Source: a bacterium (GTDB taxonomy: Bacteria > Patescibacteriota > CPR2 > UBA1875 > JAJYID01). Taken from it: 64,000 nt of DNA. How positions within the stretch are numbered: position 1 is the first letter of the stretch; each line of letters starts with the position of its first letter. Location: positions 147,648 through 211,647 of the forward strand of contig JAJYLR010000001.1 of the NCBI GenBank assembly GCA_021787535.1. Reading direction: 5' to 3'. Below the pieces are notes generated by a model. It was not told the origin of the DNA. It made no database searches and worked only from the letters and a program-made list of their open reading frames with translations. The translations under genes were made by a program, and so were the position numbers. Shown here piece by piece: positions 1 through 64,000 of the stretch.

Positions 1-759
1 ATGATAGACACGCATGCGCATCTTAACTTTCCGGATTTTGAGGCGGATTTGGATAATATAATCCAAGAATCTTTTGAAAAAGGCGTCGAGAAAATAATTA
101 TTCCGGGATCAAACATTTCGGCCAGTAAGAAAGCCGTCAAAATTGCAGAAAAATATGACGGTATCTTTGCGGCGGTTGGCATTCATCCGGAAGATGCTGG
201 TGATATCAAAAATTTTTCGGAAATTGAGAAGTTGGCAAACTATGATAAGGTGATAGCAATTGGCGAGTGCGGGCTTGACTACTCATATCCGGGCACTGAC
301 GCAAAGGAAGACAGACTAAAACAAAAACAACTCTTAGAGAGACACCTGAAACTGGCGGAGAAGATGGATTTGCCGCTTATTTTTCATAACCGCGACTCAG
401 ATGATGATTTCTATGAAACAGTTAAAGATTACAAAGGAGAAGCGGTACTGCATTGTTTTACAGGTAACTGGGAGTTTGCACGAAAAATACTGGATCTGGG
501 ATTTTTAATATCTTTTACCGGCATCATTACATTTGATAAAACCGGACGACTCGCAGAAGTTTTAAAAAACATCCCGCTTGATAAAGTCATGGTGGAAACT
601 GACGCGCCGTATCTAGCGCCGGTACCATATCGCGGCAAAAGGTGCGAGCCGTGGATGACGAACGAAGTGATTCGAAAGATAGCCGAGATCAAAGGCATTT
701 TATCTCAAGAGGTAGAGGAAAAAACCTCCACTACCGCAAAAAACTTTTTTAAGTTATAG
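1..759 (+). CDS. tatD: TatD-family metal-dependent hydrolase/DNase
   Basis: N-terminus MIDTHAHLNF with His-rich metal motifs typical of TatD/YcfH; 252 aa. Confidence 0.8.
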   Translation: MIDTHAHLNFPDFEADLDNIIQESFEKGVEKIIIPGSNISASKKAVKIAEKYDGIFAAVGIHPEDAGDIKNFSEIEKLANYDKVIAIGECGLDYSYPGTDAKEDRLKQKQLLERHLKLAEKMDLPLIFHNRDSDDDFYETVKDYKGEAVLHCFTGNWEFARKILDLGFLISFTGIITFDKTGRLAEVLKNIPLDKVMVETDAPYLAPVPYRGKRCEPWMTNEVIRKIAEIKGILSQEVEEKTSTTAKNFFKL

Positions 760-765
760 TGCCTA

Positions 766-830
766 TGTTGTCCTGAAGATTGACTCAGATCATAGATTAT
801 ATAGATTCCGGATCAAGTCTGGAATGACAG
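766..830 (+). repeat. composite miniature palindromic repeat, long form, copy 1 (TGTCCTGAAG...GATTCCGGATCAAGTCTGGAATGACA)
   Basis: near-identical copies at 28228-28290 and 34921-34982, each in a gene-gene spacer. Confidence 0.85.
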
Positions 831-889
831 ATGGTTTTAAAAAGTTTTTTAAGTTATAATATCGATATTAGTAAAAAACGGAGTCTATT

Positions 890-2014
890 ATGGCAGAAGA
901 TGAAAAACAGCCGGAAGAGCCGTCGGAAGAACTAAATATTATCGAAGAAGAAAAAGCCCAGGAAAAAGGCGAGCTGGATTATAACGGTATTTTTGACGAT
1001 GATTATGTAGAGGGCAAAACTGAAGCCAGGGAAGAGTTTGATGAAAATGAACAGCACAGAGACGATATGCTTGAAGAAACTGACGGGGGTGAAGAAATAG
1101 CAGAAGAACCCAAGCCAGGGAAGAAAAATCAAGACAAATCCAAAAAATCTTCCAAAAAATCTTCTTCTGAAAAAAAGGAAGCCAAAAAAGAGGAGAAGAC
1201 CGATCCGGATAAAACCAAGGAAGTAAAGGAAGAGAAGATTGCCCCTGAAGATCCCGCTCAAAAACCAGGCAGCAGCAAAGGATCATTCGCAAAGAAAATT
1301 CTTATTGTATTGGCTATACTTTTTGCCTTGCTTCTTGGTGCTTTTGGCGGATATCTTTATTTCAAAAAGACAAGTAAACAGCTAGAGGAAGCAAAGCCGC
1401 CGACCACGACCACCACACCCGCAACAAAGAAAACTAAAAAGTATGTTTATGTAACAGCGAGCGACGGTCTGAATATGCGCCAGAATCCAGACTCAAGCGC
1501 TAAAGTTCTGGCAGTCATACCTTATGGAACCAAATTATCTGTTATAGATACGCAAAATGGCTGGGATAAGGTTGAGTATAATGGCCAGCAGGGCTGGGTT
1601 TCGGCTGATTATGTGAGCGAAACTAAGCCAGAAGACTTCAAAACCTACATCGGAACCGGGCAAATGCCGGATAATCCCAAGTTTAGCGTACAATATCCAA
1701 GCGATTGGGTGCTGGATGGCTACAAAGTTTCCAAAACGGATAATGGCAAGGTATATACCATAGCGCTTGGGGCGGGCGGACATGGATTTAGTGAAGGTGA
1801 TACCTCAATCACTAGCAGCCAGGAAAATATAACTGTTAATGGGAATGCCGGCATAAAAACGACGGCAGTGAAAGATGGCAAGATTGTGTCTCTAGTTACG
1901 GCTTTTACAAAAGGAAATGGCTATATCAATATCGAATTTGAGCCGCCAGCAGGCTATGACCAGTCATATATCGATATCTATAATAAGATCGTCGAAACGT
2001 TTAAATTTTTGTAG
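890..2014 (+). CDS. membrane-anchored protein with acidic Lys/Glu-rich N-terminus and bacterial SH3 (SH3b) domain
   Basis: low-complexity E/K-rich N-terminus, one TM helix (ILIVLAILFALLLGAFGGYLYF), SH3b-like segment YVYVTASDGLNMRQNP...GWDKVEY...GWVSADYV. Confidence 0.45.
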   Translation: MAEDEKQPEEPSEELNIIEEEKAQEKGELDYNGIFDDDYVEGKTEAREEFDENEQHRDDMLEETDGGEEIAEEPKPGKKNQDKSKKSSKKSSSEKKEAKKEEKTDPDKTKEVKEEKIAPEDPAQKPGSSKGSFAKKILIVLAILFALLLGAFGGYLYFKKTSKQLEEAKPPTTTTTPATKKTKKYVYVTASDGLNMRQNPDSSAKVLAVIPYGTKLSVIDTQNGWDKVEYNGQQGWVSADYVSETKPEDFKTYIGTGQMPDNPKFSVQYPSDWVLDGYKVSKTDNGKVYTIALGAGGHGFSEGDTSITSSQENITVNGNAGIKTTAVKDGKIVSLVTAFTKGNGYINIEFEPPAGYDQSYIDIYNKIVETFKFL

Positions 2015-2137
2015 AAAATCGTTGACAATAGCGACAGAAAAAGTTACCCTACATCTAGGGTAAGATGTTAATTTTCAATTCTTAATTTCTAATTTTCAAT
2101 CAAGTCCCAATTCTTCAATGAATAAATAAGCAGTTGT

Positions 2138-2159
2138 TACACTAATATGTATTAGTGTA
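2138..2159. promoter_or_regulatory. perfect 9-4-9 palindrome TACACTAAT-ATGT-ATTAGTGTA upstream of Phd-like gene (candidate operator); second imperfect palindrome at 2165-2190
   Basis: read directly from sequence. Confidence 0.4.
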
Positions 2160-2210
2160 GTGGTCTGCAAGGGTCTGTCCTTTGCAGATCGAAGAGTATT
2201 TTACAAAGTA

Positions 2211-2276
2211 TGTCATTCTGTGGAACGAAGAATCTCTCTAGATCCTTCGTCGTACCTCCTCAGGATGACAATGAGG
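2211..2276 (+). repeat. MITE-like element with 10-bp terminal inverted repeats TGTCATTCTG/CAGGATGACA and nested internal hairpin
   Basis: related copy 7949-8004. Confidence 0.7.
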
Positions 2277-2283
2277 AGCATTT

Positions 2284-2505
2284 ATGAAGGAAAAATTTAT
2301 TACAACAAATGAGCTGGCAAACGATGCTTCAAAGATTCTAAAGAATTTGAAAGACGGCGAAGGCGTAGTAGTCCTTCGCTACTCAGAGCCGGTCGGCGTC
2401 CTTATTTCCTATGACGATTATAAGAAGTTAATGAACCTAGAATCAGAGTTTGTTTCTGAGTGCAAGGTCTGTCTGGGAGCGATAAAGAAGAAAGGGAAAA
2501 ATTAA
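2284..2505 (+). CDS. Phd/YefM-like antitoxin-family small protein
   Basis: 73 aa; pattern VVVLRYSEPVGVLISYDDYKKL resembles Phd/YefM antitoxin fold; perfect 9-4-9 palindrome upstream. Confidence 0.4.
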   Translation: MKEKFITTNELANDASKILKNLKDGEGVVVLRYSEPVGVLISYDDYKKLMNLESEFVSECKVCLGAIKKKGKN

Positions 2506-2870
2506 TGGCAGAAAATTCTGAATCAAGTAAGTATGGTGATCAGATGACGCATAGAAAATTAGTCAGGGATAGAATACCTGAAATTATAGAAGCAAATGAT
2601 CAGAAACATGAGACCAGAATTCTAGAAAAGGACGAACATCTAGAACTCCTCAAAAAGAAACTATTAGAGGAATCTCAGGAAGTAGTTGAAGCTACAAATA
2701 GAGACGAAACTATTAAAGAGCTAGCAGATGTTTCTGAGGTTGTCCGTTCTATTGCTGAAAGTGAAGGGATAGGTATGGATGAGATTAATGAGGTCATGGA
2801 GGATAGAGCTGAAAAAAGAGGCAGATTTAAGGATGGAATTTTTTTGGAAAGGACATGGACTGAGAAATGA
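2505..2870 (+). CDS. MazG-like nucleoside triphosphate pyrophosphohydrolase domain protein
   Basis: KLVRDRIPEII... EExEV motif pattern of MazG/PRA-PH-like all-alpha NTP-PPases; start ATG 2505 abuts stop of upstream gene. Confidence 0.5.
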   Translation: MAENSESSKYGDQMTHRKLVRDRIPEIIEANDQKHETRILEKDEHLELLKKKLLEESQEVVEATNRDETIKELADVSEVVRSIAESEGIGMDEINEVMEDRAEKRGRFKDGIFLERTWTEK

Positions 2871-4060
2871 TTTATTTTGACCATGCGGCGACGACGCCGG
2901 TTTCGAAGGATGTTTTAGATGCCATGAATCTGTATTTTAGCGAGAAATACGGTAATCCTTCCAGTATTTATAAAATCGGCCAGGAGGCAAAGTCAGCTGT
3001 TGAGAAAGCGCGGGAAGAAATCGCCGGTATGCTTGGCGCAAACCCTAGAGAGATTATTTTTACTTCAGGGGCGACGGAAGCAAATAATCTGGCTTTGAAA
3101 GGAGTGGCATTTTATTGGTCACAAATATTAAAGACTAAACCGCATATTATCATCAGCTCTATCGAGCATCACTCTGTTTTGGACACGGCGGAATATCTGG
3201 AGAAGAACTTCGGATTTGAAGTTACAAAATTAGGTGTTTCGAATGAAGGAATAGTTAATCCGAAAGATCTGGAGAAGGCAATCCAGGAAAACACAGCTAT
3301 AGTTTTAGTGATGTATGGGAATAATGAAGTTGGAAGCATTCAGCCAATTTCTGAACTTTCAGAAATAATTAAAAAGGAAAAAGTAAAAAGGGAAAATGGG
3401 GGGAATGAGTTTCCGATTGTTTTTCACACGGATGCGGTGCAAGCTTTTCAATATTTAGACTGCAATGTTAGCGACTTGGGCGCGGATATGCTTTCTCTCA
3501 CCGGGCATAAATTCTACGGGCCGAAAGGGGTCGGGCTTTTGTATGTAAAATCTGGCACCAAGTTCCTTCCGCAGCAGCAAGGCGGAGCTCAGGAAAGACG
3601 ACAAAGAGCCGGGACGGAAAATGTGCCGTATATCGTCGGTATGGCAAAAGCAATGAATGACGCCAGAACTGAAAATCACAAAAAAGAAGTTGAGGATCTG
3701 AGGGATTATTTAATTGAGAAAATTACAAAGGAAATTCCGGATGTGATACTTACCGGACCGGAAGTCGGCGAAAAGAGATTACCACACATTGCCAGCTTCA
3801 TATTTAAGAAAATAGAAGGTGAGTCGATTCTCATAAATCTGGACTTGCTTGGTATTGCCGCCTCCAGCGGTTCGGCTTGCACGTCGGGCAGTCTGGCATC
3901 TTCGCACGTTTTGACGGCTATGGGTTATGACGACCTTCTGGCGCATGGTTCTATCCGATTTTCGCTTGGGAAAATGAATTCAAAAGAAGAAATTGATGAA
4001 ATGATGAAACATTTGCCGCAGATTGTAGAGAAATTAAGAGGAATGTCACCAATAAAATGA
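2867..4060 (+). CDS. iscS: cysteine desulfurase (class I NifS/IscS)
   Basis: PLP-lysine motif SLTGHKFYGPKG, C-terminal SSGSACTS active-site Cys loop; ATGA overlap with upstream gene. Confidence 0.9.
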   Translation: MIYFDHAATTPVSKDVLDAMNLYFSEKYGNPSSIYKIGQEAKSAVEKAREEIAGMLGANPREIIFTSGATEANNLALKGVAFYWSQILKTKPHIIISSIEHHSVLDTAEYLEKNFGFEVTKLGVSNEGIVNPKDLEKAIQENTAIVLVMYGNNEVGSIQPISELSEIIKKEKVKRENGGNEFPIVFHTDAVQAFQYLDCNVSDLGADMLSLTGHKFYGPKGVGLLYVKSGTKFLPQQQGGAQERRQRAGTENVPYIVGMAKAMNDARTENHKKEVEDLRDYLIEKITKEIPDVILTGPEVGEKRLPHIASFIFKKIEGESILINLDLLGIAASSGSACTSGSLASSHVLTAMGYDDLLAHGSIRFSLGKMNSKEEIDEMMKHLPQIVEKLRGMSPIK

Positions 4061-4584
4061 ATGAAGAAAGTATCAAAAAAGCGGCTGAGAAATTTTATGA
4101 GATTCGGGATATTCCTTATCATATTGCTTTAGATGGAGAGAAAGATTGGAGTTGTGGTAGCAAGAACAAGAAATTAGCGAAGGAATTAGAGCAGTTGGGA
4201 TATAAAACTAGAGAAAGAATTGCCCTTTTTAGATGGACTGAGCAAGGTTTACCTAAAGAGGCGTTAGTCAATGTTGATGAAGATGAATGTTCACATTTGT
4301 TTCTGGAAGTCATACCTCCTGGGCAAGACAATTGGATTACAGTCGATGCAACATGGAACTCAGAATTAAAGCCATCTACCTTGCCTGTAGCAGAATGGGA
4401 TGGATTAAAACCAACGGCTAATGCAGTTAAATATTATGAAATAATTCCTGTGGAGAAGAATAAGGAATATTTAGATTCAATCGATGAACAGGAAGATTTA
4501 AAAATGAATTACAAAATTTACGATGCATTTAACAAATATTGTGATGGTTTTTTAGAAAAGAGGGATAATGCCGGTAGCAATTAA
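4057..4584 (+). CDS. transglutaminase-like (Cys-His-Asp) domain protein, hypothetical
   Basis: ordered C (WSCGSK), H (CSHLFLEV), D (VDATWN) spacing resembles transglutaminase-like core; overlaps iscS stop. Confidence 0.3.
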   Translation: MNEESIKKAAEKFYEIRDIPYHIALDGEKDWSCGSKNKKLAKELEQLGYKTRERIALFRWTEQGLPKEALVNVDEDECSHLFLEVIPPGQDNWITVDATWNSELKPSTLPVAEWDGLKPTANAVKYYEIIPVEKNKEYLDSIDEQEDLKMNYKIYDAFNKYCDGFLEKRDNAGSN

Positions 4585-5173
4585 CTTTAAGATTTGTGAT
4601 AACGCTGAAGAATGCAACGGGATAGAAGTTTGCCCGACTGGTGCGCTTTCTTGGGATGATAAGAAAAAAACAATTGTCATAGACAACACAAAATGCACCA
4701 GCTGCGGAGCTTGCGAACGTTCCTGTATGGTTCAAGCCATTAAAGTCGGCAGAACCAAAGAGGAATTTGCCAAAATCCAAAAAGAAATAGAGGAAGATTC
4801 GAGAAAAGTTTCAGATTTATACCTTGACCGATATGGGGCAATGCCGATTTTGCCGGCGTTCTTGATTGAAGAAGACAAATTTGAACGCGAGGTATTAAAG
4901 GCATCCAAGTTAACAGCGGTAGAAGTTTTCGCAAATGAGGGAATTATGTGCTTACTTAAATCAATTCCAATAACAGAACTTTTTGACGGCTTGGACATAA
5001 AGTTTAGAAAAATGGAGATAAAGAACAAGAAATTCTTGGATGATTATGATATTAAAGAACTTCCAGCACTCTTGTTTTTCTTAGAAGGCAAGTTGGCTGG
5101 CAAAGTTGAAGGTTATTTCGAAAATGAAAACAAACAAGCGTTAAAGGAAAAGGTTAAAGTGATAATAGGTTAA
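4568..5173 (+). CDS. 4Fe-4S ferredoxin-domain protein fused to thioredoxin-like (CxxC-less) C-terminal domain
   Basis: N-terminal CPTGAL...CTSCGACERSC ferredoxin-type Cys cluster; C-terminal PALLFFLEGKLAGKVEGY thioredoxin-fold-like. Confidence 0.45.
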   Translation: MPVAINFKICDNAEECNGIEVCPTGALSWDDKKKTIVIDNTKCTSCGACERSCMVQAIKVGRTKEEFAKIQKEIEEDSRKVSDLYLDRYGAMPILPAFLIEEDKFEREVLKASKLTAVEVFANEGIMCLLKSIPITELFDGLDIKFRKMEIKNKKFLDDYDIKELPALLFFLEGKLAGKVEGYFENENKQALKEKVKVIIG

Positions 5174-5179
5174 TTATTA

Positions 5180-5204
5180 GATTCTGGACAAGCCAGAATG
5201 ACAG
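5180..5204 (+). repeat. GAATGACA-hairpin repeat (GATTCTGGACAAGCCAGAATGACA)
   Basis: 7-bp stem ATTCTGG/CCAGAAT; followed by tandem GGAAATTG array 5221-5257 and degenerate copy 5291-5316. Confidence 0.85.
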
Positions 5205-5332
5205 ATTGAAGATTGTCTCATTGAGGATTGATTGGAAATTGGAAATTGTGAATTGGAAATTAAAAGTAAAGGGATTCCTCGACTTGTCCTTAACAGGAAG
5301 TCGCTCGGAATGACAAAAAGGAGACTAAATTT

Positions 5333-5728
5333 ATGGCGGATATGTATTCAGAAAAAGTAATGGATCATTTTATGAACCCGAGGAATGTCGGAGAGATTAA
5401 AGATGCTTCCGGAGTAGGCGAGAAGGGCAATCCGACCTGCGGGGATATCATGAAAATGTACATCAAGGTTGGCAAGAAAAATGGTAAGGAAATCATTGAG
5501 GATATTAAGTTTCAAACTTTTGGCTGCGGAGCGGCGGTAGCAACCTCTTCCATGATTACAGAAATGGTTAAAGGCAAGACTCTGAAGGAAGCGGAAAAGA
5601 TCTCAAATGCGCAAGTGGCAGAAGCGCTCGGAGGGCTGCCTCCGATAAAGATGCACTGTTCAAACTTGGCAGCAAATGCGCTGCAAGATGCGATAGAGAA
5701 CTATCGTTCTAAAATTTCTAATGCCTAA
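5333..5728 (+). CDS. iscU: Fe-S cluster assembly scaffold IscU/NifU
   Basis: MNPRNVGE...GNPTCGDIMK...FGCGAAVATSS...HCS three conserved Cys plus LPPVK-like motif. Confidence 0.88.
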   Translation: MADMYSEKVMDHFMNPRNVGEIKDASGVGEKGNPTCGDIMKMYIKVGKKNGKEIIEDIKFQTFGCGAAVATSSMITEMVKGKTLKEAEKISNAQVAEALGGLPPIKMHCSNLAANALQDAIENYRSKISNA

Positions 5729-5740
5729 TTAAGAATTTCT

Positions 5741-5844
5741 ATTCAAATCCCAATTCAAAAATTTCTTAAATTAAAAATTGGACATTCATTAGGAATTAGG
5801 AATTCTTAATTTTTAATTGGATTCCCGACTTCTCGGGAATGACA
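5741..5844 (+). repeat. tandem AATT/GGAATT-type octamer array followed by hairpin repeat GGATTCCCGACTTCTCGGGAATGACA
   Basis: compensatory stem variant (CCCG/CGGG instead of CTGG/CCAG). Confidence 0.8.
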
Positions 5845-5941
5845 AGGGAGAATTTGTATTTTTGGCTAATGCTTGACCGGGTAATAAAACTTAAAATATT
5901 TTTGTTTCATTCAGACCATTAAGTGTGGTAATCTAGAAAAT

Positions 5942-6898
5942 ATGAACTGGGTAGATCTGGCAATTATAGCTTTTATTCTATATTTCCTGGTGATGGGGTA
6001 TTTCCAGGGTTTTTTGAAGGGTGCAATAGAACTTGTCGGCTTGGTTTTATCTTTTTTTCTAGCACTGAAACTTTACCCGGGCTTGGCTCAAAGTATCAGC
6101 ACGCACTTTAACGCACCTCTGCCAATCTCAAAAATTTTAGGACTTGTCAGCGTCTGGTTTATCTCGTATCTGGCCTACTATTTTGCTTCAAACTTTGGGC
6201 TAAAGAAAATACCTGATAATATTAAAAACTCCAAATATAACCGTTTTGGCGGCGGAGCGCCCGCCTTGCTGAAGGGTTTGATGGTTACGGCAATTTTACT
6301 GAGTTTGATTTTAATTTTGCCCATTCCGACAAAATATCGAAACGATATTTCCGACTCGAAAATCGGAGGAAGCTTAGTTAAACACAGTGAGCAAGCTCAG
6401 ACATTTTTACAGAAAGAGTTCGGCGGTGCAGTTGATGAAACTCTGACTTTTCTGACTGTTAAAGAGGAAAATGATGAGACAACAAATCTTGGTTTTAAAA
6501 CTGATAAGGTATCTGTTGATTCGTCTAGCGAACAAAGGATGCTGACTCTTGTGAATCAGGAGAGAACTTCCAGAGGATTACATGCTCTTCAAATGGACCC
6601 AAAGCTGCAAGAGGTTGCCAGAGCTCACTGTAAAGATATGTTTAAAAATGGGTATTTTGCCCACAACTCTTTGGATGGCAAAACTCCTTTTGACAGGATG
6701 CATAATGCCGGGATTACTTTTCTTGTTGCCGGAGAAAACTTGGCTCTTGCGCCAAATGTTGATATTGCCCACAACGGACTCATGAATAGTCCCGGCCATC
6801 GTGCCAATATTCTTACTCCCGAGTTTGGAAAAGTCGGCATAGGTGTCATTGATGGCGGAGTTTATGGTAAAATGTTTGCTCAGGAGTTTACAGACTAA
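5942..6898 (+). CDS. CvpA-family membrane domain fused to CAP/SCP (PR-1-like, YkwD-type) domain
   Basis: 4 TM N-terminal CvpA-like region; C-terminal HCKDMFKNGYFAHNS...GENLA...GHRANIL CAP motifs. Confidence 0.55.
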   Translation: MNWVDLAIIAFILYFLVMGYFQGFLKGAIELVGLVLSFFLALKLYPGLAQSISTHFNAPLPISKILGLVSVWFISYLAYYFASNFGLKKIPDNIKNSKYNRFGGGAPALLKGLMVTAILLSLILILPIPTKYRNDISDSKIGGSLVKHSEQAQTFLQKEFGGAVDETLTFLTVKEENDETTNLGFKTDKVSVDSSSEQRMLTLVNQERTSRGLHALQMDPKLQEVARAHCKDMFKNGYFAHNSLDGKTPFDRMHNAGITFLVAGENLALAPNVDIAHNGLMNSPGHRANILTPEFGKVGIGVIDGGVYGKMFAQEFTD

Positions 6899-6912
6899 CC
6901 AAGGGCATATAT

Positions 6913-7485
6913 TTGATTAGAAAACTTTTAAAGCTGGTTTTAATAGTAGTTGTTTTGGCTGTTGTCTTTCTAGCCGGCGCAGCCCTTTATCTCTCGCCGC
7001 AAGACAAGCTGGAAAAAACAGATTGTATAGTAGTGATCTCGGGCGGGGATACTGACGCTAGGCTTGCCGAAGGCATTAAACTTTATAATGAAAAATATGC
7101 GCCGAAAGTTCTATTTTCCGGCGCAGCTGCCGAGGGTACGGTTTCAAACGCTTCAGCAATGAAGAACATAGCTATCCGAAACGGTTTGCCGGCCGGGGAT
7201 ATCTTAATTGAAGAAAATTCTAAAACTACCGAGGAAAATGCCGAGTATACAGGTAAAATCATTCGTGCCGCAAATTTTCACAGCATAATACTCGTAACTT
7301 CTCCGTATCATCAGCGCCGGGCATACGAGGCCTTCAGACAGGCGCTGGGCAGAGATTTTAAAATTATCAATCATTCAGCCACAGATAGGACATGGCGAAA
7401 GGCCGACTGGTGGGACAACTCTCAAGCGAGAATTCTGACAATCGGCGAAATCTTGAAAAATCTATACTTTTTAGTTAATAAGTAA
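6913..7485 (+). CDS. DUF218/YdcF-ElyC family protein
   Basis: TM anchor then IVVISGGDTDARL...LFSGAAAEG...ENSKTTEENAEYT...VTSPYHQRRA typical DUF218; TTG start. Confidence 0.55.
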   Translation: MIRKLLKLVLIVVVLAVVFLAGAALYLSPQDKLEKTDCIVVISGGDTDARLAEGIKLYNEKYAPKVLFSGAAAEGTVSNASAMKNIAIRNGLPAGDILIEENSKTTEENAEYTGKIIRAANFHSIILVTSPYHQRRAYEAFRQALGRDFKIINHSATDRTWRKADWWDNSQARILTIGEILKNLYFLVNK

Positions 7486-7500
7486 TTCTTTTTTGTATAC

Positions 7501-7529
7501 TTGCCACACGATTTTTAAAGGGCTATAAT
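7501..7529 (+). promoter_or_regulatory. sigma70-like promoter for trxA: TTGCCA-17-TATAAT
   Basis: hexamers and 17-nt spacer read from sequence. Confidence 0.5.
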
Positions 7530-7606
7530 AAGTATTGTCTAAAAAATCGGGCTGATTATTAAATAAATAAGCTTTGCATGCGCAGAGTTGTTTGGGAGGA
7601 GAAAAA

Positions 7607-7927
7607 ATGAGTGAGGTAGTTGTGACAGATCAAAACTTTGAAGCAGAAGTGCTCAAAGCAAAAGGCGTGGTAATGGTTGATTTTTGGGCTCCCTGGTGCG
7701 GACCATGCCAAATGGTCGGTCCGATTGTAGCGGAACTTGCGAAAGATTTTGAAGGCAAAGCCAAGGTTGGCAAGCTGAATGTTGATGATAATCCGCAGAC
7801 AGCCGGAAAATACGGAGTGATGAGTATTCCTACTTTGATTATTTTTAAAGACGGGGAAGCTGTCCAGACTTATGTGGGTGTTCAGTCGAAAGAAACCTTA
7901 TCTTCTAAACTTAAATCTTTAGTTTAA
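7607..7927 (+). CDS. trxA: thioredoxin
   Basis: WAPWCGPCQ active site; GGAGG RBS before ATG 7607. Confidence 0.9.
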   Translation: MSEVVVTDQNFEAEVLKAKGVVMVDFWAPWCGPCQMVGPIVAELAKDFEGKAKVGKLNVDDNPQTAGKYGVMSIPTLIIFKDGEAVQTYVGVQSKETLSSKLKSLV

Positions 7928-7948
7928 ATCTGATTCTGATTCGTCCAG

Positions 7949-8004
7949 AATAGTCATCCTGAGAGAAACGAAAGAATCTCTTTCCATGTCACTACTTCGT
8001 GGCC
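7949..8004 (+). repeat. MITE-like variant (GTCATCCTGAGAGAAACGAAAGAATCTCT...)
   Basis: shares GTCATYCTG..GAAACGAAGAATCTCT core with 2211-2276. Confidence 0.6.
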
Positions 8005-8284
8005 ATCATAATTCCTCTACTTTTTTAAAAAAAGTGGAACAAAAATCCCCGACTAGCACTCCGAAATAGATAAAACATAATAAAAATTTATCACTAAAAA
8101 CAATAATCGCTTTGTTTAATCTTGATTTTTCCGGCTTGCGCCGGACGTTCTAAATTTTTAAGTTTTATTAACAACGTAAAGCGAGGGATATAAAAAAGTA
8201 ATCTTTTTTATATCCGAGCTGAGGAGTTAAAACTTTTTGCTACTTCTTCGTGATGTCGGGAAAGAATTGGTATAAAATATTTAT

Positions 8285-9358
8285 ATGAGTAAAGGAAAAA
8301 TACTTGTAGCAATGTCGGGAGGGGTTGACTCCTCTGTGGCCGCTCATTTGCTCAAAAAAGAGGGTTTTGATTGCATAGGTGTTACCATGAAGCTTTTTTG
8401 TTATGCGGGCACCGAAGCATCGCAACGGTCTTGTTGTTCTCTGGAAGCAATTAATGACGCGAGGGCAGTCTGTAAGAAACTTAGTATTCCTCATTATGTT
8501 ATTGACTTTGAAAAAGAGTTTGAACGGGAAGTTATTAAGGATTTTGTCAGTGAATATGAAAAAGGCAGAACACCAAACCCCTGTATCAGATGCAACCAAT
8601 TGATTAAATTCGATTACCTATTGAAAAAAGCAGAGGAACTTGGATGTGATTATCTTGCCACAGGACACTATGCGCAGATAAATCAGGCAACAAATAACAA
8701 TCAACAAATAACATTTAAGCTGCTCAAGGGAGTTGACAGAGTAAAAGACCAAACTTACTTTTTGTACCGATTGAATCAAAAGCAGCTTTCAAAGCTAAAA
8801 TTTCCATTAGGCGGGCTAACAAAGAAAGAGGTTCGCAGAATTGCCGGGGAAGCGGGCCTAAAGACAGCCGAAAAAGCAGAAAGCCAGGAAATCTGTTTCA
8901 TTGATACAAATGTCTCAGAATTTCTCTCAGGAAAAATTAAAATAGAAAAAGGGGATATTTTAGATACTTCCGGCAAAAAGGTCGGGGAACATGAAGGGAT
9001 CCCATTCTACACAATCGGCCAAAGGAAAGGCCTTGGCGGAGGTTTTGCTCATCCAGTGTATGCGGTCGGGATTGATGTTGAGAAAAATCAAGTTATTGTC
9101 GGCGAAGACATAGATTTATATAAGAAAGAAGTTGTGTTTGATAAGACAAGCTGGATAGCTGGTCAGGTGCCGGCTAGCAAGGATTTGTCTGCTGTAATCC
9201 GTTATAACATGGCAGGAAAAGGAGTTGCGGAATTACAGCGGATTAAAGGTTTATATAAAGCTATTTTTAAAGAAAGAGTGCGAGCCGTTACTCCCGGCCA
9301 ATCAATTGTTTTCTATTCGGGCGATGAATGTCTCGGTGGCGGTGTCATTACCAAATAA
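8285..9358 (+). CDS. mnmA: tRNA-specific 2-thiouridylase MnmA
   Basis: PP-loop SGGVDSSVAA, CxxC Cys pairs, full-length 357 aa MnmA architecture. Confidence 0.88.
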   Translation: MSKGKILVAMSGGVDSSVAAHLLKKEGFDCIGVTMKLFCYAGTEASQRSCCSLEAINDARAVCKKLSIPHYVIDFEKEFEREVIKDFVSEYEKGRTPNPCIRCNQLIKFDYLLKKAEELGCDYLATGHYAQINQATNNNQQITFKLLKGVDRVKDQTYFLYRLNQKQLSKLKFPLGGLTKKEVRRIAGEAGLKTAEKAESQEICFIDTNVSEFLSGKIKIEKGDILDTSGKKVGEHEGIPFYTIGQRKGLGGGFAHPVYAVGIDVEKNQVIVGEDIDLYKKEVVFDKTSWIAGQVPASKDLSAVIRYNMAGKGVAELQRIKGLYKAIFKERVRAVTPGQSIVFYSGDECLGGGVITK

Positions 9359-9420
9359 GCTTGACGCAGAACAATATCTATGGTAGACTACTTGTCCCTT
9401 TCGGATACGTGCTGGAGGAG

Positions 9421-9696
9421 GTGAAACACTTGTCAGCTGGACTTCAGGATAAAAGAGATGATCAAGATGAAAGAAGTACAAAGCTAGTTGAGTATATCAA
9501 ACTAGTGAAAGGAGCAGTTTGGGAGACCAGGGGCGACAGATACGCAGAAAAAAACTCGGAGTCGGCCAAAAAAGCGAAGAAAATTGCGCTTGATCTCATG
9601 ATAGGCCTTGAGGAGACAGAGCGAAAAGCTTTAACCCAAGAGTTAAACAGCGTCTGGGAGGCCGCTATACATGCATATAAAGCACGTAAAAACTAA
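9421..9696 (+). CDS. hypothetical small protein
   Basis: ORF with GGAGGAGGTG RBS immediately before GTG 9421; no recognisable domain. Confidence 0.3.
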   Translation: MKHLSAGLQDKRDDQDERSTKLVEYIKLVKGAVWETRGDRYAEKNSESAKKAKKIALDLMIGLEETERKALTQELNSVWEAAIHAYKARKN

Positions 9697-9770
9697 AGCC
9701 GAGGGGTAGGCGTCTTTTAAAGAAATCAATTGATTTGTTTTACAAAGGCGCCTTTTACTTTGGCTAGGGG

Positions 9771-9798
9771 TTGAAAAATTATTATTTTCCAGTATAAT
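9771..9798 (+). promoter_or_regulatory. sigma70-like promoter TTGAAA-16-TATAAT
   Basis: read from sequence. Confidence 0.5.
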
Positions 9799-9846
9799 CA
9801 CCATAAGTGTAACTTGTTTTATTGTGCCTCAACCGAGAGAGGGAAC

Positions 9847-10194
9847 GTGACAGATTTTCAAGGAATTGACGTAATTGTCGATGAGTTCATATGGTCGCAT
9901 GGAAGCTTGCTACCGTTTGCCAGCAAGTTAAATGACCTGGGGAAAAAGTGGTCTAAGCTCATAGCTGTTATCGAACGGCAACCTTCTAGCAGCACTGAAC
10001 CAATACTAACACCAGATGACTTGGTAGATCTTCTGTTAGATGTTTCTGCGCTTTTGCTGGAGATTGGCGAAAGAGTCAGTGTATCTGAGCCAGAGGAAAG
10101 AGAAAAAAGAGAGCTGCTGAGCATACTGAAGATTCTATTCATGGCTGGTTTGAATAGGCAAAGGAGGAATGTAGAGGATACTTCGAGTCTTTGA
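9847..10194 (+). CDS. hypothetical protein
   Basis: ORF downstream of strong sigma70-like promoter (9771-9798); GTG start after GAGAGAGGGAA RBS; no recognisable domain. Confidence 0.3.
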   Translation: MTDFQGIDVIVDEFIWSHGSLLPFASKLNDLGKKWSKLIAVIERQPSSSTEPILTPDDLVDLLLDVSALLLEIGERVSVSEPEEREKRELLSILKILFMAGLNRQRRNVEDTSSL

Positions 10195-10210
10195 CCAGTG
10201 GGGAGGTCTT

Positions 10211-10540
10211 GTGGAAAAAGTGTACGGATCGGCAGATTTTTCGGAGCTTGAATTCTACGAAGATGAGCTAGATATCCTGCCTCGAACGAAGATCATCTTT
10301 GCAGGTTCCTATCACCCTCGAATGAATTCATTAATTCGCGCATTGATCGCGAGACATAGGTTAAGCCGGCAAGAGCTTGCAAACTCAATGATGCTCTATG
10401 CTCTTGTGACAGACGGGCAAGGGACAAAGGTTTACGGACTAGGCAGTGAGTTCGATATCCCCGGCTTTTATCGCTTCCTTCAGGGGTTTAGCGGTCCTGT
10501 GAAGATGGTTCTGGCAATCGGTTCAAAAAGTTATGACTAG
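10211..10540 (+). CDS. hypothetical protein
   Basis: ORF with GGGGAGG RBS, followed by rho-independent terminator. Confidence 0.3.
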   Translation: MEKVYGSADFSELEFYEDELDILPRTKIIFAGSYHPRMNSLIRALIARHRLSRQELANSMMLYALVTDGQGTKVYGLGSEFDIPGFYRFLQGFSGPVKMVLAIGSKSYD

Positions 10541-10556
10541 GGGGTTTCAAAAGAGG

Positions 10557-10588
10557 GGGCGGTGCAGTTATGGCCGCCCTTTTAGAAT
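10557..10588 (+). terminator. rho-independent terminator (GGGCGG...CCGCCC + TTTTA)
   Basis: GC-rich hairpin followed by T tract. Confidence 0.6.
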
Positions 10589-10648
10589 CCCTTTATTTAT
10601 AGTAGTATTTTAGTTGGTAAGTTTTTTAGTTTTTAAGTTGCTAAGATT

Positions 10649-12613
10649 ATGAATTCAAATAAACTAAGGCAAAAATTTCTGAAATTTTTTGAGGAGAAGG
10701 GGCACAAGGTTATCTCTTCAGCTTCGCTCGTGCCTGAAAACGACCCCTCGGTGCTTTTTACAACCGCCGGCATGCATCCGCTCGTGCCATATCTCATGGG
10801 TGAGAAACATCCGCTTGGGAAGAGATTAGTTGACATTCAGAAGTGTATTCGCACCGGTGACATCGACGAGGTTGGCGATATTCAGCACATGACATTCTTT
10901 GAGATGCTTGGCTACTGGTCGCTTGGCGATTACTTTAAAAAAGAATCCATTCACTACACCTATGATTTTTATACAAAAGTTCTGGGCATTGACGGCGATA
11001 AAATCTCTGTGACGGTGTTTAAAGGAGATAATGACGCACCGTTTGACCAAGAGTCGTATGACACTTGGAAAGCAATTGGTATTCCTGAAGATAGAATATA
11101 TAAATATCCTAAAAAAGAAAACTGGTGGGGGCCGGTCACAGATACGGGACCGTGCGGACCTTGCACTGAAATGTTTATCGATACCGGACTAGAATCCTGT
11201 GGGCCGGACTGCGGACCTTCGTGCAACTGCGATAAATTCGTCGAAATAGGCAACAACGTTTTCATGGAATATTTCAAAAACCACGAAGGGAAGTTCGAGA
11301 AGCTGGAGCAGAAAAATGTCGATGTCGGACTTGGCTTTGAACGGCTGGTAATGATTGTGAATGAGCTCGATACCGTATTTGAGACGGATCTTTTCACCGG
11401 TATTATCGGGAAAATTAAAGAGCTGGCTTCTCCTTCTGTCATTCCCGCGCAGGCGGGAATCCAGACGGAATCTAAGGAAAATTCCATCCGTGTAATCGCC
11501 GACCATATGCGGGCGGCAACGATGGCGATAGCGGATGAGGTAGAGCCGTCTAATCTGGATAGGGGTTATGTGGTTCGCAGGTTGATCCGTCGCTCTATCC
11601 GTCACGGAAGACTTATCGGAATTGAGGGCAAATTTACGGCAGAAATAGCCAAAGAAGTAGTGAAGTCACTAGGCGATGTCTATCCTGAACTTAAAGATAA
11701 TGAAGAATTTATTTACTCGGAACTTGATAAGGAAGAGGAGAAGTTTAATGACCTAATCATTAAAATAAAACCTAAGGAGAATAAAAGAGTAGAAATAAGA
11801 AAAAGGCTAGAAAAAGAAATCATAGATGCTGATAAAAAATGGATACTCGATGATACAAAAGTTGCTGGTATCAAATTTGATGACTTGAACGAGGAATATC
11901 AGAAGAGCCCAAGAAAATTCGTTACAACTGTTTCTGGGGCGATGGCCTTTAGGATGGAAACCACACATGGTTGGCCCAGTGATTTGTATTTTGAAGATAT
12001 TGCCGAGAAATTGATTAGTGAAGAACCAAGTAAAAGTATTACTATCGAAAAAAAAATTAGTGAAGAAAAAAAGGCGTATGAAGAGTTTGTAAAAAAGCAC
12101 CAGGAATTATCCAGAAAAGGCGCCGAGAAAAAGTTTAAAGGCGGGCTTGGTGAGGTTTCTGAGAAAACCATTAAATATCACACGGCTACTCATTTATTGC
12201 ACGAGGCGCTCAGACAGGTGCTTGGCAATCACGTCTACCAGAAAGGGTCGAATATTACAGCAGAAAGAATGCGGTTTGACTTTACCCATCCGGACAAAAT
12301 GACCGATGAAGAAAAAAAGAAGGTCGAAGATATTGTAAACGAACAGATTCAGGCCAAGTTACCGGTTATTGAAACCATTACGACCGTGGAAGAGGCGAAA
12401 GGTGAGGGAGCGATCGGACTTTTTGAAGCCAAATACGGAGAAAAAGTGAAAGTTTACTCGATCGGCGGGCCACTCGATTCGCCTGATGCATTTTCCAAGG
12501 AAATCTGTGGCGGCCCGCATGTCAAAAACACCGGCGAACTCGGCCATTTCAGGATTAAAAAAGAGGAATCAAGTTCTAAGGGAGTAAGGCGCATTAAAGC
12601 CGTTTTGGAGTAA
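10649..12613 (+). CDS. alaS: alanyl-tRNA synthetase (short form lacking C-Ala domain)
   Basis: class II AlaRS catalytic core (FTTAGM, GDIDEVG) and editing domain HxxxH (HTATHLLHEALR), CGGPHV; 654 aa; contains in-frame palindromic repeat at 11438-11466. Confidence 0.9.
   Translation: MNSNKLRQKFLKFFEEKGHKVISSASLVPENDPSVLFTTAGMHPLVPYLMGEKHPLGKRLVDIQKCIRTGDIDEVGDIQHMTFFEMLGYWSLGDYFKKESIHYTYDFYTKVLGIDGDKISVTVFKGDNDAPFDQESYDTWKAIGIPEDRIYKYPKKENWWGPVTDTGPCGPCTEMFIDTGLESCGPDCGPSCNCDKFVEIGNNVFMEYFKNHEGKFEKLEQKNVDVGLGFERLVMIVNELDTVFETDLFTGIIGKIKELASPSVIPAQAGIQTESKENSIRVIADHMRAATMAIADEVEPSNLDRGYVVRRLIRRSIRHGRLIGIEGKFTAEIAKEVVKSLGDVYPELKDNEEFIYSELDKEEEKFNDLIIKIKPKENKRVEIRKRLEKEIIDADKKWILDDTKVAGIKFDDLNEEYQKSPRKFVTTVSGAMAFRMETTHGWPSDLYFEDIAEKLISEEPSKSITIEKKISEEKKAYEEFVKKHQELSRKGAEKKFKGGLGEVSEKTIKYHTATHLLHEALRQVLGNHVYQKGSNITAERMRFDFTHPDKMTDEEKKKVEDIVNEQIQAKLPVIETITTVEEAKGEGAIGLFEAKYGEKVKVYSIGGPLDSPDAFSKEICGGPHVKNTGELGHFRIKKEESSSKGVRRIKAVLE
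11438..11466 (-). repeat. hairpin repeat inserted in frame in alaS (reverse orientation; encodes VIPAQAGIQ)
   Basis: GTCATTCCCGCGCAGGCGGGAATCCAG = reverse complement of CTGGATTCCCGC...GCGGGAATGAC family consensus. Confidence 0.75.
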
Positions 12614-12695
12614 ACATTTACCAAGGTATGCCAAGGTACAGTACCTTGGCAAGATTATAAGATAAATTGCAGCTCTCTCTATTCGCTAAATCTTA

Positions 12696-12725
12696 TTGGA
12701 CAATATGGGCTAAAGTCTTTACAAT
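12696..12725 (+). promoter_or_regulatory. promoter TTGGAC-18-TACAAT upstream of ftsA-like gene
   Basis: read from sequence. Confidence 0.4.
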
Positions 12726-12734
12726 GAAACAGTA

Positions 12735-14003
12735 ATGAAAGAGTTAATTTCGAACGTTTCGAATGCCCTAAAAAGGAGGCCCAAAGACCCCGTTTATGTC
12801 GCTCTTGATGTAGGAACGGAGTTTGTTAAGGCCTTTGTCTTCAAAATCGAAAACGGCAAAGCGGTCATTAGCGGGGTAGGGCGGCAGCGCCAAAGATTAG
12901 GCGATATGCACGGCGGAGCAGTAACGGATATTTCTGGTGTGGTTGAAAACTGCGCCAAAGCGCTCGATAGAGCAGAGGAAATGGCCGGTGTAATCAGCGA
13001 CTTTGCAGTTATCGGTATCGCCGGCGAACTGGTCAAAGGGACAACGACTACCGTTCATTATGAGCGCCTGAAACCGAAAACAAAGATTGATTATAACGAA
13101 CTGAAAAACATTGTGAACAAAGTCCAGTGGAAGGCCTTCGATGCTGCCCGCCAGCAGCTGGCATGGGAAACCGGTCACGAGGAAGTTGATGTGAAATTGG
13201 TCAATGCCTCGATTGTCGATGTTAAAATTGATGGCTACAGAGTGACTAATCCAATGGGCTTTCAAGGCAAAGATGTCAGTATCGGAGTGTTTAACGCCTT
13301 TGCGCCGCTTGTGCATCTGGGCGCACTTCAGACAATTGCATCTGACCTCGATCTTGAACTTCTTTCCATTGCTGCCGAACCATATGCGGTGGCTAAGAGT
13401 GTAGGCAGTGAGGAAGCGGGAGAGTTCAGCGCTATCTTTATCGATATTGGCGGCGGAACTTCTGATGTGGCGGTGGTCCGAAACGGCGGTCTGGAAGGAA
13501 CGAAAATGTTTGCCATTGGTGGCCGGAGCTTTACCAAAAGATTATCGCAAGTTTTAAACTTATCCTTTTCCAAAGCTGAAAACATCAAACTTGCTTATTC
13601 AAAAGGCGAGCTTGAAAAAGAAAGCGAGAAAACAATCAAAGAAGCCCTGGAGGCGGATGCTGACGTTTGGCTTTCCGGTATTGAACTTTCGCTTAGCGAG
13701 TTTTCAAATATTGACCTTCTGCCGTCGAGAATCATGCTTTGCGGCGGCGGCTCGGCGCTGCCTGAGATTAAAAAAGCTTTGGAAAAACCGGGTTGGTACA
13801 AGGATCTGCCCTTTGCCAAAAAACCGCAGGTGAGTTTTATTAAGCCCGAGGAAGTTAATCATTGTGTAGATAAAACCGGCCAGATCAAAAATCAGCAGGA
13901 CATCACTCCGATGGGGTTAGCTAATCTGGCTTTGAATATTGAAGAAGAGGAAGGAGTCTTGCCGGGGATATTGACCAAGGTGGCAAAGGCGATGCAAAAT
14001 TGA
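12735..14003 (+). CDS. ftsA: FtsA-like actin-family ATPase (FtsA/PilM superfamily)
   Basis: VALDVGTEFVK N-terminal phosphate-1 motif, DIGGGTSDVAVV phosphate-2, 422 aa as FtsA; no ftsZ adjacent. Confidence 0.5.
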   Translation: MKELISNVSNALKRRPKDPVYVALDVGTEFVKAFVFKIENGKAVISGVGRQRQRLGDMHGGAVTDISGVVENCAKALDRAEEMAGVISDFAVIGIAGELVKGTTTTVHYERLKPKTKIDYNELKNIVNKVQWKAFDAARQQLAWETGHEEVDVKLVNASIVDVKIDGYRVTNPMGFQGKDVSIGVFNAFAPLVHLGALQTIASDLDLELLSIAAEPYAVAKSVGSEEAGEFSAIFIDIGGGTSDVAVVRNGGLEGTKMFAIGGRSFTKRLSQVLNLSFSKAENIKLAYSKGELEKESEKTIKEALEADADVWLSGIELSLSEFSNIDLLPSRIMLCGGGSALPEIKKALEKPGWYKDLPFAKKPQVSFIKPEEVNHCVDKTGQIKNQQDITPMGLANLALNIEEEEGVLPGILTKVAKAMQN

Positions 14004-14093
14004 TAAGAAATGTCGGAAATGTTAGAGTTGTTGGAGATGTTGGTTGGAGCAAAACAAACAATTCCATCAACTAGAACAATTTAAACAAATCAA

Positions 14094-15728
14094 ATGGATA
14101 ACAAAATATTATATCTGGAAATAGACGAGGAGATAACTTCGGTCATTGATCGGCTAAAAAAGACAGCTGAAACCGAGATTCATTTAGTGGTTCCGAAAGA
14201 AGCGGCGCTGCTACAGAGTATTGTGAATTTAAAACTGCTCAAGAAACAGGCCGACTCTTTAGGCAAAGAGATCCAAATTATCACTCACGACAAAGTCGGC
14301 CGAAATCTGGCCGAGCAAGTCGGCATTCACTCGGTATCTAAAATAGGCGAACCGGTCAAGAAGGCGGCTTCTGTTATGGCAGAACCGGCAAATGAAATTA
14401 AATTTAAAGAACGTGAGCCGGTGGTGCAAGATACGCAGGAAGTAGTTTTCAAAAAAGGGTCGTTGCTTGATAAAGATGAACCTTTGAAAGAACCGGCTAA
14501 AGAAGCAAAACCGGTCAAAAGCGGGAATAAAGAAGTTCAGAAAAAGAAAATGAGCGAGTTACTCCCTAAGTTTCCGCACAAAAAATTTCTTATCATCGCT
14601 TCCGTTGTCGGCTTGGTACTTTTAATTTTTCTCTATATCTTTATTCCAATGGCAAATATTACTTTGAAAATAGCCGCCGAACAGAAGAATATGAAAGCTG
14701 ATTTTACTATTGATAAAAACGCAAGCGGTATCGATAACGGCTCTCAGAAGATACCCGGAGATCTTATTTCAGTTAATAAATCAGAGACTAAAACTTATCA
14801 GGCGACCGGCAAGAAAAATGTCGGCACTCAAGCTTCAGGTACCGTTACCGTGAAAAATACTTATAGTACTGTCTCGCAGACTTTGGTAGCCGGCACTAGA
14901 TTTGAGGCAAACGGGCTAGTCTTTAGAACTCAGTCCGATGTGAGTGTGCCGGGCTACAGCGATTCCGGCGGAGGTAATATCACACCTGGGACGGCTAATG
15001 TCAGCGTTTTAGCTGACAGTCCTGGCGATCAGTATAATATCTCGTCATCGGATTTTCGCATTCCGGCTTTTGCCGGTACGGCCGAATATGACAAGATGAC
15101 CGGGGCAAGCGCCGGCCAAATGTCGGGAGGTACTACAAAAAATGTTAATGTAGTCACGGATTCTGACATCTCAAATGCCAGAAATTCCTTTGCCGGTGAC
15201 GCCAAAAGTGATATTCAAAAAGATGGGCAAGATAAGATGAAATCCGGTGAAACCGTGGATGACAAAGCTCAGAAGATGCAGGTTAGCAGCATTACGGCTT
15301 CAAAAAACGCCGGTGATGAAGCAGATAACTTTACGCTTTCAGCCAATGTATCTTATGAAGCCCTTGCTTACAAAAAAGACGATCTCAACAAGCTTGTGTA
15401 CGATAATTTGAAAAGCCAGACCGGTCCGGGCAAACAAATTCTCGAGGATAAACTTGATAATGTTGATATCACAGTGAATAATGTCAATCTCGAAGAAGGT
15501 ACGGTTTCCGGCCAAGCAGCTGCCTCGGTTCATTTGGGCACTAAAATCGACCAAAATCAGGTCAAAACCGAAATAGCGGGGGAGGGTGAGCGTAAAGCCA
15601 AAGCATATCTTTCCGGCCTTGACGGAGTTGATAGCGTAGATATTAAATATTTTCCGGGCTTTATCAAAAGTATTCCTCGCATCAAAAGCCATATCTATAT
15701 CAAAACGAACTTCGAAGAAAAACAGTAA
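14094..15728 (+). CDS. hypothetical bitopic membrane protein (cytoplasmic N-domain, one TM, large Ser/Thr/Gly-rich extracytoplasmic domain)
   Basis: TM helix FLIIASVVGLVLLIFLYIFIP at ~aa 165; no known motif. Confidence 0.4.
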   Translation: MDNKILYLEIDEEITSVIDRLKKTAETEIHLVVPKEAALLQSIVNLKLLKKQADSLGKEIQIITHDKVGRNLAEQVGIHSVSKIGEPVKKAASVMAEPANEIKFKEREPVVQDTQEVVFKKGSLLDKDEPLKEPAKEAKPVKSGNKEVQKKKMSELLPKFPHKKFLIIASVVGLVLLIFLYIFIPMANITLKIAAEQKNMKADFTIDKNASGIDNGSQKIPGDLISVNKSETKTYQATGKKNVGTQASGTVTVKNTYSTVSQTLVAGTRFEANGLVFRTQSDVSVPGYSDSGGGNITPGTANVSVLADSPGDQYNISSSDFRIPAFAGTAEYDKMTGASAGQMSGGTTKNVNVVTDSDISNARNSFAGDAKSDIQKDGQDKMKSGETVDDKAQKMQVSSITASKNAGDEADNFTLSANVSYEALAYKKDDLNKLVYDNLKSQTGPGKQILEDKLDNVDITVNNVNLEEGTVSGQAAASVHLGTKIDQNQVKTEIAGEGERKAKAYLSGLDGVDSVDIKYFPGFIKSIPRIKSHIYIKTNFEEKQ

Positions 15729-15743
15729 TCCTTAAAATTTCCA

Positions 15744-16193
15744 ATGACCAATCAATTTTCAAATTTTAAATTTCCAAAAAATATTAAGGCAGTAGCGCTT
15801 GATGTCGGGGAAAAAAGGATCGGAATTGCATACAGTGAAGATGGCATATTTGCGTTTCCTTTGAAAACCGTGCCTGCCGGTAATATTGCAGCGGAGATTT
15901 TGCAAATTGCAGAGGGAGGATCCCTTGAACGCATTATCATCGGGCTTCCCAGGAATATGGACGGATCGCTGGGATTTCAGACTGATAAGGTCAAGTCATT
16001 TGTGAGTGATAATCTGGCAAAATATCTGGATTTAGTGGAATATATCGATGAGACGGCTACAAGCGTTGAAGCGGCAGATCTTATGCGGGTTGAAGGCAAA
16101 GATCCCCGTAAAAATCCAGGGCTAATCGATGCGTATTCGGCTAAAATTATCCTTGAAGATTGGATTAGCAAAGTGAAAGGAAAAAACAAATGA
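15744..16193 (+). CDS. ruvX: Holliday-junction resolvase-like YqgF/RuvX
   Basis: ALDVGEKRIGIAYSE... RNase H-like YqgF signature, 149 aa. Confidence 0.8.
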   Translation: MTNQFSNFKFPKNIKAVALDVGEKRIGIAYSEDGIFAFPLKTVPAGNIAAEILQIAEGGSLERIIIGLPRNMDGSLGFQTDKVKSFVSDNLAKYLDLVEYIDETATSVEAADLMRVEGKDPRKNPGLIDAYSAKIILEDWISKVKGKNK

Positions 16194-17239
16194 ATTTCAG
16201 TGAAGTCCCGGAAGTTAAAGAAAACAAACTGCTTACAAAAAAGCGCATTCTGCTTTTTCTCCTGGGCTTATTTGTTATTTTAGTTTTATTAGCCGGCGTA
16301 TTAGCTGCTCAATATATTCATTCGGCTCTTTACGAACCGGTCTCTTCGAGTAATGAGACTGTAAAATTTACGATCACAAAAGGCGAGGGAACCCGCAATA
16401 TTGCCGAGGAACTAGAGAAGCAACATCTGATCAAGAGTTCTCTTGTATTTATCGGTTATTTGAAGTATTCAAACCGTAAGATAAGCGTTCAAGTCGGGGA
16501 TTATGCGATTCATAGAAATTCTACTATGATTCAAATTATTGACAAATTTGCCAAAGGGGATGTGATAACTACTAAAATAACCATTCCGGAGGGATGGACG
16601 GACCAGCAAATTGAAGACTATCTAGTGAAGAAAGGCATCACAACTCAGGCGGATTTTAAAAGCGCTCTCAAAAAGGATTACGGCTTTGATTTCCTAAAAA
16701 AGAGTCCGGACGGTTCTCTTCAAGGTTTTCTCTATCCTGATACATATATTCTCTCATCCAAACCCACAGCCGAGGAAGCCATTTTTAAAATGCTTGCGGA
16801 ATTCCAAAAAAAAGCTGATCCTGAGATTAGAGCCAAAATGGGCGCAGAGCAGCTGTCTTATTATCAAGTTTTGACTTTGTCATCAATAGTTGAAAGGGAA
16901 GTTCAGACCAAGGCAGATAAAAAGGCGGTGGCAGGAATATTTTTAAACCGCCTAAGTATAGATATGAATCTGGATTCTTGCGCCACAGTGCAATATGTTC
17001 TGGGCACGAACAAAAAAATTCTCTCAGATCAGGATATAGCTGTAGACTCGCCTTATAATACTTACCTCAACAAGGGACTGCCGCCGGGTCCAATAGCCAA
17101 TCCGGGCATGGATTCTATCGAAGCGGTCCTCAACCCGGCAAAAACAGACTACTTCTATTTCTTTACCGGCAAAGACGGCAAAACTTACTTTTCAAAAACA
17201 GCTGAAGAGCATGAGGCAAAAAAGGCCAAATACTTGTAA
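16190..17239 (+). CDS. mltG: endolytic murein transglycosylase MltG (YceG family)
   Basis: N-terminal TM, TIPEGWTDQQIEDYL and GLPPGPIANPG YceG motifs. Confidence 0.8.
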   Translation: MNFSEVPEVKENKLLTKKRILLFLLGLFVILVLLAGVLAAQYIHSALYEPVSSSNETVKFTITKGEGTRNIAEELEKQHLIKSSLVFIGYLKYSNRKISVQVGDYAIHRNSTMIQIIDKFAKGDVITTKITIPEGWTDQQIEDYLVKKGITTQADFKSALKKDYGFDFLKKSPDGSLQGFLYPDTYILSSKPTAEEAIFKMLAEFQKKADPEIRAKMGAEQLSYYQVLTLSSIVEREVQTKADKKAVAGIFLNRLSIDMNLDSCATVQYVLGTNKKILSDQDIAVDSPYNTYLNKGLPPGPIANPGMDSIEAVLNPAKTDYFYFFTGKDGKTYFSKTAEEHEAKKAKYL

Positions 17240-17325
17240 TTGTAAGATGTTCAAATTATTGGAATTGTTATATTCAGATTAAGCTGACAACTCCGTTATA
17301 TTCAACATTTTAAACGATCTATTGA

Positions 17326-17355
17326 TTGACAAAAGACATGTATTTCGGTTATACT
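17326..17355 (+). promoter_or_regulatory. promoter TTGACA-17-TTATAC(T) upstream of LysM-CHAP gene, with ~90-nt hairpin-containing leader
   Basis: read from sequence. Confidence 0.45.
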
Positions 17356-17445
17356 CATGTGCGTATCTTTATGGGCTTGCTTGTTTGATACAAGAAAAAG
17401 AAAGTCTCAAAACTTGAGATAAAGTTTGGACAAATCTTTCAAAAA

Positions 17446-18609
17446 ATGAAAAAGATCAGAACATTTTTATATGGGCGGAAAAATATTTTTTCGCTGGCAA
17501 GATTGCAGAATGAGGGTAATATACTAAGTTGGCTTTATAGAACAGCTGCTTCTTCCTGTAGTATTTTTAGAAGGCCTACCCGCCTTTTTTCTCATTATGC
17601 AGTGCTTTTTATATTTGCTTTAGTACTGATGATGGGTATTTTAGTGAAACCGGCAGACAATAAACGAGGCAAGAACCCTTATCTTTTCAACACGGCCGAT
17701 GAACAGGTCAATGAAATGACCTATAGGCAGTCTGTGGCGACAATCGGCAGTATAGTTGACGACAAAATCGGCCAGCAGGCATATGAACTAGCTCAAAAAA
17801 AGAATACTGCTCCGGTCCTCGCGGTAGCCGGCAATGGATTTGTAGCCCAGCCCACTTTGTCTGAGGCAAGGCAGCCAACCGATAAGCCCAAAAATGATGT
17901 TCAGGAATATATCGTGCAAGATGGTGATACTCTTTCGATTATCGCCAGCAACTATGGTTTAACCACCGATACACTTAGATGGGCGAACGGTATTGATGAT
18001 CCTGATTCTGTCAAACCTGGACAGAAACTTCTCATCCCGCCGGTAAATGGCGTGCTTTATGTCGCTCAAGCTGGGGATACGACTGATTCTATCGCTGGCA
18101 AATTTAGCGCTAGTGCTTCCATGATTGTTGCTCAAAATGATTTGTATGGCGAGGATATAAAAGCTGGAATGCGCATCATGGTCCCTGACGGTATCGGACC
18201 GGAAGTGCCAAAACCGGCTCCGGCACCGGAACCTGAGCCATCGAGTGTACCGCAACCGGTCATGGTTGCATCGGCAACGCCTAAATATTATTCTGGCTCT
18301 TCATATAACAGATTCCCCTACGGCTGGTGTACTTACTACGTTGCCAGCCGCAGAAACGTGCCGTGGAGTGGTAATGCAGGTGACTGGTACTGGAATGCCA
18401 GATCTATGGGTTACTCGGTAGGCAGAGCGCCGGCTGCGGGAGCAATTATGGTGACCGGCGAATCCGGCTGGGGGCATGTGGCGTATGTTGAAGGCGTAAA
18501 CAGCAACGGCAGCTGGACTGTATCGGAAATGAACTATAACGGCTGGGGCGTAGTTGATCATAGAACTATTTCTCCGGGGCAGGTGCCGCTGATAGGATTC
18601 ATTTATTAA
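17446..18609 (+). CDS. cell-wall hydrolase with two LysM domains and C-terminal CHAP domain
   Basis: two LysM repeats (YIVQDGDTLSIIA..., YVAQAGDTTDSIA...), CHAP catalytic Cys (GWCTYYV) and His (GHVAYVEGV). Confidence 0.7.
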   Translation: MKKIRTFLYGRKNIFSLARLQNEGNILSWLYRTAASSCSIFRRPTRLFSHYAVLFIFALVLMMGILVKPADNKRGKNPYLFNTADEQVNEMTYRQSVATIGSIVDDKIGQQAYELAQKKNTAPVLAVAGNGFVAQPTLSEARQPTDKPKNDVQEYIVQDGDTLSIIASNYGLTTDTLRWANGIDDPDSVKPGQKLLIPPVNGVLYVAQAGDTTDSIAGKFSASASMIVAQNDLYGEDIKAGMRIMVPDGIGPEVPKPAPAPEPEPSSVPQPVMVASATPKYYSGSSYNRFPYGWCTYYVASRRNVPWSGNAGDWYWNARSMGYSVGRAPAAGAIMVTGESGWGHVAYVEGVNSNGSWTVSEMNYNGWGVVDHRTISPGQVPLIGFIY

Positions 18610-18658
18610 GTAATTGTTGTAATTGCTAGCATTGTTCGAGATGATGGATTTGTTATAA

Positions 18659-20014
<1,356 letters not shown>

Positions 20015-20017
20015 CAA

Positions 20018-20737
20018 ATGAAAAAATCGGAAAAATTTGAGGGCATTAATGCCTTGAAAGAGGCAGGTTTGCCGATGGTGCCTTTTACTGTTCTTGAAGA
20101 GAAAATTTTTGAAAAACAAATAAAAGACTTCTTAAAAAAGACTAGGTCAAAAAAATTTATCATTAGGACGGGCAGCACCAAATCAAGTAATTTAATAGGC
20201 ACGCCGGGGTTGGTTGACGCGGAACTTGAAAGGGATAAGGAGAAAATTCAGAAATGGTTTGCTGACGGCTATTTAATCATGGCGATGGCTTATCAAAATA
20301 TTTACAGAAACTCGCATAACTTTAATGTTATGAGATTAGATAAAAAAATTGTTGTGGAAGTTGTTGGCAGGGGTTTTGTATCAAGGGATTTGTGTTTTGA
20401 CGGCCACCTTCACGAGGAAATAGTTTTTGAACCGATAACTTTTGATATTCTCAAAAGAAAAGTTATCAGTCCGGCAAGATATCAAAAATCGAGAGAAAAA
20501 AAGATGAGACAGTTTGGCATAGGGGAGTTAAAGAAAAATAAAAGTTTCTTGTTATCCGATGAAGAATACATTCCTTTAGACGAGCAAAAGATCAAGTTTA
20601 TCAAAGATTCTTATCCTAGATTATCCCGGGCAGCAAAAAAGATGGGTTATAATAACTTTGTTGCAAGTTTTGGATATATGGAGAGGGTCGGGAAAGAACA
20701 TGAACCGATTTTTTGGGATATTTATAGAGTCAGGTAG
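20018..20737 (+). CDS. hypothetical protein
   Basis: 239-aa ORF immediately after obg; no recognisable motif. Confidence 0.35.
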   Translation: MKKSEKFEGINALKEAGLPMVPFTVLEEKIFEKQIKDFLKKTRSKKFIIRTGSTKSSNLIGTPGLVDAELERDKEKIQKWFADGYLIMAMAYQNIYRNSHNFNVMRLDKKIVVEVVGRGFVSRDLCFDGHLHEEIVFEPITFDILKRKVISPARYQKSREKKMRQFGIGELKKNKSFLLSDEEYIPLDEQKIKFIKDSYPRLSRAAKKMGYNNFVASFGYMERVGKEHEPIFWDIYRVR

Positions 20738-20856
20738 AATAAAAAACAGTTACTTAATCGGAAAATTTAAGTTTACCTTAGAATTATGATAACTAAAATT
20801 GTAAGTTAAATATAGTGGTCTAACCTTATATTTGTTTACAAAAAACAAAAGAGAAA

Positions 20857-20891
20857 GGGCTTTCCGGTTCGACTCGGAAAGCCCTTTTTTT
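20857..20891. terminator. bidirectional rho-independent terminator (GGGCTTTCCGG..TCGGAAAGCCC flanked by A- and T-runs)
   Basis: 10-11-bp stem, TTTTTTT downstream, A-run upstream. Confidence 0.7.
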
Positions 20892-20977
20892 ACACCTTGC
20901 AAAGGAGAGCTATATAAAAGAGGTGTATTGGTAGCCCCAACCTCCTTTATAACGCTAATACCTTTTGGTCGCTTCAT

Positions 20978-21496
20978 TTAGGAACTTTGCATGCCGTGAT
21001 AGCCGTGTTGAAAGCCAAGCTTCAACATGACAGCTTTGGCGGCCGTCCTGGCTGGTCCCCGACACCACCATTGGATAGAGTTCTTATCGAACCCGATCTC
21101 TCTCAGTTTCATCTCTGGAGAGATGACAGTAAAGCCGTCCGCCCTGATCATTTTACTGACCATGGGAAGTTGCAGAAATGGCTGGGCAACCGGGACGACC
21201 TCGGTGATACCGTTTGGAATGAACAATTGGTCTCGGACAATCGGCCAAACTTCCTTTGAACCCAGGTAACTCCCATCTTCTGGTAATTCCACAACTAGAT
21301 CAGATGTCAGACCTACCCACTTGAGGGCAAGATCTACTTCCCATTGATTCCCGAATAGGAATTCAGTGTCAGGATTCTCTTCAGCAATCAATTTAATCCT
21401 GTAAGCTATTCGCTGATTACATGGGTTAGGTTCACTGGGCTCCAATGCAAATGAAAACCCGATAATACCTATCTTCTTCAGCCCCTTCTCCATCAC
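20978..21496 (-). CDS. hypothetical protein (GC-rich, minus strand)
   Basis: 172-aa ORF on opposite strand with markedly higher GC than flanks; bidirectional terminator downstream. Confidence 0.4.
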   Translation of the reverse strand: MMEKGLKKIGIIGFSFALEPSEPNPCNQRIAYRIKLIAEENPDTEFLFGNQWEVDLALKWVGLTSDLVVELPEDGSYLGSKEVWPIVRDQLFIPNGITEVVPVAQPFLQLPMVSKMIRADGFTVISPEMKLREIGFDKNSIQWWCRGPARTAAKAVMLKLGFQHGYHGMQSS

Positions 21497-21706
21497 TGCC
21501 TCCTTTCACGAAGGGTTTTTTGAATGAGCACCTGCTAGATTCAAATGTGCAGGATGTTCATTATAACTGTTTTAAACCAATTTGTCAATCATTTAAGCAT
21601 AAAAACATTGACTGAACGGCATAAAGGTGATAAGATATGATATTCGGTATTACCGTGCCAACTTAAAAATTAAATATTATTAGAGCACCACTTCCTGAAA
21701 GGAGGA

Positions 21707-22828
21707 GTGATGAAGGGCTTTCTTAAAAAGCTAGTGAGCCGTAAGGCAAAACTAGTGTATGTTAACTCATTTGCTGTTTATCGTTTCGCCGTCTCAGGGA
21801 TAATAGTTGCGGCGTGGTATTCAGGTGAATGGAATTGGGCTGTAGGACTGCTGTTGTCCGGAGTGCTGAGCGATTATATAGATGGATTCTTGGCACGTCT
21901 CTGGAAAGTGACCACGAAGTTCGGTTTTTGGTTTGACATGTTAAGCGATCGTTTCCTTCTCATGTCACCATTTATAGCCGAAACACTTCGCGGGAGATTA
22001 CCTTGGTATATTTTACCAGGTCTTGTCGTTTTGATAATCGTGACAGACATTTTGGCGATAAGCTCAAAAAATGTCAGGGCTCCTCAGGCGATTTACTGGT
22101 TTTCTTTGTTTGCCACTGTCTATGTACTGCTGACAACGGAGACTTCCTTCATCTATACATTACCTTGGCTTGTTTTGTGGGGTTTGATGTCGATGATCCC
22201 TGCCTGCGAACCCGCAAAAAGGAAGGAAGGCGCTCAAGCAGTAGAGGAAATACTGGGAGTCATTCCGGAGAAGTATCGTAACCAAATTCCAAACATGATG
22301 AGTTGGTTTCGGATCATTATTGCTCTTCCATGTTATTTGCTGGTAATGGGTGATCACTGGATCACGGCAAATATAGTTGTAACACTGGCATGGATAAGCG
22401 ATATGTATGACGGTGAGGTAGCAAGATACTTAGGTATAGCAAATCCCAAAAACCCAATAGATGTTGTGGGTGATGGAGTATTTGTAGCACCCCTGGTTTT
22501 TGCTCTTGCCAGAAAGGGTTTAATATCGTGGGGGCTTGTTGCTCTGGTTGTCGTTTTGTGGCTTGCTGCGATGATTATTCCTGAATACACAAAGGGGATT
22601 ATCAAGCAGATATTCATCCGAATATTGCCACTGATGTACATCATCTCAGCAACATATATTAGTTACACCTTTCTTAATCAGGTGGTTCCAACCGTATACT
22701 CCTTAATTATCATTGTTATGGCCGGAGCTATTGCAACAATACTGAAAAGAGAGAGGTTATATCAACTCATATGGCAGGGCAAACGCGCTCAGTACATTGA
22801 CCTGCCCGGTAACAAAAGAACTAATTAA
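21707..22828 (+). CDS. membrane protein with tandem CDP-alcohol phosphatidyltransferase domains
   Basis: two copies of D-G-x2-A-R...G-x3-D-x3-D motif (DYIDGFLARLW...GFWFDMLSD and DMYDGEVARYL...), multiple TM helices. Confidence 0.5.
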   Translation: MMKGFLKKLVSRKAKLVYVNSFAVYRFAVSGIIVAAWYSGEWNWAVGLLLSGVLSDYIDGFLARLWKVTTKFGFWFDMLSDRFLLMSPFIAETLRGRLPWYILPGLVVLIIVTDILAISSKNVRAPQAIYWFSLFATVYVLLTTETSFIYTLPWLVLWGLMSMIPACEPAKRKEGAQAVEEILGVIPEKYRNQIPNMMSWFRIIIALPCYLLVMGDHWITANIVVTLAWISDMYDGEVARYLGIANPKNPIDVVGDGVFVAPLVFALARKGLISWGLVALVVVLWLAAMIIPEYTKGIIKQIFIRILPLMYIISATYISYTFLNQVVPTVYSLIIIVMAGAIATILKRERLYQLIWQGKRAQYIDLPGNKRTN

Positions 22829-22943
22829 CTGCCCGCTAAAACGTTTCGGAAAAGATTCGGCTCGCATTAGCGGGTCTTTTCTTTTGGCTAAATTACTTTT
22901 ATGAAAGGGCAATCTGTGCTAGAATTTGATTAATTTTTATTGT

Positions 22944-23035
22944 GTCATCTCGAGCGAAGTCGAGGGATCCCTTAAATACAGAAAGAAAGGGATTTCTCCG
23001 CTTATCACTAGCGTGATGTCGGTCGAAATGACAAA
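22944..23035 (+). repeat. ~90-bp MITE-like element with TIRs TGTCATCTCGAGCG / CGGTCGAAATGACA
   Basis: terminal inverted repeats plus internal palindromes (CTCGAGCGAAGTCGAG, GGGATCCC). Confidence 0.6.
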
Positions 23036-23044
23036 GAAGGCAAA

Positions 23045-25957
23045 ATGAGTAACAAATATGATCATAAAAAAATAGAATCCAAGTGGCGCGATATTTGGGA
23101 GAAAGCCGGTCTTAACCGGACTGATTTAAAGTCAGTCAAACCCAAACACTACAATCTCGTCATGTTTCCGTATCCGAGCGCTGAGTATATCCATCTCGGC
23201 CATATTTACTCTTACTCCGGAGCTGATGTTTATGGGCGATACCAGAGATTGAAAGGCAAAAATGTCTTTGAGCCGATCGGTTTTGATTCATTTGGCCTGC
23301 CGGCTGAAAACTTTGCTATAAAAAAAGGCATTCATCCGGAAAAGGTGATTGATCATGCAATCGATCAATCTACGAGACAGCTGAAAGAAGCCGGCTTTAT
23401 GTTCGACTGGTTCCGGGAAGTGATCACTTCAAAGCCGGATTACTACAAATGGACTCAGTTGCTTTTCTTAAAACTATATGATCAAGGGTTGGCATATCGG
23501 AAAGAAGCGCCGGTGAATTGGTGCCCGAGCTGCAAGACGGTTTTGGCAAATGAACAGGTGAAAGATGGTTTGTGCGACCGTTGTGACACTGAGGTTGTAC
23601 AAAAGGAAATGAAGCAATGGTTTTTCAAAGTAACCGATTACGCCGAGAGATTGATAAAAGACTTGGACAAAGTTGACTGGCCTGAATCGTCGAAAATTAA
23701 ACAAAGGAACTGGATCGGCAGAAGTGAGGGTGTGGAGATGGATATGCAGATTACAGACTCTAAAGAAAAGTTTTCGGTATTTACCACTCGCATTGATACG
23801 GTTTACGGCATGACATATGTGGTGCTGGCACCGGAACATCCATTAGTTAATAAAATCACGACTGACAAACAGAAGAAAGAAGTTGAAAAGTACAAGATTC
23901 AGGCGCAGAAACAGACAGAGATCGAGAGGCAGTCGCTCGAAAAGGATAAAACAGGGGTATTTACAGGATCGTATGCTATAAATCCGTTTACCGGTGAGAA
24001 GGTGCCCATTTGGATAGCTGATTATGTACTTTTTGGTTATGGAACCGGTGCTGTGATGGCGGTACCGGCTCACGATGAGCGCGACTTCGAATTTGCCAAA
24101 AAGTACAAGCTTCCTATTATCCAGTCTATTGCGCCTCATAGTGTGGATACAAAAAATCCTCCGAGAAAAGGTAAAACAGATACTAGAAGAAAAGTAGTAC
24201 ATGTGATTTTGGAAAATGATAAGGGCGAGGTACTTACTTTAAATCTCAAGGGTCAGGAATGGGGTGATAATAAGCCCAAAACACTCATCATCGGCGGTAT
24301 AGAAGATAGGGAATCTCCGGAAGAAGCCGCCATGCGGGAGATCGAGGAAGAAACCGGTTACACAGATGTCCAGATTTCAGAGGTTTACCCGATTGAATTT
24401 CATGCTGAGTTTTTTGCCGCCCATAAAGATGTTAATCGTTATGTAGAAACAGTGGGTGTTTTCTGTCAACTGAAGTCTGAGAAAAAAGTTCCTGTCAGTG
24501 AAAATGAAAAGAAGCTGCATGAAATTATCTGGGTTAAGAAAAAAAATCTTCTTTCTTCCGTAACCATCCCTGACGATATTTTTCTAGCGAAAGCTTATGT
24601 AGAAAAAATTGGCAGCTACACTGAATATGGTGTACTTATCAATTCTGGCAAGTTCACCGGCCTTATCTACGAAGAAGCTAAAAAGAAAATGGCTGATTGG
24701 CTGGAGAAGAAAGGCATTGGCTCTCGCAAAATTAATTACCGTCTTCATGATTGGTCTATTGGACGACAAAGATACTGGGGAGCGCCGATACCGATCATTC
24801 ATTGCGACAAATGCGGGGTAGTGCCGGTTCCGGAGAAAGATTTGCCGGTTAAACTGCCGGAAAATATCAAAGATTTCCGGCCGAAAGGGACGGGGAAAGG
24901 TCCTTTGGCTAGCGTATCTGAATTTGTAAACGTAAAATGTCCAAGATGCGGAGGTAAAGCAGAGCGAGAAACTGATACCATGGATACTTTTGTCGACTCC
25001 AGCTTTTATTTCCTTCGTTATCCGAGTACGGGGGATGATACTCAAATGATGGAGCCAAAGGTTACCAAAAAATGGCTGCCTGTTGATATGTATGTCGGTG
25101 GTGCTGAACATGTAACCATGCATTTGCTTTATGCCAGATTTATCACGAAGGCCTTACATGATGCCAAACTGATTACTTTTGATGAGCCATTTATGAAGCT
25201 TCGCCATCAGGGATATATTTTGGGTCCGGATGGTAAAAAGATGTCTAAGTCAAAGGGCAATGTTGTTAATCCGGACGGCGTTGTCAAAGAGCATGGAGCG
25301 GACGCTTTCAGAACCTACATACTCTTTATGGCTCGGTTTGAAGACGGCGGTCCGTGGAACCCCAAAGGTTTAGTCGGTGTCAGCCGATTTCTGGAAAAGA
25401 TTTGGAGAATTGGAATTGGGTTGGATTCCCGTCTGCACGGGAATGACAATAAGGGTAATTGGCCGGACGTGTCTAGCACAGAGGTGCAGGCAAAACTTGC
25501 CAGAACTATCAAAAAGGTTGGGGAAGATATTGAGAGCTTTAAATTTAATACAGCCGTAGCTTCGCTTATGACGCTTATGAATGGCATCTCAGTTGAGAAA
25601 AGACCAGATGAAGATTGGATTAGTAAAGGAGACTTTGAAAAACTTCTGATTATTCTTGCGCCGTTTGCGCCATTTATAACCGAAGAACTTTGGGAAAAGC
25701 TTGGTAACAAGGATAGTATTCATGTAGAGAAGTGGCCGGCTTATGATGAAAAACTGATCCAGGAAGAGGCGGTGACAATCGCTGTACAGGTTAACGGCAA
25801 AGTCCGCGATCAGCTGGTTGTGAATGTCGATAGTGCAAAAGACGAAGTTTTTGAACTGGCAAAGGCAAGTGAGAAGGTGCAGAAGTATTTGTTAGATAAA
25901 GAGGTTAAAAAGGTTATCTATATCGAAGGTAAGCTACTTAGTCTTGTCGTGAACTAG
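23045..25957 (+). CDS. leuS: leucyl-tRNA synthetase with internal Nudix-domain insertion
   Basis: HIGH (HLGH), TTRIDT, AVPAHDERD, KMSKS; ~165-aa insertion (aa ~363-528) containing perfect Nudix box GGIEDRESPEEAAMREIEEETGY; second small in-frame palindromic-repeat insertion at 25423-25448. Confidence 0.9.
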   Translation: MSNKYDHKKIESKWRDIWEKAGLNRTDLKSVKPKHYNLVMFPYPSAEYIHLGHIYSYSGADVYGRYQRLKGKNVFEPIGFDSFGLPAENFAIKKGIHPEKVIDHAIDQSTRQLKEAGFMFDWFREVITSKPDYYKWTQLLFLKLYDQGLAYRKEAPVNWCPSCKTVLANEQVKDGLCDRCDTEVVQKEMKQWFFKVTDYAERLIKDLDKVDWPESSKIKQRNWIGRSEGVEMDMQITDSKEKFSVFTTRIDTVYGMTYVVLAPEHPLVNKITTDKQKKEVEKYKIQAQKQTEIERQSLEKDKTGVFTGSYAINPFTGEKVPIWIADYVLFGYGTGAVMAVPAHDERDFEFAKKYKLPIIQSIAPHSVDTKNPPRKGKTDTRRKVVHVILENDKGEVLTLNLKGQEWGDNKPKTLIIGGIEDRESPEEAAMREIEEETGYTDVQISEVYPIEFHAEFFAAHKDVNRYVETVGVFCQLKSEKKVPVSENEKKLHEIIWVKKKNLLSSVTIPDDIFLAKAYVEKIGSYTEYGVLINSGKFTGLIYEEAKKKMADWLEKKGIGSRKINYRLHDWSIGRQRYWGAPIPIIHCDKCGVVPVPEKDLPVKLPENIKDFRPKGTGKGPLASVSEFVNVKCPRCGGKAERETDTMDTFVDSSFYFLRYPSTGDDTQMMEPKVTKKWLPVDMYVGGAEHVTMHLLYARFITKALHDAKLITFDEPFMKLRHQGYILGPDGKKMSKSKGNVVNPDGVVKEHGADAFRTYILFMARFEDGGPWNPKGLVGVSRFLEKIWRIGIGLDSRLHGNDNKGNWPDVSSTEVQAKLARTIKKVGEDIESFKFNTAVASLMTLMNGISVEKRPDEDWISKGDFEKLLIILAPFAPFITEELWEKLGNKDSIHVEKWPAYDEKLIQEEAVTIAVQVNGKVRDQLVVNVDSAKDEVFELAKASEKVQKYLLDKEVKKVIYIEGKLLSLVVN
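25411..25448 (+). repeat. octamer (GAATTGGAATTGGG) plus hairpin repeat GGATTCCCGTCTGCACGGGAATGACA inserted in frame in leuS (encodes ...LDSRLHGNDNK)
   Basis: same family as intergenic copies. Confidence 0.75.
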
Positions 25958-25992
25958 ATTTTCTGCTATAATTTCCTTTGTGTCCGCCTCAT

Positions 25993-26066
25993 TGTCATTC
26001 TCGGGCTTGACCCGGGAATCTATGAGTTAAATTTAAAAAATAGATCCTGTTTTCACAGGAATGACA
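25993..26066 (-). repeat. reverse-orientation hairpin repeat (TGTCATTCTCGGGCTTGACCCGGGAATC) plus half-copy ending GGAATGACA that supplies yceD ATG
   Basis: family consensus. Confidence 0.7.
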
Positions 26067-26525
26067 GAAAAAGTAAATTTGAAAATGACCAAAAAACCTT
26101 CAGATAACATAGATAATTCGGTTTATATTAACGTTAAAGATTTTCTGATCAAAGGGCCAGTAGGCGATACGGAAACGATTCCAATTCATGAAACATTCGA
26201 AAAATCGCTCGATCCGGAAAATACGCTTAGGTCTTTCGAAGGCAGTATCAAACTGACTCTGCTTGAGGAAGAGATTTTAGCAGAGTTCAGCGTCGAATAT
26301 TTAGCAAAAACGATTTGTGTCAGATGTTTGAAAAGGTTTGATCGAGAAGGCAGTCTGGCATTTGAAAGAGTATACTTGCTTGGTAGAAGAACGGCTGCGG
26401 ACGGCGAACTGATTGTCGGCAAGGATTTCCAAATTGAAGTTGGTGGGCCGATACTCGAAGAAATTAACTTCGATATACCGATGAAACCATTATGTAAAAC
26501 AGATTGTCAAGGATTTAACAAATAA
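26061..26525 (+). CDS. yceD: YceD/DUF177-family protein
   Basis: position upstream of rpmF, C-terminal CxxC...C..C motif (ICVRCLKRF...LCKTDCQGF); start ATG lies inside repeat terminus GAATGACA (alt. start 26085). Confidence 0.6.
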   Translation: MTEKVNLKMTKKPSDNIDNSVYINVKDFLIKGPVGDTETIPIHETFEKSLDPENTLRSFEGSIKLTLLEEEILAEFSVEYLAKTICVRCLKRFDREGSLAFERVYLLGRRTAADGELIVGKDFQIEVGGPILEEINFDIPMKPLCKTDCQGFNK

Positions 26526-26556
26526 TAATTTAAAATATTTGACCTGAAAGGAAAAA

Positions 26557-26799
26557 ATGGCAGTACCAAAGAAAAAAACCTCATATAGAAGAACCAGACA
26601 AAGGAGAACTCATCATGGACTTAGTGTTCCGACACTTGTGGCGTGTGCAAAGTGCGGAGAAAAAAACTTGCCTCATAGAGCATGTGCGAACTGCGGCTTT
26701 TATGGCGGGAAGAAAGTATTGGATACCCAATCGAAACTTGCCAAGAAGCTAAAAAAGAAGGAAAATGGAGAGAAGAAACAAGATAGCAAGGAACAATGA
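26557..26799 (+). CDS. rpmF: 50S ribosomal protein L32 with Lys-rich C-terminal extension
   Basis: MAVPKKKTSYRRTRQRRTHH canonical L32 N-terminus plus Cys motif. Confidence 0.9.
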   Translation: MAVPKKKTSYRRTRQRRTHHGLSVPTLVACAKCGEKNLPHRACANCGFYGGKKVLDTQSKLAKKLKKKENGEKKQDSKEQ

Positions 26800-26907
26800 C
26801 CAAACGAATTCCAATTTCCAAATTCAACACGTTTCTAATTTGAATATTGAGATTTGTTTGTATCTTGCATCTTGGTGATTGTATCTTTTAAAACGGGAGT
26901 TTAAACA

Positions 26908-27456
26908 TTGGCATCAAACAGGCACCTATCACGAATAATCGCTCTCCAATCTCTCTTTGAGATAGCTTTTTGCGATTTTAATATGGAAGGCAAACTAAGT
27001 AAAACCGAGAAAACAAAAAAGCTTGAGAGGATCATTACAAGGAATGTCGGAGAGTTTGCTTCCGGAGAGCAAAATAAAAAGTTTGCTCTCAATATTGCCT
27101 CTGGCGTAGTAAAAAACGAGGATCAGATCGATGCCGTGATCACACCGGCTGCTCCGGAGTGGCCGATCAAGCAGATTGCTCTTGTAGATCTGACTATTTT
27201 GCGTATGGCTGTTTATGAACTGCTCTTTGCCGGAGAAGAAGTACCGCCTAAAGTTGCCATTAACGAAGCAGTTGAACTGGCAAAAGCGTTTGGCGGACCC
27301 AGATCTTCTAAGTTTGTCAACGGCGTCTTAGGCACTATTTATAGGGCAAGTGACAGGTATAATCCGGAGGATGATAAGAAGAAAGCTGGAGATGCGGGAA
27401 TTGAAGGAAATGTTGGAAATGCAAAGAAAGAGAAAAACAACAATTCCAACAAGTGA
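26908..27456 (+). CDS. nusB: transcription antitermination factor NusB (with charged C-terminal tail)
   Basis: RIIALQSLFEIAF... and DLTILRMAVYELLF...NEAVELAKAFG NusB motifs; TTG start. Confidence 0.7.
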   Translation: MASNRHLSRIIALQSLFEIAFCDFNMEGKLSKTEKTKKLERIITRNVGEFASGEQNKKFALNIASGVVKNEDQIDAVITPAAPEWPIKQIALVDLTILRMAVYELLFAGEEVPPKVAINEAVELAKAFGGPRSSKFVNGVLGTIYRASDRYNPEDDKKKAGDAGIEGNVGNAKKEKNNNSNK

Positions 27457-27492
27457 AACGATCCCACAATTTCAACACTATAACAATTAACA

Positions 27493-28173
27493 ATGAAAGA
27501 TTTCAAAGCATTACAGAAAAAAATCGGAACAGACTTTAAAGATGAACAACTTTTAATCACAGCATTTGTACACCGTTCATACTTAAACGAAAACTCTGAT
27601 TTCAAGGAACATAACGAACGTCTCGAATTCTTGGGAGACGCAGTCTTGGAGCTTGTGTCCACAGATTACTTGTATCAAAACTATCCGAATCCCGAAGGAG
27701 AACTCACGAGCTGGAGAAGCGCGCTGGTTAAAACTGAAACTATTTCAGATGCGGCAAAATCCCTGGGTTTTGAAGATTATCTTTTTATGTCGCGAGGTGA
27801 ATCTAAGAGTAAAGGCAGGGCGCGCCAACTCATTCTAGCCAATAGTTTCGAAGCGGTTATCGGTGCTATTTATCTCGATCAGGGCTATGATGCAGCTAAA
27901 GAATTTATTTCCAAAAACCTTTTAAAGATATTGCCGGAGATTTTGGAGAAAAAACTCTACGTCGATCCGAAAAGTCAGTTGCAAGAGTTGGCTCAAAGGA
28001 AAGAAAGCATTACTCCTAAATATGAAGTTCTGGAAGAAAGCGGTCCTGACCATGCGCGAATATTTAAAATTGGCGTATTTTTAGAAAAAAGAAAAATCGG
28101 TGAAGGCGAAGGGATGTCGAAGCAGCTAGCCCAACAAAATGCCGCCGAAAACGCTCTCAAGAGTTATAAATAA
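27493..28173 (+). CDS. rnc: ribonuclease III
   Basis: RNase III signature ERLEFLGDAVLELV, C-terminal dsRBD. Confidence 0.9.
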   Translation: MKDFKALQKKIGTDFKDEQLLITAFVHRSYLNENSDFKEHNERLEFLGDAVLELVSTDYLYQNYPNPEGELTSWRSALVKTETISDAAKSLGFEDYLFMSRGESKSKGRARQLILANSFEAVIGAIYLDQGYDAAKEFISKNLLKILPEILEKKLYVDPKSQLQELAQRKESITPKYEVLEESGPDHARIFKIGVFLEKRKIGEGEGMSKQLAQQNAAENALKSYK

Positions 28174-28227
28174 TTTCCGGTTTATGATCCTTGTGCTACA
28201 ATAAGTTAGTTAAGTAGGGCATAAAAA

Positions 28228-28290
28228 TGTCATCCTGAACTTAATTCAGGATCCAGATCGTATAGATTCCGGATCAAGTCCAGAATGACA
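28228..28290 (+). repeat. composite long-form repeat copy 2
   Basis: matches 766-830. Confidence 0.85.
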
Positions 28291-28309
28291 AGTTAATTGT
28301 GAGGGGATT

Positions 28310-30838
28310 TTGTATTTAAAAAATATCAATGTTTCAGGTTTTAAATCTTTCGGAGGGAAGAATGTTTTGGATTTTCCCGAGGTTGGAAACGCTAAGCAGA
28401 AAAGTTTTGCCGCGGTTGTCGGACCGAATGGAAGCGGAAAAAGTAACATTGCTGACGCTATCCGTTGGGTTTTGGGCGAACAATCCTCAAAACTCTTAAG
28501 AGTGAAAAAGGGCGAGGATGTCATATTCTTCGGCAGCACCAAAAAAGGCCGCGGATCTTTTTCTGAGATTTCCATGACGCTTGATAATTCTGATAAGTCG
28601 GCTGAGATTGACTTTTCAGAAATCGAAGTAGCTCGCAGGTTGTATCGAAACGGCGACAATGACTATTTTATAAATCGCAAAAAAGTCAGATTACTCGACG
28701 TACAGGAACTGCTTGCAAAATGCGGAGTAGGAAGGTCTACTTACACAGTTATCGGTCAGGGTATGGTCGACTCTCTGCTTTTTTATGGACCGGCGGAGAG
28801 GAAGGTGCTGTTCGAGGAGGCATCCGGTGTGAAGCAGTACGAGATTAAGCGCGCCGAATCTCTTCGCAAATTGGATTCCACAGACAAAAACATTATTCGC
28901 ATCAAGGATCTTTTGTTTGAGCTAGAGCCACGCCTTCGATCGGCTGAGCGCAACTTCAAAAAATACCAGAAAAAGCAGGATATAGAGAAGGAGCTGGATG
29001 AGCTGAGCCGCAAATATTATTCCGGCGTACTTTCTCAAATTCAATCCAAGAAAGAAAAACTAGAAAAAGAACTGGCAGAATTCAAGAAGAAAGAATCCGG
29101 CTTGCAGTCAGACATTACCGTATTGGAAGCAAAAATCGCCAAAGGTCTGAAGGCCGAGGGTTCTGACAAAAAAGAAAAAGAGCTTCGGGTAAGTCTAGAA
29201 AAAATTTCAAGTCAAAAAGATGAGCTAGCCAGAAAGCTTTACCGGATACAAGTGGAAGATCAGGCGACTGAAGCGGTATTTGCCAAAGAAAAACAAGGGC
29301 TTGAAAGCGAAGAGGCAAGGATTACCCGTGAAATTGAAGGGTTGGAAGAGAAAATTACCAGGTTAAAGGGAGAGAGTAGTGAAAATCAGACTCGGCTTGA
29401 AAGCGCCAAAAAAGAACTTGCCGAGCTCGATAAAAGGATTGTCTTTTCAAACAATACCTTGGCAAGAATCCAGAGAGAAAGCCTAACTTTAACCAAGGAT
29501 GACATTCGGAAAAAGATAGAGGAGATTTATAAAAACTACTCACTAGTGGTGGCGAAAATGAATTTGGTTCAAGACTTGAAAAGTTTTGGTAAGCTGAAGC
29601 GGGAAGCGGAAGATATAGCCAATATTTTAAATACATTGATCGGTGACATTAAAAAAAGCCAGAACTCAGATACTAGTTTACTCGAAAGCAAACAAAGGGA
29701 AATAAAAGGGCTGGTTCAGAACAAGGAGAAAATACTCGGCATCGTGCAGGACTTAAGGGTCAGATCTATTTCACGGGAGGATATTTTAAAAAATTCTGAA
29801 GGCCAAGCTGAAAATTTAAAGAAAAGATTAGAAGATATTAAAGCAAAACTTGGCAGTTTGAAAGAGCCGGGCCAGAAGGATTCTAAAAATATTGAGAAGC
29901 TGAATAATGAAAAAGCAAATCTGGAGAAGGAAATATCTGAGCTCAAAGTGAAGCTGAAAGAGCTGGAAGCAAAAAGCACCTCCGGCGATTACACAAAGAT
30001 TTTGGATGACGAGAAGGCAAAAAGGCGAGACATTTCTGATCTTCAAGAAAAGATCGGCGCTATCAATATCGATCTTGCAAGAGTTGAGACGCGGGAAGAA
30101 GACTTGAAAGATGAAATTCACGAATTTCTGGGGGCAGAATTCTACAAGGGTCTGACCCTTGCAAAGGACGGACCTTTGCAAGGTGAAAATGTTGACCATC
30201 TGATGCCGAAAATCCAGCGCCTTAGAAAGGACATGTATGCGCTTGGCGAAATAGACCAGTTTGTGGGGGAAGAGTTTGAAGAGCTGGAAGCGAGGGTTGG
30301 CAGCTTGAAGGAGCAGTATGAAGATCTGGAAAAGGCAAAGAAAGATATCTTGAAAGTTATAGGAGAGTTAGACGGGCGTATCAAGACGCAGTTTAAAACT
30401 ACATTTATCCGGATTTCCGAGGAGTTTACCAAATATTTTAAGATACTTTTTGGCGGGGGCAATGCTACCTTGAATTTAGAGACAGATGAGGAGGGAAACT
30501 TCGGCGTAGAAATAACGGCCACGCCGCCGGGCAAGAAAAACCAATCTCTAAATTCGTTATCCGGCGGGGAAAGGGCTCTGACCTCGATCGCACTTCTTTT
30601 TGCCATATTATCCGTCAACCCGAGCCCGTTTTGCGTGCTTGATGAGGTGGATGCCTCGCTTGATGAAACAAATACCGAGCGATTTTTGGAAATTTTAAAA
30701 ACTCTGTCTCACAAAACCCAATTTATCGTGGTTACCCACAACCGCGAAACTATGAAGAAAGCCGATGTTATCTATGGCGTCTCCATGGACGACAACCACG
30801 TCTCGCAAGTCTACTCGCTGAAACTGATGGAGGTTTAG
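28310..30838 (+). CDS. smc: SMC-family chromosome segregation ATPase (short form)
   Basis: Walker A GPNGSGKSN at N-terminus, long coiled coil, C-terminal LSGGERALTSIALLFAIL signature and Walker B VLDEVDASLD; TTG start. Confidence 0.75.
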   Translation: MYLKNINVSGFKSFGGKNVLDFPEVGNAKQKSFAAVVGPNGSGKSNIADAIRWVLGEQSSKLLRVKKGEDVIFFGSTKKGRGSFSEISMTLDNSDKSAEIDFSEIEVARRLYRNGDNDYFINRKKVRLLDVQELLAKCGVGRSTYTVIGQGMVDSLLFYGPAERKVLFEEASGVKQYEIKRAESLRKLDSTDKNIIRIKDLLFELEPRLRSAERNFKKYQKKQDIEKELDELSRKYYSGVLSQIQSKKEKLEKELAEFKKKESGLQSDITVLEAKIAKGLKAEGSDKKEKELRVSLEKISSQKDELARKLYRIQVEDQATEAVFAKEKQGLESEEARITREIEGLEEKITRLKGESSENQTRLESAKKELAELDKRIVFSNNTLARIQRESLTLTKDDIRKKIEEIYKNYSLVVAKMNLVQDLKSFGKLKREAEDIANILNTLIGDIKKSQNSDTSLLESKQREIKGLVQNKEKILGIVQDLRVRSISREDILKNSEGQAENLKKRLEDIKAKLGSLKEPGQKDSKNIEKLNNEKANLEKEISELKVKLKELEAKSTSGDYTKILDDEKAKRRDISDLQEKIGAINIDLARVETREEDLKDEIHEFLGAEFYKGLTLAKDGPLQGENVDHLMPKIQRLRKDMYALGEIDQFVGEEFEELEARVGSLKEQYEDLEKAKKDILKVIGELDGRIKTQFKTTFIRISEEFTKYFKILFGGGNATLNLETDEEGNFGVEITATPPGKKNQSLNSLSGGERALTSIALLFAILSVNPSPFCVLDEVDASLDETNTERFLEILKTLSHKTQFIVVTHNRETMKKADVIYGVSMDDNHVSQVYSLKLMEV

Positions 30839-30864
30839 AGAACTTAATAAATACCAAGAAATGA

Positions 30865-30893
30865 TTGACAAAACTCATCTAATATGGTAATAT
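30865..30893 (+). promoter_or_regulatory. consensus-like promoter TTGACA-17-TAATAT upstream of DEAH helicase gene
   Basis: read from sequence. Confidence 0.5.
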
Positions 30894-31012
30894 AAAAACT
30901 ATTACATTAAACGTAAAGCAACTTGAAAACGTAATACCTAACACTGTATTCCAGGATATAGTCCTGTCTTAAACTCAATATTTTCTGTTAAAGCGAGTAT
31001 GGAGGTGGGAAG

Positions 31013-34000
31013 ATGCAACTGCCAATCGAGGATTATAAGGAAGAAATACAGAGAGCGGTGACAGATAACGATGTGGTTATCATCACCGCCGAGACCGGAG
31101 CCGGGAAAACGACTCAGGTCCCACAGTATTTGTACGAATCAGGGTTCGAAGTGGTAGTCACACAGCCTCGTCGAGTGGCGGCCAGGACCGCAGCGATGCG
31201 GGTGGCTGAGGAGATGGAGACATCTCTCGGCGGACTAGTCGGTTTCAGGACGGCTGAGGAGAAGTATTCCTCGGCAGAGACCAAAGTGCTTTTCTGTACC
31301 GATGGTCTCCAGCTGGTTCGAGAACTGACCGGAAATGGCGCCAAGGACGATGTGATACTGATCATCGATGAAGTGCACGAGTGGAATCGGAATATCGAAA
31401 CACTCATCGCCTGGGCGAAACACCAGCTTGGTATCGGTGTCGCTCTCAAGGTGGTCATTATGAGCGCCACGCTCGAGGCCGAGAAGCTCTCGGCCTACTA
31501 CAACGATGCGCCGGTTATCTCGGTGCCGGGAAGACTGTTCCCGGTTGAAGCAAAAGGGACAGACGATGACCCGGCGATGATTGCTGCAGACTTGGCACGG
31601 GCCGGACGTAATGTCCTGGTCTTTTCTGAAGGCAAGGCTGAGATAGCCGGGCTAGTTGACGTCCTGAAGGCAATGGAGCTGTATGCAGAAATTCTACCGC
31701 TTCATGGCGCCTTAACGCCTGCTGAACAGAAGAAAGCATTCTTGCACTACGGCCGTTCCAAAATCGTCGTTGCCACGAATGTGGCTCAGACGTCGATTAC
31801 CATCGATGACATCGATGCGGTTGTGGACAATGGCATCGAGAAGAAAATAGAAGTCCGCGACGGTATCGAGGGTCTTTTCATTGCTGACACTTCGCAGGCA
31901 GACTGCGAGCAGCGGAAAGGCCGCGCCGGCAGAACGAAGGAAGGGATTTACGTCCTTTGTTCCAGGGTGAAGCTCGAGGATCGGGAGAAGTTTCCGGTTC
32001 CTGAGATTCTGCGCAGCCGGCTTGATCAGCTCGTTTTGCGCCTGGCCGTTATCGGCCTGGACGCGACTGAGCTCGAGTTCTTCCATCAGCCTGACCATGA
32101 CGAAATAGCCCGGGCGAAACAGACACTGATTAAACTCGGCGCTATGACAGAAGACATGCAGGTGACAGGTGTCGGCAGGGCCATGAGCCATTTGCCGGTG
32201 GATGTCCGTTTTGCCCGGATGCTGGTTGAGGCGGAAAGACGGGGAGCCATTGATGATGTTATAGTCATTGTCTCCTGTCTGGAGGCCGGAAGCCTGCGCG
32301 GTCGGGGCAAGAAAGACGAAGAAGGCCGCGAAATGATTCCCGGTTGGCGCAGTTTGACCAGGGAGCATGAATCTGATCTTCTGACCGAGCTCGATCTCTA
32401 TAATGCCGCCCGCGAGATGACAAAGAAGGAAATGTGGGAACACGATATTCCTTCCAAGACCTTCGCCAAAGCAAAAGAGATCAGGGACCGGCTTGCCGGG
32501 ATGTTCACTTCACCCGAGAGACCGGCTTCAAGCAGGCGCGAGGAAATCATGAAGGCGATCACAGCCGGCATGGTGGAGCATGTCTACATGCAGACCTATG
32601 ACAACTATGTCGGGTCTGAAGGAGATGTGCGGCAGCGCGACAGAAAGTCGGTGGTCTTCGGAGAATCGCTGATCGCCGGGGTTCCCTTCAATCTTGAGAT
32701 CAAGACAAGGGAAGGTAATCCCCTCACTCTCCAGCTAATCACTTCTGTCACAAAGGTAGAGATGGCCTGGCTTCAGGAAGTGGCGCCCCAGCTCCTCGAG
32801 GAAAAGCCGAGAGGTTACGAGTATGTTCCCCATCTGGGGGATGTTGCTCTTGTGACCGATAGGCTCTTCAACGGACTGGGGCTCGACTCAAGTTATGAAC
32901 CCGCGAAGGAGTGTCCCGAGGCAACTCGGGCGCTGGCAGAAGCACTGGTCAAGGGCAGGCTGCCTTATCCTGATCGTGTTCATAACGAGACGGTTGTCCG
33001 GGAGGTCAACAAGATAGCCACCAGGCACAATGAGCTGGAAACACTGACAGAGGGGAGACTGATCGAGATCTTCATCGAGAGGCTGGGCAAGACCTACCAG
33101 GTGAAAGACCTGGAAGCCCGTTCGCTTAGCTTCAGGAAGAAGGTAAACCTGAAACTCGATGTCGAAGGCTTCGTTCCGGTGGAGCTGATTCCCGACCTGA
33201 AGACTGAGGTCATCGAGTATGACGGCACCAGCTTCACCGTCAGCTATGAGGAATACTACTCGCGGATAAGCGCGACTGTAGTCATCTCTCAGGCTGACAT
33301 GGACAAGGTCCGGATTCTGCCGCTTCTGCCGAAAGCCGATGAAGTGACGTCAGTTCAAATAGTCGGTGAAAACGGCGAGGTTGTGGCGCGGGGCTATAAC
33401 CTTCGTGATGCGCAAGATAGCCTTGAGAATTATGAAGCGCGCCTCAGGCGGGAATCTGAGGAAAGGAAGCTCCAGGAAGAAGTTAATCAGTTGAGGAAAA
33501 AAGCTGGGGAACTTGCAGACAGAGGCCTCCCAACGGACTACCTCAACCAACTCATCTCAAAGGCAAGGATGCCTCAGGGCTATCGGTATTTTGGGGCAAC
33601 TAATGCGGCTGTCCATGATGCTATCCGAACTGCCGAAAACGAGATCGTCAGGCTGGAGTCAGCCTCGCCGCAGGAAATCCTTCTGGAAGAACTGATGGCC
33701 GGGAAGATTCATCATCCCGACCTTACGTTCAACCGGGGAATCCTGGCGGAGCTGGACAGCCATGCCATTCGCTCGGCAGGCTTCATTGAGAGCCTGTCCG
33801 AAGATCAGTTGCGTGAGCACTACGCTAAGCGGCTGGAAGAAAATGGCATTACCATGCTTGATCAGCTCCTGGAAGCCGATCTCAAGCTTAGGCTCGAGGA
33901 TTACGCTCCGGCTGACATCCTCGCAGAGCTCGAGATGGCTCCTTGTGAGCTCGAGCTGACCGGCCGCAAGGGTACATCTGCCTACCCCATATCCTATCGG

Positions 34001-34306
34001 TATGATGATTTGGACGGCATGCGTACCCCGATCGGTATGGTTAGGATCCCGGTGGCGACTTATGAGAAGAACTGTGAGAGTGTTGGCCGAAGGTCGGGGT
34101 TCTCACAGCTGCCTCATGGCATCACTCTCATCATTGAGGTGACCGAGAAGAACAAGGTCATCGCCAGCGGTGAGGACAGTGAGCAGCTTCAAGCTCAGAT
34201 CAAGCGGTACAAGAAGGGCAAGAAGCGCTCGCCCAACCAGCACGGTGTACTGTCGCATGAGGGTACTGCGCCGCCGCCTTGGCATGTTGGGAACGTAAGG
34301 TATTAA
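31013..34306 (+). CDS. DEAH-box ATP-dependent helicase (HrpA/HrpB-like) with long C-terminal extension
   Basis: motif I AETGAGKTTQ, DEVHEW (motif II), SAT, QRKGRAGR; GC content visibly higher than neighbours. Confidence 0.75.
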   Translation: MQLPIEDYKEEIQRAVTDNDVVIITAETGAGKTTQVPQYLYESGFEVVVTQPRRVAARTAAMRVAEEMETSLGGLVGFRTAEEKYSSAETKVLFCTDGLQLVRELTGNGAKDDVILIIDEVHEWNRNIETLIAWAKHQLGIGVALKVVIMSATLEAEKLSAYYNDAPVISVPGRLFPVEAKGTDDDPAMIAADLARAGRNVLVFSEGKAEIAGLVDVLKAMELYAEILPLHGALTPAEQKKAFLHYGRSKIVVATNVAQTSITIDDIDAVVDNGIEKKIEVRDGIEGLFIADTSQADCEQRKGRAGRTKEGIYVLCSRVKLEDREKFPVPEILRSRLDQLVLRLAVIGLDATELEFFHQPDHDEIARAKQTLIKLGAMTEDMQVTGVGRAMSHLPVDVRFARMLVEAERRGAIDDVIVIVSCLEAGSLRGRGKKDEEGREMIPGWRSLTREHESDLLTELDLYNAAREMTKKEMWEHDIPSKTFAKAKEIRDRLAGMFTSPERPASSRREEIMKAITAGMVEHVYMQTYDNYVGSEGDVRQRDRKSVVFGESLIAGVPFNLEIKTREGNPLTLQLITSVTKVEMAWLQEVAPQLLEEKPRGYEYVPHLGDVALVTDRLFNGLGLDSSYEPAKECPEATRALAEALVKGRLPYPDRVHNETVVREVNKIATRHNELETLTEGRLIEIFIERLGKTYQVKDLEARSLSFRKKVNLKLDVEGFVPVELIPDLKTEVIEYDGTSFTVSYEEYYSRISATVVISQADMDKVRILPLLPKADEVTSVQIVGENGEVVARGYNLRDAQDSLENYEARLRRESEERKLQEEVNQLRKKAGELADRGLPTDYLNQLISKARMPQGYRYFGATNAAVHDAIRTAENEIVRLESASPQEILLEELMAGKIHHPDLTFNRGILAELDSHAIRSAGFIESLSEDQLREHYAKRLEENGITMLDQLLEADLKLRLEDYAPADILAELEMAPCELELTGRKGTSAYPISYRYDDLDGMRTPIGMVRIPVATYEKNCESVGRRSGFSQLPHGITLIIEVTEKNKVIASGEDSEQLQAQIKRYKKGKKRSPNQHGVLSHEGTAPPPWHVGNVRY

Positions 34307-34451
34307 GTAGACCCCGACAGGGGACAAAAGGGGCCGATGAAAATCGGTCCCTTTCTTATGGATTTTTAATATAATTCAGTTGACTTTTAGGCATACATTT
34401 ACTATAATTGCTTCAAATCAATTAATCAGTTAAATTACAGAAGGAGCAGGA

Positions 34452-34913
34452 TTGGTAGTAATCAGACTCACCCGTGTCGGTAAGAAAAAGCAGGCACACT
34501 ATAGAATTGTTGTAGCAGATTCTCAGAGGGCGGTTCAAGGGAAATTTATTTCTATTTTGGGCTGGTATAATCCGCATACAAAAGAACTCGAAGTGAAGAA
34601 AGATGAGCTAAAAAACTGGCTTGATAAGGGAGCCCAGCCTTCTAATACTTTGGCGAAACTTCTTAAAAAAGAAGGAGTTAAGTTGCCGAAGTGGGTTAAA
34701 ATTATAGAGAAGAAAAAAGCGTCAAAGAAAAAAGAGGATCCAAAAGAAGCGGTGCCGAAAGCTGAGGCCAAAGAAGAAACAAAGCCGGCAGAAGGTGAGG
34801 CAGCTGAAGCCGTCGAAGAAAAGAAGGAGGAAAAATCCGAAGAAGCTTCCACAGATGAAACCGAGGAAGAACCAGCCACAGAAGAGAAACCTGCCGAAGA
34901 AACAAGTGAATAA
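34452..34913 (+). CDS. rpsP: 30S ribosomal protein S16 with ~70-aa K/E/A-rich C-terminal tail
   Basis: MVVIRLTRVGKKKQAHYRIVVADSQ...GWYNP canonical S16; TTG start after AAGGAG. Confidence 0.85.
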   Translation: MVVIRLTRVGKKKQAHYRIVVADSQRAVQGKFISILGWYNPHTKELEVKKDELKNWLDKGAQPSNTLAKLLKKEGVKLPKWVKIIEKKKASKKKEDPKEAVPKAEAKEETKPAEGEAAEAVEEKKEEKSEEASTDETEEEPATEEKPAEETSE

Positions 34914-34920
34914 CTTACAT

Positions 34921-34982
34921 TGTCACTGCGAACTTAATTCAGAATCCATAAAATAGATTCCGGATCGGAGTCCGGAATGACA
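34921..34982 (+). repeat. composite long-form repeat copy 3 (compensatory CGGAG/TCCGG stem)
   Basis: matches 766-830 with covariation. Confidence 0.85.
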
Positions 34983-35035
34983 AGGGAAATATTAACTAAA
35001 TAATAATTAAGCCCCAAAGGGGCAAAGGAGTAAAA

Positions 35036-35419
35036 ATGGCAGCAAAAGAAAGAGACCAGGAATTCGTTGAATACGTAGTAAAAGAGATCGTTACCAATCC
35101 GGATGCGGTAAAAGTAACGAGAAGCATTGATGAGAAAGGAGTTCTACTGGAACTTACCGTGGATCCTTCTGACATGGGTGTAATTATCGGTAAAGAAGGA
35201 AAAACTGCAAAATCTATCCGAACTTTGCTTCGCGTGCTCGGTTCGAAAAATGACTCAAGAGTTAACTTAAAGATCGTTGAGCCGGAAGGCGCCGCACCAA
35301 AAGCTGAGAAAAAGGAAGAAAAAGTTGAAGAGGAAGTAGAGGAAGTTCCGGCAGAAGAATCAGAAGAATCTGCCTCTGGGGATTCGGATGATGAACCGAT
35401 GGCGGATTTGGATTTGTAA
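35036..35419 (+). CDS. KH-domain RNA-binding protein (YlqC-like) with acidic tail
   Basis: VIIGKEGKTAKSIRTLL KH GXXG motif; conserved position after rpsP. Confidence 0.7.
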   Translation: MAAKERDQEFVEYVVKEIVTNPDAVKVTRSIDEKGVLLELTVDPSDMGVIIGKEGKTAKSIRTLLRVLGSKNDSRVNLKIVEPEGAAPKAEKKEEKVEEEVEEVPAEESEESASGDSDDEPMADLDL

Positions 35420-35470
35420 AATCCAAATCGGTATAGAGTATTCTGTATTGATTATTGGGTATAAGAAAAA

Positions 35471-35494
35471 GCCGCGGAAACGCGGCTTTTATTT
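35471..35494 (+). terminator. rho-independent terminator GCCGCGGAAACGCGGC + TTTTATTT
   Basis: read from sequence. Confidence 0.65.
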
Positions 35495-35502
35495 ATCTTT
35501 TC

Positions 35503-35528
35503 TGTCATTCCCGCGGAGGCGGGAATCC
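35503..35528 (-). repeat. hairpin repeat, reverse orientation (TGTCATTCCCGCGGAGGCGGGAATCC)
   Basis: family consensus; second copy forward at 35633-35655. Confidence 0.8.
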
Positions 35529-35700
35529 AGTCAATTAAAATTAATTCTACTTTTTCTAAAAAAGTAGATAATATTTTTAAAGAGATAGATTGCCCATCTA
35601 TGTGGGAATAGAAGAAAACTGATGACTTAATAGATTCTGGTCAAGCCAGAATGACCCGTCACTATTACACAGTGCGGGGCAAGCATGTTAAAATAAGGAT

Positions 35701-36393
35701 ATGAAACCAAGAATTACATTCAACATTATTACACTTTTTCCGGAAACGGTTGAAAGCATGACGGATTATAGCATTCTGGGGCGGGCGATAGAGTCTGGAA
35801 TTATTGACATCCAGACTTATAATATCCGTGACTACGGACAAGGCAAAAGAAAGCAGGTTGACGATACGCCTTTTGGCGGTGGTGCGGGTATGGTTCTAAA
35901 GGCGGATGTCATGGATAAGGCGATTCAAAAAGTGAAAGAGGAAAACCCCGGTACAAAAGTGATTTTGCTGACCCCAAAGGGCGAGAAATACAGCCAGAAA
36001 AAAGCCGGAGAACTCTCAAAAAAGAAAAATATCACTCTGATTTCTGGCCACTATGAAGGATTTGACGAGCGTATTCGTAGTTTTGTCGACGAAGAAGTAT
36101 CAATTGGTGATTACATCTTAACAGGCGGAGAACTGGCGGCGGTTGCGGTGGTGGATAGCGTCTCCAGACTCATTCCCGGCGTATTAGGCAAAGAAGAGTC
36201 ACTCGCAAAAGAATCATTTGAAGAAAACCTGCTTGAATATCCGCAATATACCCAGCCGCGGGAATATGGAGGCATGGAAGTGCCGGAGATTTTACTCTCA
36301 GGCAATCATGCGGCAATTGAAAGATGGAGGAGAGAGCAAGCGGAAAAGATTACGCGCAAGAGAAGAAAAGACCTTTTTGAAAATAACCAATAA
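35701..36393 (+). CDS. trmD: tRNA (guanine37-N1)-methyltransferase TrmD
   Basis: ITLFPE..., GHYEGFDERI, GDYILTGGELAA SPOUT-class TrmD motifs. Confidence 0.9.
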   Translation: MKPRITFNIITLFPETVESMTDYSILGRAIESGIIDIQTYNIRDYGQGKRKQVDDTPFGGGAGMVLKADVMDKAIQKVKEENPGTKVILLTPKGEKYSQKKAGELSKKKNITLISGHYEGFDERIRSFVDEEVSIGDYILTGGELAAVAVVDSVSRLIPGVLGKEESLAKESFEENLLEYPQYTQPREYGGMEVPEILLSGNHAAIERWRREQAEKITRKRRKDLFENNQ

Positions 36394-36440
36394 CCAATCA
36401 ATGAGATTAAGAAATATTGAAAATTATACATTTAAATTTG

Positions 36441-36564
36441 ATTGGAAATTGGTAATTGCTGATTGGAAATTCTAAAACCTCTTTACACCACCGGCAAGAA
36501 TATTTAATATTTAATGTATAGATTACCGTTTTTACGGGAATGATAGAGAAAACGGGAATGACAA
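36441..36564 (+). repeat. tandem GATTGGAAATTGG array plus degenerate hairpin repeats ending GGGAATGACA
   Basis: family consensus. Confidence 0.6.
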
Positions 36565-36585
36565 TAAAGAAGGGAGTATTTTTAA

Positions 36586-36768
36586 ATGACGAAAATTAAG
36601 ATTGACGAGAACCTCTGTAGCGGCTGCGGAACATGCGAAGCGGCTTGTCCGGAATGCTTTAAAGTAGGGGAAAACTTCAAAGCTCATGTTATAAAACAGG
36701 ATTGCCAGGGCTGTGATCTGGATGAGGTAGTCGCTGACTGTCCTATGGGAGCTATAAGCCGTGAATGA
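36586..36768 (+). CDS. small 4Fe-4S ferredoxin
   Basis: 60 aa, CSGCGTCEAACP...C...CP pattern; RBS AGGGAG. Confidence 0.7.
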   Translation: MTKIKIDENLCSGCGTCEAACPECFKVGENFKAHVIKQDCQGCDLDEVVADCPMGAISRE

Positions 36769-37603
36769 AATGGATCCTATAGATTCTATGAATGCGGGTT
36801 CTGCCTCGCCCATTGATCCGAACCCTAACTCTGCGGGGCCTGTTGGTCAGACAGGTTCAGGTAATGCCAATCCACTGGGTCCTAATGGTCCGGTGGGGCC
36901 GGGTAATCCTATGGATTACAACAGCTCATCACCCGGAGGAGGCGGACTTAATATGACCAGGATTTACCAGATTGCCCTGGGTATCTTGATATTGATTATT
37001 CTGATACTCATCATTTTTGTTTTTCTTTACAAAGGAAAAGCCAATAAAACACAAAAATATATAGACAATGTTACAGCTCAAGCAGTTGATAACAAATCGA
37101 AAGAAGATAAGTCTTCCTGTGATAAACAAATTAAAGATATGAAAGAAAATCCATGGGCAGAATATAAAGCGCTTGATGAGTATGGGGCCTTCAAATTTCA
37201 AGTCCCCAAAGACTGGTCTCAATACGAACATTATGATATGAGTGGTAGTTATCCTTACCGGCTTTACTTTAACCCCGCTCCGGTGCATTATGACGCAAGC
37301 AATAGCGTGCATGATGATCATGCGGCTTTGGAAGTTATCATTAGCAAACAGCAATATAACGACGAAGTTAAACAGTTGGAAAGCCAGCTTGCTTATGCTG
37401 CAGATAAGCACACAGAAGATGATATAAGTATCTCAAATTTCAAAGGAAAGAATTTTTTCTATAAAGATAAAGACCTCGGTAAAAACGTCGGTGTTATTAT
37501 CCTGCCTTACCGTGACCGTGCACTCTTTATTAAGACAGATGACTATGATCAGTGGCACGACTACTTTAGCCAATTCTACCAATCTTTCAAACTGACGCCG
37601 TAG
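36761..37603 (+). CDS. hypothetical membrane protein with Pro/Gly-rich N-terminus
   Basis: PNPNSAGPVGQTGSGNANPLGPNGPVGPGNP low complexity, one TM helix; overlaps ferredoxin stop. Confidence 0.4.
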   Translation: MNEMDPIDSMNAGSASPIDPNPNSAGPVGQTGSGNANPLGPNGPVGPGNPMDYNSSSPGGGGLNMTRIYQIALGILILIILILIIFVFLYKGKANKTQKYIDNVTAQAVDNKSKEDKSSCDKQIKDMKENPWAEYKALDEYGAFKFQVPKDWSQYEHYDMSGSYPYRLYFNPAPVHYDASNSVHDDHAALEVIISKQQYNDEVKQLESQLAYAADKHTEDDISISNFKGKNFFYKDKDLGKNVGVIILPYRDRALFIKTDDYDQWHDYFSQFYQSFKLTP

Positions 37604-37750
37604 CCATTTTCATTATAATAATGGAATTCTCAATTTCTCATTTTTCAGTGACCAATGAAAATTCATTGGAAATTGAGAAATGAAAACTGAAAATTATTTT
37701 TTTGCCTTTATGCTGGCAAAAGATCCCTTTTTCAGTTATAATGCCAACCT

Positions 37751-39925
37751 ATGGACAAATTTGTTTTGAAAAGCGGTTATAAAATGACTGGAGATCAACC
37801 GGAGGCGGCGGCCAGTTTAATCCGCGGTCTTGAAAATGGTCTGGACAAGCAAATTCTGCTGGGTGTGACGGGGTCCGGCAAGACTTTCACGGCGGCCAAT
37901 GTGATCCAGAAAATCAACAAACCGACTCTGGTCATTTCACATAACAAAACTCTGGCGGCGCAGCTGTATAGCGAATTCAAAGAATTTTTCCCCGATAATG
38001 CCGTGCGCTACTTTGTTTCTTACTACGACTACTACCAGCCGGAAGCTTACATCCCTCGTACCGATACCTATATTGAAAAAGACGCATCTATTAACGAAGA
38101 AATAGACCGGCTCAGAAATGCGGCAACGGCAGCTCTACTCTCAAGAAAGGATACCCTTATTGTCGCCAGCGTTTCCTGTATCTACGGTCTTGGTTCGCCT
38201 GAAGATTATATTAACATGAAAATAGATTTTGAAGCCGGCAAGGCGAAAAATCAGGAGAAAGCTATGCGCCAGCTTCTGGCAGTGCAGTACGAGCGAAATG
38301 ATCAGTCATTTGAAAGGGGAAAGTTCCGTGTGCGCGGCGATGTTCTGGACATTTATCCGATCTATGAGGAGAAAGCGGTACGCGTGACTTTCGATAATGA
38401 TATTGTGGAGTCAATTCGAGATCTCAATCCCGTGACAGGCGAGCTGGGCAAGAGAGTGGATAATGTTTCGATATTCCCGGCCAAGCACTTCGTCACGCCC
38501 AGGGAGAAACTGCTCTCAGCTATTCCGGAGATTGAGCGCGACCTGGCCAGCAGATTAGCCGAACTGAAGAAGCAGGGCAAACTGCTTGAAGCGCAGCGGC
38601 TGGAGCAGAGAACCAAGTTCGACCTGGAAATGATCCGAGAGACCGGCTACTGCTCGGGGATCGAGAACTATTCTCGTTATCTGGCAGGCCGTGCACCGGG
38701 CGAACCGCCGGCAACGCTTCTCGACTTCTTTCCTGATGATTTTCTAATGCTGATCGACGAGTCCCACATGACCATTCCGCAGATCAGAGGCATGTACAAC
38801 GGCGACCGATCGCGCAAAGAAACGCTTATCGAGCACGGATTTCGCCTGCCCTCAGCCCTCGATAATCGTCCGCTGCACTTCAGTGAATTTAAAAAATTCA
38901 TGAGCCCGGCCATCTTTATCTCAGCCACGCCGGGGGACTACGAATTCAAAACGGCCAGCGGACACAAGATTAACTCGGCCGATGAATATTACGAGGCGGC
39001 AAGAAGCAATGATCAATTTCCAATTTCCAATTTCCAATCAATTTCCAATGATCAAAATTCAAACAAAAACAGTCATTCTGGGGACGACAGGACTCCAGAA
39101 TCGGTTTTGGACAAGGATTCTGGACAAGCCAGAATGACAGGAAAAGGGTTCTCCTGGATTTCTGAACAGGTTATCCGCCCGACGGGGCTTCTCGATCCCG
39201 AGGTGGAAGTGCGCCCGAACAAGAACCAGATTGACGACCTCATTCACGCAATCCAGCTTAGGGTCAAGAAGGAGCAAAGGGTTTTGGTGACGACTTTAAC
39301 GAAAAGAATGGCCGAGGACCTAAGCGAATACTTGAAAGAGCTAAACATCAAGGTGACCTATATTCATTCGGAAATTAATACCTTGGAACGTCCGGAAATC
39401 CTGCGTGATCTTAGAAAAGGCGTCTATGACGTAGTTGTCGGCGTCAATCTTTTGCGGGAAGGTCTGGATCTGCCGGAAGTATCGCTGGTAGCAATCTTGG
39501 ACGCCGACAAGGAAGGATTTCTGCGCGGAGAGAACGCCCTCATTCAGACCATCGGGCGAGCGGCGCGGCACTCAGAAGGCAAGGTAATAATGTATGGCGA
39601 TACCATGACTTTATCTATGGAGCGAGCGATCAGCGAGACTCAACGAAGGCGCAGGATTCAAGAGGAATATAATAAAAAGCATGGCATTACGCCAAAGACT
39701 ATTAAAAAAGCTATTCGCGAAGACATCGTCCGGTCGGAAAAAAGAAAGAAAGAACCCAAATTCGAGATTACTGATATGCCGGCCGATGAACTTGAGCGCA
39801 TAGTTCAAGACATGCGTAAGAAAATGGAAATCGCCTCAAAGAACTTAGAATTTGAGCAGGCAGCCAAACTCCGCGACCAGATACAAGACATTAGAGCGAA
39901 GATAGAGTCAAAGAAAATAAAATAG
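37751..39925 (+). CDS. uvrB: excinuclease ABC subunit B
   Basis: [10 protein letters not shown] Walker A, DESH, helicase motifs, C-terminal UVR domain ([10 protein letters not shown]); ~50-aa in-frame repeat-derived insertion at 39000-39140. Confidence 0.9.
39001..39139 (+). repeat. composite element inside uvrB: (CAATTTC)n tandem array, hairpin GTCATTCTGG..CCAGAAT, hairpin GATTCTGGACAAGCCAGAATGACA; all in frame
   Basis: encodes ...[13 protein letters not shown]...[10 protein letters not shown]. Confidence 0.8.
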
Positions 39926-39929
39926 GAAA

Positions 39930-39958
39930 AAGCCCCGCGCGTTGCGAGGGGCTTTTTT
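39930..39958. terminator. bidirectional terminator AAAAAGCCCCGCGCGTTGCGAGGGGCTTTTTT between uvrB and convergent gene
   Basis: read from sequence. Confidence 0.75.
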
Positions 39959-39967
39959 AAGAGGGGA

Positions 39968-40768
39968 TTAGGACAGGTGCTCGCATTTCTTGTAAGCGCC
40001 TTTTGTGTAGCCGATAGCTTCCGAAAGAACGAGATGATCGTCCGGTCCCATACGAAGGGCTCCTTCGGCGTCAACACTCGCGTCAGGACAAATCTCGAGA
40101 ATTGGATCCAGGAGATCAAGATTACCCTTGTGTAGACCGCCTGCCACTGTGATGCCGATGTCCAGAGCTGCTGCCTTTATAGCTTTCATGTTCTTGACCA
40201 TCAGGCCAGGGAAGAGCTCTATGCCGAGTCCGCCGGAGATGTCGAGGATCAGATAATCAACCTCGCCATTCAGATAGGCTGCTCGGAAGCGTTTCACCAG
40301 TTCCAGAGCGGTCTCAGTGGAGTCCTTGAGTGTCCAGCGTCCTGCCTGAAGTACGATCTGCATCTCAGGGAACTTCTCCTTGAACTTCGCAATTTCGCCG
40401 GCTTCCGGCCAGGCCATATTCAACTGAAATCCATGGAGATTAGGTCCGGCTATGTCACTAGCGATCATCATCAGCGCTTCCCCGAGACCTTCGGAACTCT
40501 TCAGTCCATCACCGTAGTGAATCAGATTGAATGCCCGAGGATCATCGGTGAATATACCGCTTATATCGTTGCCCATAGGATAGCGGCCGGTCCATTTGTT
40601 GCCGTTGCCGTAGATCGTCTTGGGGCTTGCCAGCACCCCCACCATGAACTTCCTGGATGCATTTGAAGGGATAGCACCCATCACAGTTTCTACCTCTTCC
40701 CGGGTCATAAATCCGGTAATGCCGATGTATGGTTCGTGTCTCATTACTCCTACCAAGATGTCAACCAC
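39968..40768 (-). CDS. TIM-barrel protein, weakly TrpF (phosphoribosylanthranilate isomerase)-like
   Basis: IGITGFMT..., YLILDISGGLG..., ITVAGGLHKGNL resemble PRAI motifs; minus strand, higher GC. Confidence 0.3.
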   Translation of the reverse strand: MVDILVGVMRHEPYIGITGFMTREEVETVMGAIPSNASRKFMVGVLASPKTIYGNGNKWTGRYPMGNDISGIFTDDPRAFNLIHYGDGLKSSEGLGEALMMIASDIAGPNLHGFQLNMAWPEAGEIAKFKEKFPEMQIVLQAGRWTLKDSTETALELVKRFRAAYLNGEVDYLILDISGGLGIELFPGLMVKNMKAIKAAALDIGITVAGGLHKGNLDLLDPILEICPDASVDAEGALRMGPDDHLVLSEAIGYTKGAYKKCEHLS

Positions 40769-40783
40769 TTGATATTATGCCTA

Positions 40784-40807
40784 TCTGTAGGCATAATTTT
40801 TTGTTCG
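40784..40807. promoter_or_regulatory. 10-4-10 perfect palindrome ATTATGCCTA-TCTG-TAGGCATAAT in divergent promoter region
   Basis: read from sequence. Confidence 0.35.
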
Positions 40808-40888
40808 AATAAATTGATTGAACTGACAGGACTCGAACTTTTAAGCACAAAATTGTTCCCCTCTCGGGTTTATTATTTCTCTGGAAAG

Positions 40889-40916
40889 TTGACATGTAGA
40901 TAAAGTGTAGTATATT
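40889..40916 (+). promoter_or_regulatory. promoter TTGACA-16-TATATT
   Basis: read from sequence. Confidence 0.45.
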
Positions 40917-40953
40917 GATTATAAGAAATATGTATTAAACGGAGACAATAATT

Positions 40954-41268
40954 ATGTCAGAAGAACAATCAATGGATGATTTACGTCATGAAATGTATGA
41001 CGAAGATAGAGTTCAAGATCCAGAAAAGGCTCGTGTTATGGCGGAAGCAGAAAGGCCACATCAAGAAAAGGCTAATGAGCGTTTCGATTACGCAAAGAGA
41101 TTGGAAAGTATCGCGGAAGAAATACGATCAGAATATCCGGAAGAAGCAGGTAAGCTTCTTGATGTTGTTGAACAACTCAATCAAGATGCCAATTGGGGAG
41201 ATCTCAATATGGCAGACAGTAAGGGTCAAGAAGCAGGCGAAAAATACGATTCAGAAAAAAGTGATTAG
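40954..41268 (+). CDS. hypothetical acidic protein
   Basis: 104 aa, highly acidic; preceded by TTGACA-16-TATATT promoter and GGAGAC RBS. Confidence 0.35.
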   Translation: MSEEQSMDDLRHEMYDEDRVQDPEKARVMAEAERPHQEKANERFDYAKRLESIAEEIRSEYPEEAGKLLDVVEQLNQDANWGDLNMADSKGQEAGEKYDSEKSD

Positions 41269-41535
41269 TATTTCAAGAGCCACAAGAACTTGTCTATGCA
41301 GAGAGCTTCTCTAAGTGCTGTTTTAGCCCATTTAGAAGGGAAATCTCACTTTTGGTATAGTTCGAATAACGTAGCACCTGGTCTCCTTTTGTTTTCAAGT
41401 TGCGAACTATTTACATGATATTTGCCTTGTCAGTATATTGATATTGCGTTATATGGGTAAGCATTTAGGCTAAACCGTGCTTGCTTCGTCAGCTTTCTTA
41501 TTGAAAATGTTAATGTTATATGTCAAGATATTGAT

Positions 41536-41982
41536 ATGATAAAGTGTCCATATTGCAGGGAAGATTTTAATGACGTCAAAAACAGCCGTTCGACATACAA
41601 TGGCTCGCAAGTTTGGCGGCGGAGACTCTGCCGGAAATGCGGCAAAACATTTACCACTTATGAGAAAGTGCGGCCGGACTTTCTTTTTGTCATTAAAAAA
41701 TCGGGAAGAAAAGAAAGGTATTCTCGCGAAAACATCTACTCAGGTATTTATCGCGCTGCTCTGGACTGGAAGGATAAGGAAAAGATTGTCAACAAGATAG
41801 TAGATATAGTCGAGTCGAAAATCCTGGATCTTGGGGAAAAGGAGGTAAAGACATCTGAGATTTCAGACATAGTCCTGAAAGTCTTGAAGCACTCAAACAT
41901 TAAAACATTTGTTCGCTTTCTAACATACAACAAACAGCCGCAAGGTGAGGAGGAGTTCACCAAACTCTTTAGAAAATACTAG
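41536..41982 (+). CDS. nrdR: transcriptional repressor NrdR
   Basis: N-terminal zinc ribbon MIKCPYC...RRRLCRKCGKTFTTYE and ATP-cone; 148 aa. Confidence 0.8.
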   Translation: MIKCPYCREDFNDVKNSRSTYNGSQVWRRRLCRKCGKTFTTYEKVRPDFLFVIKKSGRKERYSRENIYSGIYRAALDWKDKEKIVNKIVDIVESKILDLGEKEVKTSEISDIVLKVLKHSNIKTFVRFLTYNKQPQGEEEFTKLFRKY

Positions 41983-42075
41983 TTTTGTTGTATAATTGCT
42001 TTAGAAGTCAAAGAAAATCGGAGGCAAACTCTGATTTTTTAAACTCGTATCTTGATATAGGAAGGCGGACAAATC

Positions 42076-42276
42076 ATGAAAAGTTTTGTGATCGGCTTTA
42101 CTCTGATAGTTATAACTGTGTTACTGACTATCATATTTAATGTGACAAATGTTGTTCCGGGCTCATTCCTGCATTTCATTATAGCTTCTGTTGCATTCGC
42201 ATCACTGATTATCGGTATATGGTTTATATATGGTTGGTTTGACTCAAAACTATTTCCAAAAAAAGGGGGTCAGTAA
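42076..42276 (+). CDS. small 2-TM membrane protein
   Basis: 66 aa, two hydrophobic helices, basic tail. Confidence 0.4.
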   Translation: MKSFVIGFTLIVITVLLTIIFNVTNVVPGSFLHFIIASVAFASLIIGIWFIYGWFDSKLFPKKGGQ

Positions 42277-42277
42277 G

Positions 42278-42499
42278 GTGAAAAAGATTTTGTTGGTTAT
42301 ATGGCTCCTAGTGCTGGCTGAGGTAGTTACATTTATTATCCCGCCTCATTTTGAGCAGAAAGCTGATCTGTCTTTTGAGGCCTGGCTAGTTCTCGGTCTC
42401 ATGCCCGGCAGCTTTGGGTTGGGTCTCCTGTTTGCATGGTTGCCCCCAAGGGAAAAAAAGAGCGGTTCTGGCCGTGTTTGGTCTCGTCCGATGCGATAA
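42278..42499 (+). CDS. small 2-TM membrane protein
   Basis: GTG start 2 nt after upstream stop with GGGGG RBS; two hydrophobic helices. Confidence 0.4.
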   Translation: MKKILLVIWLLVLAEVVTFIIPPHFEQKADLSFEAWLVLGLMPGSFGLGLLFAWLPPREKKSGSGRVWSRPMR

Positions 42500-42517
42500 T
42501 TAAAACGGAGGTGAGTG

Positions 42518-42721
42518 ATGGCGCTAGACCCTGAGAAACCTTCTAGTATTTGCCATAATCCGGACTCTGTATTTTACGAGACCGAGCCATGTGAGTGCGC
42601 GTCCTGCAAATTCACCAATGATAGCCATCGTTGCGTGGATGATCCGTGTAATGGATGCGAAGAACCGACAGTTGATTGCGGTATTTCAGAACAAATCAAA
42701 AAAGAAGAAAGAGGCGAATGA
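42518..42721 (+). CDS. small Cys-rich soluble protein (8 Cys)
   Basis: GGAGG RBS; CHNP...CECASC...CVDDPCNGCEEPTVDC. Confidence 0.4.
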   Translation: MALDPEKPSSICHNPDSVFYETEPCECASCKFTNDSHRCVDDPCNGCEEPTVDCGISEQIKKEERGE

Positions 42722-42722
42722 A

Positions 42723-43034
42723 ATGGCAATATTCAAACCCAATGCGTCCAGGGAAACAAAAGTTCTGATAACGGGATTTCTGATGACTTTTCTGGGGGTT
42801 GTCGCAGTCATTGCGATCGTGGCTCTTTTCCCCGATCAGTATGAAATGCCATTCATCCCCGTATCCGTGCTAAGCTTGCCTGGGTTAGCTTTGATGCTGA
42901 TCTTCTGGTTCAAAGCGCCTAAGTATGCTTGCAAATATGACAGGGGACTCTGTGATGGGCACTGCAGAGACAAAAAACAGCGCATCATTTGTCCTGAATA
43001 TGGCAAATGTTCAGAACATGATTTAAGCGGATGA
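42723..43034 (+). CDS. small 2-TM membrane protein with Cys-rich C-terminal tail
   Basis: ATG 2 nt after upstream TGA; two helices then CKYDRGLCDGHCRD...CPEYGKC. Confidence 0.4.
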   Translation: MAIFKPNASRETKVLITGFLMTFLGVVAVIAIVALFPDQYEMPFIPVSVLSLPGLALMLIFWFKAPKYACKYDRGLCDGHCRDKKQRIICPEYGKCSEHDLSG

Positions 43035-43050
43035 CCGGAAGGAGGACTAG

Positions 43051-43242
43051 ATGTCCAAGAGGTTATTTCTACGGACTATGGAACTTGTCTTGGCGATCAT
43101 TTTGATCGTACTGGCCTGGCAATATGTCGATTTCATCAGGATTAAACCCTTCTGGGGAAGTGCTAGTCTGATTCTTTGGACTGTCGGTGTGCCAATGGCT
43201 ATCATGAAAAATCGGGCTATGCATCATATACGAGGTGAGTGA
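43051..43242 (+). CDS. small 2-TM membrane protein
   Basis: GGAAGGAGG RBS; 63 aa. Confidence 0.4.
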   Translation: MSKRLFLRTMELVLAIILIVLAWQYVDFIRIKPFWGSASLILWTVGVPMAIMKNRAMHHIRGE

Positions 43243-43247
43243 AGTTG

Positions 43248-43499
43248 ATGACCAGAGGAGAATTGTTTAAAGCCAAGTACGGCCTTAGCTTGAGCGGGGT
43301 ATTTTGGTTTATGACTGTCTTTATTCTGGTGATTGTGGCGATGATCGGATTAGCTTTAGTATTCGCTGATCTCAACCATCATTACTTCGTTCAAGCGGTG
43401 GGTTTTCTCATTGTTTCCGGTGTATTGGCAGTCTGCCTTTTCATTCTCGGATTCATAGCCCGCCGGTACGATCGCCAGCCAATTAAGAGAGTGAGGTGA
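43248..43499 (+). CDS. small 2-TM membrane protein
   Basis: overlaps upstream stop; alternative GTG 43239 or TTG 43245. Confidence 0.4.
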   Translation: MTRGELFKAKYGLSLSGVFWFMTVFILVIVAMIGLALVFADLNHHYFVQAVGFLIVSGVLAVCLFILGFIARRYDRQPIKRVR

Positions 43500-43505
43500 G
43501 GGAAG

Positions 43506-43652
43506 GTGAAAGATAGTCAAGAAGGAACGCGGGGTGAAAATTCAGATGTTTCGGTTGAGTACCAAACCGTAGACCCTGCCTGCGAGATGTGTATGCTGGA
43601 ATGCGAGAGGTGTGGACTTGGCATTCCACTTGAAAAGCAGGGGAATCGGTGA
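43506..43652 (+). CDS. putative 48-aa Cys-rich peptide (two CxxC pairs)
   Basis: GTG after GAGGTGAGG RBS; CEMCMLECERCG; below ORF-track size cutoff; followed by two mutually exclusive hairpins. Confidence 0.25.
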   Translation: MKDSQEGTRGENSDVSVEYQTVDPACEMCMLECERCGLGIPLEKQGNR

Positions 43653-43668
43653 AACGCTCGCTTTTATG

Positions 43669-43718
43669 GCGGGGACAAGAGAAGTGGTCTTGTCCCCGCC
43701 ACAGAGGGGACTTTTTTG
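43669..43718 (+). terminator. two mutually exclusive hairpins: 12-bp stem GGCGGGGACAAG/CTTGTCCCCGCC versus terminator GTCCCC-loop-GGGGAC + TTTTTT
   Basis: read from sequence. Confidence 0.5.
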
Positions 43719-43846
43719 AAAAAAGAGTCCTTTTTTTCTTTTTATGAAAGAAGGTCGGATCTTTCTAGTACCCGCCAGGTCCGAACCTCAAAACAAATCC
43801 AAAATAGATTCCCGACTTCACGGAATAACAGAAAGGTTGCAAAAGT

Positions 43847-43875
43847 ATTGTCAAACCTCGCCAAAATCTGTATAA
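43847..43875 (+). promoter_or_regulatory. promoter TTGTCA-17-TATAAT upstream of uvrA
   Basis: read from sequence. Confidence 0.5.
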
Positions 43876-43961
43876 TGGAGAGGTTTCTGGCGCCTCCTGC
43901 AAACGGGGGAATGGATTTTTGGCTTACACAGTGCATAAATTTTTAATATTTTGAGGGCAAT

Positions 43962-46786
<2,825 letters not shown>

Positions 46787-46787
<1 letters not shown>

Positions 46788-47545
46788 TGGCTTATTTTCG
46801 TGAAAGAAATAAATTGCATATTGAATACTCTGGTAATGAAGAAGTGTCTGAAAGCTTGAGAAATAGACTGATAGCTATACATAAAAAATATACTAATTAT
46901 TCTACCAATTATGGTCGATATATTAAGAAAACGAATTTAGAGCATGAGCTTCTGATTCATCTAGAAAACTCAGATTATATTAACATCTTATGCAATGAAC
47001 CTTATGATTCTGTTTTTGAAGCAGTAGAAATTTTCATTGAGCTAGCAGGAAAGGATGCTCATAACAATATTGGTGCTATTATTGTTGAGATCGAAAGAGC
47101 CTTTCTTTTGTCCGGAAGTGTTTATGAGATTGACAAACAATGTCAAATTTCCCTAAAAGTAGACCGAAAAACAGCAGAAAGATTAAATGATATTGAAGCC
47201 ATTTTTGATCAGGATGCTAAGGAAAAATTTTTTGATTCAGTTGGTAAATTTCTATCTCGGAAGTTAGCACCCAAGGACACAATTAAAGATGTTTTTGTCG
47301 CCTTTGAAGATTATTTGAAAGAAAAGTTAGCTGTAAAGGACTATTCAAAAGCGATCGAAAAGCTGAAAAAAGAAGGAATAATTTCAAATACTCAAAAGGC
47401 TTTATTAGAAAAAATTTATGCTTATAGGTCTGATACTTATGGTGTCACTCATGCTGGTAACTCCGAAGAACCAAAAGAACTAGAAGCAGTTTGGTTTATA
47501 GATACTGTTTCGGCGCAAATTATTTATCTTTCCAAGAAAATTTAG
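46787..47545 (+). CDS. hypothetical protein (AT-rich island gene 1)
   Basis: TAATG overlap with uvrA stop; very Lys/Ile/Asn-rich; C-terminal R-x7-H (RSDTYGVTH) loosely HEPN-like. Confidence 0.35.
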
Positions 47546-47655
47546 TTGTTTTGGCACAGAAAAAAGGAACAAAAATTTGGTAAAGTGGACGCAGAAAAAT
47601 TTTTTTGAAACAAAGCCAAAATACGGTATAATTATAAGGTAATAAAGGATTCCCT

Positions 47656-48174
47656 ATGGGTTTTCAAGAACAAATCATAGCTACTTTTATTGGTGCACTT
47701 TCAGGTTTTATTTTTTCAATAGCGGTTTTTTATATAACAGAAAAAATTAGACAAGCAAATTATAACTCTAATCTGGCAAAAAATATTCAAAAAGAAGCCG
47801 ATTTCAACGTTAGTTTACTTGATACCATCAAAGAAGAAATTGACGAACTACTAAGAAAAATCTCAGCAAATGATGCCGGCCATATTTATACAATATTTAA
47901 ATATGATCAATTACAGAAAAACTTTCTCCAACAAGCTCTTTGGAATGGTTACTTATACGAAAAGTTGGAAACAGAAGATATATATAAAGTTCAAGAAATG
48001 TGGAGCTTTTTTATGCCGTCTTCCAATCAGTTCGATATAGGTAACGTTGAGCTACTAAAGTCCGGGCAAATGACTCAAGCTGATGCCCTGAATCGTTTTG
48101 AATATGTTAAGAAGAAAATCATAGAATTTAAAAAATTTAATAAAGATCTGAAAAAGAAATTCACGAACAAATAG
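47656..48174 (+). CDS. hypothetical N-terminally membrane-anchored protein (AT-rich island gene 2)
   Basis: TM helix IIATFIGALSGFIFSIAVFYI, no known motif. Confidence 0.35.
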   Translation: MGFQEQIIATFIGALSGFIFSIAVFYITEKIRQANYNSNLAKNIQKEADFNVSLLDTIKEEIDELLRKISANDAGHIYTIFKYDQLQKNFLQQALWNGYLYEKLETEDIYKVQEMWSFFMPSSNQFDIGNVELLKSGQMTQADALNRFEYVKKKIIEFKKFNKDLKKKFTNK

Positions 48175-48491
48175 ACGGACATATCAAGATCGCTTGACTG
48201 TTTTGTTTCTCAACCCCGATTTAATTTTTGTGCTAAAAACCCTAAACCCCAAGTGACACAAACTTTGCCTACCCTCCTTCACCAAGGTTACGGGCGGACA
48301 GGTCGTCCAACTTTGTGTCACCTCAACTCCCGCATTTGTGCTAAAGAGATTCAGAGAAGAGTATAAAACACAAAATACAAAACACGGCATGGTGGCATTT
48401 CTGTACGATCACTCCTAAAGAAATAACCTTCAGTTCAATTCTGTGCTAAAATAGGAGGTGTAGTTTAGTGTTGCATAAATAATTTGAACAT

Positions 48492-50045
48492 ATGGATGTG
48501 AAAAGGGAAGTTAAAAAATTGCCGGCGAGTCCGGGGGTATACATTTACCGCAACTCGCGGGGCAGAATAATCTATATTGGCAAAGCGATTTCAATTCGTC
48601 ATCGGGTGAGCCAGTATTTTCAAGATGCGCGGGGATTGGATGATAAGACGCGGAGGCTGGTGCCCGAGATAGCCAAGATTGAATATATAAAGACAGGTTC
48701 TGAGGTAGAGGCATTAATCTTGGAAGCGGAGCTCATCAAGCGCTACAAGCCGAAGTTTAACATCCAGTGGAAGGACGATAAAAACTATGTCTATATCAAA
48801 ATCACGGCTGAGGATTACCCGCAGGTATCTTTGGTTAGACAGATCGTAGACGATAAAGCGCGCTACATCGGTCCCTTTGTCAGTGCCGGAGCGGTAAGAG
48901 GGCTTCTGAGATATGTCCGGAGGATATTTATGTTTAGGCATTGTGAGAACATGCCTCAGAAAGTTTGCCTGCAATACTCTATCGGCAACTGTACGGGTCC
49001 GTGCCAAAAATACATAACAAAGGCCGAATACAACAAAAACATTCGCAGGATGATCAAGCTTTTTCAGGGTAAGACCAAGGAGATTGAGAGGGAATTTAGT
49101 CGGGAGATGAAGCAGGCAGCTAAGAATGAGGATTTTGAGAAGGCGGCCATGTATAGGAATAGGTTGATGTGGTTGAAAAAGATTAAAACGATCGAGCTAG
49201 ATAAAGAAGATTTTGATTCCGGACAAGCCAGAATGACGAGGGATAAGGGATTAATCGGTTTGCGGGACGCACTGGACCTTGGCTCGGTTCCGAAGCGGAT
49301 AGAGTGTTATGACATCTCTAATATATTCGGAAAAGCGGCGGTGGGCTCAATGGTAGTTTTTATAGACGGGCTGCCGGATAAAGCGCACTACAGGAGGTTT
49401 GAGATTAAGACGGTAGATAAGATTTCGGATACTGATATGATCAAGGAAGTTCTCTCGAGAAGGTTCAGAAAATTCACCGATTCTGGACAAGCCAGAATGA
49501 CAAAGCAAAGGGATTCTTCGCGGAGTTTATCCGTCTTTGGCGGGCTTAGAATGACAGGGAAGGATAGCGTGGACAAATCTTTTACTCAAGTACCTGACCT
49601 CATTATCATCGACGGCGGGAAGGGCCAGCTGTCGGTGGCGGAGAAGGCGCTCAATGAGTATAGCCTGCATCTAAACTTGGTGTCGCTTGCCAAAAGGCGC
49701 GAGGAGATATTCAAGAAGGATTATGGTCAAGCCAGAATGACGAGGGTAGGCAAGCAAAACGGAAATTTTCAGAAAATTACACTGCCGGAAGGCTCTGAGA
49801 GCTTGTATTTGGTTCAGCGCATTCGTGATGAGGCACACAGATTTGCCATAACTTATCACAGAAGCAAGCGCGGCAAGGAGATGGAAGCGTCAAATCTGGA
49901 TGCCATATCTGGTATTGGCCCAAAAACCAAAAAAAAGCTTCTTAGAAATTTTGGTTCACTTGAAAACATAAGAAAAGCATCAAAAGAAGATTTAGCCGAG
50001 ATAGTCGGCGGGAAACTGGCTCAAAAGATCAAAGAAAAACTTTAG
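48492..50045 (+). CDS. uvrC: excinuclease ABC subunit C (compact, with 3-4 in-frame palindromic-repeat insertions)
   Basis: GIY-YIG (VYIYRNSRGRIIYIGKA), UVR domain, endonuclease domain, C-terminal (HhH)2 ISGIGPKTKKKLL; repeated SGQARMT peptides. Confidence 0.9.
   Translation: MDVKREVKKLPASPGVYIYRNSRGRIIYIGKAISIRHRVSQYFQDARGLDDKTRRLVPEIAKIEYIKTGSEVEALILEAELIKRYKPKFNIQWKDDKNYVYIKITAEDYPQVSLVRQIVDDKARYIGPFVSAGAVRGLLRYVRRIFMFRHCENMPQKVCLQYSIGNCTGPCQKYITKAEYNKNIRRMIKLFQGKTKEIEREFSREMKQAAKNEDFEKAAMYRNRLMWLKKIKTIELDKEDFDSGQARMTRDKGLIGLRDALDLGSVPKRIECYDISNIFGKAAVGSMVVFIDGLPDKAHYRRFEIKTVDKISDTDMIKEVLSRRFRKFTDSGQARMTKQRDSSRSLSVFGGLRMTGKDSVDKSFTQVPDLIIIDGGKGQLSVAEKALNEYSLHLNLVSLAKRREEIFKKDYGQARMTRVGKQNGNFQKITLPEGSESLYLVQRIRDEAHRFAITYHRSKRGKEMEASNLDAISGIGPKTKKKLLRNFGSLENIRKASKEDLAEIVGGKLAQKIKEKL
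49215..49750 (+). repeat. three to four hairpin-repeat copies inserted in frame in uvrC (49215-49237, 49479-49502, 49511-49556, 49728-49750)
   Basis: each read in same frame giving (D)SGQARMT. Confidence 0.8.
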
Positions 50046-50108
50046 AACAAGTATAATTGACAAAACATCTCCTGAAATATAAACTGAGTCCATTTACAAG
50101 GAAGAATA

Positions 50109-51077
50109 ATGAAAAAAGTAGTTGTGATTGGGGGAGGTACAGGTAACTATGTAGTGCTCTCCGGACTGAAAAAATATGATCTGGATATTTCAGCAATTGT
50201 CAGCATGGCAGATGATGGAGGATCTACAGGTATTTTGCGTGACGAAATGGGAGTATTGCCCCCCGGGGATGTCAGGCAATGTCTGGTAGCTCTCTCTGAG
50301 TCATCTAAAGAACTTCGGGAACTTTTTAACTATCGTTTTGAAACCGGCAAATTGGCCGGCCATAGCTTTGGGAATTTATTTTTATCAGCCCTTGAAAAAA
50401 TTGCCGGGAGTTTTGGACAAGCTGTCGAAGAGGCTGAGAAGATATTATGTACCAAAGGCAGGGTGTTGCCGGTCACTTATGACGAGGTTGTTCTGCAAGC
50501 TGATCTCGGAAATGGCCGGATAGTAAAAGGACAGATGAATATTGATAAGATAGGAATGTATAAATATCCGGATAAAAAGCTTTTTATAAAACCGCCGGCA
50601 AAGATTAATCCTGACGCTGATAGAGCGATCAGAGAAGCGGATCTGGTTGTAATTGCTCCGGGATCTCTATACTCAAGTTTACTTCCCAACTTGCTGGTCG
50701 AAGGGGTGCCAAATGCTCTCAAGCAGACGAAAGCCAGAGCCCTATATATTTGTAACTTAGTTAATAAACCAAATGAAACCCGGGGTTATACGGTTTGTGA
50801 CTATGTCGCAGAACTTGAAAAAGCAGGGCATAGAGAAATCGACATGGTGATTTATAATACCAAGAAACCAAAAAACAAAGTACTCGAAAGATATGTTAAG
50901 CAAAATGAGCTTTTGGTGGGAGAATGCCAGGCATCTTCCAGATATAAATTGCTTGAAGATGACGTATTGAAAGACGCTATCACTTCTCAGAAGAAAGGCG
51001 ATTTAATGAATCGGTCTTTCATCCGCCACGACAGCGATAAACTGGCATCTATCATTATGAATATTCTGGAGGAGTAA
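50109..51077 (+). CDS. YvcK/CofD-family gluconeogenesis factor (UPF0052)
   Basis: VVIGGGTGNYVVLSGL...MADDGGSTG signature. Confidence 0.8.
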   Translation: MKKVVVIGGGTGNYVVLSGLKKYDLDISAIVSMADDGGSTGILRDEMGVLPPGDVRQCLVALSESSKELRELFNYRFETGKLAGHSFGNLFLSALEKIAGSFGQAVEEAEKILCTKGRVLPVTYDEVVLQADLGNGRIVKGQMNIDKIGMYKYPDKKLFIKPPAKINPDADRAIREADLVVIAPGSLYSSLLPNLLVEGVPNALKQTKARALYICNLVNKPNETRGYTVCDYVAELEKAGHREIDMVIYNTKKPKNKVLERYVKQNELLVGECQASSRYKLLEDDVLKDAITSQKKGDLMNRSFIRHDSDKLASIIMNILEE

Positions 51078-51078
51078 A

Positions 51079-51207
51079 ATGAAAAAGGATTGGGAAGAGG
51101 AAGAAGAAAATCTCAAAAACCCCCGCAAGAGAAAAACGGAGAAAAAGAAAATGAAAGTTTCGGGGAAGGGTGTTTTTAAGATACAGAAACAGTTGAAGAA
51201 GAAATAG
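51079..51207 (+). CDS. putative 42-aa highly basic/acidic small protein
   Basis: ATG 9 nt after GGAGGAG and 1 nt after yvcK stop; no homology recognised. Confidence 0.2.
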   Translation: MKKDWEEEEENLKNPRKRKTEKKKMKVSGKGVFKIQKQLKKK

Positions 51208-51216
51208 GTTGAGTTC

Positions 51217-51239
51217 GTCATTCTGGCTTATCCAGAATC
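51217..51239 (-). repeat. hairpin repeat, reverse orientation (GTCATTCTGGCTTATCCAGAATC)
   Basis: family consensus. Confidence 0.8.
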
Positions 51240-51600
51240 TATTGTTAAAAAATATTTATTTTTCAACTTTTGGCAGCAAAAGTTAAGCAAAACTGCCGAC
51301 TAGGGCGGCGACAAAGTGTCTCATTTCGTCTCGTTCGGGTTTGAAAAACCACAACTCCTTTCAGTCGGGTTAAAACCAAGTGGTCTTTTCAAATTCTTCA
51401 CTCATCTCATGCTCGCTTTGTCTTCGATAGTCGGAATTATTTAGATTAAAGCATTTAGATGTACTTATGTATCTTTTTCTGCTAGACTTTGGAAACAATT
51501 CCCGGAGATACCGGGTCGGCCCGAAAGGGTTAAGGTGGTTCTCTGCCACGTAACAGAGAAAGGATTCCCTGCCTAAATAGGGAAAAAGGAGGTGGCTTAA

Positions 51601-52002
51601 ATGGCCACGGCACTTACAGAATGTTTATTTGTCGTACCTGAAGGGTTCTCATTTCGTCACAAGTACAAGTGCGACCAGGGGCCGAGCGATAACCTGATCG
51701 ACGCTTCGCACAAAGCTACGAAAGAGCCAGGTTTCGAACATGATATAGAGTTTAAGGGGCGTCTGGCTTTCTATACCGATTATAATGTTGGTGACCATAA
51801 TCACTGGAGGTATGTAGAGCTGACGAAGAAAGAGGGCAAACTCAAGAGGTACAGGTACTACTGCTATCCTTTGGCTGTTCAATGGCTACCAAAGAACAGA
51901 GCACATCTCCTATGTTTGGAAACATCCGGTGTAATATTGATCATTAAAAATTACAACTACCGGAACGGCAAGGGTGATGTCTATGTTTACAGCCAGTTTT
52001 AG
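51601..52002 (+). CDS. hypothetical protein
   Basis: 133-aa ORF with AAGGAGGTG RBS after a long structured leader; terminator downstream. Confidence 0.35.
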   Translation: MATALTECLFVVPEGFSFRHKYKCDQGPSDNLIDASHKATKEPGFEHDIEFKGRLAFYTDYNVGDHNHWRYVELTKKEGKLKRYRYYCYPLAVQWLPKNRAHLLCLETSGVILIIKNYNYRNGKGDVYVYSQF

Positions 52003-52019
52003 GCCAAGAGCTTAATCGT

Positions 52020-52069
52020 CCCACCAAGTAATGCGGAGAAATCCGCCTTACGAGGTGGGTTTCTTTTTG
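52020..52069 (+). terminator. branched hairpin (CCCACC...GGTGGG) followed by TTTCTTTTT
   Basis: read from sequence. Confidence 0.45.
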
Positions 52070-52077
52070 GAAATAAA

Positions 52078-52106
52078 TTTACTTCATTCGCTTTTTCTGC
52101 TAGAAT
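52078..52106 (+). promoter_or_regulatory. extended -10 promoter (TTTACT-17-TGcTAGAAT) placing TSS at or next to secG ATG (leaderless); same TTTTTCTGCTAGAnT motif at 51474-51488
   Basis: read from sequence. Confidence 0.4.
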
Positions 52107-52113
52107 TACACTC

Positions 52114-52338
52114 ATGCAAAAAGAGATTCTGACAATTGTCATTATAATATCGGCGATCATTATGTGCGTTTCAATCCTGATGCAAAAACAAGAAGGGGGA
52201 CTGGGGTCGGCCTTTGGCGGTGGTGATAGCGGCAGTTATATGAAAAAAAGAGGTGCGGAAAAGATAGTTTTCTATTTAACTATTATCTCGGCTATTGTCT
52301 TTATCGGGACGATTCTGCTCACATTTGTGCTTAAATAA
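52114..52338 (+). CDS. secG: preprotein translocase subunit SecG
   Basis: two TM helices flanking Gly-rich loop LGSAFGGGDSGS; apparently leaderless (extended -10 TGcTAGAAT ends 7 nt before ATG). Confidence 0.7.
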   Translation: MQKEILTIVIIISAIIMCVSILMQKQEGGLGSAFGGGDSGSYMKKRGAEKIVFYLTIISAIVFIGTILLTFVLK

Positions 52339-52344
52339 GTTGGA

Positions 52345-54093
52345 ATGAAGCTCAAAAGACTATATCTGCGATATTCTCTCAATTTCCAAAAACTCAAAAT
52401 AAAACTATATAATCTTGAGGCAGAAGATTTTCAGAAAGCTTATATCGTAGTTTCCAAAAGATTGTATCGAGTGGTTCACCTGAGAAATCTGGTGATTTTC
52501 TGCCTAGGTTTTCTAGTGGTTGTTTTCTCGATGTTTCTGTCATCTTTTAAAACGCTGGGGGCATATTATCAAAAAGATAAACCGCTTGTTGGAGGAGTTT
52601 ACAGCGAAGGAAGTGTGGGAAAATTCCTGCTTTTAAATCCGCTGTACTCTGTCGTTAACCAAAACGATGAAGACGCGGTCAATCTTATTTTTAGCGGACT
52701 TACGAAACATAGCCGTGGGAAAGAGATAATTCCGGATCTAGCCAGCAGTTGGTCTCTGTCTCAAGATCGAAAAACTTACATCTTTGATATTAAAAAAGGG
52801 GTGAAATGGCAGGACGGCCAGGATTTTACAGCAGATGATGTGGTTTTTACCGTTCAGACCATCCAGAACCCGGACGCCAAAAGCCCGCTTTATGAAGCCT
52901 GGAAAGGAGTGAAAGTAGAAAAGACAGGCAGCTATGGTGTCAAATTTGTTTTAAATGCGCCGGATAAATCTTTTCTGGAAAATACTACGCTGAAAATTCT
53001 GCCCCGCCACGTCTTAGCCAGTATTCCGGCTAGTGATATGCAGACTGTGGACTTTAATACCTCTCCGATCGGAACGGGCCCTTATCAATTTGGCAGTATG
53101 AACGAAGAGTCGGGTAGAGAAACTCTTATTTTAAATGCCTTTAGCGGCTATTACGGCAAAAAGCCGTTTATTCAAAAGTTGATGTTGGAAAGTTTTGCGG
53201 ATGCGCGAGAAATGATTGCTGAGTACCGCAAAAGAAATATTATGGCGATTGCAAATCCCGATCAAGCTGATATTCAAAGATTGGGAAATGATAAAACGAC
53301 TAATATTCACGAATATATCTTGCCTCGCTATACAGCCGCTTTTTTTAATATGGACAATGAATTTTTAAAAGATAAGAATCTGCGGCTCGCCATTAGCCAG
53401 ATTACGGACAGAAAAAATATGGTGGACGAAGCACTTGACGGTGAGGGACTGCCGGTTTATTTGCCGCTTGTATATGGTCCAAACGGACAAAGCGCGGCTG
53501 CAGACGCAGCCCAAGCTTCTGATACCTTAAAGGTAGCCGGTTACACGCTTGCTCAGGGTAAACTGCAGTTCAAGGGGAAGGATGTAAAGTTGAAGATTGT
53601 CACGGCAGAAACAGATGAGATGAAAAAAACCGCTGATATTTTTCAAAAGGAACTGGGGAGTTTGGGAATAAGCAGCGATGTAGAGGCCGCTGGCATGAAT
53701 GATCTGCAAAATAATTATCTGAGGCCGAGAAATTATGATGTTTTAATTCTCGGCGAAAACAGCGGGCTTTACGGTGACCTCTTCAGTTTCTGGCATTCTT
53801 CCCAGGTGCAAGATCCGGGACTTAACTTCTCCAAGTACAAAAGCCCGGCCCTAGATAAGTTTCTGGAAATTTTAAGATCAAACAATGATCCGGCCGAAAA
53901 GCAAAAAATGTATTCTGAAATAGATCGCATCTTTCAAGAGGATAATCCCGCCGTCTATCTTTATAATCCTTTTTACCAGTTTATTACATCAGATAGAGTA
54001 AAGGGCGTCCATAACGGCCGGCTGGTTACTCCGGCTGATCGGCTGAATATGCTTGAGGACTGGTATCTAAAATACCAAAAAGTTTCTCTTTAG
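52345..54093 (+). CDS. ABC transporter substrate-binding protein, family 5 (peptide/nickel-binding-like)
   Basis: N-terminal anchor then SBP_bac_5-like architecture (~580 aa). Confidence 0.65.
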   Translation: MKLKRLYLRYSLNFQKLKIKLYNLEAEDFQKAYIVVSKRLYRVVHLRNLVIFCLGFLVVVFSMFLSSFKTLGAYYQKDKPLVGGVYSEGSVGKFLLLNPLYSVVNQNDEDAVNLIFSGLTKHSRGKEIIPDLASSWSLSQDRKTYIFDIKKGVKWQDGQDFTADDVVFTVQTIQNPDAKSPLYEAWKGVKVEKTGSYGVKFVLNAPDKSFLENTTLKILPRHVLASIPASDMQTVDFNTSPIGTGPYQFGSMNEESGRETLILNAFSGYYGKKPFIQKLMLESFADAREMIAEYRKRNIMAIANPDQADIQRLGNDKTTNIHEYILPRYTAAFFNMDNEFLKDKNLRLAISQITDRKNMVDEALDGEGLPVYLPLVYGPNGQSAAADAAQASDTLKVAGYTLAQGKLQFKGKDVKLKIVTAETDEMKKTADIFQKELGSLGISSDVEAAGMNDLQNNYLRPRNYDVLILGENSGLYGDLFSFWHSSQVQDPGLNFSKYKSPALDKFLEILRSNNDPAEKQKMYSEIDRIFQEDNPAVYLYNPFYQFITSDRVKGVHNGRLVTPADRLNMLEDWYLKYQKVSL

Positions 54094-54108
54094 TTGATAC
54101 GGTCTCTG

Positions 54109-54579
54109 TTACGGTGCAGATACCGTCTCTATGCAGCTGCTGCCTGTGTAATCATGAGTACAGATTTGATATCTGGACTCTTCTAAATACATTAATCTTC
54201 CACTGCAGCCATTATTAGGATCGCTGCAGTCCGATGATACAGTTGGAGTTTTGGATAATCCGCATGAAATACCATCGCTTGCCAGTTCTTGAGCTACATC
54301 ATTGATCACTACGCCGTTTGTCCCATAATGGCCTGTACCCGGATTGGCGGGATAGCAAAGAGTGTTTTGAGTTTGACCGCAATATACCTTATTTCTTGCT
54401 AAATATGCTTCTAGGCATGTTTCCATCTTTTTGACATTTGACCTGTTAGTTGTTTCAGTTGCCATATGTTGCGCAATCTTTATGGCATTTACAAGAACAG
54501 CAAAAAGAACAGCGATGATTGTCATAACAACCATTATCTCGATTAATGTAAAGCCCTTGTTTTGATTAATTTTATGCAC
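54109..54579 (-). CDS. type IV pilin-like (prepilin N-terminal methylation domain) protein
   Basis: KGFTLIEIMVVMTIIAVL class III signal/N-methyl-Phe motif at N-terminus. Confidence 0.7.
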   Translation of the reverse strand: MHKINQNKGFTLIEIMVVMTIIAVLFAVLVNAIKIAQHMATETTNRSNVKKMETCLEAYLARNKVYCGQTQNTLCYPANPGTGHYGTNGVVINDVAQELASDGISCGLSKTPTVSSDCSDPNNGCSGRLMYLEESRYQICTHDYTGSSCIETVSAP

Positions 54580-54754
54580 CTAGCTTACCCTCGCATATTG
54601 CTTATATTGTATTTTTTATTTTTTTAAATTGCAAATCTTTATCTCGTTGTTATGTAATTGAAAAACTCTCGTGGAAATGATAAAATTTTCACACTCGTTG
54701 TGTAACTTGATCTGGCAGTAGTTATCTGCCACTTTAGGAATCACTTGAGATATT

Positions 54755-54843
54755 GCTGCGGTGGCGGAATTGGTAGACGCGCTGGCTTGAGGGGCCAGTG
54801 GCCCGAAACGGCCGTGGAGGTTCAAGTCCTCTCCGCAGCACCA
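54755..54843 (+). tRNA. tRNA-Leu (anticodon GAG)
   Basis: hand-folded cloverleaf: acceptor GCTGCGG/CCGCAGC, anticodon loop TTGAGGG, long variable arm, GGTTCAAGTCC T-arm, encoded CCA. Confidence 0.85.
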
Positions 54844-54989
54844 AAAACTAAATACCCTCACAGGGTTTTTAGTTTTGGGTAATGCTGAGGTGGTGAGAAT
54901 CTTCTGTAGACGCCCAGAAAAATCATAAACAATGTTACAAGACTTTCAATGAGATTGATGTGAGTTTATTAGAGAATTAAACTCAAAGG

Positions 54990-55084
54990 CGGCGAGCCGC
55001 TTCAAGTCCTCGCAGCAAGCACCAAACTTCGCTCTGAATTTTTCAGAACTACGCTTGGCAGGCCAACGAAGTTATTTGCAAGGT
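54990..55084 (+). repeat. ~95-bp direct repeat copy A: tRNA-Leu 3'-half-like fragment (TTCAAGTCCTCGCAGCAAGCACCA) plus ~70-nt hairpin-rich tail
   Basis: near-identical to copy B at 56955-57047; compensatory changes in internal hairpin. Confidence 0.7.
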
Positions 55085-55147
55085 GAGAAACACAGAATAG
55101 AATAGAATTTTAATGAAGCCGAGAGGGCTTTTTTTGACGCTTTCTAA

Positions 55148-56035
55148 TCAATACCTTTGCAACACCTGAGCTGGTGTTTTAAGGCCAATGCCCAGATGCC
55201 TCCTTTCATTGTTGTAGTAATCCAGATAGCTTTTAATCCTTGCTTCAATTCCTTTCTCCAGCCATAGCTTTTCACATTCTTCCTGAATGGTTCTATTGAA
55301 TCTTTCAATGTGAGCATTATCATTTGGTTTTCTGACTCTGGAATGTCTGAGTTTTGTTCCTTTGTAGCCAAGCATGTCAGAAAACCATTTGCCAAATTCA
55401 GGTCCGTTATCTGTTTGGACTGTTTTAAATCTAAATCCTGCTAGTTTCTGTGCTTTTAAGACAAACTTCAAGCTGTTGGTTTGAGAAAACCTCTCAGTAT
55501 ATTCCGCATAAGCAAATCTTGAGTAAAGATCGATTAATGTATAGACATAATATCTAGTTCCATCATCTCTAACAAAGTGAATGGTGTCTAACTGAACCAA
55601 GTCACCCGGTTGAAAGACAAAAGGCCTGGGAATATGCGGCCTGAAGCGTTTCCACTTTGATTTTTCTCTGATCAATCCCTGTCTTTTAAGGGTTCTTTTC
55701 ACTGAGGATAAACTAACTTTAATATCTCTTTCCTTTAAATCCTCGTAGATCACTTCAGCGCATCTGTTGTGTTTTAATCTTTCTTCTCTGATTGCCTCAA
55801 TAATATCCTGGGGCAGTTCTTTCGGATGATGGTGAGGTCTTGAGCTTCTGGTTTGAAGATGAGCGTTTAATGAAAGATATTCCTCCCTATATCTTTTTGC
55901 CCATCTTGAAACAGAAGAGTAGGAATATCCAAAGTGACGGGCTACCTGCCTGGTTGAATATCCTTGCTTTAACATTCTGACAGCTTGCAATCTAACCTTT
56001 GGCATATTGGGATTTTTTGTGTATGACATACTCAT
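55148..56035 (-). CDS. DDE transposase (rve/integrase core, IS481/IS3 superfamily) with N-terminal HTH
   Basis: HTH QVARHFGYSYSSVSRWAKRY; DDE residues in VQLDTIHF, VQTDNGPEF, HIERFNRTIQEE. Confidence 0.8.
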   Translation of the reverse strand: MSMSYTKNPNMPKVRLQAVRMLKQGYSTRQVARHFGYSYSSVSRWAKRYREEYLSLNAHLQTRSSRPHHHPKELPQDIIEAIREERLKHNRCAEVIYEDLKERDIKVSLSSVKRTLKRQGLIREKSKWKRFRPHIPRPFVFQPGDLVQLDTIHFVRDDGTRYYVYTLIDLYSRFAYAEYTERFSQTNSLKFVLKAQKLAGFRFKTVQTDNGPEFGKWFSDMLGYKGTKLRHSRVRKPNDNAHIERFNRTIQEECEKLWLEKGIEARIKSYLDYYNNERRHLGIGLKTPAQVLQRY

Positions 56036-56067
56036 AATTTTAATGCAAAGTGTTGCAAAGGTATTGA
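55148..56067 (-). mobile_element. IS481-like insertion sequence (~920 bp) with 18-bp terminal inverted repeats TCAATACCTTTGCAACAC
   Basis: IRs at 55148-55165 and 56050-56067 (reverse complement) bracketing single transposase ORF. Confidence 0.75.
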
Positions 56068-56156
56068 ACCATTACGTTTTGATTGACAGATATAAACTTT
56101 TATGGTACTTTATTAATCATAACTTTTGTTGCCTAGGAATATTTATCTGAAAAGGA

Positions 56157-56384
56157 GTGATGGTAGTGATGGTAATGAAGAAAGGAACGAAGGTGGTAAC
56201 ATTTTTCAAAGAGGAGGATCTGAGCGAGATGAGAGACGCCGGTCTCACTGATGGTATGAAAGGAGTGATCATCAGTGACCCGATACCTGCCCATAAAGGG
56301 AGCTCATTTCGTGTTCGTTGCGAGAATGGGATCGAAATAAAGCTTCATGAATCTCACTTGCAGCTAACATCAGCGGACGGGTAG
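56157..56384 (+). CDS. hypothetical 75-aa protein
   Basis: GGAGTG RBS; ends exactly at tRNA-Val start. Confidence 0.25.
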   Translation: MMVVMVMKKGTKVVTFFKEEDLSEMRDAGLTDGMKGVIISDPIPAHKGSSFRVRCENGIEIKLHESHLQLTSADG

Positions 56385-56461
56385 CTTAACTGGCTAAAGT
56401 GCCGGCTCGACATGCCGGAAATTGAAGGTTCAAATCCTTTCCCGTCCGCCAACATTTGAGG
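56385..56461 (+). tRNA. tRNA-Val (anticodon GAC; unusual C33)
   Basis: hand-folded: acceptor GGACGGG/CCCGTCC, anticodon stem CCGGC/GCCGG loop TCGACAT, T-arm GAAGGTTCAAATCCTTT, encoded CCA. Confidence 0.7.
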
Positions 56462-56485
56462 GGATTTATCCTCTCTTGCAGAGAC

Positions 56486-56560
56486 TGCTCCAGTAGCTTA
56501 ACTGGTAAAACGTCGGGTCGTTATTTGAAGGTTACCAGTTCAAATCTTACCTTGGGCAGG
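56486..56560 (+). pseudogene. degenerate tRNA-like duplicate (pseudo-tRNA)
   Basis: shares GTAGCTTAACTGG.TAAA and GAAGGTT...CAAATC with adjacent tRNA-Val but T-arm and anticodon stem do not pair; 7-nt ACCAGTT insertion. Confidence 0.3.
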
Positions 56561-56645
56561 CAATTTATCTGGGCGTCCGCGAATCTTGGGCGCCCATTTT
56601 TCTTTTACAAATTCAGATCTTATAGTATAATATTTCAGTATTTTT

Positions 56646-56722
56646 GGGCGCTTAGCTCAGCTGGCTAGAGCGACTGGTTTACACCCAGTAGGTCGAGGGT
56701 TCGAGTCCCCCAGCGCCCACCA
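56646..56722 (+). tRNA. tRNA-Val (anticodon TAC)
   Basis: acceptor GGGCGCT/AGCGCCC, D-arm GCTCAGCTGGCTAGAGC, anticodon loop TTTACAC, T-loop TTCGAGT, CCA. Confidence 0.85.
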
Positions 56723-56750
56723 TAGAAAATTTCGCTGAAAATATTGAAAA

Positions 56751-56837
56751 GCCGCGGTGGCGGAACTGGTAGACGCGCTGGCTTCAGGTGCCAGTGAAAG
56801 CAATTTCGTGGAGGTTCGAGTCCTCTCCGCGGCACCA
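56751..56837 (+). tRNA. tRNA-Leu (anticodon CAG)
   Basis: acceptor GCCGCGG/CCGCGGC, anticodon loop TTCAGGT, long variable arm, CCA; paralogous to tRNA-Leu(GAG) at 54755. Confidence 0.85.
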
Positions 56838-56954
56838 ATGAAATTGTTTAGCAAGGAGAGACGAGAACCTCCTGAAAAACGCTTTAAGTTTCAGGTATTG
56901 AAAATGGTAAAATTTAGCATGTAAGAAAGGTGCTATAAAAAAGAAATGAAAAGT

Positions 56955-57047
56955 GGTTGAACCGCTTCGAGTCCTCGCAGTAAGCACCAAACCTCGCTCT
57001 GGTTTTTTCAGAGCTACGCTTGGCAGGCCAACGAAGTTGTTTGTAAG
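56955..57047 (+). repeat. ~95-bp direct repeat copy B (tRNA-Leu 3'-half-like fragment plus structured tail); partial third copy at 57152-57187
   Basis: aligns to copy A with covarying hairpin stems. Confidence 0.7.
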
Positions 57048-57204
57048 GAGGTGGCAAGAACCTCCTGAAACTGCCCAAATGAAACAAAAATCATATAAAA
57101 AAAGAAAATTTATTTTGTAAGATAACCTTTTAGAAAAGTAAAATAAAAAGTAGTGGTGCTTTTCAAGTACTCGCAGCTAGCACTATATTAAAAAAGAATC
57201 TGAT

Positions 57205-58353
57205 ATGCAAAAACCAAATTACAAAGGCGGCAGTATTGTCAATCTAATGAGTTCTATTAAAAGATCATTTGGCGGATCATCTGAGTATGAGCCGCTAGCC
57301 GGTTTTGACATTTCAGAAATCGCCCAAAAAACAGTTGTCCTAATAGTTATAGACGGACTTGGTTATGAATTTATTAAAAAATACGGCAGTGAGAGTTTCC
57401 TTAGTAAAAACTTAAAAGGTAATATTACATCGGTTTTCCCTGCCACGACGGCTTCAGCTATGACCGCTTTTTCAACCGGTGTTCCTGCGCAGCAGCACGG
57501 ACTCACAGGATGGTTTGTTTATTTAAAGGAACTCGGCGCAGTCACTACAGTGCTGCCTTTTAAAACGCGTGCCGGAGATCTAAGTTTATCCCAGGGGAAT
57601 ATAAACTATGGAGACATTTTTTCTCAAAAAAGTTTTTTTGAAGAATTAGACGTACCATCTTTTTACATCGGCAGTGAAAAATATGTAGATTCTGATTACT
57701 CGCGCTTCGCACACGAAGGGGCTAAAAGAGTTCCCTTTTCTTCACTTGAAAACTTCTCGCAGCAAATCAGTAAGCTCATCTCTGACGGCCAAAGACAATA
57801 CGCTCTGGCTTATTGGGACGGTTTTGATATGTTAAGCCATGTCCATGGAAATAACAGCCAAGAAGTGAGAAACCATTTTAAAATGATCGATCAGGAGATT
57901 GAATCCCTGTCAAAAAATCTAAAAGAGAAAAATGCTGTACTGATTATAAGCGCTGATCACGGTTTTATAGATACTGAGATGAAAGATGTCATTCATCTTG
58001 CAGATCATCCAAAGCTTCAAAAAACTTTAGCACTCCCTCTTGCCGGAGATTCCAGAGCTGTTTACTGTTATGTCAAACCGGGGAAAACCAAAGATTTTGA
58101 GAATTATGTCAAAATGGTTTTAGGAGATTATTGCCATCTCTATAAAAGCAAGGATCTTTTTGAAAAAGGATTTTTTGGCTTGTTTGAGCCGCATAAAGAG
58201 CTAATGGATCGTATCGGAGATTACACCCTCATAATGAAGAAAAACTATATTATGAAAGACGAAGTTCTGGGAGAAGAAAGACATAACTTTATCGGCCACC
58301 ACAGCGGAATGAGCAAAGAAGAGATGTTTGTTCCTCTAATCGTGGTAGAATAG
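57205..58353 (+). CDS. alkaline-phosphatase-superfamily protein (nucleotide pyrophosphatase/phosphodiesterase- or phosphomutase-like)
   Basis: VLIVIDGLGYEF...SVFPATTASAMTAFSTG metal-binding core motifs. Confidence 0.55.
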   Translation: MQKPNYKGGSIVNLMSSIKRSFGGSSEYEPLAGFDISEIAQKTVVLIVIDGLGYEFIKKYGSESFLSKNLKGNITSVFPATTASAMTAFSTGVPAQQHGLTGWFVYLKELGAVTTVLPFKTRAGDLSLSQGNINYGDIFSQKSFFEELDVPSFYIGSEKYVDSDYSRFAHEGAKRVPFSSLENFSQQISKLISDGQRQYALAYWDGFDMLSHVHGNNSQEVRNHFKMIDQEIESLSKNLKEKNAVLIISADHGFIDTEMKDVIHLADHPKLQKTLALPLAGDSRAVYCYVKPGKTKDFENYVKMVLGDYCHLYKSKDLFEKGFFGLFEPHKELMDRIGDYTLIMKKNYIMKDEVLGEERHNFIGHHSGMSKEEMFVPLIVVE

Positions 58354-58683
58354 TTACTTTGTTTTCTCTTCGTCCTTTTTATGGAGTTTTTCCAGTCGAA
58401 ACCATTTGTAACCGAAGTAAACTACGAGTGCTACGATAGAAAAGTCAATTAGCGCGCTGATGAAATTCCCCAGAAGAATATCTGCTGAGAAAATATGAAA
58501 GCTTATCTTATCAAGCCCTTTGGCTTGTCCGAGAATGAGCCCGACTATAGGACTAATAATATCAGTCACGAGTGCGGTTACAAGCTTAGCTACGGCTCCG
58601 GCTAAAACAAAACCGATAGCCAGCCCTACTACCTTGTTTTCGATAATAAATTCTCTAAAACCTTCAAACTGTCTTTTGATCAT
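58354..58683 (-). CDS. mscL: large-conductance mechanosensitive channel MscL
   Basis: FREFIIENKVVGLAIGFVLAGA...ISPIVGL...LIDFSIVALVVYF matches MscL TM1/TM2 pattern. Confidence 0.8.
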   Translation of the reverse strand: MIKRQFEGFREFIIENKVVGLAIGFVLAGAVAKLVTALVTDIISPIVGLILGQAKGLDKISFHIFSADILLGNFISALIDFSIVALVVYFGYKWFRLEKLHKKDEEKTK

Positions 58684-58836
58684 TTCTTTCTCCTTGGCAG
58701 TATTTTACCAAAAACAAAAAAATCTGGCCAGCTTTATGTATTATAAAACTGTGAGTTACTTAGTCATTCCGACCGCCATCCAGTACTTCAATGCTTAAGT
58801 GTTGGATAATTTGTTATAAAGACTGAGAATTCTATT

Positions 58837-59241
58837 CTATTGCTCAGGTGTTTGCACTACAATCTTCCCGTTCATGTATGGATGCAGTTTGCAATGATAC
58901 TCATATTCTCCAACTTTTGTAAATTTATAGCTGAAAGAGTCATCGTTTTTAAGATTTGCTGAAGCGAAATCTTTTGATTGGATCGTATGCACAGCGCCAT
59001 CTTCATTAAACCAAGTAACGCTTTCACCGGTTTTTATATTTAATACAGGCGGCTCGAATGCGAAGTTGTTGATCATTACAAGATTTTTGGCATTTGGTTT
59101 CTCGGCAACCTGCTCGCTCGGCAGTTTGACTACCGGTTCCTTGGGCTCTTTCGGTTGAAGCAATAAAAACGCCAGGGCGCCGGCTGTTACAACTATAAAG
59201 ATCATAAGCACAATGTAAGGTTTTTTCATTATGTACCTCAA
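58837..59241 (-). CDS. cupredoxin (plastocyanin/azurin-like blue copper protein) with N-terminal anchor
   Basis: type-1 copper ligands H...C..H....M: EYHCKLHPYM, AVHTIQ. Confidence 0.7.
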   Translation of the reverse strand: MRYIMKKPYIVLMIFIVVTAGALAFLLLQPKEPKEPVVKLPSEQVAEKPNAKNLVMINNFAFEPPVLNIKTGESVTWFNEDGAVHTIQSKDFASANLKNDDSFSYKFTKVGEYEYHCKLHPYMNGKIVVQTPEQ

Positions 59242-59382
59242 ATTTCATCTCTTAAAAGTTTCGGTAATCCTCATGTTAGCCAATCTGATACCTCAGAACA
59301 ATATGAGAATCTACAATATTAGTTTTGGTTTTGGGGCTTAAGTTTGTTATAATTTAGAGGTTAAAAGCAGAAATAAGGAATA

Positions 59383-61116
59383 TTGAAAGAGAACAAGATG
59401 GAAATTAAGACTATGAGACACAGCTTCAGTCATGTCTTGGCTGCGGCAGTGCTTGATATGTTCCCGGAAGCCAAGCTCGGCATGGGTCCGGCTGTAGAAA
59501 ACGGATTTTACTATGATTTTGACCTGCCAAGGACTTTGATTCCTGAGGATTTGCCGATCCTTGAGAAAAAAATGAGGCGGATTATAAAGAAAAACGAGAA
59601 GTTTGAACGTGCTGATGTCTCTATCAAGGAAGCTCTCGAGATTTCCAAGAAGTCGAAGCAGACTTACAAAACCGAGTTAATTAAAGATCTCGAAAAAGCC
59701 GGCGAGAAAACAGTATCGTTCTACAAAACCGGCAAGTTCATTGACCTTTGCGCCGGTCCGCATGTCGTCTCCACAAATCAGCTGGGCGCTTTCAAGCTCT
59801 CACACATTTCCGGCGCATACTGGAAAGGCGATGAGAAAAATAAAATGCTTCAGCGCATCTACGGCTATGCGTTTGCCACCCAGAAAGAATTGGATGAATT
59901 TTTGGTAAATTTAGAAGAAGCCAAGAAAAGGGATCATAGAAAGATTGGCAAAGAAATGGACCTTTTTTCATTTCACAGTGAGGCACCGGGAATGGTATTC
60001 TGGCACCCAAAGGGCATGATCCTAAGAGAAGCTCTTATGGAACCTCACAAAAAACTTCATGATGAAGAGGGTTATGAGACAGTTTCTACTCCTATCATGC
60101 TTTCTGAAAAACTCTGGCATAGATCAGGCCACTGGGATAACTATAAGGATGAAATGTATTTTTCCAAAGTTGATAATGCCAAATTTGCCATAAAACCAAT
60201 GAACTGCCCCGGCTCAATCCTCATTTATAGCACTTATCCCAGATCTTACAGAGAGTTTCCGATGCGGCTTTATGAAAACGGAGAGATCCATCGCCATGAA
60301 CTATCCGGAACATTGCACGGACTTTTTAGAGTCAGGGCTTTCCGCCAGGATGATGCGCATATCTATCTTTTACCGGATCAAATAGAAAACGAAATTCAAA
60401 AAATAGTAAAGTTAACGCTGGATTTCTATAAAATGTGCGGGTTTGAAGAAGTAAGTATTGAAGTTTCAACCAGACCGGAAAAATCAATCGGATCCGATGA
60501 AATCTGGGAAAAGTCAGAAAGCATCTTGAAGAAAACCTTGAAAGACATGGGCTTAAAATATCAAATCAACGAAGGCGACGGCGCTTTTTACGGACCAAAA
60601 ATAGATTTTCATATCAAAGACTCTTTAGGGCGTTCCTGGCAATGCGGAACCACCCAGCTTGATTTCTCTATGCCGGAGAGATTTGATCTTAAATATATCG
60701 ACAAAGACGGCAAACTGAAACACCCCGTGATGATACATAGAACTGTAATCGGTTCGATTCAAAGATTCATTGGCGTTTTGATAGAACACTACGGCGGACA
60801 CTTTCCTCTCTGGCTGGCTCCGGTTCAGGTGAAAATAATTCCGGTTTCCGATAAGTTCGAAAAATTTGCCAGAAAAGTCGAGGCAGAATTGAAGTCTGCA
60901 GATTCGCGGGTAGAGTTTGACTCATCCGATGAATCGGTCGGCAAGAAAATCCGAAATGCCGAGCTTGAAAAAATTCCATACATGCTGATACTCGGCGAGA
61001 AGGAAGAAAAAGCCGGCAAGGTCGCCGTTCGCTCGCATAAAAAAGGCGACGAAGGCCAAATAGAACTCAAGAAACTGATCTCAAATCTCAAAAAAGAAAT
61101 TAACGAGAAGAAATGA
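59383..61116 (+). CDS. thrS: threonyl-tRNA synthetase (lacks N-terminal TGS domain)
   Basis: N2 editing-domain HxxxH (HSFSHVLA), class II motifs, anticodon-binding domain; start TTG 59383 or ATG 59398. Confidence 0.9.
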   Translation: MKENKMEIKTMRHSFSHVLAAAVLDMFPEAKLGMGPAVENGFYYDFDLPRTLIPEDLPILEKKMRRIIKKNEKFERADVSIKEALEISKKSKQTYKTELIKDLEKAGEKTVSFYKTGKFIDLCAGPHVVSTNQLGAFKLSHISGAYWKGDEKNKMLQRIYGYAFATQKELDEFLVNLEEAKKRDHRKIGKEMDLFSFHSEAPGMVFWHPKGMILREALMEPHKKLHDEEGYETVSTPIMLSEKLWHRSGHWDNYKDEMYFSKVDNAKFAIKPMNCPGSILIYSTYPRSYREFPMRLYENGEIHRHELSGTLHGLFRVRAFRQDDAHIYLLPDQIENEIQKIVKLTLDFYKMCGFEEVSIEVSTRPEKSIGSDEIWEKSESILKKTLKDMGLKYQINEGDGAFYGPKIDFHIKDSLGRSWQCGTTQLDFSMPERFDLKYIDKDGKLKHPVMIHRTVIGSIQRFIGVLIEHYGGHFPLWLAPVQVKIIPVSDKFEKFARKVEAELKSADSRVEFDSSDESVGKKIRNAELEKIPYMLILGEKEEKAGKVAVRSHKKGDEGQIELKKLISNLKKEINEKK

Positions 61117-62036
61117 CGCAGAAAAGCAAGAAGATTATTGCTATAGACATCGGCGGGACAAATATACGGATAGGTCTTGTTGATTCACTTGGTAATCTTG
61201 AGAAAAATACCAAGTTAGACAAGCCCGACATCAGCCAGGTTCCAGATTTGATAATTTCAACAATCAAGGATTTGTTTACCAAATCAGAACTGGAAAACAC
61301 CTCCTGTATCGCAGTCAGTACAGCCGGCCGAGTCGACAATGAAAAAGGATTAATAGAATGCCCGACTATAGGCAAGGGTGTATTACCGCTTGGCAGAGAC
61401 TTAAAAGAAGTATTTGGGAAAGAAGTTATCTTAATCAATGATGCGAATGTGGCGGCATACGGTGAGTACTCTAAAATAAAAGATAAGACTCAAAACCTGG
61501 TTTATGTAACAATTTCGACAGGAATCGGCGGAGGTGCCATAGTAGACGGTTACTTAATCCAAAACAACGCAGTAGAAATAGGACATATCGTTGTCAAAGA
61601 AGAGGATTATAAACTTTTTTGCAATTACGGACATGAAAATTGCTGGGAGGCATTTGCATCAGGCAATGGCATCCCCCATTTTTTCAAAGCATGGGCAAAA
61701 AAACAAAAAATTACCGCAGAAAACTATTCAGCCGCTGGAGAGATATTTGAGGCAGCCAAAAAGGGCGGACAAACAGAAAAGAAATTTCTTGAAAAACTGG
61801 GAGAATATAATAGCCGAGGCATTAGCATGATTATGGCAGCTTATAATCCTGACATAATTGTAATAGGCGGGTCTGTCGTGCGCCATAATAAAAATGAAAT
61901 TTTAAAACCGATGATGAAAAATATTCAAGAAATTTATAAATTACCTCAAATTATAGTGACTGAATCCGGCGACGAAGTTTGTCTTCTAGGTGCCGCCCAA
62001 TATGCTTTTGATAATTTAGTTAAGGAGAAAAAATGA
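61113..62036 (+). CDS. ROK-family sugar kinase (glucokinase/N-acetylglucosamine kinase-like)
   Basis: IAIDIGGTNIRIGLVD ATP motif; Cys/His zinc motif CNYGHENCWEAFASG. Confidence 0.75.
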   Translation: MTQKSKKIIAIDIGGTNIRIGLVDSLGNLEKNTKLDKPDISQVPDLIISTIKDLFTKSELENTSCIAVSTAGRVDNEKGLIECPTIGKGVLPLGRDLKEVFGKEVILINDANVAAYGEYSKIKDKTQNLVYVTISTGIGGGAIVDGYLIQNNAVEIGHIVVKEEDYKLFCNYGHENCWEAFASGNGIPHFFKAWAKKQKITAENYSAAGEIFEAAKKGGQTEKKFLEKLGEYNSRGISMIMAAYNPDIIVIGGSVVRHNKNEILKPMMKNIQEIYKLPQIIVTESGDEVCLLGAAQYAFDNLVKEKK

Positions 62037-62542
62037 GCAAGGAACAGCTTTTTGATCTAGTAGCCACTGCCATTATTCTAAAGGAGCCATTTGAGTCAGG
62101 CGCCAAGCCCAGATATTTGATTACTCAGCGCTCCGATGACGAAGAAACCTTTCCGGGACTTTGGACGGTTCCCGGTGGACATCTGGACGCGGAAGATATC
62201 ACAGCATTTCCAAAACAGACTGAGATTTACTGGTATAATTGCTTAGAGCGAGCCCTCAGACGCGAGGTAAAAGAAGAGTGCAATCTCAAAATTAAAAATA
62301 TCTGGTACCTGACATCGCTTGTTCGTTTGAAAGATGATGGACACGGCTCTATGGTTATCTCCTTCGTCGCTGACAACGCAGGCGGAAAAGTTGAAATCGG
62401 CGAAGATATGCAGGATTTTGCTTGGGTAACTTATGAGGAAGCTAAAAATTACAAACTATTCGACGGCATTTTAGAAGAATTCTATATGATTGAGAGAAAA
62501 CTAGCCGGTGAATGTGATGTTGAATGGGAAAGGATTAAATAA
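62033..62542 (+). CDS. Nudix-like hydrolase (box with insertion)
   Basis: GGHLDAE... RREVKEECNL partial Nudix box separated by ~20-aa insert. Confidence 0.45.
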   Translation: MSKEQLFDLVATAIILKEPFESGAKPRYLITQRSDDEETFPGLWTVPGGHLDAEDITAFPKQTEIYWYNCLERALRREVKEECNLKIKNIWYLTSLVRLKDDGHGSMVISFVADNAGGKVEIGEDMQDFAWVTYEEAKNYKLFDGILEEFYMIERKLAGECDVEWERIK

Positions 62543-63711
62543 TGCAAGATCCTATAGAAATGCATGAAAAACTGCGGGGCAAAATCATCATCAGCTCGAA
62601 AATCGAGCTAAACGAGGAGACTCTTCCTGTTGCCTATACTCCGGGCGTCGCCAAGGCGTCCGACGCCATCGCCAAAGACAAATCGCAGGTCAATCTCTTA
62701 ACCGGCAGACAAAACACCGTGCCGGTTGTTTCCGACGGCAGCGCGGTGCTGGGACTTGGCAACGTCGGTCCCGAGGCCGCCATGCCGGTAATGGAGGGTA
62801 AAGCGGCCATTTTCGCCCAGTTTGCCGGAGTCAATGCCGTGCCGATTTGTCTCGATACTCAAGACACCGAGGAAATTATTAAAATTGTGAAAGCTATGGC
62901 ACCCTCCTTTGGCGGGATTAATCTGGAGGACATCTCGGCGCCCCGCTGTTTTGAAATTGAAAAAAGATTAACCGAAGAGCTCGATATCCCGGTCTTTCAT
63001 GACGACCAGCACGGCACCGCCATCGTCGTTTTGGCGGGTTTAATAAATGCCTTAAAGGTAGTCGGCAAAGACAAAGGTGTAAAAATCGTCATCTCCGGCG
63101 CCGGTGCCGCCGGGATTGCCATTGCCAATCTCCTTTTTCATTATGGTTTTGAAAACCTATGCCTGTGCGACTCCCAAGGAATAGTCAGTAAAGAAAGAAA
63201 GGATTTAAGCGAGCATAAGAAAAATATAGTAGGAAGAGGCACTTCTCCCTGCAAGGAAGGCAGTTGCAATCTGGCGCTTAAAGGCGCGGATGTCTTGATC
63301 GGCGTATCAAAGCCGGGACAGTTTACCGCAGAAGATATAAAGACAATGAATCCCAACCCAATAGTTTTCGCCATGGCAAACCCTATCCCGGAGATTATGC
63401 CGGATGAAGCTCGAAAAGGCGGTGCGAGAGTAGTGGCAACCGGCCGAAGCGATTTTCCAAATCAGATTAATAATGCGCTCGTTTTCCCCGGCCTTTTTCG
63501 CGGACTTTTAGACAATGGCATTTCTAATGTAACTTCGGAAATTAAGGTAGCAGTGGCCGAAGCTATTGCGGCAATGATAGAAAAACCGACAACAGAGAAA
63601 ATTATCCCGTCAATTTTCGATCAAAGTCTAGTTCCCATAATCGCAAACTCTATGAAAGATTTTGATAAAAGTGGTAAAAGAAAGGTAAAATCAAATGTCC
63701 ATACCGCCTGA
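62542..63711 (+). CDS. NAD(P)-dependent malic enzyme (short form)
   Basis: LPVAYTPGVA, malic-enzyme NAD-binding GAGAAGIAIA, 389 aa. Confidence 0.85.
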   Translation: MQDPIEMHEKLRGKIIISSKIELNEETLPVAYTPGVAKASDAIAKDKSQVNLLTGRQNTVPVVSDGSAVLGLGNVGPEAAMPVMEGKAAIFAQFAGVNAVPICLDTQDTEEIIKIVKAMAPSFGGINLEDISAPRCFEIEKRLTEELDIPVFHDDQHGTAIVVLAGLINALKVVGKDKGVKIVISGAGAAGIAIANLLFHYGFENLCLCDSQGIVSKERKDLSEHKKNIVGRGTSPCKEGSCNLALKGADVLIGVSKPGQFTAEDIKTMNPNPIVFAMANPIPEIMPDEARKGGARVVATGRSDFPNQINNALVFPGLFRGLLDNGISNVTSEIKVAVAEAIAAMIEKPTTEKIIPSIFDQSLVPIIANSMKDFDKSGKRKVKSNVHTA

Positions 63712-64000
63712 AGGAAATAATCCTCCTCCTGAGAAATCAGAAAGAGAACTTCTGCTTGAAGAACTAGATAAAGTAAATGTTTTTATCAAACATTGGGGAC
63801 CTCTGTATCTGAGATTATTAGATCAAGGTGAAAATATCAGACAGGAAGCCAAGTTTCTTACTGATTCTAAAATAGAAGACGAGGAACATTTGAATCAGCT
63901 CTTAGAGCAATTCTACGATGTGATTGGCGAGGCAAGAAATATTGAGTCGGTCAAAAATGAATACCTGCAAAATCTTAACAGAAGAGTTGAGATTGAAGAG
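63695..64000 (+). CDS. hypothetical protein, 3'-truncated by window end
   Basis: open frame from ATG 63695 to window end overlapping malic enzyme stop. Confidence 0.25.
   Translation, partial: MSIPPEGNNPPPEKSERELLLEELDKVNVFIKHWGPLYLRLLDQGENIRQEAKFLTDSKIEDEEHLNQLLEQFYDVIGEARNIESVKNEYLQNLNRRVEIEE

Follow-up and report, generated by a model that had tools for sequence, protein, structure and literature searches.

Why should a short DNA hairpin be written, in frame and more than once, into the protein-coding sequence of a uvrC gene, and to which family of repeats does it belong? We addressed these questions in a 64-kb window, the whole stretch of DNA analysed, which is part of a 636-kb contig. 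The host gene, at 48492-50045 on the plus strand, encodes a protein of 517 aa whose closest orthologues are shorter (471-479 aa), and its assignment as uvrC rests on the open reading frame list and on the Pfam domains GIY-YIG (aa 14-90), UVR (aa 203-230), UvrC RNase H (aa 259-453) and HhH (aa 468-517). A protein 100% identical to this UvrC is present in three independent assemblies (NCBI, ENA and Logan), and all residues invariant across an alignment of 113 orthologues are retained. The initial annotation of this locus had proposed that an in-frame hairpin repeat occurs three to four times in the gene. Indeed, uvrC holds three copies of GATT(C/A)(C/T)GGNCAAGCCAGAATGAC, each read as D(S/Y)GQARMT, alongside a single, decayed unit belonging to a related composite repeat. 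Copy 1, at site B (49215-49237, plus strand; GATTCCGGACAAGCCAGAATGAC, translated as DSGQARM(T)), has one stem mismatch and is read with the codons GAT TCC GGA CAA GCC AGA ATG ACG, giving DSGQARMT at aa 242-249. Copy 2, at site C (49479-49501, plus strand; GATTCTGGACAAGCCAGAATGAC), encodes DSGQARMT at aa 330-337 and is the only perfect hairpin among the uvrC units, with a 7-bp stem and a 5-nt loop (-5.5 kcal/mol as DNA, z = -5.9); the folding energies of copies 1 and 3, with one stem mismatch in each, are -1.2 and -2.6 kcal/mol, respectively. Copy 3, at site D, has its core at 49719-49741 (plus strand; GATTATGGTCAAGCCAGAATGAC), encodes DYGQARMT at aa 410-417 followed by RVGKQ, and belongs to a 13-codon insertion at 49719-49757 (plus strand). 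For copy 3, the positions first given (49728-49750) lie 9 nt too far downstream. The degenerate second unit that had been reported to extend to 49556 is real, lying at site C at 49512-49556 on the plus strand (GATTCTTCGCGGAGTTTATCCGTCTTTGGCGGGCTTAGAATGAC, of the form GATTCTTCGCGGAGTTTATCCGTC...AGAATGAC and translated as DSSRSLSVFGGLRMT), with both flanks conserved and in the same frame as the hairpin copies. It belongs, however, to a different, composite subfamily: its interior, GGAGTTTATCCG, matches the composite repeat at site C of the orthologue P0013, and it has no fold better than that of shuffled sequence.

Alignments of 20 and of 113 orthologues, together with a codon alignment with three close relatives, identify the repeat segments in uvrC as indels. 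The closest relative (P0002; 471 aa, 84% aa identity) and most of the clade lack the segments, in agreement with the earlier expectation that an orthologue alignment would reveal lineage-specific indels. The codon alignment shows clean indels at sites C and D, copy 2 being a clean insertion relative to L001 and the site D insertion a gap in both L001 and L003. Site B, by contrast, is a replacement and not a clean 24-nt insertion, with copy 1 taking the place of the ERDLK-type sequence found in insert-free orthologues at a net gain of 4-5 codons. On a neighbor-joining tree of UvrC, presence of the segments is patchy: P0013 carries an additional 56 aa at site C and 20 aa at site D and P0014 carries neither, at 91.6% nucleotide identity, and in both of them site B now reads LNSGEARTA, a degenerate form of the copy. 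In other lineages, these UvrC loops either hold hairpins of other subfamilies or have no insert.

The insert sites had been thought to fall between UvrC domains, which is true only of site B (aa 240-249); the loops at sites C (aa 329-357) and D (aa 410-422) belong to the RNase H-like endonuclease domain at the C-terminus. The accompanying suggestion that the sites might be surface loops is consistent with the structural comparisons. In an AF2 model of UvrC with a mean pLDDT of 85.5, stretches below 50 occur only at aa 239-249 and 344-357, site D has a pLDDT of 59 (aa 411-420), and the segments coincide with low-confidence coil. Sites C and D are precisely where alignments to the PDB UvrC structures 2nrt and 3c65 are interrupted or gapped, with a 13+3 aa gap relative to 2nrt at site D. 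The segments are most likely inert, presumably translated, loop extensions of a functional UvrC.

A scan of the window with the 17-mer GGACAAGCCAGAATGAC, allowing up to 2 mismatches, returned 7 occurrences in 64 kb against 0.00 expected, 3 of the 7 lying in the 1.55 kb of uvrC (P = 4.7e-4). Outside uvrC, an exact intergenic copy lies at 5180-5202 (plus strand), 7 nt past the stop of the open reading frame at 4568-5173, and further intergenic copies with 1 mismatch lie at 35633-35655 (plus strand, mismatch in the loop) and 51217-51239 (minus strand). The remaining copy is exact and in frame in uvrB at 39116-39138 (plus strand; DSGQARMT at aa 456-463), within aa 400-469, a segment missing from solved UvrB structures. 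A related hairpin lies inverted 13 nt upstream of it (39072-39102, minus strand), and this head-to-head doublet inside uvrB (39072-39138) folds at -14.2 kcal/mol (z = -4.7). About 14 further hairpins in the window have the same GATTC...GAATGAC flanks and different, self-complementary stems, such that stems covary between subfamilies and flanks are fixed. Two related hairpins are in frame in aminoacyl-tRNA synthetase genes. The one in alaS (11438-11461, minus strand; minus GATTCCCGCCTGCGCGGGAATGAC, plus TGTCATTCCCGCGCAGGCGGGAATCCAG) is of the canonical NTS/dRS3 type, reads VIPAQAGIQ and corresponds to a gap of about 9 aa relative to solved AlaRS; the one in leuS (25424-25447, plus strand; GATTCCCGTCTGCACGGGAATGAC) is a flank match, reads DSRLHGND and shows no clear indel in an alignment with solved LeuRS. 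Other flank matches are intergenic at 804-828 (plus strand; GATTCCGGATCAAGTCTGGAATGAC), 5273-5314 (plus strand; a long hairpin, GATTCCTCGACTT...AAGTCGCTCGGAATGAC), 5820-5843 (plus strand; GATTCCCGACTTCTCGGGAATGAC), 34956-34981 (plus strand; GATTCCGGATCGGAGTCCGGAATGAC) and 35504-35527 (minus strand; GATTCCCGCCTCCGCGGGAATGAC), and one more lies at 28265-28289 (plus strand; GATTCCGGATCAAGTCCAGAATGAC). The window thus holds about 21-22 hairpins per 64 kb, most of them intergenic: about 8 of 22 lie in genes, although 89% of the window is coding sequence (P = 5e-9). A search against Rfam at gathering thresholds returned four tRNAs only and no match at the hairpins.

The reading frame of the coding copies is far from random. 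The +1 frame of the repeat contains a stop (ATT CTG GAC AAG CCA GAA TGA, read as ILDKPE*), and in other genomes this frame is found at gene ends only. The frame giving DSGQARMT is used by 13 of the 20 intragenic copies of other genomes (P = 1.5e-5) and, in a count of 24 intragenic copies, by 17 against 1/5 expected (P = 1e-7). These counts and the ILDKPE* reading support the initial annotation in that the third frame yields a TGA stop and only permissive frames occur; its further statement that the frame is always the same holds within uvrC but not elsewhere, where copies also occur in other frames and in antisense, as with VIPAQAGIQ in alaS.

The exact 23-mer is present in at least 117 loci from Patescibacteria, Nitrospirota, Gammaproteobacteria, Bacteroidota and others. 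Coding sequence holds 20 of 126 exact copies in other genomes, a strong depletion, and the hosts of these 20 copies include ArgRS, TruB, TrmD, GuaA, MurC, TatD, DNA ligase and glycosyltransferases. Small GIY-YIG genes recur in the 23-mer loci, with the hairpin at the 3' end (L054, L084, L090 and L114) or on both sides (hairpin-gene-hairpin in L041); in 5 loci the hairpin directly abuts or overlaps the gene, and often it constitutes the last codons and the TGA stop of the gene (…ILDKPE*). Among the best 120 of 1240 matches, the GIY-YIG homologues are 87-154 aa long with PF01541 as sole domain, 79 of the 120 have a hairpin-coded C-terminal tail and 58 of the 120 end in I[LP]DKPE*. The small GIY-YIG protein has no named match in NCBIfam or PDB. 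With P0121 as query, tblastn identified a Neisseria gonorrhoeae locus at 45-47% identity (E = 1e-18, 89-95% of length) that is bordered by canonical NTS on both sides, an arrangement and gene family matching those described for ssnA in PMC11893778. Neisseria SsnA (cd10448) is a single-domain GIY-YIG nuclease of about 95 aa that recognises NTS hairpins as single-stranded DNA (Chenal 2025, Nat Commun 16:2388, PMC11893778), and the nucleotides critical for binding and cleavage by SsnA are the GTC 5' and the C 3' of the palindrome (PMC11893778). The 45-47% identity between hairpin-ended GIY-YIG genes and an NTS-flanked Neisseria gene argues, at the level of sequence, that the hairpins are Ssn-related motifs (SRM) of the Neisseria dRS3/NTS type and make up a short-stem subfamily. 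This family membership had gone unrecognised in the initial annotation.

The details of the hairpins are consistent with this assignment. The recognised (minus) strand reads GTC-ATTCTGG-CTTGT-CCAGAAT-C (TTTGTCATTCTGGCTTGTCCAGAATCGGT for the uvrC-type hairpin), an oriented palindrome with two invariant flanks, and all 7 window copies and the four uvrC units display GTC-ATT…AAT-C on the minus strand, corresponding to the SsnA-critical positions. SRM likewise are oriented palindromes of 20-50 nt with GTC 5' of the stem and C 3', and they border one or both ends of a gene for a single-domain GIY-YIG protein of about 95 aa, as does the exact 23-mer in other genomes. They number hundreds of copies per genome, mostly intergenic (PMC11893778), and the density in the window is comparable (about 21 in 64 kb, mostly intergenic). 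Unlike published SRM, the uvrC subfamily has a 7-bp stem and a WCAAG loop, the 23-mer hairpin overlaps the partner reading frame and supplies its stop codon (…ILDKPE*), and intragenic copies lie in frame in essential genes. NTS are rarely intragenic (2% in N. meningitidis 8013; Chenal et al., PMC11893778), compared with about 36% of the window hairpins and 16% of exact copies elsewhere. The published SRM pattern, HGTCWYN(0-2)YYVSBRHN(0-5)WNVSBRGN(0-2)RNCYNB, has no match to the uvrC, uvrB or 5180 copies, the uvrC subfamily being missed because its stem is too short, but it does match two other window hairpins, both of canonical NTS type, at 11437-11464 (the alaS hairpin) and 25993-26023 (the intergenic hairpin GATTCCCGGGTCAAGCCCGAGAATGAC at 25994-26020, minus strand), against 0.16 expected in shuffles. 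The discussion in PMC11893778 does not extend to Patescibacteria or to copies within coding regions.

Collectively, these findings are best explained, with a probability of roughly 80%, by a short-stem Ssn-family hairpin that is copied around the genome and kept in genes only at permissive loops. The copies would spread by an Ssn-dependent or a recombination/repair-dependent copy process, and a copy arriving in coding sequence would survive only if it alters the length by a multiple of three, brings no stop in its frame and falls in a disordered surface loop. The forward-frame peptide, DSGQARMT, is small and hydrophilic, and this frame is strongly preferred. UvrC would offer four such permissive loops, three of them filled in this lineage, and in sister lineages the same loops would have received other hairpin subfamilies or stayed empty. 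On this reading, Ssn-type hairpins are able to colonise coding sequence. A short-stem subfamily that escapes the published pattern, and that supplies its partner gene with a stop codon, occurs verbatim in Patescibacteria, Nitrospirota and other phyla.

An alternative that we regard as unlikely is that the intragenic copies are kept as Ssn recognition or cleavage sites in essential genes, with the peptide as a tolerated by-product; incoming homologous single-stranded DNA, for example, might be fragmented and allele replacement in natural transformation thereby limited, as in the Neisseria model. NTS/SsnA does limit transformation in N. meningitidis (PMC11893778). Moreover, 17 of 21 hairpin codons are identical at the nucleotide level, against about 45% synonymous-site conservation elsewhere in uvrC (P = 8e-4), and such conservation above synonymous sites, which is unlike old passive junk, points to recent independent insertion, gene conversion or DNA-level selection. 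A role at the DNA level would also accord with the SsnA-critical flanks, both of which have been preserved in each of the four uvrC units, including those with a mismatched stem, with the refilling of the same loops by different subfamilies in different lineages, and with the finding that uvrB or uvrC hold 4 of the 7 window copies (P = 3.5e-4). However, of the three uvrC copies, two have a weakened stem, the fourth unit has itself decayed, and the LNSGEARTA sequence shows that the site B copy has degenerated in P0013 and P0014. A bias to excision repair is ruled out, as none of the 20 intragenic copies elsewhere is in uvrB or uvrC and their hosts are unrelated housekeeping genes, and the coding depletion (20/126) agrees with purifying selection that removes insertions, not with selection that favours them. 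In addition, tblastn found no ssn gene within the 64-kb window of the 636-kb contig, a result that counts against the preferred explanation as well. A broader version, to which we give equally little credence, is that coding copies are Ssn target sites maintained at the nucleotide level in essential genes of bacteria with reduced genomes that import DNA naturally, and are repeatedly rewritten into the same loops, across phyla, by Ssn-dependent copying or gene conversion; were it true, Ssn/SRM would police recombination at core genes and generate 8-aa loop cassettes in proteins.

It is far less probable that the repeats are REP/REPIN-type elements moved by RAYT (an IS200/IS605-like Y1 transposase), or classical MITEs, and unrelated to Ssn. 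REP/REPINs share with the hairpins a short conserved 5' motif, a variable palindrome and inverted doublets such as the head-to-head pair at 39072-39138, and in the REP/RAYT system, as here, a small partner nuclease gene is flanked by its own repeats and single-stranded hairpins are recognised. The 5' motif is nevertheless GTCA and not GTAG, which is reportedly typical of REPs in the work of Nunvar in 2010 and of Bertels and Rainey in 2011. The partner differs as well, being a GIY-YIG nuclease instead of an HUH Y1 transposase related to IS200/IS605, and REPs, unlike these hairpins, are essentially extragenic and species-specific. An association with RAYT is ruled out: Y1-transposase-like genes (YHVxNRG motif) do occur in 3 of 117 loci (L006, L011 and L055), but they lie 1-3 kb away from the hairpins, whereas GIY-YIG genes are abutted or overlapped by a hairpin in the 5 loci and in the 79 of 120 homologues described above (best 120 of 1240). 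MITEs do not fit either, with no target-site duplication visible in comparisons of filled and empty sites and no terminal inverted repeats beyond the hairpin. DNA uptake sequences are known for a bias to repair genes; this candidate was set aside, the motif being a 23-nt hairpin that has a low density of about one per 9 kb and is tied to ssn genes. That the segments are ancestral UvrC sequence, assembly artefacts or intron- or intein-like elements removed before the mature protein is extremely improbable, for although site B is common to several lineages in the alignment, the segments are missing from most orthologues including the nearest one, the three independent assemblies agree on the protein, the strong filtering of frames and stop codons would be needless under splicing, and stretches of 24-81 nt have no Rfam match and no intein or intron features.

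The resemblance to Rickettsia RPEs noted in the initial annotation holds as an analogy. In Rickettsia, whose genome is reduced, RPEs are palindromic repeats that have entered a large number of unrelated housekeeping genes in frame (Ogata et al. 2000 Science 290:347; PMC10969869), and RPE-like in-frame insertion in unrelated conserved genes is seen here in uvrC, uvrB and alaS and elsewhere in 20 diverse host genes. As with the hairpins, the RPE peptide is conserved and is thought to occupy fold-compatible surface regions. Compared by published description, RPEs are about 100-150 bp (30-50 aa) against 23 nt (8 aa) for the hairpin; they are genus-restricted, in contrast to an exact 23-mer in several phyla, and have no established partner enzyme. 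Our reading of the uvrC repeats as Ssn-family hairpins joins the Ssn/NTS hairpin-nuclease system described in 2025 with the older puzzle, posed by RPEs, of how selfish DNA comes to lie within proteins, a link that we did not find in the literature searched; nor did that search return anything relevant on these peptide strings or on palindromic/REP repeats in Patescibacteria/CPR.

For annotation, the same reading would account for many unusual low-complexity insertions (…SGQARMT…, …DSRLRGND…, …IPA.AGMT…, …VIPAKAGI…) seen among the proteins of uncultured bacteria, and the hairpins would show which loops of UvrC and UvrB are permissive. Close relatives, with their filled and empty sites, could provide natural substrates for studying how the hairpins are copied. 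With respect to neighbouring genes, and in the window inseparably from replication-strand bias, the orientation of the hairpins shows a modest sense bias (93:55).

The uvrC ORF (48492-50045, plus strand) encodes a 517-aa protein in which all expected UvrC domains are found, i.e., GIY-YIG (aa 14-90), UVR (203-230), RNase H-like endonuclease (259-453) and HhH (468-517). It carries three plus-strand copies of a 23-nt unit, copy 1 at 49215-49237 (GATTCCGGACAAGCCAGAATGAC), copy 2 at 49479-49501 (GATTCTGGACAAGCCAGAATGAC) and copy 3 at 49719-49741 (GATTATGGTCAAGCCAGAATGAC), each read from its first G, with copies 1 and 2 giving DSGQARMT and copy 3 DYGQARMT. A fourth unit on the same strand (49512-49556; GATTCTTCGCGGAGTTTATCCGTC…GGGCTTAGAATGAC, read DSSRSLSVFGGLRMT) keeps both flanks and the same frame. 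The sequence thus bears out the initial annotation, which described three copies and a further unit in one frame within uvrC, except that it placed copy 3 at 49728-49750, 9 nt too far to the right; as it also stated, another frame contains a stop, the +1 frame reading ILDKPE-stop. Allowing up to two mismatches, the core 17-mer occurs seven times in the window versus 0.00 in shuffled sequences, and three of the seven lie in uvrC, which makes up 2.4% of the window (P = 4.7e-4). Copy 2 is the sole strong single-stranded DNA hairpin in the gene (7 bp, -5.5 kcal/mol, z = -5.9); copies 1 and 3 each have one stem mismatch, and the fourth unit folds no better than shuffled sequence.

Patescibacteria/WS5-like bacteria supply the best homologues, UvrC proteins whose modal length is 471-479 aa, and comparisons were made in a 20-sequence alignment, a codon-level alignment with three relatives and a set of 113 orthologues. 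Site C (aa 329-357; copy 2 and the fourth unit) and site D (aa 410-422; copy 3) are clean gaps in the nearest orthologue, P0002 (84% identity), and in most others, and at site B (aa 240-249; copy 1) an ERDLK-type stretch is replaced by a segment that is, on balance, 4-5 codons longer. As the initial annotation had proposed, the hairpin segments come out of the orthologue alignment as insertions, and on this comparison we regard them as such. Extra residues are present in about a third of the 113 orthologues, clustering after window aa 152, 239, 329, 359, 411 and 423, and many of these inserts are hairpin-type peptides (DSRLRGND, IPASAGMT, VIPAKAGI, IPEQAGIH, …ARDD). Filled and empty states are intermixed on an NJ tree of gap-free alignment columns; orthologue P0013 (+56 aa at C, +20 aa at D) shares 91.6% nucleotide identity with P0014, which has neither insert. 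One loop can hold several subfamilies, since site D carries a QARMT-type insert here and in P0009, and one resembling DSRLRGND in P0003, P0005 and P0013. No target-site duplication is seen where filled and empty sites are compared. Assembly error is excluded, because the identical UvrC protein occurs in three independent assemblies.

An AlphaFold2 model of UvrC based on the alignment of 113 sequences has a mean pLDDT of 85.5. Values drop below 50 only at aa 239-249 and 344-357, and block 411-420 scores 59; the low-confidence stretches are all coil, except for a low-confidence helix extension at aa 330-338. Alignment to 2nrt, the solved C-terminal half of T. maritima UvrC, is broken at query aa 327-367, where that chain has 2 residues, and site D falls in a gap of 13+3 residues; alignment to 3c65 behaves in the same way. 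Judged by model confidence and these gaps, the idea that the inserts fall between UvrC domains holds for site B, an inter-domain linker, but not for sites C and D, which are loops inside the endonuclease domain. Columns invariant across the 113 sequences are all kept here, as is true by definition, and the UvrC with its inserts is, given these retained columns, probably functional.

Four further 23-mer copies lie in the window, three of them intergenic (5180-5202 and 35633-35655, plus; 51217-51239, minus) and one in frame in uvrB (39116-39138, plus), again read DSGQARMT. Listing every GAATGAC in the window reveals a wider family with the architecture [TA/TG]GATTC-stem-loop-stem-GAATGACA, in which the flanks are constant and the stems differ but remain self-complementary; its plus-strand members lie at 804, 5273, 5820, 25424, 26043, 28265, 34956 and 36521, its minus-strand members at 2212, 11438, 25994, 35504 and 39072. 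Only ~8 of 22 hairpins lie in genes, although ORFs occupy ~89% of the window (P = 5e-9). The alaS hairpin (11437-11464) is a canonical Neisseria-type NTS/dRS3 in antisense, read in frame as VIPAQAGIQ, a segment corresponding to a ~9-aa gap versus solved AlaRS; a related type in leuS (25424-25447, plus) is read in frame as DSRLHGND and shows no clear indel versus solved LeuRS. In uvrB, aa 400-469 (38948-39157) form a ~65-70-aa insertion absent from all solved UvrB structures, composed of heptamer repeats and two hairpins placed head to head (39072-39102 minus, 39116-39138 plus), a doublet with a folding energy of -14.2 kcal/mol.

In Neisseria, the dRS3/NTS hairpin has the sequence CGTCATTCCCGCGMAVGCGGGAATCYRG (Chenal et al. 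2025, PMC11893778). Generalised as "Ssn-related motifs" (SRM), such repeats flank ssnA, which encodes a 94-aa single-domain GIY-YIG nuclease; SsnA binding requires the hairpin to be single-stranded DNA and is confined to one strand, and cleavage takes place a few nucleotides 5' of the hairpin, with a GTC 5' of the palindrome critical for cutting and a C 3' of it critical for binding (PMC11893778). [quoted passage not shown] The critical GTC and C positions correspond to the invariant G…GAC flanks here, read on the other strand. The published degenerate SRM pattern is matched by two window hairpins (11437-11464 and 25993-26023) but not by the uvrC subfamily, because its stem is shorter. We therefore file the uvrC repeat as a putative short-stem subfamily of Ssn-related hairpins that falls outside the published pattern. 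No ssn gene lies within the 64-kb window.

Rfam holds no family for the repeat. A scan for GATTCYGGNCAAGCCAGAATGAC in one genome per species returned at least 117 loci with the exact 23-mer, in many Patescibacteria lineages, Nitrospirota/Thermodesulfovibrionia, uncultured Gammaproteobacteria, Bacteroidota, Ignavibacteria, Chlorobiales, Desantisbacteria, Nitrospinota and others. The same 23-mer across phyla implies either horizontal spread or very tight constraint from a partner nuclease. When the ORFs of these loci, from crude calls, were clustered, a small GIY-YIG protein recurred with the hairpin exactly at the 3' end of its gene. The hairpin either provides the C-terminal codons together with the TGA stop (…ILDKPE*), as in the Ssn-like genes at L054 1826-2200, L084 864-1220, L114 5888-6187 and L090 4176-4484, or stands on both sides of the gene in inverted orientation (L041 1642-1984, a unit of ~343 bp). 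Among the best 120 of 1240 homologues (87-154 aa, PF01541 only), 58 end in I[LP]DKPE* and 79 have some hairpin-coded tail. The CPR protein P0121 is 45-47% identical (E = 1e-18) to the product of an N. gonorrhoeae gene that has a canonical NTS on both sides. Three other small gene families, assigned by sequence motifs only, recur near hairpins in unrelated genomes: proteins resembling four-helix bundles of the 23S rRNA IVS type (L038 1954-2319, L090 1267-1641, L099 3447-3794), GxxExxY-type proteins with a probable PD-(D/E)XK fold (L026, L032, L041 3079-3480) and Y1-transposase-like proteins with a YHVxNRG motif (L006 3717-4388, L011 865-1605, L055 4102-4722).

The element family (2025) and in-frame palindromic insertions (Rickettsia palindromic elements, 2000) are already known. 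The searchable literature yielded no in-frame, recurrent Ssn-type hairpins at fixed loop hot spots of Patescibacteria core enzymes, no short-stem WCAAG-loop subfamily common verbatim to several phyla, and no overlap of that subfamily with a partner-gene stop codon. The segments are putative both as translated peptides and as Ssn substrates.

In other genomes, exact copies are depleted from coding sequence, with 20 of 126 inside long ORFs among the matches listed, and their hosts are unrelated housekeeping genes. The forward DSGQARMT frame is used by 13 of these 20, and by 17 of 24 when the window is included (P = 1e-7). The suggestion that only permissive frames occur inside genes stands, the stop-containing frame being seen at gene ends only; of the five open frames, DSGQARM and FWTSQND rank highest in hydrophilicity, and VILACPE is the most hydrophobic. 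We infer that a putative copying process distributes hairpins around the genome and that selection would purge coding insertions unless they are in frame, free of stops and placed in disordered loops; UvrC would accumulate copies because it offers several such permissive loops. Between species, identical residues at site B use the same codon in 17 of 21 cases versus 42-46% in the rest of uvrC (P = 8e-4), so a purely passive, ancient insertion fits poorly. This codon identity indicates recent independent insertion into one and the same position, gene conversion templated by copies elsewhere in the genome, or DNA-level selection. The last is what the main rival explanation, that hairpins in coding regions have a DNA-level function, would predict, yet we consider that explanation improbable compared with copying followed by selective purging.

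At site D of the P0013 uvrC (L122, ~2820-2890), one complete hairpin is followed by its 3' half-unit (…GGGAATGAC) twice more, reading GNDK-VGRGNDK-GGNRNDG, a pattern suggestive of slippage at the 3' flank or of several rounds of partial copying there. This flank is the side of reported Ssn cutting on the other strand, and the post-hairpin sequence (GACAAGGTAGGGC) is similar to the one that follows copy 3 in the window (GACGAGGGTAGGC).

Every 8-kb block shows positive GC skew (+0.05 to +0.17), and the plus strand, which carries 59 of 70 long ORFs, is therefore probably the leading strand across the whole window. In 15 of 21 hairpins it is the plus strand that reads GATTC…GAATGAC, so the Ssn-recognised strand is mostly the minus strand, i.e., the one not exposed as lagging-strand template. 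The first ATG of ORF 26061-26525 is that of the GAATGAC flank of hairpin 26043-26065, which may supply, or directly overlie, the start codon. Tandem heptamers, TTGGAAA(TTGGAAA)n, form a second repeat family, with 14 matches versus 0.9 expected (5232-5262 and 36442-36458, plus; 15735-15777, 26805-26828 and 39007-39055, minus); the peptide read from its uvrB copy also occurs at site C of the P0013 UvrC, from another species. Four tRNA genes (Rfam gathering hits) cluster at 54755-56834.

Follow-up and report, generated by a model that had tools for sequence, protein, structure and literature searches.

When two nearly identical direct repeats, each beginning with a piece that resembles the 3' end of a tRNA-Leu gene, flank an insertion sequence and several tRNA genes, do they mark the limits of one integrated element or do they have separate histories? 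The question arises in a window of 64,000 nucleotides from a patescibacterial genome of the CPR2 lineage (GenBank assembly GCA_021787535.1, contig JAJYLR010000001.1, positions 147,648 to 211,647), the relevant features of which are collected in Table 1. The repeats themselves are real: R1 (54985-55083) and R2 (56950-57048) are 87% identical across 99 nt, with 90.8% identity over the last 87 nt and divergence in the first 12, and a partial third copy coincides with F3 in Table 1. The motif TTCRAGTMCTCGCAGYWAGCAC occurs three times (55001, 56966 and 57162), a number that no shuffle reached, and the 25-mer CTACGCTTGGCAGGCCAACGAAGTT exactly twice. The remaining inventory of the original prediction is equally sound, in that ARAGORN and Rfam recover tRNA-Leu(GAG), tRNA-Val(GAC), tRNA-Val(TAC) and tRNA-Leu(CAG), and that a pseudo-tRNA scoring below threshold, the 75-aa open reading frame (ORF75) and the IS481-like element are present.

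Table 1. Features of the tRNA-Leu locus, in window coordinates.
Feature	Position	Strand	Remarks
tRNA-Leu(GAG), owner of module 1	54755..54843	+	ARAGORN; Rfam tRNA, 53.9 bits; 89/90 identical to L042 orthologue
Terminator-like hairpin and T run, directly 3' of tRNA-Leu(GAG)	54854..54876	+	In L042 with altered loop; missing in L044
X unit of the Leu(GAG) locus	54876..55024	+	Made up of a degenerate T1, a spacer, a hairpin and F1; among the seven units building the profile, own match (E 1.4e-29) by construction
F1	54985..55024	+	Hairpin and 24-nt tRNA-Leu 3'-end-like copy; head of R1; identity 36/40 to L042, 34/40 to L044
T2 copy 1, 41-nt "tail"	55025..55065	+	Helped build the T2 profile, its match (E 6e-12) by construction
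T1 trailer start, truncated	55066..55090	+	Closes R1; aligns to T1 starts of the window, L013, L022 and L042
Terminator-like hairpin GAAGCCGAGAGGGCTTTTTT	55115..55135	+	By eye from sequence; conserved in L042; not flagged by a terminator scan of the region
IS481-like insertion sequence, 920 bp	55148..56067	-	Transposase ORF 55148-56035, minus strand
Segment without counterpart in L042	56068..56603	+	ORF75, tRNA-Val(GAC), pseudo-tRNA, terminator
ORF75, 75 aa	56157-56384		
tRNA-Val(GAC) with G73	56375-56451		
Pseudo-tRNA	56487-56558		17.2 bits against a threshold of 29
Terminator	56570-56605		
Promoter-like site (TTTACA-16-TATAAT) and tRNA-Val(TAC)	56604..56722	+	L042 orthology; promoter-like site 11/12 matches; tRNA itself 56646-56722
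tRNA-Leu(CAG), owner of units A and B	56751..56837	+	ARAGORN, Rfam; 87/87 identical to L004
X unit A	56838..56989	+	T1 of subtype b (56838-56882), spacer, hairpin with F2 (56950-56989, which heads R2); helped build the unit profile, its match (E 2.9e-34) by construction
T2 copy 2	56990..57030	+	In the T2 profile training set, match by construction
X unit B, ancestral	57031..57185	+	T1 of subtype a (57031-57075), spacer, hairpin with F3 (57146-57185, third repeat, partial); alignable to the only unit in L004
AlkP/phosphodiesterase-family gene, 3' of F3, outside the module	57205..58353	+	Pfam PF01663; 81% identical to L004 orthologue

Dissection of the repeats indicates that they are paralogous composites of three lineage-specific modules, namely F, T2 and the start of T1. 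F consists of an A-run, then a hairpin, then 24 nt that copy a tRNA-Leu end from the T loop to CCA, while T1 is a conserved trailer of about 45 nt that always starts right after a CCA and of which the repeats hold the first 18 nt. T1, an A-rich spacer, a hairpin and F, the 3'-end copy, together make up what we call the X unit (~155 nt). R1 makes up the end of the X unit of tRNA-Leu(GAG), R2 that of an additional X unit, inserted 3' of tRNA-Leu(CAG), and the third copy that of the ancestral X unit of tRNA-Leu(CAG). This anatomy changes how the repeats had been described. Their heads do copy the tRNA-Leu 3' end, the similarity setting in at the T loop's first T and extending to CCA; they are not, however, truncated T-arms, being one nucleotide longer than the real 23-nt end, devoid of the 5' strand of the T-stem and unfoldable. 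The "conserved ~70-nt tail" dissolves into the 41 nt of T2 and 18 nt of another module, its supposed multi-hairpin nature finds no echo in folding energies, which are no better than those of shuffles (z -0.39 and 0.02), and the change from TCTGAA/TTCAGA to CTCTG/CAGAG, taken to be compensatory, is rather a stem shift with one-sided changes.

Do R1 and R2 bound one inserted segment? Synteny with the closest relative, in which the two tRNA-Leu loci lie on separate contigs (L042 for Leu(GAG) and L004 for Leu(CAG)), says that they do not. In L042, the R1 orthologue follows tRNA-Leu(GAG) without T2 and without the insertion sequence and leads directly to tRNA-Val(TAC), the sequence between the terminator on the R1 side and the promoter of Val(TAC) having no trace of segment 56068..56603. 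L004, on its part, has tRNA-Leu(CAG) with only the third copy, plus the AlkP gene, and these three make up a conserved locus of their own in L004, L020 and L009. T2 copy 1 is a clean 42-nt insertion with respect to L042 and L044, and unit A together with T2 copy 2 is a 193-bp insertion with respect to L004, placed right after an identical tRNA-Leu(CAG). Given that the two loci of the closest relative reside on different contigs, four lineage-specific changes can be counted in the window lineage: the 42-nt T2 insertion, the 193-bp unit insertion, an insertion of ~1.45 kb that contains the insertion sequence, and a rearrangement. The flagged repeats thus belong to two separate tRNA genes that were juxtaposed by rearrangement and insertion, the loci being neighbors here because of a synteny break beside tRNA-Val(TAC) and the ~1.45-kb insertion.

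These observations already contradict, and render highly improbable, the reading of R1 and R2 as attL and attR of a single decayed islet carrying the insertion sequence, ORF75, both tRNA-Val genes, the pseudo-tRNA and tRNA-Leu(CAG). Although two direct repeats of such identity with tRNA-like heads do flank this interval, neither belongs to an intact tRNA, tRNA-Val(TAC), its promoter included, is orthologous and resident, and R2 is missing from the locus in L004, L020 and L009 as part of the 193-bp indel. It is the small units, and not the R1-R2 interval, that are found absent from empty sites. Paired tRNA-tail repeats therefore do not by themselves imply the limits of an island, which may be a useful lesson for annotation.

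The ~1.45-kb insertion consists of the IS481-like element, which is not present in L042, plus ORF75, tRNA-Val(GAC) and the pseudo-tRNA. The element resembles the IS481 family in its single transposase, which is of the DDE (rve) type and has helix-turn-helix and IS481 leucine-zipper domains in its N-terminal part (rve and LZ_Tnp_IS481 in the 295-aa protein), in its terminal inverted repeats, which are perfect over 18 bp (55148-55165 and 56050-56067), and in the stop codon placed inside an inverted repeat. It departs from the family in that the best match, to NF033577 (IS481), stays at 198.8 bits below the NCBIfam cutoff of 224, in its short length, and in that no flanking target-site duplication is visible in the sequence. 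An exact look-up of the transposase sequence retrieved no other copies on record, and ORF75 had no match in Pfam, NCBIfam or PHROGs.

At least six related genomes of Patescibacteria have X units behind tRNA-Leu(CAG/TAG/GAG) genes, all such genes having the common 3' end ...GTCCTCTCCGC(A/G)GCACCA. A profile built from seven units that align end to end found three non-training matches (L042, 5e-19; L044, 1.5e-15; L028, partial, 2.7e-13), every one of them adjoining tRNA-Leu(NAG), and no other match in the 387 kb searched; the sample amounts to only ~10 independent units. T1 lies directly 3' of CCA in L013, L020/L004, L022, L024, L028 and L044, T2 directly 3' of the tRNA-Leu CCA in L017 (tRNA-Leu(TAG)) and, more weakly, in L010, and F copies 100-130 nt 3' of tRNA-Leu. 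Independent support for the Leu(GAG) unit comes from its collinearity with L042 (85-90% identical) and with L044. The original prediction had allowed that the repeats might turn out to be generic terminators following many unrelated tRNAs. This proved half right: the modules do recur downstream of tRNAs among relatives, yet the tRNAs in question are exclusively tRNA-Leu(NAG) genes with one common 3' end, and the modules are no terminators. In the window genome itself, tRNA-Leu(TAG) differs in its T arm and carries no unit, as is the case in L047 and L048, and the tRNA-Leu(TAA) of L042 has a different end and no unit either.

How did the units arise? In our opinion, the best overall explanation, to which we assign a probability of roughly 55%, is that they are composite tRNA-Leu modules of att-type insertion origin that lack an integrase and have been reshuffled by recombination. 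The origin itself was most likely a duplication of the stretch from T loop to CCA by insertion into the tRNA-Leu 3' end, as suggested by two features. First, F in L013 and L024 equals the end of the adjacent tRNA-Leu at 23/23 positions, with identity beginning exactly at T54 and the gene itself intact, which is the kind of copy that insertion at a tRNA gene leaves; to this extent the original prediction of insertion at tRNA genes was well founded. Second, the copy has one and the same left edge in nine of nine units, where a foreign hairpin stands at T54 and the 5' strand of the T-stem is missing. This hairpin abuts the core in all nine, with 96.7% of cells paired as compared to 28-57% when the partners were slid. 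Mechanistically, X units could have started as Campbell-type insertions at the tRNA-Leu 3' end with a crossover in the T loop, which would duplicate the T-loop-to-CCA core, and they may have persisted as integrase-less miniature modules comparable to a CIME. The repeated cores and trailers could then recombine by unequal crossover and gene conversion such that units and T2 would be added, deleted, stacked and copied among tRNA-Leu loci, which would also explain why T2 occurs twice at the same F/T1 junction. Serial accumulation of tail copies, one of the two scenarios originally entertained, is what the locus displays; no evidence was found that such copies seeded new tRNA paralogs.

The same array could perceivably have been built by local duplication only. 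Replication slippage or unequal crossover, using the tRNA-Leu 3' end and nearby CCAA microhomology, would have duplicated segments made of trailer plus 3' end, the copies would have decayed and undergone gene conversion among tRNA-Leu paralogs, and no site-specific recombinase would ever have been involved. This alternative, which we consider unlikely but worth keeping in view, agrees with the head-to-tail arrangement of units that each start after CCA and finish in CCA, with CCAA flanking both the 193-bp and the 42-nt insertions, with the rise in R1/R2 identity around T2, which looks like a conversion tract, and with the failure to find an integrase or recombinase gene inside or adjoining any unit. 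The units contain no ORFs, the sole recombinase-like gene nearby being the IS transposase. What it does not readily accommodate is the constant left edge at T54, which argues for one defined, att-like crossover point, and the existence of near-identical units at non-orthologous loci of distant genomes: unit B is 80% identical to the unit of L022 but only 74% identical to its positional orthologue in L004, and L022 is a Leu(TAG) locus, the deaminase of its genome sharing just 60% identity with that of the window genome. In addition, no tRNA homology is detectable upstream of F, which speaks against a decayed tandem tRNA. Comparing units with tRNAs gave no covariance-model match at E <= 10 and pairwise alignment p values of 0.03-0.8, and a profile search placed no real tRNA above 3000 shuffled sequences. 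We had considered a decayed tandem tRNA-Leu on account of the resemblance of GGTGGCGAGAAC to GGTGGCGGAAC and rejected it, as the profile cannot separate tRNA 5' parts from shuffles.

Two further details touch on this comparison. The F copies of the window are a 24-nt variant, ~75-80% like the Leu(GAG) end, and this variant (...CTCGCAGCWAGCACCA) equals no real tRNA end and is found at three kinds of locus, which indicates that it travels with the unit and is not each gene's displaced end, and which weighs against an att-type origin. Of MITE-like ends, T2 has just 7 nt that match its flank in inverted orientation (AACTTCG/CGAAGTT) and a CCAA on either side, which microhomology explains equally well. 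A further point against an att-type origin is that unequal crossover with tandem duplication would lead to the same end architecture.

Irrespective of which origin applies, the modules might serve as functional tRNA-Leu trailers under selection, with T1, T2 and F acting in the precursor transcript or in a released 3'-trailer RNA and with candidate functions in processing, in stability, in regulation of a sponge-like or anti-Shine-Dalgarno type, or in how the downstream gene is expressed; they would then represent a lineage-specific feature of tRNA-Leu expression. The Leu(GAG) unit is kept at the orthologous place in three genomes, and T1 and F have diverged less than the spacer (a comparison of the window with L044 gives 85% identity for hairpin plus F and 50% for the spacer). 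The offset of T1 after CCA is fixed in every case, no terminator was found between tRNA-Leu(CAG) and the AlkP gene, a promoter-like site lies within F3, and the T2 hairpins differ in sequence among genomes (GCTCTG/CAGAGC, GCTCC/GGAGC, TTGG/CCAA and TTAA/TTAA). However, only the four tRNAs reach threshold in Rfam 15, with R1, R2 and the third copy unmatched even at E <= 10, and next to the shuffle-like folding energies RNAalifold found almost no consensus structure in the whole unit (-1.8 kcal/mol, with an unfavorable covariation term), none that convinces in F, and only -4.5 kcal/mol in T2. The T1 hairpin is missing from subtype b and L022, and the units are dispensable: L012, L032 and L033 have none at Leu(CAG), nor does the window genome at Leu(TAG). 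A role of this kind is quite doubtful. Independently of it, orthologous retention of the Leu(GAG) unit fits a host function as well as a relic, which counts against the att-type origin. E. coli 3'ETS-leuZ is a tRNA 3' external transcribed spacer RNA. The units resemble it as conserved sequence immediately 3' of tRNA-Leu that tRNA processing could potentially release; they differ in bearing no sequence or structural relation to it and in ending in a tRNA 3'-end copy.

Several other candidates were tried and discarded. A permuted, two-piece tmRNA is not supported by ARAGORN or Rfam, neither of which finds a tmRNA. An open frame through T1 suffers a 1-nt indel in L024, its stop positions differ and there is no clear synonymous excess. 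A T1-F acceptor stem can be drawn in some units (GTTTGC/GCAAGC), but an A-to-T change in F is uncompensated and F-a units are unpairable, as judged by eye. Finally, F as an attC-like site or as an intrinsic terminator was rejected for its wrong geometry and missing U run.

Returning to the att-type origin, its closest precedents are tandem islands at tRNA and tmRNA genes. Phage P4-type integration takes place at the tRNA-Leu gene leuX. The Dehalococcoides ssrA islands have 3'-end repeats in tandem, with a conserved element-side motif ahead of each of them, and an insertion point mid-way along the T loop, and the integrase is missing from some of them (PMC3146451). Similarly, the direct repeat of the X units spans T loop to RNA gene 3' end, the repeats are stacked 3' of an intact gene, a conserved motif (here A-run plus hairpin) sits just upstream of the repeat, and some units come without integrase. 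In contrast to those kilobase-sized islands, the units are non-coding and measure 41-190 nt, no copy showed an integration module, the window repeat variant equals no functional tRNA end, and the X unit is retained at orthologous sites across genomes. The concept of the CIME, with accretion of elements at one att site (PMC5704250), comes close in that att-like repeats are kept, recombination and transfer genes are absent and units lie in tandem. Yet a CIME, by definition, derives from an ICE or IME by decay and can still be mobilized by a related element, whereas X units are one to two orders of magnitude smaller and both their descent from an ICE or IME and any mobilization are putative, no full-length relative having been found: none of the fetched loci contained an element with T1, genes and hairpin plus F, which speaks against the att-type origin. 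Exact scans returned no match for the tail 25-mer in GTDB genomes or for the T1 pattern in JGI metagenomes, in which seven loci with the tRNA-Leu end were found, none with X units. Also against the att-type origin, T2, T1, F and the tRNA-Leu end each had no match in IMG/VR viral contigs, and BLAST of units A and B against phage records gave none.

It is also conceivable, albeit improbable, that both X (~155 nt) and T2 (41 nt) represent an undescribed kind of active but non-autonomous mobile module, one that inserts precisely after ...GCACCA, with a tRNA-Leu gene or an earlier copy as target, and that ends in CCA and stacks CCA-to-CCA. Two routes can be envisaged. A trans-acting recombinase would recognize hairpin-core-T1 as a minimal attP, or, at the RNA level, a reverse transcriptase would copy CCA-ending trailer RNAs while switching template at CCA ends. 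Template switching at CCA ends is a property of the Mauriceville retroplasmid reverse transcriptase. MITEs are small, non-autonomous, non-coding multi-copy elements with conserved ends, and the units share small size, lack of coding capacity, multiple copies, conserved ends and presence or absence between relatives with them; unlike MITEs, X units have no terminal inverted repeats and occur nowhere but after a tRNA-Leu-like ...GCACCA.

Mobile DNA and genome plasticity are poorly charted in candidate-phyla-radiation (Patescibacteria) bacteria, and it is in this light that one clade's tRNA-Leu genes bearing conserved, stackable modules of 41 to ~155 nt, each with a terminal tRNA 3'-end copy, deserve attention. 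Should these be miniature att-bounded elements, they would mark a recombination hot spot, and hairpin-core-T1 would provide a defined query for the missing recombinase or parent element. The single genes that occupy the slot 3' of tRNA-Leu(CAG) differ between relatives.

The direct repeats that the original prediction placed downstream of tRNA-Leu(GAG) are real. In a repeat search R1 (54985-55083) and R2 (56950-57048), 1965 nt apart, align over 99 nt with 87% identity (90.8% over the last 87 nt); in the 64 kb the head motif occurs three times (55001, 56966 and 57162) and the invariant 25-mer of the repeat tail twice, with neither occurring in shuffles. The IS481-like element (920 bp, with perfect 18-bp inverted repeats) and the tRNA set, namely four tRNAs and a sub-threshold pseudo-tRNA, were likewise found as claimed. 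The head of each repeat, read as a tRNA T arm and acceptor, is indeed a tRNA-Leu 3'-end-like copy; it is, however, 24 nt long, the true T-loop-to-CCA end being 1 nt shorter (23 nt), and it has no partner strand for the T stem. The conserved multi-hairpin tail could not be upheld, as R1 and R2 fold no better than shuffles (z -0.39 and 0.02), and the supposed compensatory changes between the R1 and R2 hairpins are really a register shift with one-sided changes.

tRNA genes and pseudo-tRNA in the repeat region (window positions)
Feature	Position	Remark
tRNA-Leu(GAG)	54755-54843	
tRNA-Val(GAC)	56375-56451	
pseudo-tRNA	56487-56558	below threshold, 17.2 bits
tRNA-Val(TAC)	56646-56722	
tRNA-Leu(CAG)	56751-56837	

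When the tRNA-Leu 3' end was scanned against GTDB species genomes, 25 loci were obtained, and several Patescibacteria MAGs carry the same pieces downstream of tRNA-Leu(CAG/TAG/GAG). Because three pieces, T1, F and T2, recur separately in other genomes, each repeat resolves into F (40 nt), T2 (41 nt) and the first 18 nt of T1. The trailer T1 (consensus ACGAAGTTGTTTGCAAGGAGGTGGCGAGAACCTCCTGAAACTGCC) begins immediately 3' of CCA in the related loci L013, L020, L022, L024, L028 and L044, and of its subtypes, ...GGAGGTGGCGAGAAC... and ...GAGAGACGAGAAC..., the window has both (in the units B and A that trail tRNA-Leu(CAG)), as does L022. F lies 100-130 nt downstream and comprises an A-run, a hairpin and a copy of the tRNA end that opens with the T loop's first T; this copy matches the adjacent tRNA at 23/23 positions in L013 and L024. 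T2, which is the tail of the original prediction, follows the CCA of tRNA-Leu(TAG) in locus L017 as AACTTCGCTCC-AAAA-GGAGCTACGCTTGGCAAGCCA and, in a weaker version, tRNA-Leu(GAG) in L010; a search of the window and the loci returned only these and the two window copies.

Seven complete units (CCA, T1, spacer, hairpin, F), here called X units, align end to end over ~155 nt. Searching with their profile added L042 (E 5e-19) and L044 (1.5e-15), each with a full-length unit, and L028 (2.7e-13), where the unit is partial; every match adjoins a tRNA-Leu(NAG) gene, and the 387 kb of window and loci gave no other. The hairpin abutting the tRNA-end core is kept in 9/9 units, with 96.7% of cells paired compared with 28-57% after sliding the partners; double changes occur at two pairs, and against shuffles the result is not significant (47/500). 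That T1 and F have stayed conserved where sites are orthologous also allows a host function, and a live rival reading takes the units for functional tRNA-Leu trailers; its variant, a trailer acting as a structured RNA, is weak. Several other ideas were tested and dropped: that the unit's upstream part is a decayed tRNA, that T1 is coding, that T1 and F pair into an acceptor stem, that a permuted tmRNA is present, and that F serves as an attC-like site or terminator. As a separate observation, T1 subtype a (window 57047-57067; also L004, L024 and L028) holds a Shine-Dalgarno/anti-Shine-Dalgarno-like hairpin, AGGAGGT-GGCGAGA-ACCTCCT; subtype b and L022 no longer have the AGGAGGT/ACCTCCT pairing but keep the sequence GAACCTCC.

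Comparison with the closest relative, represented by L004 (a locus from an ENA metagenome) and by L042 from one and the same sample, places the two repeats in separate contexts. L004, in which tRNA-Val(GAC), tRNA-Leu(CAG), a trailer, an F-like fragment and the AlkP gene follow each other, is syntenic with the window from the AlkP gene onward (proteins 68-88% identical, AlkP 81%), and its tRNA-Leu(CAG) is identical to that of the window at 87/87 positions. Its trailer aligns with the window only from 57031 on, that is, with the sequence beyond R2, and window positions 56838-57030 (193 bp, including R2) are thus an insertion directly 3' of CCA. F3 (57146-57185), previously taken for a partial third repeat, is the ancestral copy and is present in L004. 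In L042, an orthologue of the window SBP gene is followed by tRNA-Leu(GAG) in collinear order, with identities of 89/90 in the tRNA, 85% in trailer plus spacer and 36/40 in hairpin plus F, and with T2 of the window appearing as one clean 42-nt insertion between F1 and the T1 start. Beyond the T1 start, L042 carries the same terminator, a conserved promoter and tRNA-Val(TAC), followed by tRNAs Phe, Gly, Cys and Leu(TAA). Since L042 runs from terminator through promoter to Val(TAC), the window holds ~1.45 kb extra (55148 to about 56600), consisting of the IS, ORF75, tRNA-Val(GAC) and the pseudo-tRNA. On the right side of tRNA-Val(TAC), the Leu(CAG)-AlkP-mscL locus comes next in the window. That locus is preceded in relatives by tRNA-Val(GAC) and by PucR-like regulators, the latter being absent from the window.

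It follows from the synteny with L042 and L004 that R1 and R2 each form the tail of a separate resident tRNA-Leu locus. A rearrangement has put the two loci 2 kb apart, and R1 and R2 are not the ends of one inserted segment. The original observation is therefore right in large part and its interpretation as a bracketed islet is wrong, while the other half of that interpretation, serial tRNA-tail duplication, comes close to the mark.

The distribution of the units shows both specificity and turnover. The more distant L044 (SBP 60% identical) has a unit without T2 after tRNA-Leu(GAG), in which the spacer is only 50% identical to that of the window and hairpin plus F 85%. Empty Leu(CAG) sites occur among relatives (L012, L032, L033/L041). 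The window genome's own tRNA-Leu(TAG) (L046), like those in L047 and L048, differs in its T arm (GGGAG/CTCCC) and is followed by no unit, and tRNA-Leu(TAA) of L042, with a different 3' end, lacks one as well. At the orthologous Leu(TAG)-deaminase locus, T1-type units in L022 stand against T2 and a disrupted F in L017. Window unit B shares 80% identity, spacer included, with the unit of L022 at a non-orthologous locus, against only 74% with the positional orthologue of L004, and the deaminase of the L022 genome is only 60% identical to that of the window genome.

The arrangement bears the signs of Campbell-type insertion into the 3' end of a tRNA: the T-loop-to-CCA core is repeated and its left edge is fixed, units stack in tandem and are confined to a single core sequence, a foreign motif is conserved next to every distal core and a sequence next to every proximal one, and sites are both filled and empty among relatives. 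The architecture closely parallels that of the Dehalococcoides ssrA islands, in which tandem 20-bp 3'-end repeats, an insertion point at mid-T-loop and a 15-bp motif conserved immediately upstream of every repeat have been described (PMC3146451), and integrase-less islands of this kind have been seen as possible CIMEs (PMC3146451; PMC5704250). On this reading, X units would be miniature derivatives of tRNA-end insertions that lack an integrase, or else their minimal att-bearing modules. Cores and trailers would then recombine homologously, so that units are duplicated, deleted and copied, and T2 would also have been copied in this way into the same F/T1 junction at both window loci; the sharper R1/R2 identity around T2 fits a conversion tract. 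Against this reading, neither a recombinase nor a parent element nor an excised form turned up, and the viral collections searched returned nothing. Origin of the units by duplication without any recombinase is a live rival. Taken together, the modules form a clade-specific family; they are small, linked to tRNA-Leu and end in copies of the tRNA end, a variant of the known att-repeat theme.

The IS encodes a DDE transposase of 295 aa, for which the IS481 family is the best match (198.8 bits, under the 224 cutoff). No target duplication was seen at its flanks (55140-55150 and 56065-56075), and this, together with the perfect inverted repeats and the foreign segment of 530 bp next to it, suggests that an IS-associated rearrangement took place and not a simple insertion. 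tRNA-Val(GAC) of the window has G73 where A73 is usual, is ~65% like the relative's Val(GAC) and is overlapped at its 5' end by 10 nt of ORF75; the pseudo-tRNA is its decayed copy. The 28-nt spacer between Val(TAC) and Leu(CAG) (56723-56750), which sits at the synteny break, starts with TAGAAAATTTCGCTGAAAA, a weak resemblance to the T2 start AAACTTCGCTCTGAA. A type IV pilin-like gene (N_methyl motif; 54109-54579, minus strand) between the SBP gene and tRNA-Leu(GAG) is missing from the orthologous 58-nt gap in L042. The same relative has, after tRNA-Val(TAC) and tRNA-Phe, near-identical ~70-nt AT-rich spacers with an inverted repeat (L042 9290-9365 and 9442-9515), a separate repeated tRNA-spacer module.

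Other tRNA-like sequences were noted among the loci. A second tRNA-Leu-like gene lies ~60 nt after tRNA-Leu(CAG) in a Patescibacteria MAG (L018 ~3840-3700, minus strand; identical in L038), with a ~46-nt GC-rich T-loop insert (GGAGGTTC[CCCGGCCC...GGCGCGGCG]AATCCTCT TTTCAGCACCA) and no ARAGORN call. In L039 (7790-7840), tRNA-Leu(TAG) is directly followed by an orphan 3' half that stems from another class II tRNA, with variable arm, intact T arm (GGGGG/CCCCC) and acceptor end CTCTGGCACCA. In the E14 MAG, the deaminase gene is preceded by a tRNA-Leu(TAG)-like sequence (L049 2870-2965), also without an ARAGORN call, which has an altered anticodon region and T arm and the end CCCCA, and may be a pseudogene.

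By its flanking proteins the window belongs to the Patescibacteria (candidate phyla radiation); homologues of the AlkP-family gene bear names such as Yanofskybacteria, Moranbacteria and Falkowbacteria. Between tRNA-Leu(CAG) and mscL (window 57205-58353), the single gene differs from relative to relative (L024, L033, L012, L028, L032): the slot holds an AlkP-family gene, one for a protein of 339 aa, one for a methyltransferase-like protein of 204 aa, or no gene, which points to a probable gene-turnover hot spot just past the last tRNA-end copy.
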